A stretch of DNA of 64,000 nt from Dicyema japonicum. Lineage: Eukaryota > Animalia > Dicyemida. Shown in pieces: positions 1 to 64,000 of the stretch (position 1 is its first letter; every line of letters begins with the position of its first letter). The DNA lies in contig RDEW01000085.1 of assembly GCA_011109175.1 (NCBI GenBank), positions 45,975-109,974 of the forward strand, read 5' to 3'. The notes below the pieces were generated by a model. That model was not told the origin of the DNA. It did not search any database and worked only from the letters and a program-made list of their open reading frames with translations. The position numbers were made by a program, and so were the translations under genes.

Positions 1-200
1 GAACTACAGCCAAGAACAGTGATCCAGGGGGCGTTGTCCGAGGAGCTGAGGTCGATTTCAGATCTCGTCGCCAGAGAAGGAAATTTTCTCTCATGGAAAT
101 AATAAATTGATCTTTTTGAATGCCGGCCAGGAATTGAGCGTCTCCTTAATAAGGTGGAATCAATGACGCCATCAGAGGATAGAAGGGAAAATTTTAACTG
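1..200 (-). mobile_element. Probable LINE 3' remnant (family shared with 17400, 49870, 58080)
   Basis: Weak similarity: AATCAATGACGCCA here vs GATCACATGACGCCA at ~50083. Confidence 0.3.
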
Positions 201-1499
201 AATAGTCATATAGCGCCACATGGCGCTACGCTACTTGCAATTTAAAATTTTTATTTCTATATGATGATATATTATTGAAATTATTCAATCCTGGGAAAAG
301 CCTTATTAAATTCAAGAATTTCGGGAAGAATAATAAACTAATAATTAAGTTATCCAATTTCTCATGCTTTGCTGAGAAAAGCGGCGAGAATTTCAATTTT
401 CAATACTGCAGACTTTTTTGGCTCATGGCACAGATTAAACTAGATGAATTTCATTTTTTGTAAGTGCCAAAATTATAACCATTGATCCACGTTAACGATT
501 TAAGGAGGACTAGAAGGCTGTATACTCCTGTAGTTTGTTATAGAGGATGTAGGGTCCTCTGGTAGATCCATTTAATATCCTGTTCTTCGAAAGACAGATT
601 TTTATTTCTGAGATAAATAAGAATCTATTATGGCTGAAATAAGAGCATTTAGATAAAATATACGTCCGTGGTTTTTTTGGTTTTGGTCAACCTGACCTTA
701 TTGTAAAATTAGGTTTTCTTAGAATCACCTTTACATTTCTTCCTAATAGCTGTTGATTTCAAGTTTGACTAATGACTGTCTTAATAAAGACCTCCTCCAT
801 CTACTAAAGGCCTCTAGTCACTTAATGACGCCTAAGACGAAACCTACATGCGTTACTTGGAGATCTTGTCTAAAAACAGTCAATATCATTTATTCAAGTC
901 TAATTAGCCGAGCTGAGGAGAGACTATAAAGGTAAACTAACTAGACTCTCATGATTCTGGGGGAATAAGTTTATAATAGATTGTACATGCAAAAATAATT
1001 TCGAAAGAACAAAGATTGCCAAATTCTTGACTTTGTTGAAGAAATAACTACAACTCCTTATTTATCTTATCTAGGAGATGCTATAAATGCAAAGTTCATC
1101 CAAAAGTAAGATTGAAACTTATTAAGTCTATTTAAGCGCATTGGCAATCGCTTCTTCAATAGTACAATTTCCTCATGGATGGATATATTTTTATTAGTCC
1201 TTTCTAGTCTATAAATGCAAAGTTCATCCAAAAGTAAGATTGAAACTTATTAAGTCTATTTAAGCGCATTGGCAATCGCTTCTTCAATAGATACAATTTC
1301 CTCATGGATGGATATATTTTTATTAGTCCTTTCTAGTCAAGTCGTCTACACCCATCTTCACTATAGACTAGAATTTCCCAAAGTGGCAATATCGCCCTCT
1401 TGCGTNTTTACATAATTTAATAATTATACACCCAATTGATTGAGGATCAAAGAAGTAGGATGACGCGACTGAGGCTGGGATCGTCAATTGATTTTTTCA

Positions 1500-2211
1500 A
1501 TGATGGTGTTGTTGGTGTTTTTGCATTAATCGCTATACTCACCACCAAATCAAGTAAACCGCACACAATTGGGGAAGAACTTATAATACCATCAATTCGA
1601 CAAGTGTTTACAACAGAAATACACCAACCTCATCAGAATATTAGTTAGTTACCATTTACCTTACTAAGGTCAGCTGCCATCAAACGTCCAGCTGAGATTG
1701 CAGGGAGCTTCCATAAGTCAAATTTTAATGTTGGTCACCTCCTCTTGGGGAAATTTGGATGCTATTTTTTTCATAGAAACCTAAAGACTATCTTCACCCC
1801 TCTCCGAAGGGATTTCTTTTCAGAAAATCCCTCTAGCTGTCATCGAACTAGCGAAAACTAGATGAGTAAATACTTCATGGATATTAATCGTTATTACTTC
1901 CTTATTTAAGCTTTGCATAAAATGGGGAGATGCAGGAATTGCTTTAAGCCCAAAACTTGGAAACTGCTTTATTTATTACCCTTTCAAGAAAAAGAATCCA
2001 GTGGCTAGAAAAAGAATTAGAATAGAAGAACGTCCCAGAGATCTGGAAACTGATATCAATGTTTGACATGAATCGATTTCTTTGTCTTAAAGATGTCTCA
2101 TGTTTTGATAGTTAGTGATGAGAGTCAATTTGAGTCTATCAGAGGATTTTACCATAATTTATTTTTTTAATTTTTATAACGGGGATTAATGAAAAACTTT
2201 GAGAACCCCTG
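1500..2211 (+). mobile_element. Internally deleted hAT (Charlie/Buster; SCAND3/ZBED5-like) transposon remnant
   Basis: ORF peptide KSSKPHTIGEELIIPSIRQVF matches the Charlie transposase motif KPHTIGEELILP; right terminus TTTGAGAACCCCTG ends at 2211, followed by ATCTAGAG (NTCTAGAN-type target). Confidence 0.65.
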
Positions 2212-2782
2212 ATCTAGAGCAAATGGTTTCTACTATTACCAGGATCGAGAGTGCTCACAAAACAGTGATTCAAATAGCAATTTATCAACATAAAATTTGA
2301 TGGTTGTTATGTATGCTTTTTGTTGAGAAGTCTCTAATTACTTTGCTTTATTTTTTTGAAAATGTTTAATGACATAGAAAATGTTTCATTTTGCGTAATT
2401 GCACCTAGCAACTTCAAAATGACTATTCCTTTTATTTTTTGCTCTAGATAAATTCTTAGTCTCAATCCGAGAGTGATGTATTCCAAAGACATCTAAACCT
2501 TCTCACAGGCATTCAACAAAACGATTAGTAAAAAATATTGAAAATTAATAGAATAATTAACCTCATGACATTTTTCGGTCGAATTACTAATATACGCGTG
2601 ATTAAACACAACAATTTGACATATATGATTCTCAAAGGCATTCAACAAAACGATTAGTAAAAAATATTGAAAATTAACAGAATAATTAACCTCATGACAT
2701 TTTTCGGTCGAATTACTAATATACGCGTGATTAAACACAACAATTTGACATATATGATCGATAGTTCGCAATTAATTCCAAA

Positions 2783-5700
2783 ATGAGTGCAATATCACAA
2801 TTTTCGAAAATCTGTAAGGGAGAGATCAACAACAAATCAGATTATTCCATAAATGAAGTATTTATCGGCCCAAAATTTATTCATTCTAACAAACCTAACA
2901 CAAAATTTGAAAAAAATTTTCATCTTCCAAAGACATTCACCACACGCAGAGGACAGATTGCTTTGATTTCCAGGAAAGATTTGATCATTGCAGATTCAAA
3001 CTCAATCAATATTGATGATATAAAATCTGCCTACAAATATTACATAGGACAAATTGCTTTGATTTCCAGGAAAGATTTGATCATTGCAGATTCAAACTCA
3101 ATCAATATTGATGATATAAAATCTGTTTACAAATATTACATATACAAAGTACATATTTGTAATATGTCAACTAAGATAAAAAAGAAAAACATGAATGACG
3201 TAATTTCGCGACTAATAGCGAGTCATGTTGAGAGAATAAAAAATTCAAGTTGGCTCGATCAGTTTCATAATGTCTCCACAATGATTTACTATTTGAAATT
3301 ATCGTTAAAGTCAAAAAAAGAATTCAAAGTAGTCAAAAAAATAAGTGGTTCCATTTATTTAACCCGCAGTTCGATCTCTCCCTAAAAGTTCATTTTTTCG
3401 CAAAATAAGTAACTTTTTCAGTTTTAAAGTAACCATTTTAAATATTTAAGAAATCTTCAATCGACGAAACAATAGATTTTTTCAACAAGCTAGCAAAAAA
3501 CCAACAAATTTCAAAAAATATGAAACCCAATCGTGTAAATAAAATTTTAAAAAATGCTAATTATAGAAAAGCTGACGAAACGGGTTTTTTGAGTAAGTAA
3601 TAAATAGGAAAAAACTTTAGTGAGAGAAAATACCTTCCTAGGTTGGCTCGTAAAGGTATAATAACGTGATAAATAAGCAATTCTTCAATCCAACGTAATC
3701 ACTGCACGTGACATCCTAGGTACTGAGATTCGATTATTTAGAATATTGCGAAAGTCAGAAAAAAAGTAAAAAAACAGAATTAGTCCTTAATTTAATGATA
3801 AATAGTTGGAAGGGGGAAGTTTAGAGGATGAAGGGGAAACTGAAAAGTCCGAACATGAAATTAGTGATTCAGACATTTATACGATCTACCAAAATACGGG
3901 AGACATTCTGAAAGTAAAGACTGTCAATGTTATTAGATTTACAAAGAAGGAGATTACAGATTGGAAGAAAAAAACAGAGACGACTCTATAAATGAGATTC
4001 CAGAAAGTTCAGGTTGATTTTGTGAGAATACAAAACAGCAAAAGAAGAGAAATCAAGAAAATCTACTTTTGATTTTTTAACAGGAGGAATCGACTTCGAC
4101 AAAAATAGGATTCGAATTTAATCACGAAGACATTATGAACGACATATTAACTTTTACTCAAAAATCAAAAATTAGTATAAACTGGGATGAAGAAGGAATT
4201 GAAATTCAACAGCAATCAAAGTTGCCCCATTTGGGGAGAAGGGATTCAGTTATAATTAGAAAATCAGACACTAATACAAACGTAAGAAAAAAAACGATAG
4301 ATTCGAAAGTTTCTCAGAAATTAAAAACTTTGAGTTTCGATAACGCAATAAGAAAAAATCAGATTGAAGAGGAGACAGATAATCTCGGAAAAGAAACAGG
4401 TAATCTTGCTCAAAAAATGAAATTCAAATCTTCAGATATAATCGCCGGGCTAAGAGAAAAAGGACTTGGAAACGCTAAAGATGAAAAAACAAAAAAAATA
4501 AAGAAACAAACAATCATTCATGAAAAATCGAAAATATCAAATGGAATCACTAATAATACGATTATAAAAACAAAAAACGGTATTTAATGTCGTAAATGGC
4601 AGAAAAACTTGCGAAGGTGGTTAAAATATCCACAAATGAAAAGCTGAAGATTGTGGACACTTATGAAAACTTGGAAATAGTTATTCCAAATTTTTCCATT
4701 ATGGATGACATTATATCTCCTTTGCCGGAAAATATTCCCTTAGAAAAAAACCCATCTCCTATGCCAGAAAACATTCCTTTAGAAAAAAACCCATCTCCTA
4801 TGCCAGAAAACATTCCTTTAGAAAAAACCAGCCCAATAGTTTCCGATAACGAAAAAATAATAACAAAAATTAAAAGTTCTTCTATTTTTGTGAAATATTG
4901 ATCAATATATTTTCAGGTTTTGAAATCGCCTTCGAGTACAATTCTACAAGAAAATGATCTCAGGAATGAGCTTTACAGCGGAGATTATCAGTTTAAGAAA
5001 TTTTACCCCATCGAAACTATATTTTTGTGAAATATTGATCAATATATTTTCAGGTTTTGAAATCGCCTTCGAGTACAATTCTACAAGAAAATGATCTCAG
5101 GAATGAGCTTTACAGCGGAGATTATCAGTTTAAGAAATTTTACCCCATCGAAACTATATTAGAAAGTAATGATGAGGTCAATCGTATAATTAAATTATCA
5201 AGGACGTTAAAAAGAAGAAGGATACGCTTAATTTAAATATGAGTGTACACGATTTGAAGAGAAGAAAGTTGATTGAACAAAAGAAAGAGAATGCTAGACA
5301 ATTGATGTTAGAAAGAATGGAAAGAAATAGACTGAATAATCTAAGATCCCAAATTGATGATGAGATCGAGGAAGACGTTGAAGATATGATCAGAGATAAA
5401 GAAGAAAAAGAATTGTTTTGGAAACTTTTATGCATCATTTAGGGCTCAAAAAGAATCTGAAGAAAAGGAAGCTACTTATATAAAAATGGTGGATGAAGCC
5501 AATAAGTCCATTGAAACTATCAAAAAAATCGAAAAATTGGAAATACAGAAGAAAATGGAAGAATACAAAAAGAAGATGATGGACTCAGCCAAAAAAAATA
5601 TAGTGAGCCCAACAAAGCCTTCAGAATGTGATCTACAGGAGAAAGTTCCTGTTTTAGAGTATCAATTACAATATTGACTAAATCACTAGAGAGAAGCCTG

Positions 5701-5822
5701 AAATGGACATTTCCAAGCTTCCCCCTAAACCTCTTGAAGAATTTAACCTTCTTTACGAACAGGGAAGTTGTATCAGTCGTGCATTCGTCTATTCGTACTT
5801 TAAAATTTTTAACGTTAACGTT
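2783..5822 (+). CDS. Probable multi-exon gene for a charged, coiled-coil-rich protein of unknown function
   Basis: Run of same-strand ORFs (2783, 3806, 4135, 4596, 5239, 5486) separated by short AT-rich GT..AG spacers; K/E/R-rich C-terminal part; 39-bp coding repeat x3; exact exon structure not resolved. Confidence 0.4.
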
Positions 5823-6609
5823 TGAGGGTTTTTAGCAACAAATTTTGATTCAATTTTGTTAAATGATTACAAATACAAATATTAAAGCCGTTTCTATTAA
5901 CAACACTTTCTAAGGGCTTCGACATTAAGCACTCTTAATACAATAATTATTATTAAACCATGCTATGAGGATCGCAACTCGCCCTTACGAATGGCTAGGA
6001 AATCCACTAGAAAACTTATCCAATCATTCATATGGTGTAGATTATCGGGGAGAATAACTAACCTGATTAGAAAAGGGTCATGAAAAACCCAGAGGTCCCG
6101 ACACCAAAGTTAACATGAAAGTTTATGTTGGTGAATACTGAGTAATTTTTTTTCTGAATTCTAAAATGAATAAAATTTTAAGGTGAGTTATTAACCGCAT
6201 GCTTGAGGTTTATTTTAATATTCAAATCGTCTTCGAAACGATCAGTAAAAGTACTATTGTTGATATGGGAATGGTTCGGAGACTCAGTAGAGAAGCGATG
6301 GATTCGACACACCTTGGAATTGTCATCACAAATAAGAGTTTCCACTGTCTCTTGGCAGTTGGAGCATTATTTACCTCCCCAATTCCTTCAAGTGAAAGAA
6401 ACTTGTAGTTAACAGAAAAGCAACAACCAGGGATTAATCTGATGTATAGAAATCGAAGAAGGATAAGGACAAAAGTAGGGTTCTTGTGGAAGTTTTGAAG
6501 GAAGGGGTGACAAAACTGAACCTATTCAGATAGTCTTGTAAAATTGTAGCAAAAATTCGCTTTCAGCAATGTTCCGTGACAGATGCTTTAGAACAATATA
6601 TCTCCCTTT

Positions 6610-6690
6610 TTTCGTATCGCCCCTATGAAAAAATTTTCGCCCCTGTCAATAATTTATCGCCCCCATAATAACCATAGTAATGTTATAATT
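6610..6690 (+). repeat. Dispersed ~80 bp repeat with TCGCCCC submotifs (partner at 32085-32165, inverted)
   Basis: TATCGCCCCTATGAAAAAATTTTCGCCCCTGTCAATAATTTATCGCCCCCATAATAACCATAGTAAT aligns to the reverse complement of 32085-32165. Confidence 0.7.
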
Positions 6691-7271
6691 GATTAGCAAT
6701 TTTTATTGAAAGACACTTGACCTTGCTAAAGGTTGACCAGATACTCTGTATTTGGGATTCTTTTAGTAAGTCTCTTGCAGATACTCAAATTATTATGCTT
6801 TTTCCGCATCAAATGGTTATGTTATTTCAGTTCAATACAATTTTTATGGGAATATGGTCGCATTTCCTATTTCGTTTAATTTTATAAATTATTTGTATTA
6901 CAATATTTATAGTTTCAGAAGTTCGACCGATCAATTATCTTGACAAATTGCGCCTGCGATAAATTCAATGGATATCGCATTTTGTATTTTTGTTTTAAGA
7001 ATTCACATAAGCACAATATTTGCCGACAAGGCTATTGCAAAATCAAGTACAGAAAATATATTATTTTTTAGATATCATTTAAATTTTTTAAAAGTTAAAA
7101 ATCTTGTATCGATTTTTAATAATAATTTAAAAGTAACAATTAAGGACATATTGTAAATTCTTCCTGGCAATCTATCGTTACTGATTGGAATAATTTTTGT
7201 AATTTGGAAGATTCCGTTTGAGGAATATGATTTTTAGACATCTCTGCATACGGAAGTATAACACTATAGAC

Positions 7272-7900
7272 CAGGAGTGTCGACAAGCATTGTTGCAGCC
7301 CGATTTAATTGCTATAAAACACAAAAAAATTGTTTTGTTATTTTTTAATTGTATTTGTAAATCTAGTTTGTCAATGCCACATGTTTTTTCTGGAATTGAG
7401 AGACGGTGTTTGAACGATGAACAAAGAGTGTTTCAAGATAAATGGAAACTTGTCTATTTTTGTACAACGGTTGATTAAAAAAATACATTGTTTGATGTGT
7501 AACCAGATTATCGCTATACCGAACGAATAAAGCCTAAAAAGGCATTATTAATCTAATCATCTATCAATAATTATTTAAAAGGTATCAAGTTGCTTAGTAA
7601 TCAAGAAGGTTCAATGCGTGTTTCAAAGCTAAACGAATTGCGAAAAAATTAAACTGCNAAAATACATTGTTTGATGTGTAACCAGATTATCGCTATACTG
7701 AACGAATAAAGCCTAAAAAGGCATTATTAATCTAATCATCTATCAATAATTATTTAGAAGGTATCAAGTTGCTTAGTAATCAAGAAGGTTCAATGCGTGT
7801 TTCAAAGCTAAACGAATTGCGAAAAAATTTAACTGCGTTACATACTCATTTCAAAAAGTCATAATCGAAGTACTGCATCAGTTACTGTAAGCTGTGAAAT
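7272..7900 (+). mobile_element. hAT transposon 5' remnant (GTF2IRD2/EPM2AIP1-like), sister of the 36706-38622 element
   Basis: Peptide QRVFQDKWKLVYFCTT...CLMCNQIIAIPNE.SLKRHY.SNH; degenerate TIR CAGGAGTGTC at 7272 after CTATAGAC; DNA similar to the reverse strand of 38320-38622. Confidence 0.75.
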
Positions 7901-9700
7901 CAGCAGAATACTTTATAGTCTACCTTCATCCTTACTTTTCGAGGACTACCTAATCATTTCATTTTCCAGAGTGCAATAAAGAGATTTCTTAGACCTCGTT
8001 GTTTTATCTAGCAATCGAGAGAATCACCAAACTTCCGAGCTCGTCCCAAAACCTATGATGTCTGGATGATTCGGCTTTTCGAGGACTACCTAATCATTTC
8101 ATCTTCCAGAGTGCAATAAAGAGATTTCTTAGACCTCGTTGTTTTATCTAGCAATCGAGAGAATCACCAAACTTCCGAGTTCGTTTCAAAACCTATGATG
8201 TCTAGATGATTCGGTTTTCGAAGGAACCCCAGATATTGTCTTCCAAAATTTGGAGGCGATAATTCCAGCCCTGTCAGATGCTTGACTGGAATTATTTGAG
8301 TAAATGAGAAATCTACAATTTTGGTTTCCAAAATTCAAAAGCTGTATTATTTTTTGCAAAATTACTACCTGGAAGTATTTCCACGCCCGATGAAGATCTC
8401 ATATTCCTCGGATCCTTAATCAACTGCGTGCAATGGGGAGAGGTATACATTTACTCGGTGAAACTCTTGATCGCTTGTGTCTAATTGACGTGCATACATC
8501 ATTATTCCTCCTAAAGAACAACCTCAACGTAAATAGGCTAGCATATGTCCTGAGAACTTCTCCCTATTTCACACAATGCGACCAACTCACAAACATTGAC
8601 AGGATCTTCTGTTCGACCGCGGATCATATCTTTAACCTTCACTTTGAGGAATACTCATGGAAATAGGTCAGACTCGGAGGGCTTGGAATTCGCAGCTCTG
8701 TAGATATTTCTCTTCTTGCATATATCTCATCACTAATAACCTGTAATACCCTTGTCAAGAGGATTCTACATTCCCTCCCTGAATTTCTACTGACTAGGAC
8801 GTCGGTCATGTTCGTGAGCCCTACCTATCAGTTTTCCCAATTTTCCATGATCTCTCAACGAGGTCTGGACGATTCCATATGCCGGATGTCATTTGAAGAT
8901 CTGCTGGTTTTATCTAACCAACATCACTGTGGTTGTTTGTTTCGGGGGCGTTTTTCGAGAGCGATCCATGGCTCAACTCCATTCCTAATTGAGTTTTGGG
9001 TATTTTTCTGGATGATGAATGAGCCCGTATTATGATCTCATTACGACTTGGTTTAAAAGTTTGTGTGCCACATTCATGTCGATATGGAGACCAGATTGAC
9101 TGCTTTTGCCCTGCACTCTTTATGCAGGAAAAGTGCAGGCAGATCTACCAAACAAATGGCCTTGAAAGAAGTCATTAGGCGAGCTTTGGTCGACGCAGGA
9201 CACCCCTATATGCTCTAATCAGTCGGATTTTGCAGGCATGACGGGAAATGACTAATTTGGAAGACAATCTTCCAAGTTAAAGTCGGAAAACCTCTTGTCT
9301 TGGACCTTACTTGNCCCTGCACTCTTTATGCAGGAAGACTCCAGGCAGATCTACCAAACAAATGGTTTTGAAAAAAGTCATTAGGCGAGCTTTGGTCGAC
9401 GCAGGACACCCCTCTATGCTCTAACCAGTCGGATTTTGCAGGCATGACGGGAAATAACTAATTTGGAAGACAATCTTCCAAGTTAAAGTCGGAAAACCTC
9501 TTGTCTTGGACCTTACTTGCACCGACATATTCGCCCCTTGCAATCTACTCCAGAGTACCTTTAGAGCTTGTTCTATCGCTGAGAAGTCCGAGAGGTCAAC
9601 ATGGGAAAAATACGTGGTCCTAGAAGAGTATTTTTTGTTTGTTCACTCGCCGTTGAGATGTCTGGTTCCCTTGAGCCTGCGATTATTCTGCAGTAAATGA
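7900..9700 (+). mobile_element. Degenerate CRE-clade non-LTR retrotransposon (RT to RLE)
   Basis: Broken frames match the 11578-14233 element: CLDDSVFEGTPD (YLDD region), LDRLCLIDVHTSLFLLKN..RLAYVLRTSPY, VRLGGLGI, RALVDAGHP..RHDGK. Confidence 0.75.
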
Positions 9701-9743
9701 ATTTCTAAATCCAATCAAAAGAAAATCTAATTGTATGGCAAAC

Positions 9744-9945
9744 GGGCGGATAAATCAGTATAATAAGTTTCGGGCCAAAAATTTGGAGGCTCCGGGTTCG
9801 AATCTCGCTGTGTCTATTCGGTAGACGGTTACACGCATCTACGATGCTTTGGGTTGACGAGGTACACTGTCATCAGTGTTTCATCATTGAGGAACCGGAT
9901 TGTCTTATGGGACTCACACACAAGCAAAAAGAACGAGAAGTCAAT
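9744..9945 (+). mobile_element. tRNA-derived SINE-like element, copy 1
   Basis: B-box GGGTTCGAATC in a tRNA-like head, followed by a body (CACGCATCTACGATGCTT...CTGTCATCAGTG...TTGTCT..GGGACTCA) shared with the reverse strand of 15440-15644. Confidence 0.65.
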
Positions 9946-10374
9946 AACATTTTCAATGTCTTGGATATGCCAAAAGTTAAATTCCTGGAACTTTGAAACG
10001 AATCAGGATCAAGGAGTTAGTTAGTTTGGTTACCCTTGGTCTTTGGAATAATTTTAATTTAATCTACTGTGGTACCGCGTTCATTGAAAAAATTAAGTCT
10101 GTTGTTATAAAATATCCTCATGAATTTTCTACAAGCACAATTAAATCTTATCTGTAATTTACACTTGTAACTGCAAAAACAATTTTTTACTGAATCACAT
10201 AGTAAGTTATTAAACATTTTTTAACCTTAAAATTTGAAAAAAAATTAACCTTAAAATGTTAACTTTATTAACTTATAAATCAAACTTTTTAACCTTAAAA
10301 TTAAAAAATTTAACTTTATTTATTCTCAATTTAAATTTGTAAAATATAGATACGAAACAATAAAAAACAAAACC

Positions 10375-10640
10375 TCTGATGAAGATTGCATTATGAAAAC
10401 TATTCCGCTAAAGAATGAAGTGATGTCTGCGACGGTAGGACGTGCGACAAAAATGGAAGAGGGCGGAACTACTTCTCCACCTCTCTTAGGAAGCGGAAGC
10501 CTGTAATGAAGTATTGGAAGATGGATTTGGTCGGCACAAGAAGATTTTCTCCCTTTGGTTCCTTCCTTGGATTAATTAGATGTGACTGTTTGTGCTGGGT
10601 TTACAATGGTAAGCCTGGGGTTGATAACAATAAAAGACAA
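10375..10640 (+). repeat. Dispersed ~270 bp repeat, probable LINE 3' end (partner 41380-41640, minus)
   Basis: Clear alignment (GATGTCTGCGACGGTAGGACGTG, ATTGGAAGATGGATTTGGTC, TCCCTTTGGTTCCTTC); ends in CCTGGGGTT plus an AAT-rich tail. Confidence 0.75.
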
Positions 10641-10659
10641 ATGTTGTTTTAAAGACTAT

Positions 10660-11432
10660 TTATTGAGAATGGACATTACGTAATTTTTTAGATTTTGTGT
10701 AGAAAAGTTTTTGTTTGTCTTTAAAAAACTCTTGAATTGCGTAAAACATTTTTCGACAGGTGCCAAGGATGGCTGACAATTTAGAAAACGAATAATCTTA
10801 ATGCAGATGAATGCATTCATCTGCATGTAGATTGTATGGCATAAAGAAATCTTATCGTCTAAAAACAAACTCAGTTCGATAATGTGTTATGACGCAGAGG
10901 GTAGAAATCAGAGTTGACACTTCCATCATGACTGACACTGAAGTGCTGCGCAATAAACCAGACATTTTTGTGTATGAAAAAATGAAGAATGAGATTGTGA
11001 TTATACAAGTGGAATCACCTCACAAGAAGCACTCAAACATACAAAGGTGGAAGAGCTACACAAGTATGACTTGCTCGTTGGAGAATTGAGAATGCTATAC
11101 GATGCTCCTGTGAAAATTATTCCTTTGGTTATGACTGGGACGGGATTATCTCCACGTGATACAGAAATCATTTGAAAGCTTTGCCAATTGATGTGTCAAT
11201 AAGAACTTACATTCAATCTGTGATGTTGAAAAAAACATTAGAAAGTATGATTGTTGAGCACAAACATGGAGTAAAGACACCGACTGAGAAAATATTTTAC
11301 GCGCCGAGGAAAAGCGGGCAACTCGAAGCGGTGGATCCACAGTCCGAGGAGGAAGTGGAAGTCAGGTGGATGGCTGGTGAAGATCCTCGTAAAAGAAGGA
11401 GGATATGTTTGTTTAATCTAATATTGTATTGA
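10660..11432 (+). mobile_element. RLE-type non-LTR retrotransposon 3' remnant (R4/Dong-like)
   Basis: VEIRVDTSIMTDTEVLRNKPDIFVYEK...KYDLL..ELRMLY..VKIIPLVMTWDG restriction-like endonuclease motifs, frameshifted. Confidence 0.7.
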
Positions 11433-11577
11433 CACAGGTACCAATACTATACAACCATCTAATTTTCCCGTCCCATCTGCCTATTTATGGATCGATAAGG
11501 TTACTAAGGCTTTTTTCTAATACCATATTTTCTTTTATAAATTTTTTTTAATTAATATAAAATGAATAAAAATTAAA

Positions 11578-14233
11578 TTAAGGCATCTGAATGGCCATGC
11601 TATTTCCCCTAACAATAGCCAACGAGATACGTTCTCGGAACCAACCAGTCTCTCGCGGATCCTTGGTCACAGCTTGAATCATGGAGCCGATCTTACGAAC
11701 CAACTCATCTGCTTGGGGGCCAAGGATTCCTGACGTTTCCACCGCGAATGGAACAAAAAGATACTCCTCCGAAATTCTCTGGTACTTCCTCCTCTTTCGT
11801 TCTTCGGCCTGCTTTGAAGCATGTCCTGGGTCTGAAGCAGAAGCAACCAAATTAGACGGGGAATAAGTATCAACACACGTCGCGTCCCAGATCAGGTTTC
11901 GTCCGTTGGCGAATGGAAAAGTCGTCATCCCATCAGGACGTTTTCCATCGTTTCGGGAAAGACCAGCAGGTTCTAACAGGCAATGGTGTCCAGCAGAGGC
12001 AAGGGAATTTTTTAATGTCATGTTAAGATAGGAGTGCCTGGGGAAACGACCCGCACTCATCTTGCATGACAAGGGATGATAACCAAAAGGATCGATCCAA
12101 CGTCCACAGCGGCATTTTCTTTTGGCACACAATTTAAGACCAAGACGAAGCGAGGTAGCTATTCTTACAGCCTCATCATCCAACAGGTTTCCAATTTCGG
12201 CAGATGGATAAGCGTTTATCCAGGCCCCCGTCGAGTGACAACTGGCTGTTTTGAGGCAGGCAAGCCTTCTTACATCTTCCGTCTTTTCAAGGGACTCTTT
12301 CTTCTTTTCGAAGACACAAAACAAATAGGACTTTTGCTTATCACAATTGGCCGGAGCATTCAGGTACAAATTCATCCATTCATCCCAGGCTCCCGACGGC
12401 GTCAGCGGTACGTTTAGTCTGGAAGTAGAGTGAAGGACCGTATCCACTAAACGCCTTGACGAGCCGAACGAAGATAAATAGGCGCCCAAAGCAACGTCCG
12501 AAGGAAGAGAAAGACCCAAACCACCGCAGGCTACAGTGAGTGAGGCCTGTAACCATCCGAAATCATCGAAACGAACATTAAGAATGGACCCCATCGTTGA
12601 CCGGATATCCATATCAATTAACGTTTTAAGGTATTTTTCGGCGTAGCATGGGGATCCCCGTAAAATAAAAAGGAGTTTTGGAAGAAGGAGACAATTCTTC
12701 AGCATAAAAAAGGCGACATGACGGTACAAAAAACTCATCCTGTCGGCATACTGACGTAAATTAGTCCTCTTGCCTTCCAATAACTCCCTCACCCGGTTTA
12801 CCAAAATCCCACACCCGAGGAAGTCGAGAGAATCAATATGAGTCTCCCTAACCCCTGGGATGATATCGCTGAGTTTTCTATGAAAAAGGTAGAATGAATC
12901 GGAACTCAAATTCAGATTAATTGCTTCGCACTTTTCATTGTTAAAATCCAGACCGATTTTTCCACACAAACTTCTGATCGATGCAACTTTGGAGAGAATA
13001 TTATCGGGACTTCCACCGAGAATACAATCGTCTAGATACCAGACGTTTAGTGGAGTGCAACGGTCCGGGGCAATATGGTCGATAGACAAGGAAAATAGAA
13101 GAGGACCGAGTAGGTCCCCCTGTTGAACTCCGGATCCGAATGAAATAATTCCACTGCCAAAAACAAGAGGGGATGGATCCGAATACGCGAGATATACAAA
13201 GGGATAAATCTGAGGAATCCTCCTCCTACAGGTATCAAGGACGGTGTTCCTTCTGACTGAATTGAAGGCATTCCGGAGGTCCAATTTGAATAAAACTCTG
13301 TCCTCAACATTCAATTCAGCTGATTGTGACGCAAATTCTCTCACTGCGTGGATCCCAGCTTCACAGCCGCCATTGATTCCGACACAAGCTGCGAAGGACA
13401 AAATTCGGCTGAAATTCGGGAGATAACAAAACGACAAGCCATTTTTGCGGATAAACGTCGAAATACGTTTCCAATTGCAATGGGGTGAATACCACCATCT
13501 TTCTTTCCAAGGCCCGTTAGATTCGCCGAAAAGAGGAGATTCCGACCAAAATCAAAAACGTTTCCGGAAAGCATGCGAGCTACGAGATTCCGGGTTCGCT
13601 CCAAGAGTAGCGATCCAGGCCTGCTGATAGAATGGGACACCAAGTCTGACAGATGGCCAGATTTGAGAACGTCAACTCCTCCACTGCTACTTCTTCGGAA
13701 AGAACGAAGAGCGTTGTAAATGGCTGAAGTGGAAATATCATGCATAGATTGTTCTGGACGAACAGGTTTACAAAAGTCTTCTGGTTCTGGAGGATGTTTC
13801 TGTCCCAATATACAGAGTGTCTCCTGAGTGGCTTTCACCGGGAGCAGTAAGATCGTTCGTACTGCAGCAGTAAGATTGCCCTCCATCAATTTCCTCCTGA
13901 CACGAGAGCGAAGCCTCTCAGGAGCCATACTGGAGTGTTTGGAATTGGACTTTGGTAAGTAATCAACTGGGAAAACAAATAATTCTTCAGCCAGGGACTC
14001 CCAAGAGGGAAGTGATCGAGCAATTTTCTTGAATAGTTTTTCATAACCTATGTGGTGTGGTAGTAACCAACACATACAGAACATCGAATCCCGCACTTGC
14101 GAGAATTAGATACTCTGCACCCTTTGCATGAGGTGTCTTCGTGTAGTACATCATAAAAAACAGACATGAATAGATAATAGGAGAAAGAACTGTATATATA
14201 AACGACGACCGACGACAACAAATAATTCAACAA
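11578..14233 (-). mobile_element. Near-complete CRE-clade non-LTR retrotransposon (RT, zinc knuckle, RLE), frameshifted
   Basis: 619-aa ORF with KLDLRNAFNSVRR, GVQQGDLLGPLLF, WYLDD, CRCG..D..GYH.LSC, KRPDG..LIWDATC; upstream ORF 13341-14096 supplies LGKKDGGIHPIAIGNVFRRL; AT-rich tail after the stop. Confidence 0.9.
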
Positions 14234-14576
14234 ATGATACTATGTTGCCCACGCGTGCGCTCTGCGCTCTCGACATATTATTTTAAAAATTTTACAGATG
14301 TAAAAAATAATTGAAATTTTCGAAGAAGGGATTATAGTTAAATGATTTTCGCAAGCAATCGTAAAACGAACTATGGGCAAATTTATCGGACATATTATGT
14401 CAATATGGGGGGAGGTATGTAAATTAATTAAAAAAAAGCAGAAGAAACCTACTTCAAGATAGAAGACACTGCTGAGCACAATAAGAAATTATATTTTGAA
14501 AGTCCAAAAATAGCGTATTCGAGAGGATTTGCTGTATTTTAAATTATATAATTGATCCTCTCGACATAATTCTAAA

Positions 14577-15296
14577 GAGGAGATCAACTGGAACTACTGG
14601 GTTTCAAGGTCATTGCTTATGAGTGTAACCAGACTTCCATGTCTCTTGTGCAATAACAACAATAATAATATAAGGTTTCCCGACCATTAGCATCATTTTC
14701 CTGATCAATAGCGTAACTAATTTTTTAAAGGTAAAAAAAACTTTTTTTAATTTTCTCATTTTCAACACCTCCTCTAGAAACAGTTTTTCCACGTTCTGAA
14801 TAAATTTTCAATTGGATTGAGAAATGGCGAGTAAAGGCCCTACAAAAATATAGGTAGAAGATCTTGAAATAGCTTTTCCTTGTCTTGGTCTTTAGGATAC
14901 TGAAAAACCGACCTCATTATGCGTTTTAAGATTTTTTTTATCCAAAAATATATTTACCCTTATTACAATGTTAATGATTGAAAGTGACGCTATTGACCTG
15001 GAATGTGATGCTATGATAGGGAAAGTGACGATAATGGTCGGGAAACCATATAAAATTTTACTGCCTTTTTAAAATCGTTGAAAGTCCGGTGAACATATTA
15101 TACGGCATAGTAAAGGCTGATAAGTATAGAAGGATGAAGTAAGACAAGTTTATGTACCTCTTCAAGTTCCGCGCCATCGTCATCGAGAGAATTAAAGATA
15201 TAAAAGGAAATCACTATTTTTGCAGAAGAAACTTGGATGTCTGGTTACACTTAAAAGCTATGACCATGAAACTCAGTAGTTCTAGTTAATCTCCTC
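14577..15296. repeat. Imperfect foldback of two inverted arm pairs; arms resemble decayed Tc1/IS630-like DDE sequence
   Basis: 14577-14660 matches the reverse complement of 15220-15296; 14668-14720 matches the reverse complement of 14985-15052; arms translate to ETW(K/M)SGYT, like the DETW motif. Confidence 0.6.
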
Positions 15297-15439
15297 GTTT
15301 TTCTTTATAATAATATTAATTCGACCCTGCCGCTGACGATTAATAATACTTTCATTATTCATATCAGCATAGACAAAACTCACATTTTATTTAAGAAGTA
15401 AAAAACAGTTATGCTAATTAATTTAAACCGAAGATGTTC

Positions 15440-15644
15440 TTAACTTGTTGTTCTTCGTTTTTTGTCTGCGTATGAGTCCCTTAGACAATTCGGTTCGGCA
15501 GTGATTAATCACTGATGACAGCGTCACCAGTCAATCACAGAAGCATCGTAGATGCGTGGAACCTTCGTCCGAAATGGACAGCAACTAGATTCGAACCCAG
15601 AACTATCTGGATTTGATCTCGCACTTATTACACTACCCCCATCC
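15440..15644 (-). mobile_element. tRNA-derived SINE-like element, copy 2
   Basis: Reverse strand reads GGATGGGGGTAGTGTAATAAG...CTGGGTTCGAATCTAGTTGCTGTCCA then the body shared with 9744-9945 and an A-rich tail. Confidence 0.65.
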
Positions 15645-15761
15645 GATTTCTCTTTAAAAAATTATATAAATTCATAATATATTAAAATAAATAATTTAAT
15701 TAACATGATATTTTAAAGTGTATAAATATTCCTAATTGCCGCTTGTGTTGTTGTTCCGAAG

Positions 15762-16417
15762 ATGTCAAATTTCAAATGCTGCGGCACATTTTTGCGGGGC
15801 GTCTCTTTTGATAATGCACAGGTTCTTAGAAATACTGAATCCTCAATCGTTATATACGATAAACTACGGAATTCGAACATTAAACATGATTACCACAGAA
15901 AATATTACAAGAATATAAAAAACGACGGTCTCTTCAAAGTCCACTTCACTCTCCTATCAAAACGACTCAGTTTCGAGGATAAGTCGTACTTGTATCTTGC
16001 GAAAGAGTATTTCAAGGATACGGTTTGCTGAATTTTGACTTTCAGCTTCCCGGATTGTTGTGTGGGGAGGAGTTGTATGACAAATACACTGATGACATTA
16101 TTTTTGTTAACCATATTTGGAAGCCCTACAAAAAGAAGGGAAAGTCTGCCTATAAATGGGAGATATTCAAACTAAGGAAGATCCTGAAGCTGATTTTCAG
16201 TGAACGAAGGTTTGAAATCCTTCACATTGGGGTCACTGAGGAGACTGATACTATAAATGTACGTTGGCGAGTGAACGGAGTGTCACGTGCTGAAATTGTG
16301 ACCGCCAATCTGATTGGGAGGTCCCTTGACGGTTATTCTACGCTTTCCGTGAATAAGGAGGGTCTTTGTTATTACCATAAAGTGGATAAGGTGGAGTGTA
16401 ATGTAAATGGCAGATAA
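15762..16417 (+). CDS. C6orf136: C6orf136-like (DUF2358, NTF2/SnoaL-like) protein
   Basis: YTDDIIFVNHI..KGKSAY..FEILHI..TINVRWRV..DGYSTLSVNKEGLCYYHKVDKV resembles C6orf136; the two ORFs join in frame through a 23-nt GT-AG intron at 16023-16045. Confidence 0.75.
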
Positions 16418-17399
16418 TCCCCGTTACTGATGAAAATAACCGAACATTGTTCACGTGGTCAACTTTGGCGGCGTTTTTTGGGCTCCAATCTGATCCAATG
16501 GATGGAGTTCTTGCTTATATCAAATTAACTGACGATCTACAAAGTGATGATTTTTATTAACTCGTTCTAACAACTTTAATTTACCGATCTAGGCAAATGA
16601 ACGGCTAATTTACCTTTGTAAATGCAATATATGTTGATGGTTTGAGATAGACTGGAGAATAATGTAGGTATGATGGCCTATTATGTTGTTATGGAGTTAA
16701 GTTTGTAATTGAATTCGACTGTCGACTTTGTAAGTAATATTTTAAACCCCCGTTGTGACAACATTGGAAGCACACTAAGTTTACACAAACTTTTTGAGGT
16801 TCAGAAGCTCACTTCCATCAAATGTTTGTAGGTTGGCGTCCCAGAATCTTGCTGATTATAATGAGCGGATTCAGTTCCCGGAATATGGAGGTATATTATA
16901 CCAAACTTCAATTTTATTACTTTTCATTACTTGGCACAATGTAATGCCGTTAAAACAACCACCTTTTTGAAGATGATTAGTTGTGGGATACAATGGTAAT
17001 ATGATTCTAAAATTATTGCCACACCAAAGATATTCAATGTTTTTCAAATATTCCTTGAGGTTTTATGAGGGCACGCTCACTAACCAATTTTAAAATCTGA
17101 CGCCTTTTTTTTCATTATAATCGAATGCATTTGAATNACAATGTAAAGCCGTTAAAACAACCACCCTTTTAGTTGTGGGATACAACGGTAATATGATTCT
17201 AAAATTATTGCCACACCAAAGATATTCAATGTTTTTCAAATATTCCTTGAGGTTTTATGAGGGCACGCTCACTAACCAATTTTAAAATCTGACGCCTTTT
17301 TTTCATTATAATCGAATGCATTTGAATTCCCATGTTATATGTACGCATGAGTATTGGATAACTAAAGATAAAATTTATAGTCCTTGCTCGTAGTAGCCT

Positions 17400-17620
17400 A
17401 GGTATCTTTCACTCGCATAAAGTCCATCTAAACTAGTGGAAGGGGAGTAACATTTAGTCCTTCTATTGTAGGAATTTCTCCAATGGAAATTAGAGAGCAA
17501 ATAAGTTTTTTCTCGTACCACCATGGCACTGGTCATAAACTGAAATAGGTGAATCACATAACTCCACTATATGAGAAGGAAAAGAGAGATTTTCAACCAA
17601 GTAGTTAGTAGAGGGGATCA
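17400..17620 (-). mobile_element. LINE 3' remnant (family with 49870 and 58080)
   Basis: Shares CTAGTGGAAG..CATGGCACTGG..ATCACAT.AC.CCACT with 50015-50100. Confidence 0.45.
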
Positions 17621-17811
17621 AACCCCCAGAGGAAACCTTTCTGATTCAGAATCACGAAAGTGGCTGAGAATCAACATGGTGGTTAAGAAAGCCTTTAAGG
17701 ACAATAATTATAAACAACAACATTTACATCAATCAATTATTTTTAATGACCTTTCTTAGTTCATTCAAAGCAGGGTCCGAATTTATGAAAGAAACTGAGT
17801 TCAATCTAAAT

Positions 17812-19439
17812 TTAAGATGAAATAAACTTTAATTTCAAAAATTCAGATAACTTTGAGTCAATTTCGTATTTAGTATACAATAGAATCAAAATTTCAGCAG
17901 CTTTATTACGGGTGTCAAGTTCCATGTCGCTTAAAAATTTTACGAGTTGTCTAAACCCCCACTCAAATGATTCTTCTGGTAATTTCTGAGTACAAAAAGC
18001 CATCGATAAGCAATAAAACAAACTATGTGGAATTAAAACGTGCTTACTTTTCTAATTATTGGAGATCGGCTTGATGAAATACGGGAGTTGAAATCATCAC
18101 TCAAAATGTACCTAAAATTTGGTAGACGTTTATACTTAATTAATAATCTACTTTGTTCTGAAGAGAAGAAAGTGAAAAGATTCCCAATGAAGTGTAGAAA
18201 CGATGAAATCGCCTCGAAATTTCGGTTACTGATAATTTTGGCTAGTTCGTCCGAGATATCTGAAATTTTCTCATTTGCCAAACCTTCAGTTCTCGATAAA
18301 GCAATAAAAATTATCTCACGTGTCCTTTCAGATAAACCACGGACAATTTTGTTAAGAATCCCAACAATGTCATAAAAAATCTTATCGTTAGACGTCTTTA
18401 GCTGTTCCCAAATTAATCCGAAAACCTCAGAATCATAAAATAAACAGAATTACAAGATCATCCTTTAGCACATTGTCCAGTGACCTTACAAAAACGTCGT
18501 CTGCATAAACAAGGCCACATATCAAGCAATAAGCTATCTGTACCAGATCAGTTGAGGATTTCATCAGCATAATAATATTGAACAACGAAGAAATCACATC
18601 TAGCACATTGTCCAGTGACCTTACAAAAACGTCGTCTGCATAAACAAGGCCACATATCAAGCAATAAGCTATCTGTACCAGATCAGTTGAGGATTTCATC
18701 AGCATAATAATATTGAACAACGAAGAAATCACATCAACATCTTCAGAATAAGAGCTAACACGACTAAACTCTGAAATTACCGCTTAGCGTCAGAAAACTC
18801 TGAAGGAATCAATTCTATTGAGAAAGGGATCATTAATAGCTGAACGACCCCATACAATATTTCCTCAGTCACGTGTCGATTTCTACACTCGAAAAAAGCA
18901 AAACCTCTCAGTCATTATATGAATCATCTGAGGATTCGCGAGAAGACTAAATGCGTGCAAAATACCAGTTGAAGCTGTAAAAAGTTGATAAGAGGCAAAA
19001 CAGCACTAAAAATAACCTCACAAATAAAACCTTGGAACAAATAATTAAGCTCAATTCGACCACTTTTGCCAACCCAGAAATCGAAAATATATAACGAAAC
19101 GATCCCGGCTTTGTATTGTTCGATAATTCGTCGGACCAAGAAAGCAGAAAATTAAAAATGTTATTCCAAAGCTTAGTGAGGATTGAAATGAGCTTGAAAT
19201 CCGTAAATTCGTCGTTCGTCTAGACTTGACAGCCAAAAATACATTCGAAAGCGCTAACAGAATGCTTATAACACCATCACATGATCCGCAGGCCAAGGAA
19301 GGACGGTTGTGAATCTACCAATATTTTCGGACACAACCTCATTGATGTTCTGAAGAATATCCTCGACGTTTAAGATAGTGGATTCGACACTCTCCTCAAC
19401 AACGTGCCGGCAAAAAGAGTGGGAATAGAAAAAAAGCGT
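17812..19439 (-). CDS. Multi-exon ARM/HEAT-repeat region resembling the STK36/Fused C-terminus; 5' end lost in the gap
   Basis: FIGNLF..SRSPIIRK..FYCLSMAF..RQLVKFLSDMELDTRNKAAEIL aligns by eye with STK36 [45 protein letters not shown]; no kinase domain visible; contains a 135-bp duplication. Confidence 0.5.
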
Positions 19440-19998
19440 NNNNNNNNNNNNNNNNNNNNNNNNNNNNNNNNNNNNNNNNNNNNNNNNNNNNNNNNNNNNN
19501 NNNNNNNNNNNNNNNNNNNNNNNNNNNNNNNNNNNNNNNNNNNNNNNNNNNNNNNNNNNNNNNNNNNNNNNNNNNNNNNNNNNNNNNNNNNNNNNNNNNN
19601 NNNNNNNNNNNNNNNNNNNNNNNNNNNNNNNNNNNNNNNNNNNNNNNNNNNNNNNNNNNNNNNNNNNNNNNNNNNNNNNNNNNNNNNNNNNNNNNNNNNN
19701 NNNNNNNNNNNNNNNNNNNNNNNNNNNNNNNNNNNNNNNNNNNNNNNNNNNNNNNNNNNNNNNNNNNNNNNNNNNNNNNNNNNNNNNNNNNNNNNNNNNN
19801 NNNNNNNNNNNNNNNNNNNNNNNNNNNNNNNNNNNNNNNNNNNNNNNNNNNNNNNNNNNNNNNNNNNNNNNNNNNNNNNNNNNNNNNNNNNNNNNNNNNN
19901 NNNNNNNNNNNNNNNNNNNNNNNNNNNNNNNNNNNNNNNNNNNNNNNNNNNNNNNNNNNNNNNNNNNNNNNNNNNNNNNNNNNNNNNNNNNNNNNNNN
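19440..19998. other. Assembly gap (N run)
   Basis: Run of N. Confidence 1.
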
Positions 19999-19999
19999 T

Positions 20000-21000
20000 T
20001 TTTACAAAAAGCAAGAAATTTCATGATGATCAACGACAAAATATATCTCAAAGATCCGAATGGAAATCAAGCTTGTGATTTGTATGGACAATGAGATGGA
20101 TGTTTTAACCTCAGCACTCCATAACCAGGCTCATCTTGGAATGAATAAAATAGAGGATCTCTGCAATAACACTACTTCCACATTAAAAGAAGTGTTATCC
20201 GCAGAGTAATTAATTTCTGTGAAATCTGTAAGTTTTCTACTATTTTAGAAGTTTGTTTTTTGGTAATATTTTAATAGATAAGTGATGAAGAACATCATAT
20301 CATTGCGCTAAAACCAAATGAAAGGTCTCAAATAGATATTATTGATCTGAAAATATTTTATTCTGTCAACGATGAATACAAATGGATGCTCACTGTAATT
20401 GATGTATATTCAAAGTTGGCCATAACAAGAAAATTAAAAAAACAAATCTGGTTTTGAAGTAAGATCCTTCAAATCGTATATTCAATTTAGGTTTCAATGG
20501 AATTAAAGAGCACATTCTATGAATATAGGCCTTGTATGATTTTACAATCAGACAATGGTACAGAATTTAAAAATTCTGATATTCAGGCACTTACTAATGA
20601 ATTTAATATTAAACAAGTTCACGGAAGACCAAACAATCCTTGTTCTCAAGGTCAGTTGCAGAATTTAAAAATTCTGATATTCAGGCACTTACTAATGAAT
20701 TTAATATTAAACAAGTTCACGGAAGACCAAACAATCCTCGTTCTCAAGGTCAGTTTTTTGTATTTATTTTTAAGGTATCATAGAACGATTCAATCAAACC
20801 ATCACACGGATTCTGTCAATAATGATGGCAAAAACGCTGAAAAATCTTGGATTCAAATATTACCTAGTGCCACTTATATACATTACATAACTGTTCATTC
20901 GTCGAGCGGACGAACACCTTTTGAGATGTATAGAGGCATTCCTGGTTTTAATACTGTTACAGTAAATGATGGTTGACTTAATTTTTAAAATTTTGACATA
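20000..21000 (+). mobile_element. Intron-containing DD35E integrase (Ginger/KRBA2-like)
   Basis: HHQAHLGMNK..CEIC zinc module, QIDIID, VIDVYSK, ILQSDNGTEF, SQGIIERFNQT, GRTPFE; 32-nt (20459-20490) and 26-nt (20749-20774) GT-AG introns restore homology; one polyA frameshift and one ~96-bp duplication. Confidence 0.85.
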
Positions 21001-21689
21001 GATTTGGAAAATGATATTTGCGACGAGACAGTAAATACTGATGTCGTTTTCTATGATGGGTCGATAGAAGAAACAAATAATGATTCTACAAAGTCTGCTT
21101 GTGAAATGGGCTACAAAAAATGATTTTAAAATTAGAAAACTTTCAACTTAAGTTCATAAAACCAAATTTGAATTCACCTTATTTTAAGAGGATGAACAAA
21201 AAGATGAATGTAAATACTAGTTTTCTATGGGGAATCAAGTTTTTTTAAATAATTAAATGTAGGTACGAGAATTAAAAGATTATGGAACTAATCCTTCTCT
21301 AAGACTGAATAAATTTGAGAGTCCATACAGTAAGAATGTAGAAGTTTTAAGTTTATTATCAAACAATCGTGTAGAGGTTAGAATGTAAAAAAAATATATT
21401 TAGGCTTGTTTATCAAATGGTGAAAAAATTATTTCAATGCACATGGTCAAGAAAATATAATTAATTTTGATGTAATAAATTTTTTTTTTCAAAAATTTAT
21501 TAACAATAAAATATTATTTATTAACTATGGGGGAAAGCGGCTGCTGACATCACGGAGTAAGCGTTTCCGCGAACAACTGCGATACCAATTCTTTGTAATA
21601 AATTATCTCTAGATTATCTTATTTCAGTAATTAACCGTGATATTGTTTGAGATGATTTTGACATATGACATTGATTGACACATGATTTG

Positions 21690-22200
21690 TTCGTGTTGTG
21701 CATGGTTGCTCACAGTGCGCGCGACATATTAAGAAATTTCAAGTTGATCTGATTGATCTTAAAAAGTATAGTTCATTAAGTTATTTTTGTGGATTTGAAA
21801 ATCAAAATGATCATTTTTCTTGGTTTTTTTCCGTTATAGACGTCTATTCAAAAAATGGATTTACAAGGAATCTGAAAAATAAAAGAGGAAACATTTTTAT
21901 GGATTATGTACCTTGTAACTTTCTACAATCCGACAACGGCACGAAGTTCAAGAACGGTCAAATCACAAAATTGTGTAAAGACTACAGAATTACTCAAATC
22001 CATAGAAGATGCCTTCGGATGACAAGAATGGGTGAGTAAAGCATCTTCGAAGGGCTGTTTTTATACAATCAAACCCCTCACTCATTCACAGTTAATTTTC
22101 TGCTATTATTTTTGTAGGTGTTTATCCGTTTCAGAGATATCGAAGGATTCCGGGGTTCAATATTATCGTGTAAAATACTATTGAAGCGACGGATTCAGAC
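21690..22200 (+). mobile_element. Second, degenerate integrase of the same family
   Basis: CSQC..FQVDLIDL..VIDVYSK..FLQSDNGTKFKN. Confidence 0.75.
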
Positions 22201-22669
22201 GGTTAAGACAACTCCGAAATATTTAGTAATGTTTTTTTTTGCTTTTAATTTTACAAATGATGATTTCAAATTTAATTTTCAGAGAGTCGATCTGAATATT
22301 CCTTGTTATAAAATAATTAATATGAAGATGGGAGTTTATCGATCAAAATAGGAATTAAACATTGGAAAAATTGTATTTAATTTATGCTGGAATTCTTTCG
22401 AAGAACGAGAAATATAGATACAGTCTAAATGCGACAGATAAGCACATCAAAAATTAGCTTCGAGCTGAACGAAATATTATTAAGTAAAGAATTATGAAGC
22501 TTAATAATGCACATTCAAATGATTTTTTATCACACCTTAGAAAGTTGGAGCAACTAAAGAGCAATGCACAAATGTTCGCTGCAGTCCTAAAGAACAATTT
22601 TCCGATGATGCATTTCGTCATATGTGGAGATAATTGTTGAGAAGGCAACATAAACAGCTTTGTTTATTA

Positions 22670-24844
22670 AAGATCCTCAGGATCCTCATATACCGCTTTG
22701 TTTGCAATGCGGTACAATGTTTTCTAATGAGGCAATGAAACCATCGCGTTCAATCGAAAATTTAAAGCGAAAACATCCCAACTCAATTGAAAAAAAAACA
22801 GAAATTGTTTTTGAATTAAAAAAAGATTTATTAAAATAAAAACAGATATACATTTTATTAACATAACAAACTCGCTACTAATTAAAAACAGCTTAAACAG
22901 GGAGAAGCCAATGAGTTTGCCCTAGTTGATAGGGTCTAGTATAACAAGACACCATATGTGGCCTCTTCGAATTATTGACCCCTTCCACCATACAAGAATT
23001 ATTTTTTAAGTGGTGCAATATTTTTTCAATAGATCTTGAACGTCTTTCATAACTAGGCGGTAATTTAGATTTTAAATCAAGTCCATATGCCAGTTTAATA
23101 GCATATCTCCTCGATATATCGAGAAACTCTACAAGAATACTTCTCTCATCACATTCAAACCATCCTTGGAAGCCATAAATCAAGAGTGATTTTATACAAG
23201 CTATATAAACATAGATTAGTTTCTGGACTCAATTGAAAACGTAGAAGCGACTTCAGCATCGCGGTAGCTTTTTTCCTTTTTTTCTTGAAGTAATTTATAA
23301 AGGAATTCTTCGAGTTCACACAAACACCAAAATATTGCAACTGTTCCGTGTTTTTTATTGCTCCAATATTTATACAAATTTTTAATTTATTTTTGTAATT
23401 CACAATCTATGAAGCAGTACACTTTTCAAGAGGTAAGGATAAACCTTTATTTCGCCACCAACATTTAATTTTTTCGATATGGGTTGAAACGCGATTCCAG
23501 GAAATCGTTTTATTAATCCTTTGATCAAGCAGAAGTATATCATCAGCATAAATAAGCATTTTCGAATTTAAGTGTTCAACCTTCGGAATGTCACATATAA
23601 CACAATTAAGACAGACCCTTGTATTACCCCTCTTTTTAACCAAATTTTCTTCGATGTATGATTTCCAACACGTATAAAAGATTCTCTACCAGAAAGAAAT
23701 TCCTTCATCCACACTAGTGCCTTGCTCCCAACATTAACATTTGACAGAATCTTCAACAACCCAACATGCCAAACGCTATCAAAAGCCTTTGATATGTCTA
23801 GACATACGGCCGTAGACATTCCTCTTAGCAACATATATAAAATTTGATAACATTGAGAAACAATCTCCAGTCTCTCTAGTGAGGCAAAAACCCCACTGAT
23901 CATCGAGAAAAAATTTTTTATTTTCAATATACTTTGATAATCTGTTGAAAATAATTTTTCCATGTTTTTCGATATACTCCATATCAGGCTTATTGGCCTA
24001 TAGTTCTCTAGATTTAAACTAGATTTTCCCTTCTTCGGGATCATCCGTACAGAAGACTTTTTCCGCGCAGAAGGAACATCTCCAGAACACTACGAAAAAT
24101 TAAATAAAGCCCATAACGTTTTCAATAATGGAACTCCAGAATTTTTGAAGACAGTCAGGGGATAAAATCCCATCTCGGAGCTTTATTTAAGAAGTTAAAA
24201 TAAAATCACTTTAACTTCTTTTTTTAATAAAAGTATATTTCAAAATGTTACTGGACTATTTTATACATACAAAGTTGCAGAAATAATTGCAAAAACTGGC
24301 TATTTTATTTATTTTAATTTGTAGGTAATCCCCATTTGATAGCAATTCGCCCGTGTTTAGATTCATTTATTCACGATATTTTACAAAAAGATTCTTCAAA
24401 CATACTAAGATCATCCCCCTAAGCAATGACACAATAAAAAGAATTGATGAAATGTCTAATGACATTGAACAGTCTTTAATATTATCTCTCAGTTCTTGGG
24501 ATCTAAATTAGTGAAGATATAAGTCCGGAATTATGTGAAAAATGATTCCAATCATTTAATGTTTCCGACTTCATATTGCGTAGAAAGAAGAATTAGCACT
24601 CTCAACAATGTCATCGGGAAAAAACGAAACAAAATAAATGTACAAGAAAGAGGAGATATAAAAATTGCACTTACGAAAAGAAAGGAAAATTTAGAGAATC
24701 TTGTGAATACTCATCAACCACAAGGATCTCATTAAAACTATGATTTTGAAATAAAATTTAAGTACGTGGTAATAACTTTTTGTCTTGTGAAATAAAAAGA
24801 GAAAAAAATCGCGAGGGAGATAAAAAATTTTTTTGAGACCACTG
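22670..24844 (+). mobile_element. hAT Charlie/Buster element interrupted by a LINE
   Basis: N-terminal PLCLQCGTMFSNEAMKPSR at ~22700; YKVAEIIAKTG/NPHLIA and LSNDTIKRIDEMSNDIE at ~24270-24480; C-terminal FPTSYCVERRISTL..ERGDIKIALT..HQPQGSH; right terminus GAGACCACTG at 24844 followed by CTCTAGAA. Confidence 0.75.
22893..24060 (-). mobile_element. Degenerate LINE reverse transcriptase (Jockey/CR1-like)
   Basis: IPKKGK..NYRPISL, CLDISKAFDSVWHVGLL, GVIQGSVL, LIYADDILL spread over several frames. Confidence 0.85.
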
Positions 24845-25755
24845 CTCTAGAACACTGTGCTTGAGTCAGAGTTCTGCAGGATAGCGTCTTTGAATAATTT
24901 AATTAATTATGAAAATTACTAATGTAAGATTATACTCTTATCATGATTACTAATGAAATACTATACTTATAACCAGCATGGCAACACTATGTGTGTTTGG
25001 TATTATGACTATTTATTTCAACTTTGAAAAACTAAATTTTTAGTTTTCACAACTAATTGATAGGGTATTTTTCTCTAGCGTATTTCTCAAAGTTCCTATC
25101 GCTTTCCTTTACTTGTACAATTCCTTTTTATGATGGTTTGTAAAAATTTGAATTTCTTGTTGTAGTTGAGAAACTCTGAAGCTTCTTCCACTGTGCATTC
25201 TGATGAATGGATATCTTTCGTTTTTCTTGACACAAGTTAACCATAATGCAAGAACCAGAAACGGAAGTCATTGAGATAATTTCGAGTCTATGCATCTTGA
25301 AGCACCATACCTCTATTGCAAGAAATATTTTCATTTTCTCAAAATGGATGCGACCTCCCGTTTCTCTTTATGGAGCTTTGGAAGCATTGGATGCAACAAG
25401 TTAGTAAATGTCAGATACAATATGCTCGGAATAAAATTAAAAGAACTTAGGCAACTCTACCTTGAGGAAAACAAGAGAATTCCAAATCCTCAATCCTTTG
25501 AAAAGCGCAAATCCCCCCTCCCAAAAAAAGATGTAAAATTAAAATCTAAATTTGATATTAAATTTAAAAACTTTAAAAGGAAGAAAAAACAGAAAAATCG
25601 CTTAACGGAAAAAAAATCTCCAATTATTAAAAAAAGTGAAAATAACCGACATTTGTCATAAAAATGCTTTCTAAAATTATTAAAAAGTAAAGTTCTGTAT
25701 TTTATATTGTAGACACAAAAGATCCAAATGTCATTCAATCACTGAGCAATATACA

Positions 25756-26306
25756 ATGGATTTTAAAGCCGCTTTTGAGGATCCCACAAGAAACGAGACC
25801 GATTTAGAAAAAGTCGCATTTATGAAAACCAATGAATACGCTTTCAGGCACCTAAACAGAGTTCTGAGACAGCACATTGAAAATCCTGTAAATTTAACAT
25901 TTGAAAATTCTAATCAATTTAGGCTTTTTCAGATTCTCAGGATAGTGTGGAGGGGGATTGTGAGATTTACAAGAAAATGCATGAAAATCGGATGAAATAT
26001 CTGAGTGAGCATCCTGAAAATGAAATTGAAGACTTTGAATGTGATGATGGTGATCAGTCCCCACAACGTAGCAACGAGTAAATAAGCTGCACTTAATATT
26101 TTAGTGAGACTCAGACTATTCAAGCGAGTGGCCTTTCGGAAGGTGACGAGAAACTGTTTGAAAAAGATAAACGAAGAAATCCTGCTAAAATGACGTCTTC
26201 ATTAAGTAAAAAACCAACGAAAAAATGTCAATCAGTTTATGGGAAAAACAGAAGAAACAAGTGGTGCAAAAAATGTCGACAAAAACGGGCATGCATTCGT
26301 TTCTAA
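25756..26306 (+). CDS. Small (~160 aa) protein ending in a C-clamp zinc DNA-binding motif (ZNF395/ZNF704/SLC2A4RG-like C-terminus)
   Basis: Introns 25888-25922 (35 nt) and 26078-26104 (27 nt) give an open frame ending KKCQSVYGKNRRNKWCKKCRQKRACIRF-stop, with exact C-x12-C-x2-C-x5-C spacing. Confidence 0.75.
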
Positions 26307-27289
26307 AAATATTACCTTTGTTTGAGTTAATTTTGATTAAAATTTAATAAAATTTGGATATTTCGGGTAAAATTAGTAATCTTTATTGGGGAATAGAAAC
26401 AGAGACAAGTCATGCTCTAGGTGACAATAAAAAGTAATTATTGACAAAAATGATGTCCATACCCAGGCGATGTGCAAACCATCTCCGTCCGCGATAGTCT
26501 CTAAATTGCCCCGCAATATGATTCCTGATTTATTTGTTCTTCCACCGTTCCAGTGATTTCGATCCGGAGTTGTCTTTAACCTTGTTGAGAAGAACCTTTG
26601 GAGAGCCCATTTCCCTTACAAGAATCGAGATGGCAATTGTCTTTCGTTCCCCTCACAAGTTCTACGAACGGAGTTGTCTTCAACCTTGAGGAGAACTTTT
26701 GGAGAGCCCCTGTGACTGCTGTTTAAAATAAATTAATTTTCTTTAGGTTTGTATAGAACAGGTTGTTGCCTCCATGCCGCACAACCGTATCTAATTGTCG
26801 GTTGAATCCAATGAGTATAAAGGTACCTTAACATTGAGTAGAAAAAACCTTTTTGGTATCCAAGAAATGTTTTTATAAAGTTTAGTTATCGTTGGCAGAG
26901 GGAAATGACATTTTGAAATGCTTGCTAAAAGGGGGTCTTCCGAGTTTGTTACACTTATATTTGAAGTAAAAAGTCATTGTGATAGATTTTTAAAAGCTTA
27001 TGTGTAATAGGTTCCTTATAAGCCAAATGTTCAGATTGTCCATTAAATATTTTAAGTGGGTACCCGTTGTGTAAACACGCAGTATCTTGCTGCAACGATT
27101 AGTGGACATGTATTTTTTACTTGAAAGAAATTTTTTTCTCGACAACTGTAATAACTCAATTACCGCAGTTAAAAGGGCAGTCACGTGAGATAATGTTATA
27201 GCTTAGGAAAACTCGTGTGGAAGTGTATGGAGATAGTAAATTGACAACATTCAATTAACTAGTGACTACCTTGATTCTTTTATATCTAA

Positions 27290-27900
27290 CACAAGACATC
27301 AAAGTCAATTTTGATGTGGGTATTCAATCTTAATCTTATTGTTCCTCTGGTGTTGATGTCCAATGTGCTTCGTTTTTTACTAACAACATTCAAACAGCTG
27401 AAAAGCCAAATTCAACCATCTATTCTTGATAATTGTAATAACTCAATCATTGCAGCCATACGGGCAGTCTACATGCTGAAAACATTTGGGTGTGAGTCTT
27501 TATTAATATATATGCAATGACACTTTCTTAGCAGCTCTTGTTCTCAGTTTTACATTTTCTTTCAAATCCAACAGCATTTCAACCAACTCAGAATTTTCAT
27601 CTCCTGGTTCATAATTTTAAAGATCCACAAACCAGACTGATTGAATCTTCTCTCAAAGGCTACAATAAGACCATCAAGATGGGCAATGCATGCAGCAATG
27701 CATTACATTAAAATACTGCATTACTTCATTGAATATATCTTCTTCACAAGTAGTGTCAGGCAAACTTTAATGAATAACATTTCTTCCCTTATATCAGCTT
27801 CATGGATAAATCTGGCATTACATGAAAGATTGTTTCGTTATGGATTGTGCTTTATCAGGACTACAGAAAATCGGCTGGAAAGTTACATGAGGAAATCAAC
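27290..27900 (-). mobile_element. hAT transposase 3' remnant
   Basis: HLDGLIVAFERRF and VVSKKRSTLDINTRGTIRLRL on the minus strand, like the Charlie C-terminus. Confidence 0.5.
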
Positions 27901-28561
27901 GATCCAGGACGCATACATAAGAGTGAGAGAATATAATAGGGAGTGTCCAGGTGTAAATTCCAAGCCTGATGTAGGACTCAGACATAATACCCTACCAAAT
28001 AACTGATGAATCTTCCGTTAATAAATTGATATTATTCTTCACTTCATAATGCGTTAAAGACACAGAACATTGAAGTACTGTGACTCATGATCCAATACAT
28101 CATTCGATTGAACAACTTTCGCCTATTAATTGACATCAGAAAACCAACTGCAAACGTTCGAAATGCAATAGTTTCGCGAAGAAACAGAAAAACGCAAATC
28201 TCCCCTTCCCCTTCCAAAAAAAACTATATTCTTGAATCTAGAAATCCTCTTTGTCTACACAATTGGTTAAAGAATTTCTCCTGGATGACTTGGTCGGAGT
28301 AATAATAATTTTCATTTTACGACGGAGTCTCTGAAGGCTTAGTTTTGTCTCGTACCTTATTCAGCATGCACCTGAGTGATATCCAACAAATTTTAAGAAA
28401 CCTCTCGTATCATATAAAGTCTGGTCTCCTAGACTTTATCGATTTCTTACAATGATTTCATATTATTATTACAGCACTTATCGCCTTGCCATAATAGTTA
28501 TAGCAAAGCATGTGCAATACAAGAAAAAATGTTATTAGTTAGCCTCTTCCATCCTCCACGG

Positions 28562-29368
28562 TTACACGCAGTCGATTTCAGCATGTTCAGATCGTCTTCC
28601 GTCTTTAGGCATTTCTTCATTCTTTGGAGGTCTTTGTGCAGCATGATAGGTAGGGTCANNNNNNNNNNNNNNNNNNNNNNNNNNNNNNNNNNNNNNNNNN
28701 NNNNNNNNNNNNNNNNNNNNNNNNNNNNNNNNNNNNNNNNNNNNNNNNNNNNNNNNNNNNNNNNNNNNNNNNNNNNNNNNNNNNNNNNNNNNNNNNNNNN
28801 NNNNNNNNNNNNNNNNNNNNNNNNNNNNNNNNNNNNNNNNNNNNNNNNNNNNNNNNNNCATGTCCAGATCGTCTCCCGTCTTTAGGCATTTCTTCATCCT
28901 TTGGAGGTCTTTGTGCAGCATGATAGGTAGGGTCATCCTTGGTCTGCCACGGAAGCAATTGCCCTCGAACATGAAATGGTCCTCCATCGCCACATTAGCC
29001 GGGGCAGCAAGATCCATGCGTAGTACGTGACCAAACAGTCTCCACCGGGNNNNNNNNNNNNNNNNNNNNNNNNNNNNNNNNNNNNNNNNNNNNNNNNNNN
29101 NNNNNNNNNNNNNNNNNNNNNNNNNNNNNNNNNNNNNNNNNNNNNNNNNNNNNNNNNNNNNNNNNNNNNNNNNNNNNNNNNNNNNNNNNNNNNNNNNNNN
29201 NNNNNNNNNNNCAGAGACCTGCGTTTCTTGCAGACATCCGATAGAGACGCGGTACTTGTCTAAATCATCGCACAGTGTTTTCCTCATCCATGTCTTCGAG
29301 ATCCCCCTGACATTAAACGAGATTAGGTTGAGGCCATCCCATTGAATCTTGTATTTTTCAGACTGCAT
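28562..29368 (-). mobile_element. RTE-clade LINE fragments separated by gaps
   Basis: APE start LISFNVRGI..IGCLQET; C-terminal RWRLFGHVLRM..GRPRMT; two N gaps (28659-28858, 29050-29211) inside. Confidence 0.75.
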
Positions 29369-29699
29369 TTAAAGAGCCACGTCACTAACTCAACCGATTG
29401 ATTTCATAGTGAATCTTTATCCGCAAAAACAGATTCCCGTCTTGAAGAAGACAATACAAAGCCTTGGATCTGAGACTATTGTTTCCAGTGACCAACTACT
29501 AAACGGATCCAGCAACATCAATATTTTCATTCTCGACGCATTTATAAAGTATAGAATAGAGCGACTTTCTCATGATACTATCCATCAAGGATTTCTATTG
29601 ATAGTCCTTTATAGCGCTAAGGCTTATTTGGATTGGGTCTATCTTGTAATTGATAGCAAAGATTCCTGCGATTGTGATCAGTTTTAAACAACAAGGAAT

Positions 29700-30020
29700 C
29701 TTGTGGTTATATCTGTTTTAGACCTATATTATTTTTTCAAGATAATGAAATTTGTCACTTTCCAGATATTCGACTTTATTTAAGTCTAATCAAGCTGGCA
29801 TGAAGAAATGTTTCCTGAAGTATCGGTTTCATGGATCACATTAGTTAATGACTATTACATTTTTCAATAAAAATATTCTTTAACGAGCTGAATACATAAT
29901 TGAGTTATTAATGTAATAAAATTCTTTTAAAAAAGTTAAATTTACTCATGGGTGGTGGAAACTTTTGGATGGGCGATGAAATTTCAAATGGGAGGCGGGA
30001 AAAAAGGTTAAGAATCACTG
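29700..30020 (+). mobile_element. hAT 3' end remnant
   Basis: Right terminus AAAAAGGTTAAGAATCACTG (reverse complement CAGTGATTCTTAACCTTTTT, Charlie-like); GFSW-like trace at ~29825. Confidence 0.45.
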
Positions 30021-30227
30021 ATACAAATAATTTCTTGTGGTGATGAACACGTTTGTTTCTAATAATCAGAGTGGGACATTACCTATAACCGGATGTACAA
30101 AACAATGAGAACGCAGGCGATTGAATCCGAAGGCTGTTCGGAGTACAAGAAATTGATGCAAGATTCTCTAATCCAAATTCTCAACCGGAGAGCCAAGCAA
30201 ATATCATATTTTTCTTAAATTCGTCAA

Positions 30228-30900
30228 GTGAGGTTAATTTCTCTCGATAGTCGGAAACTTATGCAGAAAGTACCGTACCAACTTCTTAGAAATGAGGTTT
30301 TAATTGATATTAACGCCGCAATCAATAGTTATATGATGTCACCTCCACCAACAAATATAACCAATATCACAGATATTACTTATGCTGGACAGCGGGCGAT
30401 GAGGTTCTCTCACAACTTGTCCGAAAGAAGAGCGATTAAATCTATTATATGGAAGCCAGGCTTACAAAACTGAAAAACAGCATGGATAAATAACAGACCA
30501 TACTAGATTGAAAGGAAACCAAAGATATGATGATGAAACGAGGGATATACTCTGCCAATATGGATACCGAAAGTAAAAAAGGGTGAATTCGGGAAAATCG
30601 GTCTTCTTATTCAGGATAACACAAAGATTTTGAAGAAAAGACTTCGAATTCAGGAAACTAGAAAGGAATTCAAAGTCTCACAATCATCTTTTTGGAAATT
30701 AAATAGGTTATTCCAGTATAAAACCAACTTTCATGCATATACTCTCTACTAGGAAACCCAGACCAAGTCAGTAAGGAGCGTGGTAGTGGAACGGATTGAG
30801 GTTTTTTTTGAGGACCAAAGTGGATGATACGTTCATTCAGAAGATAATGTGAAGCTAAAAGGGGTAAAACTGCGAAAGTATCCAGGCATCACGGCAGGAT
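30228..30900 (+). mobile_element. Possible N-terminal remnant of an R4-like non-LTR element
   Basis: Weak peptide resemblance only (LIDINAAIN..TNITDITYA; RIQETRKEFK). Confidence 0.25.
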
Positions 30901-32084
30901 TTTTAATAACGTAATCCCCCATAACTATCGCTATGTCTAGGTTTTTAATAAAAAATTGTTATGTTATATTCTTCATTAATAATTCGATTAATCTCAGTGC
31001 ACAAAAAACCATGTAAAGATTCGATTTTCTTAATAGAGAATTTGTATGACTCATCGAATCCGCTCACCATACAACTGAGGAGCCATTTAAAAACATCCAA
31101 GATAAATTCATTAGTGAACTCTGACAACATGACTTTAGCCAAGCATTTACTTTACCAACACTGTCATATGACACGGACATCTCATTTATTTTAGACCACA
31201 TTTGCCCCCAGAACGGTATAAACTCCTCATCGTCAAAACCCTATAACTTTACTTAAAATTTTCGATTTTATTGAAACAATGTACAACTATTTGCTTTTTC
31301 TTAACTTTGACCAGGTCACGTAGTAAAACTTCAGATATACGAAAAACTTTCTAGATAATGACTGCAAGGGAATGTAAATTAGTAATGATTAAGTCGTGAT
31401 TTTTCTTATGGTTAGGAAGTGGCGTACTTAGGGGGCTATAGGGGCAACAGATCCAAGTCATAGAGTTTACATTATCAAGTTATACTAACTTTTTTCTTGA
31501 TTTTTTTCATCATAGACAAGACTGACTCCTAGTGATCACCGTGTTCTATTGAAAGCACTGAAGAATTCGAGCTCATTGGTTTTAATCGATGGCGGATGCG
31601 TGTTTGCTGTTAATTTCCTTATCGCTCTTCGTGATGATGCGCTGTCAGTCACCATTTCTTGTTGGGACGATGATTTTAGGAATAACGTGCGTTTTTCTTT
31701 CCTACAATCTTCTGTGTTGATTTTTTTTGTGTATTGATTTCCTCTACTTTGATCCGACAAATAAAGCGAACAAAACCCAGCGGAACATGAAAATCAGCGC
31801 AAAAAAAAGCTCAGAGAAGCAGAAGATAATGCCATGAAAGGATGTTCAGATGTGTGGGTGAAGAAGCAATACGTGGCAAACGATCAATCTGATCTGACAG
31901 TTTTTCCCATGAATATTGTGTTGAACAGGGAGAATATTACCATATGATGGGGAAGAAACTTAATAATTAAAGTATCCGCAAAATATGAGACATCAAGTAG
32001 GTCTTACTAAAAGAATCCCAAATATAGAGCATCCAGTAAACCTTCACAAAGGTCAAAGGGTTTTTTAATAAAAATTATCAATTA

Positions 32085-32165
32085 ATTATAAAATTACTAT
32101 AGTTATTATGGAGACGATAAATTATTGACAAGGGCGAAAATATTTTCATAGGGGTGATACGCAAA
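32085..32165 (-). repeat. Partner of the 6610-6690 dispersed repeat
   Basis: Reverse complement TATCACCCCTATGAAAATATTTTCGCCCTTGTCAATAATTTATCGTCTCCATAATAACTATAGTAAT. Confidence 0.7.
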
Positions 32166-32392
32166 ACTAAGTGAGAACATTCGTGAGAACATTCATATTC
32201 TTTTTTAACACTAATAACTTAGTCATTTTCTGGTTGGAATTTATCTAAAAACGAGATTTTAAGAACCGGGAGTAGACGTAACTTGACATTCTCAGTTCTA
32301 AAATTTATGATTTATTTCACTGCGTGATTAAATGCGATCCAGCAAACTGCCTATTTGAACCTTTAATATGGTAAAGACGAGAGTCAGAAATT

Positions 32393-33151
32393 TTATTTTC
32401 CAAAATTGTCAGAACAGACGATATTGTTAATAAAGAACCATTTATGCTGATATTTTATAAAGTTCTGTCTCGTCATTTCACGAATAGCCCAATAACCAAG
32501 CAAACCACGTGTTACTATAAACATTATTTGAATAATATGCATTCCAAATTCATGGGGGTTGACAAAACGGGCCAATACTGCTTTGTGTATAACATATCCA
32601 GCAAAAGGTAGTTCGATAAAGACTGTAAGAACCCATGATAAGGTCAACTCGATGAGCTAAACGTTTAAAATATCCCTCACTTTATCCCCCAGGTTGCCAT
32701 CCATAGCCAAATAAAGGGAGAAGGGTTGAGTTAACATGATAATTATTAGTCCAGTTAGAAATATGCTGTCATTATGCAACTACGGCGTAATGACTTGTCT
32801 TACCTTTAATGACACGGAAATGATGGAGCCAACCGACCAAATTGAGAAGTAGAGTGAATTGTAGAAAATACAAATCTGCAAAGGAAGGTTTGCTTGACAC
32901 GTGTTTACAAATGTATTGGGAAATTTGTCGAGATTTTTAAATTTCAAACCAAAAACTTTGGCAGTTAACGAATTTATCATTATTGGTATGGAAATAATTA
33001 AGTTTTGATTTATTAAAAATAATATTAAGTTTAAATGATAAATAGAAATTTTAAATAAATTATAAATTCGATCATAACGTTTTCGGTTGTTAACCTCATA
33101 AAAACTAGCAATTTTTTTTTCTGTTTTAGATCTTTTAGAAACAGTTACCAT
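32393..33151 (-). CDS. TMEM17: TMEM17 (ciliary transition-zone membrane protein)
   Basis: Spliced peptide NLPLQICIFYNSLYFSIWSVGSII..LYLAMDGNLGDKLIELTLSWVLTVFIELP..PHEFGMHII..AIREMTRQ matches TMEM17 motifs; two 24-nt GT-AG introns; start codon uncertain. Confidence 0.8.
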
Positions 33152-33887
33152 ATATTTAATTATTATGCACATTCGCAATGAAAAAAGTTATAACCTTTCC
33201 GTCACTTGTGCCACCCCCTACTTCCGAATGAATGATCCGGTCTGTTAGACTCCCCCACTCTCTTCTCGAGATTGCAATTCTCGAAGGCTATCTAAATCAT
33301 CTGCTTATTCTAATGACATTTAACATGTTTTAGATAAATGTTCATTATTGATGGCAAAGTTGTTCGTGGCTTCCTTCTAAAAGCCCCTGAGCAGAGGAAG
33401 TATGATTCCATAATTTCGTAAGCAGGAACGGCATGATTCATCCGTAATGTGTGTCCAAATAATTCCCATCAGGTAATAATTGTATCCAAGTGCCTTCGAT
33501 TACAAACTGTATAAGTTTTGATTTTGTATAAGTAATATTTGTCCAGGGAGTGTTTTAGATAAAAGTGCAATTGAGGGACGTCACCACCTCAGTCATCATT
33601 AAATTTAAAGAGGATAAATGTTATCGTCTAATTAAGTGATCCCGTTGTCCATACCAGTCCTTTTCCTGCGGTTAGTTTTGGAGTCCTGGATTAAACTCCA
33701 CAACAGGGAAGGTTTTATTCTCGTATCCCGGACAAGCGTCGAGATATAGTTTGATGTCCAGCCATCAAATATTTAATTAATTTCAAAATCTGACTTTATA
33801 GTTAAAACTATTATGCATTAATAATAAATTTATATTTATTTTTAAATTAATAAAATAAAGTTGGATATTGTTTCTGTTGGTTAACGC

Positions 33888-35969
33888 ATGTCATTTCCTA
33901 ACAGAATGCCTGGAGTCCCTCAAATGACTTCTATGCCACAACCAGGTCAGTATCTTAAATATTCGAAAATTATAGCTCACATGCATAATCTTTAATAGGC
34001 TTCCTACCTTACGGAGTTCCGATGCCTCCTAATGTTCGTGTGGATGTACTTATTATAGATGGTACCTCCCGTTCAGCCTCCTTTGATGCAACAATCGCCA
34101 TGGGGAGTCCCTCTCTCTCAGTCCATGCAATATTCTGTCTTTCGGGAAATTCCGTTTTCTGCGACAACGGCTTTCATCGGGAATATCCCCGAATGTGCCC
34201 CGGATTGTTTAATCCGTCAGCTGGCTGAGGTCCCCCCGTCTTTTAACTCCCAGAAATGCGGACCCGTTTTAAACTGGAAGAGAACTGAGGGATCTAACGG
34301 GAAAAAGCATGGTTTTCTCGTACTTATGATTATTAGCTTTCGCCTTCTGCGACTTCAAGCACCCCGAGTCTACCCTCTGTGCCCTTAGGATTCTGGACGG
34401 CTATAAAGTGGCAGGAAATCCCCTCGTGGTCTGTTAAATGGAGATAATTTTTAGGTTAAGGTGAACACGAAGAGCCGAGCCCAGTTGGAAGAGTACCTTC
34501 GGCACAAAATGCCCGGAGTCCCCATTCCTAAAGTGGAGTCTAAACCTCCGTTAAATGCCGATACAGCGGCTATCATTGTTCAGTTCGACATGTTGTTGAG
34601 AGAATATGCTGGTGTTTTGGCGGGGGACCCTGAAGCTATAAGAACTATGAGAATCGACGCTCGTGAAGCACGTGATGTATGCTCGATCGACAAGAAAAGC
34701 AAGGTACCTATGTTAGCCATTGCAGAATGACCGTGAGGATGGTTCGGATGGACTGCGTTCCCGGGCTGACAGGTAGTTGTGCCCGGGTAACTCCCAGTGC
34801 TGCTGAAGAGGACGAAGAACAAGCGAGGATAGAACGCGAGGTTCGAGAGAAGGAAGAGTCTTATATGAATGTATGCGTTCTTGTTTATTAAGGCGTTGAG
34901 AAATTGGGAGTCTAGGGAACGGAAGAAACGGAAGGACTTCGAGAAGGAGCTTGAACGAAATGAGGAGAGGGTCAAGTCTCTGGTATTCCGTGATTCTAGT
35001 AGTAGGCACGTGATAATAAGCGCCGATATGAGATAATGGTTTCCTATGATGATGATAGGGATGATTCAAAATACTACAGGTGTGATGTTGAATTAGTGTC
35101 TAGAGGGAGTAAGTGGATACAGTTGGTGCACGCACGAGAACGGGAGGCTGAGTGGGATAGCAGAGACAGGGATAGGGAGATGGCTGAAATAGAGGAGATG
35201 CGTTCTAGTATTATCAAGAGAGGAGGGAAGCACGTGGAGGATAGACTTTTGCAATTTGAGAGAGCGATGGTTATGAGAATGGACGGAGAGGTTGTTGAAG
35301 AGGAGGAAATTGTTTCTACCGAAGAGGAAGAAGTGGAAGAGGATGAGTTTGTTAAGACTGAGTATCCTATGGAGGTAGAAAAGGAAGAGAAGATTGAATT
35401 TACAGAAGTCCAGGCAGTTGGAAATGAGGAGATTGGATTTACCGCTGTGAAACTGGCGAGTTCTTCCACGGAGAACCAGAAGGAGTCTAAAACCACACAG
35501 TCGGTTATATTTGAGAACGACGAAGAGGAGGAAATGATTGTGCCCGAGAAGATTGATAAGCCCAAAGTGGATATGACTGAGCATCTCAAGTTTGTGGCTG
35601 CTCAGGAGAAGAAGAAACTGATTCAGAGTATCATCGATAAGATCCCGACTGACCCTGATGAGTTGTTTAGAGTTGACATTAACTGGTCTGTGGTGGACAA
35701 GGATCTTATAAACAATCGCCTTCGGAATTGTGTGAATAGGAAGATAATTGAGTACATTGGGGAGGAGGAACCGAGTCTGAATGATTTCATATGTGAGAAG
35801 GTGATGATGAGAGTATCCCCCGCAGAGTTGGTTAAGGATATTTGGGCGGTAGTGTGTGGATTTATGGTTTTAGATCCTTGAGCAAGAAGCTGAGGTATTT
35901 GTTGTAAAGTTGTGGAGGTTGTTGGTGTTTGAGACTCAGTCAAAGATTGCGGGAATTGAGAATTTATAA
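33888..35969 (+). CDS. RBM25: RNA-binding protein 25 (RRM, ER-rich region, PWI)
   Basis: RRM AFIGNI..LIRQLAEKCGPVLNWKR..AFAFCDFKHPESTL.ALRIL; YDDDRDDSKYYR; PWI IIDKIPTDPDELF..KIIEYIGEEEPSL..EAEVFVVKLWRLLVFET; introns of 53, 25, 24, 25, 26 and 25 nt among others. Confidence 0.95.
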
Positions 35970-36079
35970 TTTAATGTCATAATAAATTTTTGAGATTTTT
36001 TTTGATTAACCTTTGTTGTTCGTTGTTGTTCGTTTAGTTTTATGTGGTACATTTGTTTGGTGGGGTCTATTCTACCTGG

Positions 36080-36585
36080 NNNNNNNNNNNNNNNNNNNNN
36101 NNNNNNNNNNNNNNNNNNNNNNNNNNNNNNNNNNNNNNNNNNNNNNNNNNNNNNNNNNNNNNNNNNNNNNNNNNNNNNNNNNNNNNNNNNNNNNNNNNNN
36201 NNNNNNNNNNNNNNNNNNNNNNNNNNNNNNNNNNNNNNNNNNNNNNNNNNNNNNNNNNNNNNNNNNNNNNNNNNNNNNNNNNNNNNNNNNNNNNNNNNNN
36301 NNNNNNNNNNNNNNNNNNNNNNNNNNNNNNNNNNNNNNNNNNNNNNNNNNNNNNNNNNNNNNNNNNNNNNNNNNNNNNNNNNNNNNNNNNNNNNNNNNNN
36401 NNNNNNNNNNNNNNNNNNNNNNNNNNNNNNNNNNNNNNNNNNNNNNNNNNNNNNNNNNNNNNNNNNNNNNNNNNNNNNNNNNNNNNNNNNNNNNNNNNNN
36501 NNNNNNNNNNNNNNNNNNNNNNNNNNNNNNNNNNNNNNNNNNNNNNNNNNNNNNNNNNNNNNNNNNNNNNNNNNNNNNNNNNNNN
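36080..36585. other. Assembly gap (N run)
   Basis: Run of N. Confidence 1.
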
Positions 36586-39170
36586 GTCCTTGTCATCATC
36601 GACCTCATTTTGAGTGCTAGGTCGAAGCCGGACGAAATCTGTTATCCGCTATCCATCGTCTTGTTTCAAGGATTGTCAATAGGGATATTCCCAGATATGC
36701 TAGAGCAGGGGTGTCAAACTCATTTCGCTTCGAGGGCCGCATTTATAATATTTTCTTATAAAGGGATGATTAGTTTTGATATATTATTTTTTAAAAATTA
36801 TTTATTATAATGAAAAACCAAAAATAAGAGAAACTTATTTATTTAATTACAGCTTTTTAATTTTTGGTGAGCTGCTAGACATCGTTTTTGGATACAAAAT
36901 TTTGATATATCAGGGTCTACTTTTCGTGTAGATCCGACTCTTATTAANTTATTTATTTAATCACAGCTTTTTAATTTTTGGTGAGCTGCTAGACATCGTT
37001 TTTGGATACAAAATTTTGATATGTCAGGCTCTACTTTTCGTGTAGATCCGACTCTTATTAAAGCGGATAAATTTTCACCAGTTTATCGCGTTCTTTTAAC
37101 AGTTTTTGTCAATTTCATTAATAAAAGTTGTTCACGCACGTACCGAACTAAACAAAGAAATGATTTTTGTCGCAAAATTTTTAAAGTTTTTAAACTTTCC
37201 TGGAAGATATGAAAATAAGCAGTTTTTCCAACCTCAAAATATTTAGCGTTAAATATAGAATCTGATTAGATTTTCAATAGTTCTTTTTTAAGCTTTCATT
37301 TGCTTTTCATTTTGTTTGTGTTTTGGCCATTCATTTCCATAAATAGAATTATTTTTGGTCTCAACAATAAAATATTTTAACAACTTTTTTAAGTGCTAAC
37401 CAGCGGATTGGATTATAAAAAGGAATGTCGCTGAACTGATTATTCATATCTATCGTCTCAACAATAAAATATTTTAACAACTTTGTTAAGTGCTAACCAG
37501 CGGATTGGATTATAAAAAGGAATGTCGCTGAACTGATTATTCATATCTATCAGCAGTTTACTAAACTGCCTGTGGTTGAGAGCATGATTTTTGATGTAAT
37601 TTACTGTTTTCAAGACCAAAAATCGTATTTTGCATTTTTAAAATATTTCAGTTCAAAATTTCTTATGAATAATACAATGAAAGTGAACAGATTATGACCC
37701 TGAATTTAACTTTTCTATTTCAGCCTCCAATTTGGCAACAACACCAGCATGTTGTCCAACCATATTCGGATCACCATAGGTGCACAAACATACAAGCTTT
37801 TTCAAATCAATTTGTAGTAGTTTTACAAAGATGTCTTTACTTATAGTGGTGGTACCAGTTCTTCATAAATATTAAAATCTAAATCACAGACTCTAAAAGA
37901 TTGCTAATTGTGCAATTCTAACAACGTCGACTGTTTCATGACCGCAATAGAAAAATAGTCGATTTTAACAATTCGGACTTTAATTGGTGTTTCAAAGATA
38001 TTTCATTAATGTTTTCGGTTAATGAAATATCTTTAAACAAGTGGGAGTTGTCGGGACAAATAATTTTTGCTGTTTTTACAAGCATTGCTTGATGAAATCT
38101 CCATCGCAGTATGATTTTCCTAAATTGCAAGCATTTTGCTGATTTCATATCTTGCAGTAACTGATGCACTACTTAGATTATGATTTTTTGTGACATGAGT
38201 CTGTAACACATTTAAATTTTTCACAATTCATTTAGCTTTGAAACACACATTGGACCTTTTTGGTTAATAAGCAACTTAATATCTTTGAAATAATTGTATG
38301 ATCGATGATTAGATTGGTAATGCCTAGGCTGTATTCGTTCGGTGTAGCGATAAACTGGTTACACATCAATGTATTTTTCCATCAACCGTTGTGCAAAAAT
38401 AGACAAGTTCCCATTTATCTTGAAACACTCTCCGTTCATCGTTCAAACACCGCTTCTTAATTCCAGAAGAAACATGTGCCATTGACAAACAAGATTTACA
38501 AATACTATTAAAAAATTAATTAAATGTAAAAAAATAACTTTGTTTAAAATGATTTTTGTGTTTTATAGCCATTAATTGGGCCGCATCTATACTTGTCGAG
38601 GGCCTCATGTTTGACACCCCTGTGCTAGAGATATTTCATTTGGCGCGAACCTCATCCATTCGACAAGCGCAATGTTATCCGTCTGCAAAAAAAACGTGTA
38701 TCTATTCGGCTGGCACCAAAGTTTTCACCTATGCAGATTGAGGTGGGGGTCGGAAATGGTTGCAACACTGTCATCCATACAACAAGATTCCGAGGACTCT
38801 GGGAGGAAATTTACTTGCTGTTAAATTGGATATCTTCAATACATTTAACAGTGTTAGGCGGGATTGCCTCTTTCAAGCTTCTGATATCTGGAAACTGGTC
38901 ACCCTGCCATATGGTACGGACAGCATTCTTGTCTTTGGAGACAATATTTTCTGTTCTCACATTAGTGTCTAGTAGACCACTCCTTTTTGCTCTAACCGTC
39001 GATGATGTTGCACGCATTTTTTGTTTCCGGTTCAATGGTTTCTGATTGACGCCACGATCGGAGAATTCCAGGACTTCGTTTTGAAGGATCTCCATGTCAT
39101 TGACTCGTCCTTGAGAGGTCTCGGTTGAGGTGTTAATACTGAGAACATCGGAGGAGGTGATCCATGTATC
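36586..39170 (+). mobile_element. CRE-clade RT remnant split by a hAT insertion (segments 36586-36705 and 38631-39170)
   Basis: Joined flanks read EAGRNLLSAIHRLVSRIVNRDIPRYARDISFGANL; then QIEVGVGNGCNTVIH and VKLDIFNTFNSVRRD. Confidence 0.75.
36706..38622 (-). mobile_element. hAT (GTF2IRD2/EPM2AIP1-like) non-autonomous element with both TIRs and a perfect TSD
   Basis: TIRs CAGGGGTGTCAAAC / GTTTGACACCCCTG; 8-bp TSD TGCTAGAG at 36698-36705 and 38623-38630; decayed transposase RVFQDKWELVYFC on the minus strand. Confidence 0.9.
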
Positions 39171-40478
39171 ATTCCTTTGTGTTACCATAAATGTATGTAG
39201 TTTAGTGAAAATACCAAAATATATTTTCACTGTAATATTCACACTTTGTTACAATTTGGAAATTCAAAGATTTTCAATTAGCCGCGAGTTATCCATATTT
39301 GCCCTCGTTATTAATAAGCACTGAAGTTTCTTTTAACGCTTTATAACTAAAATATATGTAAACCTCGTGTTATTTAGATAAATAAGGCATTAAATAGCAT
39401 TTGACTTATGCGAGTTCCACGCGATGGCCCAGGAAGCCCCTATCAGAATCATTTGATCTAATTCCGTATTACATTGTCCTTAAAGCATTTCTACTTGAAC
39501 GACAACAAAGATTCTTGGGCGGACAAATGACTAAACAACCCCCTCTACATCATTTTTGTAAAATACCTCAAAAACCATTTAAGATACGAGAAAACTCAGA
39601 ACAGTTATGAAGAGCGGTTCAAGGTTCCCGTCCCCGCCGGTTTCGACATTCCTCTTGTTACTTGGATTCACATAGATGGACATTCTTTCTCTATCAACCT
39701 AGTGGTCCTGGGTCAATAATAATTACGGTACACATAAAGTAGCTAATGGCTCTAAGGGACTTGTAGAAGCGCCCAACACTCTCAGTTTTACCCTCGATGG
39801 CAATCGGTCACTTACATGTTAATGAGGTTGGAGGCAGCTAAAAGTAGATCTGAACCTTTCTGCCAAGATTTAGATTAAAAAACATACATTTTATAGTTTG
39901 TAGATGAAATGAGAGAACTTAAGTATTGTTTTGTAGATTTTCGAGGTAGAGTGGGAGGTACTCTTTATTATCTGTTCGGGAGTTAATAAGTGAAATACGT
40001 GGGGATGGTGAAAAATTAGTTCAGCCAAAACATGGTGAAAATTAATCAGTAAAGACAAAATCGATTGGAANACATTTTATAGTTTGTAGATGAAATGAGA
40101 GAACTTAAGTATTGTTTTGTAGATTTTCGAGGTAGAGTGGGAGGTACTCTTATTATCTGTTCGGGAATTAATAAGTGAAATACGTGGGGTTGGTGAAAAA
40201 TTAGTTCAGCCAAAACATGGTGAAAATTAATCAGTAAAGACAAAATCGATTAGAAGAAAAACATTTCTCCTCCTAATTCCTTCTCTAAGTACATTGGTTC
40301 CAGAAACACGTGCTGAAGTCTAAAAAGTGTAAATTTTTCATTTGTCAAAAGTGAATTTAAAATCTCTTCAGTCATCACCCTCAGAACGAAAATTGAGGAA
40401 ATTCTGAAGGAATAAAATATGTATAAAATTTTTAAAATAAATTTTATTTAATTTTATATTTTTTATGGGAGTTGTGTT

Positions 40479-41236
40479 ATGTGGGGCGATTCAGATTCCG
40501 ATGTTCCGACAATGAACAGTGTTTTTGCCGTCGATGATAGCTTCCATGTGGAAGAGGATCAACTGGAGTCGTTTATTCCAAGCAATGGATCTGAATTACT
40601 TGCTTTAATAAGGGCAGAAAGAAAGTTTGCTTAGCAATAATATATAGTTTCCTTCCAAAAGTCTCTATTGCTGCTTCTGGAAATCCAAAATCATCGATTC
40701 CAACTCATATGGATGAACCGAGTTTTGAATGTCCTAACAATTTCATCCCCTCAGACGAATTCCGTCGTAAACAAAACGAGATCTTCACCGAAATCCGCGA
40801 AAAGTTCGAGACCAATCGTTCTCTATTCAAACCGAGAAAATTAACCTTCAAAATCCCAAAGAACAAGACCATGTGGAAAGAGTGCCTGCTTTTGGCCTTT
40901 CAAGAAAGCACTCCTCAGCCTATCCTGAGTTTGATCTACAAATTACGTCAGAAGGATGTTTTCCTGGCATTGACTGCCATAAATGAGTGGCTTAGTGATA
41001 ACAAAATTACCCACGTGTGCGGAATGTGGGTTTATTGCCTTTTGATTTGTCCCACGTGGCCAATTTACCCTGATTTGCACTCTTTGCTTAGAGATATCGC
41101 TCGTAAACTAATATTAGAAAGAAAAGAGCTGAGTCACGTGTCTGATTTTAGTGATACAGAGAGATTGAACCGAATTAATCTTTTTTTAGTCATTATTTGT
41201 GATTACTTTGGGCAATCTGATTTGCTTTTATTGTAA
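40479..41236 (+). CDS. GEMIN2: Gem-associated protein 2 (SMN complex)
   Basis: PQPILSLI..WVYCLL..P..PDLHSLLRDIAR..NLFLVIICDYFGQSDL matches the Gemin2 C-terminus; N-terminal exon joins through a 23-nt intron. Confidence 0.85.
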
Positions 41237-41379
41237 ATTTATTTTTGAATAATATTTTGATATTTATTGGAGAATATAACATATTATTTTATAGTCACGT
41301 GAGGACATGGACAATTTGTTACACATGAATTAACTTTGAGTATGAAAACACTCAGAATCCGAGTAATTTGATGACCCAC

Positions 41380-41640
41380 ATTATTATTATTAACCCCAGG
41401 CTTACAATGGTAAGCCCAGCACAAACAGTCACAAATAATTAATCCAAAGAAGGAACCAAAGGGAGAATATCTGCTTGTGCTGACCAAATCCATCTTCCAA
41501 TAATTCATTAGATGCTTCCGAAGAGAAGTAGGTCTGCCCTCTTCCATTTCGTTCCACGTCCTACCGTCGCAGACATCATTCCATTTCGTTCCACTTCAGT
41601 TGAATAGTTTTTCATAATGTTATCTTCATCAGAGGATTTG
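41380..41640 (-). repeat. Partner of the 10375-10640 dispersed repeat
   Basis: Direct alignment on the reverse strand, ending CCTGGGGTTAATAATAATAAT. Confidence 0.75.
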
Positions 41641-42049
41641 GTCAGGGAGAAGGTAAGAAGATCCCTTTCAACTGCTGTGTCGTGCCAGACGGACTCGTCG
41701 TCTCACGGGTGGGGCCTGTTTGACAAGAATTGACCTTTGCTGAAAATTCCATCTTTCAGATTCGAATCCACGACCTTCAACAATCCGATGTCATAGACTT
41801 TCGTTCAGCCAGAAGGCTTATGACCCTTATTTATTTAATAACCCCGAAAAGGGAACACCAAAAAAGAAGGAGCAAACCAACTAATTAAGTTATCCCGGTA
41901 CACCTCTACAGGATCGAGAGGTTTTTCCTATGTTCCTCCACAGTACCCACCGCTTTCCTGTATAGACGACGATCATCTTTCACTAGAGTTTGAAGAGGTG
42001 AGCGTTCAACTACAACACATTTGACTTCATTGTCTCAATTTATATCAGA

Positions 42050-43070
42050 AGGGTACGGCTTTCCTGTATAGACGACGATCATCTTTCACTAGAGTTTGAA
42101 GAGGTGAGCGTTCAACTACAACACATTTGACTTCACTGTCTCAATTTATATCAGAATGGTTCAATGAACCGAAACGCCGTCTACGGACAATATTGGTTTC
42201 CCTGGACAACCAGAAAGCATTCGATTCTGTCCCGAGAACATTACTCACGAAAAAGGTTTTTGACACCATCATTCAGCCGGCTTTGAAAAGATGGATAGCC
42301 AATTTTCTTTCCGGAGAAAAAGGACATTTATGTATAGGCCACGCAAGATCGAGGTCCCGTATTCTACCAAATTGCTTCCCTCATGGATCACCCCTCTCTC
42401 CGGCGTTATTCAATTTATTCCTAAACGATTTACCCTGCCTTGGAGGACCAGATTCAATGCTTCTCGCATATGCTAACGACCTCATTATCGCTAGCAGGAA
42501 CAAATACGCGGATATGAGCTTCAGTCACATATTGACGACCTGGGAGCCTGGTTGAATTTTAATCGTCTCTCCATATCCAGGGATAAATCATCGTATACTA
42601 TCTTCACTACAGACAGAGAAGAAAAATATACACTGGATTTGAGCATATATGGAGACTCTTTACCTTTACAGATTCATCTAACTATTCTGGGAGTGACTTT
42701 CTAACCTTTGATGACATTTTCTCAACATGTGAAGAACGTTATGACAAAGGGTTTCAGGAAACTGAATATAATGAAACCGCTCTTAAAGTCCAGGCCGTCA
42801 CGGGAATGCGCTGTCGTCTTGTACTATGACCCACATCATTCTTATAATGTGACCAAACAGTTTCCAGTACGTCTTCATGATCAGAGTAGTTAGAGGTGCC
42901 TTCCCCAATCGGATTCCTCTGCAGAGATGAGAGAAGGCTATTTCGTACGGTATTGGGAACAATGGGAAACCACAGACTTCTGATTACGGGAACTGGGATT
43001 ACTTAACTGTCTAACGTTTCTTTTTTCTTTCTCGGTGATCCCGGGGTTCTAAATAAATAAATTCAAATTT
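42050..43070 (+). mobile_element. 5'-truncated LINE (Jockey/I-like RT and 3' end)
   Basis: LDNQKAFDSVP, HGSPLSPALFNLFLNDLP, LAYANDL, TILGVTF..MTFSQHV; ends GGGGTTCTAAATAAATAAA. Confidence 0.85.
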
Positions 43071-43389
43071 ACTTGTAATGGATTTTGATATTGAGAATTA
43101 GGTAACGCTTAGCGCCTGTGACAAAATACCTTAAAAACCACCCAAGATATGAGAAAACTATATTTTCTTTCTGGGGAGCCATCCAGGATTATCATCCACG
43201 TAGTATAGAACCTCCCACATCTCACTCTGGAGTCACTTAGTTAGTTGGGTCGTGGACTATGTGTTGTCCGACTAAGTGATCGTATCATTATACTAATTTA
43301 CAACACTCTGATAACTGGGTCAAGTGTGTCTGCTAGGAAGCACGCCATAATAACGACCGAAAAAACACGTGCAACTCACCTAGGCACTA

Positions 43390-44150
43390 TCAGACCTTTT
43401 TAAGTATGGTGTTGATGATGGTGGGCTAGTAAATGTGAAGGCGTAGATCGAATTAAAATATAATAATTTAATTGAAAAGATCAACTTCAAAAGCCTACAT
43501 ATTTGACAACCCACACGTTGACCTTAAGTCGTCGACAATGTTACTAAACTACGGTGACAAGTCACTTCGATCGAAAGCGTTGTACACGTATATGCAAGAC
43601 CGCAATATTTTTGGGGTCAATCAACAGATACATGTCCCTATTGTAAGTCAAGTAGCATTTTGGGTAATCATTTAGTAATNTGAAAAGATCAACTTCAAAA
43701 GCCTACATATTTGACAACCCACACGTTGACCTTAAGTCGTCGACAAAGTTACTAAACTACGGTGACAAGTCACTTCGATCGAAAGCGTTGTACACGTATA
43801 TGCAAGACCGCAATATTTTTTGGGGTCAATCAACAGATACATGTCCCTATTGTAAATCAAGTAGCATTTTGGGTAATCATTTAGTAATTCGGTGCGGATC
43901 TATGCTCTGCCACGACTATTTGTGGAGGCATAAAGAGGTAGTGAAGAGTCTTCATCTACTATGCAATAAGTATGGTATTCGCCACATCAGAAAGTTGCTG
44001 ACTCAAAAGGTGAAATATGTAGTAGAGAACACCAGGGTCCATATCAAAGTGGACAGTAGTCTCCGAACCTCGGTGGTCGTCAAAAACAATAGACAAAGTA
44101 TTGTAATACACGATAAGGAATCTAGCCAAATCCTTACCATATGACTTTCT
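43390..44150 (+). mobile_element. RLE-type non-LTR remnant, same family as 10660-11432
   Basis: CPYCK..NHLVIRCGSMLCHDYLWRHKEVVKSLHLLCNKYG..ENTRVHIKVDSSLRT. Confidence 0.75.
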
Positions 44151-44514
44151 TGTAAACGAGATGGGGAAGATGCTTGGTTAGAAGGTCCTTGTTATTCTAT
44201 AGTATGACGTGGGAAGGAATTGAACAAAGTACCACAAAAGTTATCTAAGACAGATAGTAGTAGATAGGGAGCTCCAGGTCTACATACATTCCAATGTTTA
44301 ACGCGATACCCAAGAGACTGGATTATAGGAGATAGCATGTAGGCAGAGCGCTCAATTGAGCAGTGCGGTCTCCGAGCAGTTTCAGCAAAAGTACCACAAA
44401 AGTTATCTAAGACAGATAGTAGTAGATAGGGAGCTCCAGGTCTACATACATTCCAATGTTTAACGCGATACCCAAGAGACTGGATTATAGGAGATAGCAT
44501 GTGGGCAGAGCGCT

Positions 44515-44860
44515 CAATTGAGCAGTGCGGTCTCCGAGCAGTTTCAGCAACCAGAATCGAACCTGTTCAATTTGAATATAAACAACATGCTACAATCTAC
44601 AGACGAAAACTGTGTTCTATTTTCATATTCGGACGATATAGTCATTGCTGCAAGGGAAGCCACCCAAAAATTTTTGAATGACTTNTCAATTGAACAGTGC
44701 GGTCTCCGAGCAGTTTCAGCAACCAGAATCGAACCTGTTCAATTTGAATATAAAAAACATGCCACAATCCACATACGAAAACTGTGTCCTATTTTCATAT
44801 TCGGACGATATAATCATTGCTGCAAAGGAAGCCACCCAAAAATTTTTGAATAATTTTTCA
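44515..44860 (+). mobile_element. LINE RT fragment (duplicated)
   Basis: LFNLNINNM..LFSYSDDIVIA, equivalent to the YADD region. Confidence 0.5.
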
Positions 44861-45539
44861 AATAAAGCAATTGACTTATTCCATTAAAACAGTAGATTTA
44901 AAAAAAAGAAAATAATTAAAAAAAACATTAAACTTTTTAAATCGAATTACATTTTTTACCAAATTAAAAAAATTCGAAAATTTCAATCGAGCATATGTTA
45001 AAAGTCACTGTAATTTTTTCGATATAATGGCTGAGACAAAAGATTGGAATGCCATACTCCGAGAAAACTCGTTTGCAATCCATGCAGCCAGCTTCCTCAA
45101 CTAACATTTGTTTCTTTGTTAAAAAAATTTAGAAAAAAAATAAAATTAAATAAAAAAAATATATATAATTAACACAAAAAAAAGATTTTCGATATTAAAA
45201 AAAAGATTAATAATATGTATTGTTTCCTTTGTTTTTATTAACAGAATTTATTTTTGAATAAAAATATCATCAATTCGATTTTATTGNAACATTTGTTTCT
45301 TTGTTAAAAAAATTTAGAAAAAAAATAAAATTAAATAAAAAAAATATATATAATTAACACAAAAAAAAGATTTTCGATATTAACAAAAAAAGATTAATAA
45401 TATGTATTGTTTCCTTTGTTTTTATTAACAGAATTTATTTTTGAATAAAAATATCATCAATTCGATTCTATTGTAACATTGTGGCTTTCCGCATTTCCTC
45501 CTTGTTTTTTTAGGATTTTTTTCGATTTTCTGATTTCAA

Positions 45540-45970
45540 CAAGGTCCTCACTTGTTCGATTATATTTAAGTCAAATGACTGACTAGGCCAATTTTCTAGA
45601 CAATTGTAGTCGTTTCGACGTAAATATTCCTTAGTTGATCAAGAATTGTGACAACTTGCACCGTCCGGTTGCACCATCGTGCCTTCTTCAAAAATATTTG
45701 GTAGCCCTTTATTCAATATTCGTTGATATTCAATCGAATCCATATTTTGCTTGGCTAACACCGTCCTGTTGCATCAACATGCCTTCTTCAAAAATATTTG
45801 GTAGCCCTTTATCCAATATTCGTTGATATTCATTCGAATCCACATTTTGCTTGGCTAACATTAGTGTTCTTTTGCCAGTTAAAGTGATTGTAAATTTATT
45901 GGAAAATTTTTGGTGGTTTTTAACATTTTCTCGGGACTGTCGGCGCCTAAATGGAGCTAAGATGCTCAAT
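45540..45970 (-). mobile_element. Tc1/mariner transposase remnant
   Basis: VDSNEYQRIL..MQQDG; QPDGASCHNS..NWPSQSFDLNIIEQV. Confidence 0.75.
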
Positions 45971-46570
45971 TCTTTAACCCAATGGTTGGAAGGAATACGC
46001 CTGGAGGTGTCACCTAGGACATTTATGACCCTCTTTACATCTTGCAGACAATATTATACAAGAAGGCTTAAGACCATGATTAACGATGTGATAATTCCTT
46101 TTACGACCACATCAACCACAATGGGAGTGACATTTGACTAAGGACTTATATTCGGGCGAATGCGGCACAATGAGTATCCTGAATATAATCTCAAAACCCC
46201 TCGGAAAAAACTCTGGGTCCTTTTCCGTCATCTATCCACCATTTAGTACAACCATCATTAACCTACTGAAGTGAGTCGTGGTCAATGACCAATTCCCGAT
46301 CTTCTTTTTTGAAACTGTCCGCAATCCAGGAAGCTACCAAAATAGTAATTGGCCAAAATTTAATTTGCGTCCCTCTGGAAGCAGTTCTGATTAAACGACA
46401 ACAGAAGATGATGAGGGCAGCTACTCTCCCTAACAGCTCCCTCTATGAAACCATGAACAAATACAATAAAAACATACAAGATAACCACGTGTCTTTTCTG
46501 GGGAGCCATCCAAGATTCTCATCCGTGTAGGATGGGACTTCCCCATGTCGGTCTGGGGTCACTTAGTTGA
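45960..46570 (+). mobile_element. LINE 3' portion
   Basis: NSLTQWLEGIRLEVSP..TLFT..MGVTFD; ends LGSLS-stop (CTGGGGTCACTTAGTTGA). Confidence 0.55.
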
Positions 46571-47158
46571 AAATTTTCTTGTCACTATTAACTCAGTGAT
46601 TCTCGGGTAACAATTGCTAAGCCTTCAAAGTAAAATCAGTTGTAGTGTGTAAACGGTCGTGATTAGAATTCCTTCGATAAGATAAGCGACTAGTATTCTC
46701 GATATAATAATACTGCACTTTCGAAAAGGAATATTAGCTATAGATCCTCCTAGGCAAGACACTCACTTTATTAAGCAAAGAACAGTCATCATAACTAATC
46801 GATGTGGGAAAACCAAAAAATGCTCTTACTTCTTTGTTCTTTTTGTTGGGTAAAGTTCTTTTTTAGACGATCCGGTCCCACAGTGAGATGTTCACTGATG
46901 ATGGGGTCACTCGTATCCTCGATATAGTGGGAGGAAATGGCTCTAGCATTATTTGATTAAATTGTGGTGACTAATATTAGGATATTAAATTGTGGTAAAA
47001 CTTTGAAAATTGTTTGAACGTTGAATCCATTGTCAAAGCGATTACATCAATGTGATTATCAGAGATATCGAGGGAAAAAATGCGGCCAACAACATATTAG
47101 GATTAGAATGCATTACTTGATTCACTACTTGTGAATAATAATCGGCATTCTCTAAAAA

Positions 47159-49679
47159 ATGTTTATTTTACTTTTATTGGCGTTATCATTGTTTTTTATG
47201 CCCGCAGAAATCCATTGTGATAAGACTACATAAACGTTAGTGATGACGGTGGGAACTTATTGCCAGGAATGTATGCAGTGATTTTGTTGATTGACCTATC
47301 GATTTCCTATGGTACCCCATGTTATGATTTTTGATTGCATGAAATATGTCAATTGGTTTAAATATATGAAACATTTGGGAAATAAACATAGACCTATCTA
47401 TAACTGCGGAGATGTGAAATCCATTGACGATGATTATAAGGGTGCCACGTGGGTTGGAAAATTTATGATTGGAAATGCCAGCATATGGTATGACCATCTC
47501 CATAATGACGAATTTCTCTACAACCAGTCCTTATACTCTGATTACGGGACCAGGTAGGGGTTTTCGATAAAAGTGCAGAAATAAGCCGATAACAAAATGC
47601 TGCAAGTACTTTGTTGTTGATGACACAATCCGTTGTACAGAAAACTGTTCATCCCCCGCCGACGGATACTTGATTTCAAAGTCGCAGAAAAAACATGATA
47701 CTTCAAATTGTGACAAAGTGGCTTCTTTTTGCAAAAACGTAAAATATATCGACGTGGGGACGACATTAAAGTGCAATAGGAAGAAAATAGATGAGAATTA
47801 TCACGTGCGATGTGATTACGACTACTCCCGGAGAAAACAGATGATATTTTTCAAAGGAAATGCCACAAGCGTAAAGATTTGACTAAATCCAGAAGATCGA
47901 TCAAATTTCAACATTTTTAGACTCGCTTGACTCGGTGACGTCGGAAATGAATTTGTCGAAGAGTTTGGTTAGTGTTTGTCTGAGAATTAGAACATTTTGA
48001 GTAAACTCGATAATGTCGTCGAGTATTCCACTGAAAACTTGACTTTTACAGAAATCACGGATATCAACATAAAGTTTTAATTTTTAAAATCCAGATTTAT
48101 TAAAAATGTTCCAAAAATACTGAATTTGGCGTCCAACATTAGTGAGGTTGTTAAATACAGTTTTTCAAACTTTGACGTCCACTTGGAATATGTGGAGTCG
48201 AATTTGCACGATTTCTCCAATAACCAGACTAGGATAACCTTTTCCGGTGGTGATGTCGCAAGACTTTTACGTTTATTTTCCGTTATTTCAGAAAACGGAG
48301 ATTTCAAGCTATCAGTCGTGTTCTGGCGAAACGAAAAACTGTTCTCCCAATTTGACAATTTTACCATTCTCACTCCCATTTTGGGGGTCTCAATCAATAA
48401 TACACGGATAACCGATTTCAGATCAACCATTGTATTCCCTCAGAGTAAGCATGTGTTTGATATTTTAGATTACTCTTCTGAGGCCACGTGTGTGTATTTA
48501 AACCTGACAACGCGACTCTGGGAGACCAACGGATGCAAAACTCTGCGGGCTGGAGATCACGTGGCCTGTGAATGTTCCCATTTGACAAACTTTGCCGTCA
48601 TCTTTGTTGGCTTTTGTCTCTTACTGACTAGGATCCGAGTTTAGTCAACGAGACACCTCGGTGGATTACTGCCTTCACCAACGTCGGTCTCGGGATCTCC
48701 CTTTTATTGGAATTCTTGACAATCATCTTTTCCATCTCACATTGGTCGTAAGAAACTTGAAATTCTGAGTATTTTAGAAAAGGGAAAAAGTCTCATTCCT
48801 TCAAAACCTTCCTGAATTTGTGTGCGGCAGTATTCTCCATGAATATGATCTTTGCTTTCGGGTTGGGATATGGAATAGGAAATATTTGCGGTCTCGTAGG
48901 ATTCCTCCTTCACTTTACCTTCCTGGCTGTCATCGCCTGGATGTTAGTGGAAGGGGTTCTCTTTTACTACTTATTTATTAACGTCCTAACTAGAATTCCA
49001 GAAAATTTCTCAAAAATCTCATTTTGGACAGCTTGGAGTACATTTTAGTACATTTTAGTTCTACCGCTTATTCCACCTTGCATTATTTCCGCCATCAACT
49101 GGAAACTCTATTTGCAGAAAAATATGTTTTTTTAATAATTTACCTTAAGATGCTGGCTCAGCGGAGTCTCCCTGTACGTCAGATTCTATCTCCCAGTCGG
49201 AGTCTGCTTATTTACTAATCTTATCATCTTTGTTATGATCCTGAAGTCTTTGTATAATGGCTACAAGAAAAATCCGAATTATTTCCGTAGGGAATCAACT
49301 AAGGTTAAAAAATACTTTATGATTGTCGGTCTCATCTTTCTGTTTGGTATTCGTTCCGTTTCACCAATAGGATTCACGTGGTCCTTTGGATTTCTGTTCA
49401 AATTTAGCCATTCCATCTTTATTCAGTTTCTCTTTGCTCTTTTCAACGCCTTCTTTGGATTATACATATTTCTCGTGCGGTACGGATTCTTGGTGATTTC
49501 ACGATACTTTTAAATTATTGATATTAGATATTTATATTTAATTACTTTTTTGATTTTATTTAGGCCTTCTGTATAGGGTTATAGTTACGAAATTTTCCGG
49601 GGACTTAAAGACAAGGCAGAAGCGTGTCGTCAGAGATTGTCTCTCGATAGAAAAATGGTTCTCTTTCCAGGTGTACTAA
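47159..49679 (+). CDS. Adhesion GPCR (signal peptide, ectodomain, GAIN/GPS, 7TM secretin-type)
   Basis: MFILLLLALSLFFMPAEIHC at 47159; GPS CVYLNLTTRLWETNGC..ACECSHLTNFAVIF; TM segments CGLVGFLLHFTFLAVIAWMLVEGVLFY, GFTWSFGFL, LFALFNAFFGLYIF; exon boundaries of the ectodomain not resolved. Confidence 0.88.
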
Positions 49680-49869
49680 GCGCCCTCAGGAGGCTACGAT
49701 AAATTACAGAGCTAGCTGGCCACGACATCAAAGCAGTAAAACTACAAGTAATGCCTTCTAAATAATGTTAAAATAGTAGTACCACATACTCTATAGGTTT
49801 TTTCCGCTGTTAGATTGACTGTCAGTAATTGTGGAATATACAATCTGAAAATTCGGCTTGAAGAATTTA

Positions 49870-50130
49870 ATCTATTAACCCCCTGATATACAGAAAAGAA
49901 GTGTAAGTAAACAACTAGTTAAGTGTATCCAGTTTTCACTTCTACAAAAAGAGTCCATTGGGAATCAGGATAAAAGGCAAAAGACGTCCATTACTTGCAG
50001 TTGTGGAAACCCCTCTAGTGGAAGAGAGAAAATGCTCCTTTTTTTGCCATCATGGCACTGGACGCCACCTAGACAGGTAGATCACATGACGCCACTCTAA
50101 TAAAAACGGAAAGAGGAGGAAGAGACAAAA
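49870..50130 (-). mobile_element. LINE 3' end (family with 58080-58335)
   Basis: Aligns with 58080-58335 in opposite orientation; ends GGATACACTTAACTAGTT..GGGGGTTAAT. Confidence 0.6.
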
Positions 50131-50749
50131 CAAAAAGAGAACTTCAACCAATTAGCCAAGTAGCATCACATGGCTTCACGTGGATACAATGGGGCATATT
50201 AGAGAATGATTAATTGTCCAAGTATTTTTTTAAATATCGCCACTTTATTTAACCAACAATAAAAAAGTTAATATTTAATAATCAGCAACTTTCCTTGCCT
50301 GCCTGTTCCCCAGCCTTTTCAGGTAGGTTCGATTCTGGTTTCTGAAACAACTCCGAGAGCGCCTTGTCCAATTGAACCCTCTACCCATATGGCATCTTCG
50401 GGCTTTGCCTCCTATACTCCAGTGTCAGGCTCTCTATGGTTTGCTTTACTACAGTGGACAGTAGAGGTCACGGATAAAAGGAAAATGTCCAACGATGATT
50501 AACTACAGTCTTGCGAACTCGAGAGGATTCAAGGATTACTTCGATAGTTGCATTGGACTATTAAATTTCCCCACTTCTCCTTCCATCGAACAATTAGTGA
50601 AATAGTTTAACTCCACCATAAACGATGCGAAAATAATTCAAATGAGCAGGCAACCTACGTCATCAAAACGTTCCAACACAACGACGAAACGTTTGATCAG
50701 TAAACGAAATAATCTACGAGACTATCAAAGGCTCTCTACAAGAACCCCC

Positions 50750-51700
50750 TAATGCAGAGTGTGTGGAATTGGATCAAGAACGTCAAAAGATTTTCCGCTA
50801 GAGAGAAAATGTGAAGTCTACATCAAACCAGACACTCTGATAAAATATTATACGTCTATCTCCTACAAAAAGTTTTCAAAAGAACACCAAGTATTCATGA
50901 AAAAGATTGAACCGAAACGCACCGATGACTTTTCCATCTTTACTAGCGAAGATGTCCGCAGAGCCATACCCAAAGCCAACAACTCAGAGGCCGAAGGACC
51001 AGACAACATAACCACATGTGAACTGAAGCACCTAGGCTATCGAGCCTAAGAACTATTATCCTATATCTTCAATCTATCCATTAACACGAATACAATCACT
51101 GAAATATGGAAAAAGTCTATAATCAAACCTATTCGAAAATCTATCAAACCAATAAATAAATGAACCATCTTCCTATCGCTCAATAATGGAAGACGAGCAG
51201 AAGTACTCTGAAACAACATTCTTATTAACAAAACACCGAGTGTTCTGGGAGTCACATTTGATCAGGGACTCTCCTTTATCCTATATGTTGAGAACAAAGT
51301 AACTTCCGCTCTGAAGAAAATGAAAATTTTAAAAGTGTTCTCAAAAGCACTTAGAGACCAAACTGGGACCCTTGCCACGGTTTATGAACAATTTATCCGA
51401 CGTATGCAAGTCCTTCGTGGGCAATGCAGATTTCACGATCCTCCTCACTGAAACTATCCGCAATCGAGAAGACCAGGACATAAAATCCAGCCCATTGAAA
51501 ACTTATTAATCGAATTACAGCAGAAACTCTTAAAGGCGGCTAGTTTACTGAGGTGTTCTCTGTCCAGACACTATCGAAATAATCATACAGAAAATATGAG
51601 CCGATGCTATGCCAGATGAGAAGAACTGTAAATGATTCTCGACCCCGCTGGACTCGTCCTCTCCTTTGTCGGTCTCGGATTACTTAGTTAGTTGAAAACG
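50750..51700 (+). mobile_element. Internally deleted LINE (Jockey/I-like RT)
   Basis: FTSEDVRRAI..AEGPDNIT..LKHLG..IFNLSI..WKKSIIKPI; VLGVTFDQGLSF; terminal LGLLS-stop. Confidence 0.75.
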
Positions 51701-52500
51701 TTCATTTCTTTCTCTTAGACCCAGTGATCATGGTAGTAATAATAATAATTTTGAGGTTAAAATGATTTGACCTTGATGACTTACAATATCGTGTAGGATA
51801 GTCGTGTTCTCCACGTAATCGACGAGGGAGAGAAGACAGACTCACAGTTTGGCTTCGACCTGCTTGAGTAATGATCGTCATTGGTAGATTTCAGAGCCTA
51901 TAAACTTAAATGGCACGATAGAGCTTTCACCCTGATTCGTATCTTTACATCCAATAAAATGATTTGGGAGTTTAGGTCGTCAGTCAGGATAAAGGTTGGA
52001 TGGGGTTTGTGAGTGGTCATGACTCAATTAATGCATCTTTCATATCTGTCCGGTTGTATTAAATTCCATCCCCATCATAGACCTGGATGCCACGTTGAAA
52101 CAAGACTACCACCGTAGCACCCTCCTGACTGGACCACAGTAGATGCGTTTTCTCTCTTTATTATTATTATGACTGCGGCCTATTAGATCATAGAGACTGT
52201 CACAACGTAAACATCTCTTCGAATCTTGAAAGATCTCTATTATAAATTACCTTTAAGAAAACATCTAAAGGACAGATTTCCCACTTCTCTAGTCTTAAGC
52301 TAGTTCGTAAACACAATCTCTACTATTAAGAGTACAAAATCCTATAGAAGGATACATTTATAAAGTAATATTAAACTATTCGTTCATCTGTAAACATGAA
52401 CAATCAATGTACGCCGACATTAACATCCTCAGTTACGAGGACAACACAGACGGCAAGAAAAGTTTAAATCAAATCCCAACAACAAGAACAAATAACATTG

Positions 52501-53485
52501 NNNNNNNNNNNNNNNNNNNNNNNNNNNNNNNNNNNNNNNNNNNNNNNNNNNNNNNNNNNNNNNNNNNNNNNNNNNNNNNNNNNNNNNNNNNNNNNNNNNN
52601 NNNNNNNNNNNNNNNNNNNNNNNNNNNNNNNNNNNNNNNNNNNNNNNNNNNNNNNNNNNNNNNNNNNNNNNNNNNNNNNNNNNNNNNNNNNNNNNNNNNN
52701 NNNNNNNNNNNNNNNNNNNNNNNNNNNNNNNNNNNNNNNNNNNNNNNNNNNNNNNNNNNNNNNNNNNNNNNNNNNNNNNNNNNNNNNNNNNNNNNNNNNN
52801 NNNNNNNNNNNNNNNNNNNNNNNNNNNNNNNNNNNNNNNNNNNNNNNNNNNNNNNNNNNNNNNNNNNNNNNNNNNNNNNNNNNNNNNNNNNNNNNNNNNN
52901 NNNNNNNNNNNNNNNNNNNNNNNNNNNNNNNNNNNNNNNNNNNNNNNNNNNNNNNNNNNNNNNNNNNNNNNNNNNNNNNNNNNNNNNNNNNNNNNNNNNN
53001 NNNNNNNNNNNNNNNNNNNNNNNNNNNNNNNNNNNNNNNNNNNNNNNNNNNNNNNNNNNNNNNNNNNNNNNNNNNNNNNNNNNNNNNNNNNNNNNNNNNN
53101 NNNNNNNNNNNNNNNNNNNNNNNNNNNNNNNNNNNNNNNNNNNNNNNNNNNNNNNNNNNNNNNNNNNNNNNNNNNNNNNNNNNNNNNNNNNNNNNNNNNN
53201 NNNNNNNNNNNNNNNNNNNNNNNNNNNNNNNNNNNNNNNNNNNNNNNNNNNNNNNNNNNNNNNNNNNNNNNNNNNNNNNNNNNNNNNNNNNNNNNNNNNN
53301 NNNNNNNNNNNNNNNNNNNNNNNNNNNNNNNNNNNNNNNNNNNNNNNNNNNNNNNNNNNNNNNNNNNNNNNNNNNNNNNNNNNNNNNNNNNNNNNNNNNN
53401 NNNNNNNNNNNNNNNNNNNNNNNNNNNNNNNNNNNNNNNNNNNNNNNNNNNNNNNNNNNNNNNNNNNNNNNNNNNNNNNNNNNNN
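52501..53485. other. Assembly gap (N run)
   Basis: Run of N. Confidence 1.
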
Positions 53486-54499
53486 TGAGTAAAAGAATTA
53501 AAGAAAATCAAGGGTATTAAGAGAACAGTCAAAAGTAAAATTAACGAAATCAACGTTGACCATCAGAGTCAGTCCCCTAAATTATAATTGAAAAATTACC
53601 CACGAGGGATAAATACTCTTCCTAAATTATAAAATAATGAATACTAACATAAAATCATCTGTCAAAACCTGATTGCAGACTTCCCCACGTTTATGCCATT
53701 CCCCCAGAGGACAACAATACATTTCGTCGAGATTGCAGTTTTGATTAGCGTCAGATTTAATTGGAGGTTGAACCTAACTATGAAACCACAAAACAACCAT
53801 TTCTAAAAATATTGATAATCACGATCGTAGTTGTATTATATATTATATTTAACGGGGAATAAAAATTGAATAGTCTCGGATAATTACTCTGTCTGGTTAA
53901 ATTGTAGAAAGATGAGGCGAGGAATTTCCTCTATCTGTACTTAGCTTAATGATTGACGGAAGCCTTTTTCTTCTTTATTCTTGTGAGGAAGGACGAGAGG
54001 AAGTACTAAAAAAACTTTGGAAATCCTAAGCTTAGAACAAATGAAGTGTCGGATACACGTGGGATTCGTTTTCAAATCTCGCTCTATCAGAGGATCATGT
54101 ATTAGAAGCTGCACGTGTAAAATGCTAGTTGATGTGATTCAGTAAAATCGCTGACTCCCAAATTTATTCCTTCTCGCTTCATCTGAAAGAAACGTGTAGA
54201 TAAATGGAACGTAACTGCTAAATGAGAATTTCTTCGGACATAGGTGTGATGACATATAAAGATGTAGCCCTAATTGCAAATAATAAAGGGGACATTTGAA
54301 AATAACTCAGTGAATGAGGATAACTAAATTTATGTTATGTTATCCAAATTAAGTCGTGTTCGACCATTGGAGATCTAATGAGTCAATTTTCTCCACTATT
54401 TCCTATCCGTCGCAATTTGTAGTAGCCTTGATATATGCATTCCCGTGATGTCTTCTACCGTGGATAGCCACCGAGTCTTCGGTCGATTAGGTCTTCTAT

Positions 54500-54850
54500 T
54501 TCCAGTAATATTGCTCAGCATAATGGTTCATTCCAGGGAATCAGAGCGGACAACATGACAAAAGACACCAATCTGTGTTTTACGATTCTTCCTTTTAGCG
54601 AATGTCCGTCTCCACCCGTTTGAGTATATCCGTGTTTGTTATTTTGGAAGTCCAAGGGATTCTTAGTAAACTCCTCCAGCACCAAAGTTCAAAAGCATCA
54701 ATTTTTCGTCTATCCGCCATTTTCAGTATCCGTGAGTCTCCGCCGTATATAATAACTAAATTTATCTTTCGTTTATTAATTATCTCATTGGTTTCTCACA
54801 TAAAACTTGAAAATATCATTTTAATTACATTTTCCATGTTTATAGTTAGT
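54500..54850 (-). mobile_element. RTE-clade LINE C-terminal remnant
   Basis: ADRRKIDAFELWCWRSLLRIPWT..TNTDIL. Confidence 0.8.
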
Positions 54851-55470
54851 TAAGTCTTCATACCTGCAACACAGCGGTCAGTTTCTTATGTTGACCCAAG
54901 GATTTTATCCGGAGAACCAAGGATGAATCCTAGTTGCATTACCAGGAGCAAAAGTACCTCTTGGAGGAAACCTTCGAGTGACTATTTTTGGAGGTACATC
55001 AAGTGCTTAGAGGCTTTATTTTTTTATTTTATAAACTCCGAAATCACGATAAAGAAAATAAAAGTTATCGTCCAATTAAGTGATCCCGGTGTTCATACCA
55101 GTCCTTTTCCTGCGGTTAGTTTTGGAGTCCTGGATAAATCTCCACAGCGGGAAAGGTTTCTTCTCATATCTCGTGAAGGCATTCATATATAGTCTGATAT
55201 GCGGTCCGATTTTCTACTCCAATTTTCTTTTGGATCCTCGTGGTTACTAGGTCCACTTGATGGGTAAATGTGAGTAAGGGATCCAGGATAATTCCAAGGA
55301 TTAAAAGGGTCTTCTTAATGGGAAGCGGGGATTCACACAATGTTATTCGTGGTGTTTCCCTGTAATTCTTTTCGTGTTGAGGTAAGCGTCATTGCAAGTA
55401 GAGGCTTTATGGAACAATAATTGGGCTAAACAGAATCAACAAAGTAAAAAATTCAAACTTTACAATAATT

Positions 55471-57552
55471 TTATAAATAAAATAGTTTATGTTGTAAATC
55501 TGTATGAAAGTCCTCCATTAAATATTTTCCAGACATGCTCGCCAATTTATGAGCTAACATGGAGACAGAAGGTATGGTGCACATCTGAACATATAACAAG
55601 TCATTAATACAGAAAATGTAGGGTACGTCTTAGTGAAGGCATAAGATAGATGATGACACAAATCAGGAGATAACATAGCCTCGTTATGCAAGACGTTATA
55701 ATAGGGAAACAAGTGGGAAGAGTGACTGTCCTCAAAGTCACACGAAGACAAATAAAAGTCAAATCTACAAAAAGAACCCTCCATCACCTCCCAACACGTG
55801 TCAATCCAGAGTCAATCACAGTCCCACATAGTTTATTCACCTGTGAAAAGAAAATGTTACTCACACGTTTGTTCACTACAACAAACATCAATTTAGGCGC
55901 CAATTTTCGGTTACTTTAAACAATCACAGACAAATCAACCCCCAAGGACAAATTTCCTCACAGGCACATTTCACAGCCTCCAAAGCTTGGTTGACCTCAA
56001 CATCCCTCACAGTCCTCAGCATATCATCAGAAATCCCATCTCTATATATGATCAAATTCCCAGGGAGTCTCCCATTGAAGCGATACCACCTCCTCAAGCC
56101 AACTAAGAATATGTTAACAAAGTAACCCAAAATATGACGGAACAAGTGGTTATTTATTTCTTGCCCAGTCTCTACAAACTCAATCTGATTGTGCACGTGG
56201 CCATCTAGTCCCAAAGTAGACACAACGGCGGTAACACTGCGGAGAGATAACTCGTAGTGATGGAACGTGTCCATTCCAACAATCATGGAGTCTTCCAATA
56301 TGTTCAAACCACGTGTTATTGAATGAGGAATTGTAACACCAGTCTTTATCCGCCCACATTTAGCGAGAATCTGCCTGGTGAGAGTTTCCAAAATGGAGTC
56401 ATTACACAATGCCAGGTGGATAGTTCTCAGCCGCACAATCTGAGTACTGACTAAACATAACTACCAAATCTACCCCCCATAGCCACAGATGCTTCCCATT
56501 TTAACTCACAGTAGCCATTGTCGCTATATTTGGGGATCACAATAAGGTAAATGTCCGCAGGGGAAGAAGATCGAAGGGCAGAGATGCACTTGCTAATCTT
56601 GACCTCGTCCACGTCAACCCTGCAAGTTACCCCAACCCATACAAGGCCACTCGTTCGATATTGCAGTCAAACTTCGACAACGAATAATCAGACAAAGCAG
56701 CAGAGAACGAAATGATGTCTTCTATCCAGTCCTCGTGGTATATGAAGGCACATTTGACAGTAGTTCCACAGGACGACTAAAAATTAAGAAAGAAGTAACT
56801 GTTTTTGACGATACCTTGATTTTCCTGCATTTTACGGAATCTGGGTTTTCCACAGAGATATACCACATGTCAAACAGCTCAGAACCATGAAAATAACGAA
56901 AGTAAAAGTCCTCAATCATTTTCGACTTTTCATTCACTCCCAATTTGGTCCCTGAGCAGTCGTTTAGGTACCGTTCTAAATCACCCCCAGTATAGTTATC
57001 TGTAAATGACTGTAACTTCAGCTTCAAAGTACCATTCGCCAGATATTTCAGTTTGGGGGAAAACACCAGGTAGTAACAGTCGTCTCCCCCACGTATTCCA
57101 ACAGTCATCCCCGTGTATTGTTTAGTTCTAGACTGGAAAACCATTGACCAACTCTGCATCCACGTGATCCGGGAACGCGTAGTAGAATTCATTCACTATC
57201 GCTGTTAGACCACGTGATTGGAGATATCTATAATCACTAAAGAAAGAGTAACTGCTTAATATAGTATGAAAGGAAGTAAATGACAAAAGAACTGTCTTCA
57301 GACACACACCGAGGGTTTGAGAATAGGCCTCTGAGGTCGGTCTACAATAAGAGCACGTGCTACTGGCAGATCCTGACATTTCGTGAAACCAAACTGAAAT
57401 CCATCGTACAAAAAATTCTGTAAATTACTGCTAACATGTGAATCTCCGAGTTTCTCGTGGACATATAAACTCCATTTTGGTTGTAGGGATACAAAGTAAG
57501 CATTTGTAGTGATACTTAAGGGCTGACCTTTGTCCCCTGTTCTGATTTGCAA
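55471..57552 (-). CDS. piwi: Piwi-clade Argonaute, divergent, apparently lacking PAZ
   Basis: N: GDKGQPLSITTN..PKWSLY; MID: YCELK..STQIV..LAKCG; PIWI: MIVGMDTFH, GQEI, IIYRDGISD, VNKRV, GTVID, DFYL, LAHKLA, C-terminal LFYL-stop (Piwi type); introns of 23-38 nt; start codon unresolved. Confidence 0.92.
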
Positions 57553-58079
57553 TTATTTACCTTTTTTGGGTTCTATTTGGAGATTAATAGGCGCAAGTGT
57601 ACTCTTTATATAATTTAATTTAATGTTTGGAGTCTTGCAGTATAATCTTTTAATGATCATTTATAACAGTCATTCGGTAGTCTGTTTCAATATTTTTTGA
57701 ATTTCATTTATTATTTTTAGTTAATAATTTAAACATTAATTAAATATTTTAAAATAAATAATTAACTAATCGAATAAAACGATGCAAGCTTGTCTTCAAC
57801 AAGTTGAATTAACATTGGATATGTCTAACGACTATGTCTGTAAAGAGAACAAGGCCGCGTGGCGACATGTGGTACTTCGTGGCTAATTTTTAGTTAATAA
57901 TTTAAACATTAATTAAATATTTTAAAATAAATAATTAACTAATCGAATAAAACGATGCAAGCTTGTCTTCAACAAGTTGAATTAACATTGGATATGTCTA
58001 ACGACTATGTCTGTAAAGAGAACAAGGCCGCGTGGCGACATGTGGTGCTTCGTGGATAATTAGTCGAAGTTTATGATTG

Positions 58080-58335
58080 ATCGCCTGTTCCTCATCTCTC
58101 TTCCTATTAGAGTAGCGTCATGTGATCCACCTGTCTAGGTGGCGCCCAGTGCCAGGCCGACACGAGAAAAGATAATTTTCTCTCCCCCACTCCACTGGAG
58201 GGGATTCCACAATTGCAAGTATGGACGTCTTTTACCCTTTATGCTGATTCCGGATGGACTCTGTTTCTGTGGAAGTGTTAACAGGATACACTTAATTAGT
58301 TGTTGACTTTATCTTCTTTCTCGGTGTATCCTGGG
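58080..58335 (+). mobile_element. LINE 3' end
   Basis: Homologous to 49870-50130; ends GGATACACTTAATTAGTT..CTGGGTTAATGAATAAAT. Confidence 0.6.
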
Positions 58336-59371
58336 TTAATGAATAAATATGTCTAACGAATCTACCTGCCGATATGTGTGGTCACAAAACAAGTCGTTTC
58401 TTCCATTCAAGACTAGAAGCCTCAAATACACGTAAATTAAGAAAAAAACCCACCCCTCTTCAAATTTTAATGAAAAGTGATCGTCGTCGATACAGGAAAG
58501 CCGTGGGTACTCTGGATGAACATAAGAAAAACCTTTCAATTTTTTGAAGCGTAACGGGATCACTTAATTGGTTGGTTTACTCCTTTCTTGGTGTTTCCTT
58601 TTTTGGGTTATTAAATAAAATAAATGAACTATGCGGGTAGTGCTTTGGCTTGTGTAGTATTTACCTGTGAGTTAGATTCCCACATCGCTACCTACTTGGT
58701 CGAAGGATTTTTTCAGCTCTTTCCCCCTAAAAATTCTAGAAGCGTCTTTGGATCCACCTTATTCTAGAAGACACTCAATGCCCCCGAGGATTTAGATAGA
58801 ATCCCTTTCTTCTCTACTCCAGTGAAGGTTGGAAAGGTAGAGATACATACTTCTCTTACTAAAACCTCCTTCAAGTATATCCTGGGTTATTATAGAAAGT
58901 ACGCTTCCTAGACCGCCTTCAATTTATTCTTCGCATCAGATCCACATGAATGATCTCTAGGAACCGTTAAGTTCTTGTTAGCCACTGTTTTTCTCCAACA
59001 CCGGTACTTTAACTTGCGAAAAAATAATACATTTGTATGCCATAAAAACCAACTGTATCCCCCAAAAACACAAATTAATATGCCTACTCCATTCTCTTCA
59101 CGTATCTTCGCATCGACCCCTTAGCGAAAATCAACGCCCTAGGAAGGAGTGCCGGAAACGACATTGCCAAAGAATCTAATATTGGTCAAAAAATATGCAA
59201 GTAGAAAAATTACAAATAAAAGTGAAGTTATTAGCGGAAATCATTTTTGAGCCGATTTAAACCACGTGAATAAATTGGATTCATTTCTACTATAAAAAAC
59301 AAGCAGAAACCTCAGCTTAATACACTGGGATCCATCATTTTTAATGTTATTCACTAGAGTACTCACGGAAA

Positions 59372-60395
59372 TCATTTCTGAGCCGATTTAAACCACGTGA
59401 ATAAATTGGATTCATTTCTACTATAAAAAACAAGCAGAAACCTCAGCTTAATACACTGGGATCCATCATTTTTAATGTTATTCACTAGAGTACTCACCGG
59501 GCTATAGGACAATCTGTATTCATTATTAAGCAAGTCGTCAACATTCTGATGAATAAACGACACCAAACCGATTTGTCCCACGTAACAGTTAGCCAGTCGT
59601 CGGCCTTATCAGGAGTGAGGAGCGCCTAAGTAAAAACAAGCGACAAACAGGCATTCTGCTGTGTACTCCCCTCATATCTCCATTGGCATCCGTTGTTACA
59701 ATCGATAAATATTTTGTTTTCCCTCCAAGAACGAGCCCAGCCATCAAAAGAATGGGCCACGTAGGAGATTCAAAGTCGGTGGAGTAGTCTTGAAACAAAT
59801 ACGGTAGCTTTCCACCTGCAGTTGTTTTCCATTCATAAAATCTGAAATTAACCACGTGGAATCACCCATCAACAACAGCGATACATCGTCCAGGAATATC
59901 AAACTCACGTGTACTGAATTTTTCAAGCAAAGTCTCCTTTCTATAATTAATGCGGAGAGGCTGACTACTGGACTCTTTACATCCTCCCCAACTTTAGTTA
60001 ATAACGGTACTAATACTTCATATAAGCATCGTCCAGGAATATCAAACTCACGTGTACTGAATCTTTCAAGCAAAGTCTCCTTTCTATAATTAATGCGGAG
60101 AGGCTGACTACTGGACTCTTTACATCCTCCCCAACTTTAGTTAATAACGGTACTAATACTTCATATAAGTGAGAACATGCGCTGAATTCTCAGAGATGAT
60201 AACTGGACTAGGAAATTGATAATAATTATTTACACGGAAGAGTAGGGTCCGACGTTGTAACTCCTTTTGAAGGATTTGTTCTGAACAGTTGGGTTTAATT
60301 TGATCTTTGATTTCAAATTTTCAATGATTTCTTCAGGGGATGACAAACTTACAATACAATCGCAAAAATCACAACCAAAGAATTCTACCACACAT
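59372..60395 (-). CDS. HMCES: HMCES / SRAP-domain abasic-site processing protein
   Basis: Starts MCGR (Cys2); SYNVGP, WG, INYRKETL, GRCIAVVDGFYEW, LPY, MAG, SIVT, HSRMPV, PVSTLVNNIKN; two tandem duplications inside. Confidence 0.9.
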
Positions 60396-62039
60396 AAAGA
60401 GCGGGAAAAATAGACAAATTATTTTAGTAAACTATTTTTAATATTATAAAGATTATAAATTTTATATTCACAAATAAATGATCTGTTACATAAAGCATCA
60501 TAGGGTTAACAGTTCTGTCATGGCTTTGGTTCTCCTATTACTTACATGGTCGAGGTTTCTTTATTCAGTTCCTGTCGTCTACCTGATTTATGTGGAATCT
60601 AGTACCAGAGTGACATTTAAGAAGACCATTAAACCTCCCAACCCTGTTTGATTATTCCTCAATGGTTCCTACAATTGGTATAAACTGGACGATTTCTTTC
60701 TTCTGGTTCAGGATGGACCTATAAGAACTTCCCAGTGTCTGTAGGAACCTGATATTATGTGAAGAATTGACATTTGATCTGTAGAAGGTGAGTAGGGCAC
60801 CTTCCACATTGTACACGAATGTGAATAACTCGATTTATAATAATTTTATTTTAAATTGACAACTCGTGAGTCCTGTGTCAAATTTCAAATGTGCTTATTA
60901 ATCTGGTTGTTTCTGTCCTCATAGTTGGAATTCGAGTTTTTAGGATCATACTGCAATTTTTTGAATTACTGATTGTTGTGAAATCTTGTGGCTCTGGAAG
61001 ATACAAGAGAAACCCCGTGGTCTAAATAAGATATCTAAGTTTGGAAAATGACCCGGACGTAATTTCCAGAAAATGGAAAAAAACATCATCATAGAGGGGT
61101 CTTTAAGGAAAACTATGGTTCGTGGGAACCAAGATCGTCTGGTGAGGTGGTGACGTATAATTTTTAATATCTCTAGTACAGTAGATGTCTTCAAGATGAA
61201 TATTACCTCTCGCCCCATTCTCGGACTTGGAAACATCAGATACAAGAACTTCTAAAATATGGAAGCATTGGATGTACTACAATTTGAAAAAAATATCAAG
61301 GCAGACCAAGAATGACCCTACCAGTTATCCTTAACAATGACCTATCCAAAATGACCTACACAACAGTACTATAGGACCTGATATGAGCCTCCACAAGATG
61401 AATATTAATTTTTTANGAATGACCCTACCAGTTATCCTTAACAATGACCTATCCAAAATGACCTACACAACAGTATTATAGGACCTGATACGAGCCTCCA
61501 CAAGATGAATATTAATTTTTTATTTTATTTTTATTTTTTTTTATTTTTTTTATTACAATGTATTTTATTATAAGGAAAAAGAATAGTTAATTTTAATTTT
61601 TATTTATTTAACCCATGACCAAGATGAATATTAATGATTACTATCTATCGAACTTTATAATAATAAACAAAAATTATATAAAGAATATAGTTTAAATAAA
61701 ATTGGTTTTTAAAAAAATAATACACTCTTTATTACAATCATTAGCATGAGGTCACTAATAGGAGGAAGTGGATGAAACTAACCAGTGATTTGCTAACTCG
61801 TGTTGCACATGCTTTGTCAAGTCCTATGACATAGCGATAATTGCTAATTATAATAGCATGAGATCACAATATTAATGACTATTTTAATGTCACAATACGG
61901 CATGGAATATGAAAAATTATTTGAATAGTCACATTTTTCCATTTTTCTCTCTTCGTGTTCACTTTCTTCCACTTTGCTTTATCGACTCACATCCAACACT
62001 TTGGAGGTCTTCACAAAAGATGACTTTGGTTGTCAACCA

Positions 62040-62300
62040 AATTTATAAGTGGTGTTGAAAAATATACTTTCTTCTGCTAAACCTGACCTAGGCCACGCTT
62101 CTAAGCAAGTCGAGGATGAGAAGAAAGTACCGATGCAATTCAATTTTTTGTCCCCTGTTAAGATGTCAGATTTCCAGACTTCGAGAATTCCAAAAATAAG
62201 AAAATACGATATTCTCTCCACCAAAATCCGCATAAAGCCCGTGGTCGTAAAGTCTTTGGGTTCAAGGCGGTCTCTTTTCTATGATCTTTTGGGTCTATGA
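62040..62300 (+). mobile_element. CRE RLE C-terminal remnant
   Basis: PDLGHASKQVEDEK..YDIL..PVVVKSLG vs SDPGHASKQAEERK..PFAVETSG in the full element. Confidence 0.6.
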
Positions 62301-62658
62301 TATAGAAAGTGAGTAACGAGCGTCGGGAAACTGAGTGACAGTTCCAAAGGATTTCTCTGCAGCAGTTGTCAGGAGAAGCACACACTCAATTCTTTCAGCA
62401 GGACCATTGTGATTGTTTTGCCACGTAATAAATTGATTTAAATAAATTTTTTTTAATAAAAATGGCCCACATGTAGAGTAAACCCCCAATAATCCGAACT
62501 TTAATAATCTGAATTTTTTGATGAGTCAGCTAAATTTCATCAAAATTTAATTGTTCATAAACCGAAACTTCATAATCCGCAATCCGAAAGACATTATTCA
62601 AAATTTCGGAGTAATTAATTCTGTTTTTATTCTACACATAATTATTATTATCCAAAAA

Positions 62659-63440
62659 TCAATCAATCAAAAGTGGTCCCCGACAACATAATCGACGTTG
62701 AGTTGCCTGTCGCGATCGCAACAGAGATTCACTGGAGAAGCCACCGTGACTTTTTAGTGTAGCTATGTGTCTAAGATTCTTTAGGAAACGAATTCCTCCA
62801 GTAGTTTCAATAACTATGGGGTAGAACGTGAATCGATCGCGTAGCTCTTCGTATTTTTTCTCCTTTGCCCTCATTTTTTTTGCGGGATACAGTGAGTCTA
62901 CCGCGCTTCCGATAATGTTAGATGGGAAAAGGAGGTCGACAAACGTAGCATCCCATATCAAAAGTTTTCCCTCCTCGAATGGAAAAATTGTGATTTAGTT
63001 AGGCCGTTTTTCGTCTCCTCTGTCCAAGTATGGTGGGGCATCCATCAGACTCCAGGGCTTGTTTACCAAGTCCGTTGATCTCCTCATATCTTTGGAATTG
63101 TCCTGCACTTTTTCGACAAGAAAAGGATAAAGTCCATAACAGTCGACAGTGCCATCAGACCGGTATTTGTGAGTCTGCCAAATCTTCAGTCCAAGTCTGG
63201 TGGAGATGCCGATGTGGACAGTATCGTCGTCAAACTTGGTTCCGACACTACCAACAGAGAGGGCATTGATCCAAGCGCCACTCCATTCGCATCTTCGAGT
63301 GACTAGACAGGCACATCGAGAGATGCCGATGTGGACAGTATCGTCGTCAAACTGGGTTCCGACACTACCAACAGAGAGGGCATTGATCCAAGCGCCACTC
63401 CATTCGCATCTTCGAGTGACTAGACAGGCACATCGATGTT
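62659..63440 (-). mobile_element. CRE-clade 3' remnant
   Basis: SGAWINAL..DDDTVHIGISTRLGL; DEKRPN..IWDATFVD..EKKYEEL..FYPIVIETTG. Confidence 0.8.
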
Positions 63441-63714
63441 AATTTGATTGGTTCAGTAGCCTCTCATATTCATCTTCGCAGATTATCCTGTAACGGTATT
63501 TCTGCCTTTACATTATTTGAATTTAAATTTAAAATCTTACAGTGCCACATGGTTAGAAAGAGGACCGAAATGTCAATTGCACAGAAAAGAAAGATTTGTA
63601 AAATAAAAATACATAAAAAATGGCTCAACGATTTCATAAATTTTTGAAAGCCGTGAAAAGTGGGAAAACTATAAACTTAATAATTCACTTGTTTAATAGA
63701 TTTTAAGGATTTTA

Positions 63715-64000
63715 TTTATTTAACCCCAAAACCACTAAAAAGGATAGGTCAAAACTAACTAATTAAGTGATCCCAGTCTCCAACAACATCCGAACTCTCT
63801 TGATATGGTCTTCTGATGACCCAACCATATTCCGGAAGCGTTTAAAAACGTGGCGTATGCGGTTCACCTGTTGTTGTGGTGGCGCTCAGTGCAAGTTCTC
63901 CATGGAAGAGAACCGTTCGACTTTTCATACCTTTCTGCGATCTTCAGAAGGGTGGCCTACCAACTCCCGCGTTTTCTCTTTACTACTTCTATCTGGTGAT
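63715..64000 (-). mobile_element. LINE 3' end
   Basis: Reverse strand CTGGGATCACTTAATTAGTTAGTT..GGGGTTAAATAAAT terminal motif shared with other LINE ends. Confidence 0.55.

What the first reader, a model, noticed from the sequence alone, without database searches (positions are those of the whole stretch)
55471..57552. Piwi-clade Argonaute that appears to have lost its entire PAZ domain but keeps the 5'-phosphate pocket and catalytic residues
Seen: one uninterrupted exon (~57105-56815) reads YTGMTVGIRGGDDCYYLVFSPKLKYLANGTL-KLKLQSFTDNYTGGDLERYLNDCSG-TKLGVNEKSKMIEDF..ELFDMWYISVENPDSVKCRKI. By eye the first block matches the Piwi L1 linker (WPGFTTSI..DVSHKVLRSETV) and the last matches L2 (TRLTPEQR..ELRDWGLSF..SGRIL). 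Only 29 codons (57036-56949) lie between them, where Piwi proteins normally have the PAZ domain (on the order of 110-130 aa). The MID Y-K-Q-K residues, PIWI D-E-D-H and C-terminal LFYL are present. The Q..G(S/T)..PT.Y motif is altered (SCDFEDSHSSHLFPYY). Known: PAZ anchors the guide 3' end, including the 2'-O-methyl end of piRNAs; PAZ-less Argonautes are known mainly from prokaryotes and trypanosomatid Piwi-like proteins. Inference: a compact (~600 aa) animal Piwi that may use unusual guides or trimming, or act as a slicer without 3' anchoring, in a transposon-rich genome.
Basis: partly seen in the sequence, partly recalled or inferred. Interest (0 to 1): 0.85.

Follow-up and report, generated by a model that had tools for sequence, protein, structure and literature searches.

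The report
Piwi gene lacking its PAZ domain
This is an intact Piwi-family gene, kept by natural selection in a tiny-intron parasite genome (probably a dicyemid), that still has the parts that hold a small guide RNA's 5' end and cut targets but has lost the PAZ domain that normally clamps the guide's 3' end, which has not been described for an animal Piwi.

Summary
On the minus strand, 57660-55471, ten exons joined by nine GT-AG introns of 23-38 nt give an uninterrupted 651-codon frame. Residues 296-651 match a Piwi profile (E 5.7e-54). The closest solved structures are PIWIL2, PIWIL1 and Siwi. The MID pocket (Y338, K342, Q354, Q377, K381), the catalytic D411/E448/D488/H626 and the C-terminal LFYL are all present.

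No PAZ is detectable. Pfam finds none, and a PAZ profile finds nothing in the protein or in any frame of the 64-kb window. The N-domain and L2 anchor motifs lie 128 residues closer together than in a canonical Piwi. The stretch where PAZ should sit is one continuous exon (57127-56815).

DNA contigs from a second sample, 1.3% divergent, run colinear through that exon and most of the gene with no gaps, so this is not an assembly collapse. Their differences are 19 synonymous to 10 conservative replacements (pN/pS 0.14, P=5e-6), so this is not a pseudogene.

Still open: no RNA evidence was obtained. A vestigial PAZ remnant cannot be excluded, because the spliced protein could not be folded. Guide binding and slicing without 3' anchoring are inferred, not shown. 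Verdict: a new variant of a known kind.

The parts
55471..57660 (-). Whole coding region of the Piwi gene: ATG at 57660, TAA stop at 55473-55471; 10 exons, 651 codons.
   Evidence: Spliced model gives 1956 nt with no internal stop. An in-frame stop lies directly upstream of the ATG.
57561..57660 (-). Exon 1 (residues 1-33). K/I-rich, no RG motifs, no homology; the least certain exon.
   Evidence: It is the only in-frame ATG upstream of the N-domain motif.
57357..57536 (-). Exon 2 (residues 34-93), with the N-domain start motif GDKGQPLSITTNAYFVSLQPKWSLY.
   Evidence: Weak profile match at residues 36-59, E 0.023 for one target.
57153..57330 (-). Exon 3 (residues 94-153), the end of the N domain (YRYLQSRGLTAIVNEFYY resembles the Piwi '...RR.l..l.l.qiGRnYY').
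   Evidence: An enumeration of stop-free splice paths found this as a stop-free path using 26-nt and 25-nt introns, the size class of the homology-supported introns. Other stop-free paths with 31-47-nt introns exist, and this one was chosen by intron size and N-domain resemblance. Resemblance is from MAFFT only.
56815..57127 (-). Exon 4 (residues 154-257): a single exon spanning the place where L1, PAZ and L2 lie in other Piwis. Residues 147-196 (57172-56998) are all that stands where about 165 residues of L1+PAZ are expected.
   Evidence: Colinear with no gaps in independent DNA contigs. No Pfam or PDB match.
56815..56997 (-). L2-like part (residues 197-257), including ELFDMWYISVENPDSVKCRKIK, which matches the Piwi 'eL..WGLs....p..v.gR.l' motif.
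   Evidence: Sub-profile hit at residues 237-259, E 0.14 for one target. MAFFT alignment.
56302..56776 (-). MID domain (about residues 258-400; exons 5, 6 and the start of exon 7), with the 5'-phosphate pocket residues Y338 (56513-56511), K342 (56501-56499), Q354 (56442-56440), Q377 (56373-56371) and K381 (56361-56359).
55474..56301 (-). PIWI domain (residues 401-651), with D411 (56271-56269), E448 (56160-56158), D488 (56040-56038), H626 (55551-55549) and the C-terminal LFYL (55485-55474).
   Evidence: Pfam PF02171. Piwi profile E 5.7e-54. PDB PIWIL2 7yfx E 1.7e-9. Conserved columns.
55698..55745 (-). Altered motif SCDFEDSHSSHLFPYY (residues 570-585), in place of the Piwi 'SQ.v.qGT..PTHY'. The near-invariant G, T and H are lost, acidic residues are gained, and there is a 2-residue insertion.
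57537..57560 (-). Intron 1, 24 nt, GT-AG.
57331..57356 (-). Intron 2, 26 nt, GT-AG.
57128..57152 (-). Intron 3, 25 nt, GT-AG.
56777..56814 (-). Intron 4, 38 nt, GT-AG.
56620..56642 (-). Intron 5, 23 nt, GT-AG. The junction lies inside the continuous Piwi profile alignment.
56451..56473 (-). Intron 6, 23 nt, GT-AG. The junction lies inside the continuous Piwi profile alignment.
55914..55939 (-). Intron 7, 26 nt, GT-AG. The junction lies inside the Piwi profile alignment.
55765..55787 (-). Intron 8, 23 nt, GT-AG. The junction lies inside the Piwi profile alignment.
55585..55610 (-). Intron 9, 26 nt, GT-AG. The junction lies inside the Piwi profile alignment.

Best explanation
This is a real, intact, selectively maintained gene for a very fast-evolving PIWI-clade Argonaute that has lost its PAZ domain. 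The genome has introns of about 25 nt. By GC content, gap rate, repeat load and intron size it is most likely the dicyemid Dicyema japonicum or a close relative; that identification is inference. Shown here: ten exons and nine GT-AG introns of 23-38 nt give a 651-residue protein. Its MID and PIWI domains are complete, with the 5'-phosphate pocket, the D-E-D-H slicer tetrad and the Piwi-type C-terminus. The segment between the N domain and L2 is about 130 residues too short and has no PAZ signature. The gene is under purifying selection. Inferred: the protein anchors a 5'-phosphorylated small guide in the MID-PIWI pocket and can slice complementary RNA, but it cannot clamp the guide's 3' end or read a 2'-O-methyl end. 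The 3' end would then be free, so guide length and stability would be set by something other than the MID-to-PAZ span. The protein also has no N-terminal arginine-glycine motifs, so it probably does not dock Tudor proteins. It would therefore be a stripped-down Piwi, probably one paralogue of a small Piwi-only Argonaute repertoire acting on the abundant retrotransposons.
For: Gene structure: a 1956-nt frame with no stop and introns of 23-38 nt. Junctions 5-9 lie inside one continuous Piwi profile alignment. Family: Pfam Piwi E 1.1e-14; Piwi profile E 5.7e-54 over residues 296-651; best PDB matches PIWIL2, PIWIL1 and Siwi, with no AGO1-4 chain listed; it falls on the Piwi side of a tree, away from two Ago-like sequences; it ends in LFYL, as most Piwi-type hits do. 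Function-bearing residues: 37 of 48 near-invariant MID-PIWI columns are kept, including Y338, K342, Q354, Q377, K381, D411, D488 and H626, and E448. PAZ loss: no Pfam PAZ. A PAZ HMM gives no hit in the model or in any frame of the 64-kb window, best E 1.8. Only 4 of 21 PAZ-region invariant columns are matched. L1 and PAZ sub-profiles give no hit, and the N and L2 anchor motifs lie 201 residues apart against 329 in a canonical Piwi. 393 profile columns correspond to 236 residues. Not an assembly artefact: contigs from another sample cover 55595-57770 with 0 gaps, and the nearest assembly gaps are at 53485 and 61416. Not a pseudogene: against that sample there are 19 synonymous and 10 conservative nonsynonymous differences, pN/pS 0.14, with 7.8 synonymous expected under neutrality for the same mutation spectrum, P=5e-6. 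No stop is created and no splice dinucleotide is hit. Context: window GC is 36.3% and N content 3.8%, against 36.7% and 4.1% for D. japonicum, which also has 49% repeats with LINEs and very short introns (PMC6736024; PMC13644364). D. japonicum is tabulated with 4 Piwi-like and 0 Ago-like genes (PMC12147562, Supplementary Table 2).
Against: No transcript evidence. All four runs laid behaved like DNA: they were colinear with the genome and showed no splice joints. Exons 1-3 rest on open frame, intron-size logic and weak motif matches only. The N-terminal half is not significantly alignable to Piwi profiles (hhalign probability 1.6%), so a reduced, unrecognisable PAZ remnant cannot be ruled out from sequence. 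The spliced protein could not be folded, and the exon folded alone gave pLDDT 53. 11 of 48 invariant MID-PIWI positions are changed, including the 'QGT..PTHY' stretch, which has turned acidic, so canonical guide-backbone contacts may be altered. The terminal branch is about 4 times the median. The organism's name was not given by any tool.
Confidence: 0.68

Rival explanations
1. A reduced or highly diverged PAZ remnant survives in residues about 147-196. This would resemble the PAZ* of long-B prokaryotic Argonautes, which keep the first subdomain but lack the pocket. It might still contact the guide's 3' part, so the protein would be 'PAZ-reduced' rather than PAZ-less.
For: MAFFT and hhalign both place TKQYTGMTVGIRGGDDCYY on the first PAZ strands ('liG.iVlTrYNNktYr') and LVFSPKLKYLANG on the last PAZ strand ('LIPELCyLTG'). 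Reduced PAZ* variants exist and can still touch the 3' end in MpAgo (bioRxiv 10.1101/366930).
Against: Only about 50 residues are available, where the Pfam PAZ model has 123 positions. The PAZ HMM gives no hit at any threshold. Among the P0004 PAZ positions, Y317 and N318 (the 'YNN' motif) are substituted, and F337, F347, Y350, Y351, Q364 and P365 fall in gaps. The alignment itself is not significant.
Confidence: 0.14
2. The protein is maintained but no longer works as a small-RNA-guided slicer. It would be a PIWI-fold scaffold or RNA-binding protein with another role, like the PAZ-less PIWI-like protein of Leishmania.
For: Extreme divergence: terminal branch 3.29 against a median of 0.84. The 'QGT..PTHY' stretch is lost and replaced by an acidic sequence, 11 of 48 invariant MID-PIWI positions are changed, and there are no N-terminal RG motifs. 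The Leishmania PAZ-less PIWI-like protein is mitochondrial and not linked to small RNAs (PMC3528672).
Against: All five 5'-pocket residues, all four catalytic residues and the C-terminal LFYL are retained despite that divergence. That pattern is hard to explain unless guide binding and cleavage are what selection maintains.
Confidence: 0.13
3. It is a decaying or untranscribed gene copy, or a gene-model or assembly artefact. On this view the PAZ exon was lost by a recent deletion or by assembly collapse, and a functional PAZ-bearing paralogue does the work.
For: No RNA evidence was obtained. The gene sits among transposon remnants, with a tandem duplication directly upstream. The scan noted another Piwi fragment elsewhere in this genome. 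D. japonicum is reported to have 4 Piwi-like genes.
Against: A 651-codon frame is kept across nine splice junctions. The same structure, with 0 gaps, is seen in contigs from a 1.3%-divergent sample. Synonymous changes are in strong excess, P=5e-6, with no stop or splice-site hit. No assembly gap lies within 1.9 kb.
Confidence: 0.05

Closest known systems
Canonical animal PIWI proteins (mouse PIWIL2/MILI, PDB 7yfx; PIWIL1; silkworm Siwi, PDB 5guh)
   Same: Same clade by best PDB matches, profile score, tree position and C-terminal LFYL. Same MID 5'-phosphate pocket and D-E-D-H slicer tetrad.
   Different: No PAZ domain and no detectable L1. No N-terminal RG-rich tail. N domain and L2 are shortened, giving 651 aa against about 830-880. 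The 'QGT..PTHY' stretch is replaced. There is an extra 8 residues after the glutamate finger. Only 34-38% identity even in the best-conserved exon.
Trypanosomatid PIWI-like proteins lacking PAZ (Leishmania PIWI, PMC3528672)
   Same: A eukaryotic Argonaute-family protein with a PIWI domain but no PAZ, in a parasite.
   Different: Those are protist proteins outside the animal Piwi clade, mitochondrial and not tied to small RNAs. This one is an animal PIWI-clade member that keeps the pocket and the catalytic residues.
Prokaryotic Argonautes without a full PAZ: short pAgos, truncated long pAgos such as AfAgo, and long-B PAZ* forms such as RsAgo (bioRxiv 10.1101/366930; PMC4919518)
   Same: They show that MID-PIWI can hold a guide and a guide-target duplex with no PAZ pocket, and that PAZ has been lost repeatedly and independently.
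   Different: Short and long-B pAgos are catalytically inactive and work with partner effector or APAZ proteins. Here the tetrad is intact, an N-domain motif remains, and no partner gene is visible in the window.
Engineered PAZ-deleted human AGO2 (Gu et al. 2012, Curr Biol; seen only as a citation in PMC5084781; the paper itself is not held)
   Same: An Argonaute with PAZ removed. By its title, PAZ is needed for slicing-independent RISC activation. This fits the idea that a slicing-competent protein loaded with single-stranded guides could do without PAZ.
   Different: That is an artificial construct of an Ago-clade protein. I could not read its results here, so what it shows is taken from memory and from the title only.

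Membership tests
PIWI-clade Argonaute | PIWI (RNase H-like) domain | tested here: met
   Pfam PF02171 E 1.1e-14 on exon 7, with weaker hits on exons 8 and 9. Piwi profile E 5.7e-54 over residues 296-651.
PIWI-clade Argonaute | MID domain with 5'-phosphate pocket (Y, K, Q, Q, K) and a C-terminal carboxylate motif | tested here: met
   Y338, K342, Q354, Q377 and K381 sit in columns invariant in 12 of 12 Piwis. C-terminus is LFYL.
PIWI-clade Argonaute | Catalytic D-E-D-H tetrad | tested here: met
   D411, D488 and H626 sit in invariant columns. E448 aligns with the 'GQE' glutamate of all Piwis and of MILI.
PIWI-clade Argonaute | Closer to Piwi than to the Ago clade | tested here: met
   PDB hits are PIWIL2, PIWIL1 and Siwi; the only other hit is QDE-2 at E 0.008. 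The tree separates it from the Ago-like pair by a 100/99 branch, but its position within Piwis is unresolved and its branch is very long.
PIWI-clade Argonaute | PAZ domain between L1 and L2 that binds the guide 3' end | tested here: not met
   No Pfam PAZ. PAZ HMM gives no hit in the model or the window. 17 of 21 invariant PAZ-region columns are gapped or substituted. The flanking anchor motifs are 128 residues closer together. By this feature it is an atypical member.
PIWI-clade Argonaute | N-terminal arginine-glycine (sDMA) motifs for Tudor docking | tested here: not met
   The 35 residues before the N-domain motif hold one R and one G, and no RG or GR pair. An unseen upstream exon cannot be excluded.
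PIWI-clade Argonaute | Binds piRNAs; expressed in germline or stem cells | not testable with these tools
   No RNA run could be laid. The runs found behaved like DNA.
Short or PAZ-less Argonautes (short pAgo; trypanosomatid PIWI-like) | Only MID+PIWI (no N domain), catalytically inactive, works with a partner protein | tested here: not met
   An N-domain start motif is present, though weakly matched. The tetrad is intact. No partner gene or further Piwi or PAZ fragment is in the window. It resembles them only in lacking PAZ.

The most novel reading that the evidence does not exclude
This is a naturally PAZ-less, slicing-competent PIWI-clade protein in an animal whose Argonaute repertoire appears to be Piwi-only. 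It would silence transposons with guides whose 3' ends are neither clamped nor read for 2'-O-methylation. Guide length, trimming and stability would then follow rules different from every known piRNA pathway. It would also define the smallest working animal Piwi (651 aa).
Probability: 0.35. Interest if true: 0.8.

Novelty: new variant of a known kind. Interest (0 to 1): 0.62.

Why it matters
In all described animal piRNA pathways, the PAZ domain holds the guide's 2'-O-methylated 3' end. This sets mature piRNA length through trimming and protects the guide. A Piwi that selection has kept for its 5' pocket and slicer site while discarding PAZ would be a natural experiment on what PAZ is actually needed for. 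It would connect animal Piwis to the repeated PAZ losses seen in prokaryotic Argonautes. It would also bear on how a drastically reduced parasite with 49% repeats, few Tudor genes and no Ago-clade protein controls its transposons. In practical terms, it flags a gene that domain-based censuses requiring both Piwi and PAZ would miss.

Tried and rejected
1. My first splice model used 14-, 16- and 27-nt 'introns'. It broke the frame after residue 312. I replaced it after enumerating stop-free splice paths.
2. RNA evidence was not obtained. Both run searches returned the same runs.
3. A representative search with the best-conserved exon found no relative above 38% identity. There is therefore no orthologue or annotated copy to borrow as a reference.
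4. The spliced 651-aa protein has no reference. It was therefore not handed to the folding, homology or atlas tools; that step was left out.
5. AlphaFold on exon 4 alone gave pLDDT 53 and pTM 0.35, which is unusable, so no fold search was run.
6. An ESM Atlas search with exon 4 gave best score 0.72, which is noise.
7. hhalign of the N-terminal 300 residues against 12 Piwis gave probability 1.6%, so the N/L1/L2 assignment rests on two weak anchor motifs.
8. I searched the whole window for a hidden PAZ exon or a second Piwi fragment and found none.
9. No tool named the organism. A myxobolid myxozoan, the other animal group with introns under 30 nt, was considered. It is less likely because Henneguya has 29% GC against 36.3% here.
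10. Dicyemid papers were searched for Piwi or Argonaute. They give no description, only a count of 4 Piwi-like and 0 Ago-like genes.
Full report
WHAT IS THERE. On the minus strand between 57660 and 55471, the three reading frames hold Piwi-like peptide blocks separated by very short GT...AG stretches. My first splice model broke the frame. After enumerating stop-free splice paths, a model with nine GT-AG introns of 24, 26, 25, 38, 23, 23, 26, 23 and 26 nt gives one uninterrupted frame of 651 codons, from an ATG preceded by an in-frame stop to a TAA. Junctions 5-9 lie inside a single continuous alignment to a Piwi profile, so these ultra-short introns are supported by homology. Introns 1-3 rest on frame, size class and weak motifs.

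SOURCE ORGANISM. Introns under 30 nt are known in animals only from myxobolid myxozoans and the dicyemid Dicyema japonicum (PMC13644364). The window has 36.3% GC and 3.8% N, and it carries several reverse-transcriptase fragments. D. japonicum has 36.7% GC, a 4.1% gap rate and 49% repeats with LINEs (PMC6736024), whereas Henneguya has 29% GC. I therefore take the source to be D. japonicum or a near relative. This is inference; no tool named the organism.

FAMILY. Pfam finds the Piwi domain on exon 7 (E 1.1e-14), with weaker hits on exons 8 and 9. A profile built from five full-length Piwis matches residues 296-651 at E 5.7e-54. Against the PDB, the best-conserved exon hits PIWIL2 (7yfx, E 1.7e-9), PIWIL1 and Siwi. 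The only other hit is QDE-2 at E 0.008, and no AGO1-4 chain is listed. In a maximum-likelihood tree the protein sits on the Piwi side, separated from two Ago-like sequences by a 100/99 branch. Its terminal branch is 3.29 substitutions per site against a median of 0.84, and its position among Piwis is unresolved. A scan of 1.84 billion representative proteins gave nothing better than 38% identity and E 5e-7. The protein is therefore extremely diverged, and neither it nor an orthologue is in the public protein collections searched.

WHAT IS KEPT. Twelve diverse Piwis share 48 near-invariant columns in MID-PIWI, and 37 are kept here. The kept set includes the 5'-phosphate pocket (Y338, K342, Q354, Q377, K381), three of the four catalytic residues (D411, D488, H626) and the C-terminal leucines. 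The fourth catalytic residue, E448, aligns with the 'GQE' glutamate of every Piwi and of MILI. The C-terminus is LFYL, like the L-[FY]-[FY]-L ending of most Piwi-type hits. Changed positions include the 'SQ.v.qGT..PTHY' stretch, which here reads SCDFEDSHSSHLFPYY (residues 570-585), and an 8-residue insertion after the glutamate finger.

WHAT IS MISSING. None of the N-terminal open reading frames has any Pfam match. A PAZ HMM built from nine Piwi/Ago homologues gives no hit at all in the model, and nothing better than E 1.8 in any of the six frames of the whole 64-kb window. A full Piwi HMM finds no other Piwi fragment in the window. Between the N-domain start and MID, 393 profile columns correspond to only 236 residues. 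Sub-profiles give weak hits for the N-domain start (residues 36-59, E 0.023) and the L2 'WGLs' motif (residues 237-259, E 0.14), and none for L1 or PAZ. The two anchors are 201 residues apart, against 329 in a canonical Piwi. The difference of 128 is about the size of the Pfam PAZ model (123 positions). Of the 21 near-invariant columns between P0004 positions 310 and 408 (its Pfam PAZ is 285-417), 10 fall in gaps and 7 are substituted, including the 'YNN' and 'YY' aromatic positions. The stretch where PAZ belongs lies in one exon (57127-56815), and no intron in the gene exceeds 38 nt, so no cassette exon is hiding there.

The label 'L1' for YTGMTVGI... is not secure. MAFFT and hhalign prefer to place that block on the first PAZ strands, and LVFSPKLKYLANG on the last PAZ strand ('LIPELCyLTG'). 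None of these alignments is significant (hhalign probability 1.6%). The safe statement is that about 50 residues (147-196) stand where about 165 residues of L1 plus PAZ are expected. They may be L1, a fused L1/PAZ-end strand, or a vestige of the first PAZ subdomain.

IS IT REAL AND IN USE? DNA-like contigs of three runs from a different sample cover 55595-57770 with no gap and about 30 substitutions. The short L1-L2 region is therefore reproduced independently and is not an assembly collapse. The nearest assembly gaps are at 53485 and 61416. In my frame, the 29 coding differences are 19 synonymous and 10 conservative replacements, giving pN/pS 0.14. Keeping the observed mutation spectrum, neutrality predicts 7.8 synonymous changes, and P(19 or more) is 5e-6. 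No difference creates a stop or touches a splice dinucleotide. Exon 4 alone has 5 synonymous to 3 replacement changes, which is suggestive only. Purifying selection on the protein argues strongly against a pseudogene and implies that the gene is expressed. No transcript evidence was obtained, however: the runs showed no splice joints, and the run tools are exhausted.

HOW IT PROBABLY WORKS. This section is inference from what is established for Argonautes. The retained pocket, C-terminal carboxylate motif and tetrad are the parts that bind a 5'-phosphorylated guide and cleave a paired target. PAZ holds the 3' end, which in Piwis is the 2'-O-methylated end, until pairing extends. Without PAZ the 3' end should be free, so guide length would not be set by the MID-to-PAZ span and the 3' end would be less protected. 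Piwis are loaded with single-stranded precursors, so the duplex-unwinding role that the title of Gu et al. 2012 assigns to PAZ (citation seen; paper not held) may be dispensable. Prokaryotic Argonautes show that this is workable. PAZ has been lost repeatedly among long pAgos, AfAgo still binds guide-target duplexes, and PAZ* forms lack the pocket. The absence of N-terminal RG motifs suggests no Tudor docking. This fits the very small Tudor set tabulated for D. japonicum, which is also listed with 4 Piwi-like and 0 Ago-like genes (PMC12147562, Supplementary Table 2). This gene is then probably one diverged paralogue in a Piwi-only repertoire. The acidic replacement of the 'QGT..PTHY' stretch is a warning that guide-backbone contacts may differ, or that the protein has moved to another role, as the PAZ-less Leishmania PIWI-like protein has (PMC3528672).

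COMPARISON AND NOVELTY. The protein passes every PIWI-clade test except PAZ and the RG tail. It resembles short or truncated pAgos and trypanosomatid PIWI-like proteins only in lacking PAZ. In the literature searched, PAZ-less Argonaute-family proteins are prokaryotic or protist, and no animal Piwi of this kind turned up. Dicyemid genome papers do not discuss Piwi. I rate it a new variant of a known kind. The two earlier scan notes on the same genome (a Piwi fragment; a TDRD12 gene) are unchecked leads that fit a retained piRNA pathway.

LIMITS. The full spliced protein could not be given to the folding or homology tools because it has no reference. Exon 4 folded alone was unusable (pLDDT 53). 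Transcription, small-RNA binding, slicing, and whether the paralogues have PAZ all remain to be tested.

Noticed in passing
window 57713-58061: Perfect-looking tandem duplication (173 bp x 2, 98% match) starting 53 nt upstream of the Piwi ATG. Each copy carries the same 34-codon ORF. It may have disturbed or created the promoter region.
   Followed up: partly
window 56103-56138 (minus strand): An in-frame 36-nt GT...AG stretch lies inside exon 7, just after the glutamate finger, where the protein has about 8 extra residues (FRHILGYF) relative to other Piwis. It could be a tenth, in-frame intron; only RNA data can tell.
   Followed up: partly
window 54396-54720 (minus strand): Short ORFs just downstream of the Piwi gene read like the C-terminal tail of a LINE reverse transcriptase (…IDAFELWCWRSLLRIPWTSKITN…), so the gene is flanked by a retrotransposon remnant. 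Judged by eye, not run against a profile.
   Followed up: no
window 11578-14096, 23568-24044, 42127-42555 and 20497-20976: Reverse-transcriptase ORFs and fragments (Pfam RVT_1, E 5e-10 to 7e-15; one ORF of 619 aa) and an integrase-core fragment (rve, E 1e-5). The window is transposon-rich.
   Followed up: partly
window 40709-41236 (+): Single-ORF match to Gemin2/SIP1, an SMN-complex protein (Pfam PF04938, E 2.2e-24, profile positions 53-215 of 215). It looks like a host gene whose first exon lies upstream.
   Followed up: partly
window 48126-48644 (+): ORF with a GPS autoproteolysis motif (Pfam PF01825, E 1.3e-11), i.e. part of an adhesion-GPCR-like gene. This supports an animal origin of the window.
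   Followed up: partly
window 16025-16417 (+): ORF matching DUF2358 (E 1e-13), a conserved protein of unknown function.
   Followed up: no
window 59235-59497: A second tandem duplication (131 bp x 2, 99% match) about 1.6 kb upstream of the Piwi gene.
   Followed up: no
window 55370-57770 against runs X1-X3: The second sample differs from the window by about 1.3% overall, and by about 4.5% at synonymous sites of the Piwi gene. That is more than at the introns and flanks (about 2%). The two samples may be distinct populations or cryptic species.
   Followed up: partly
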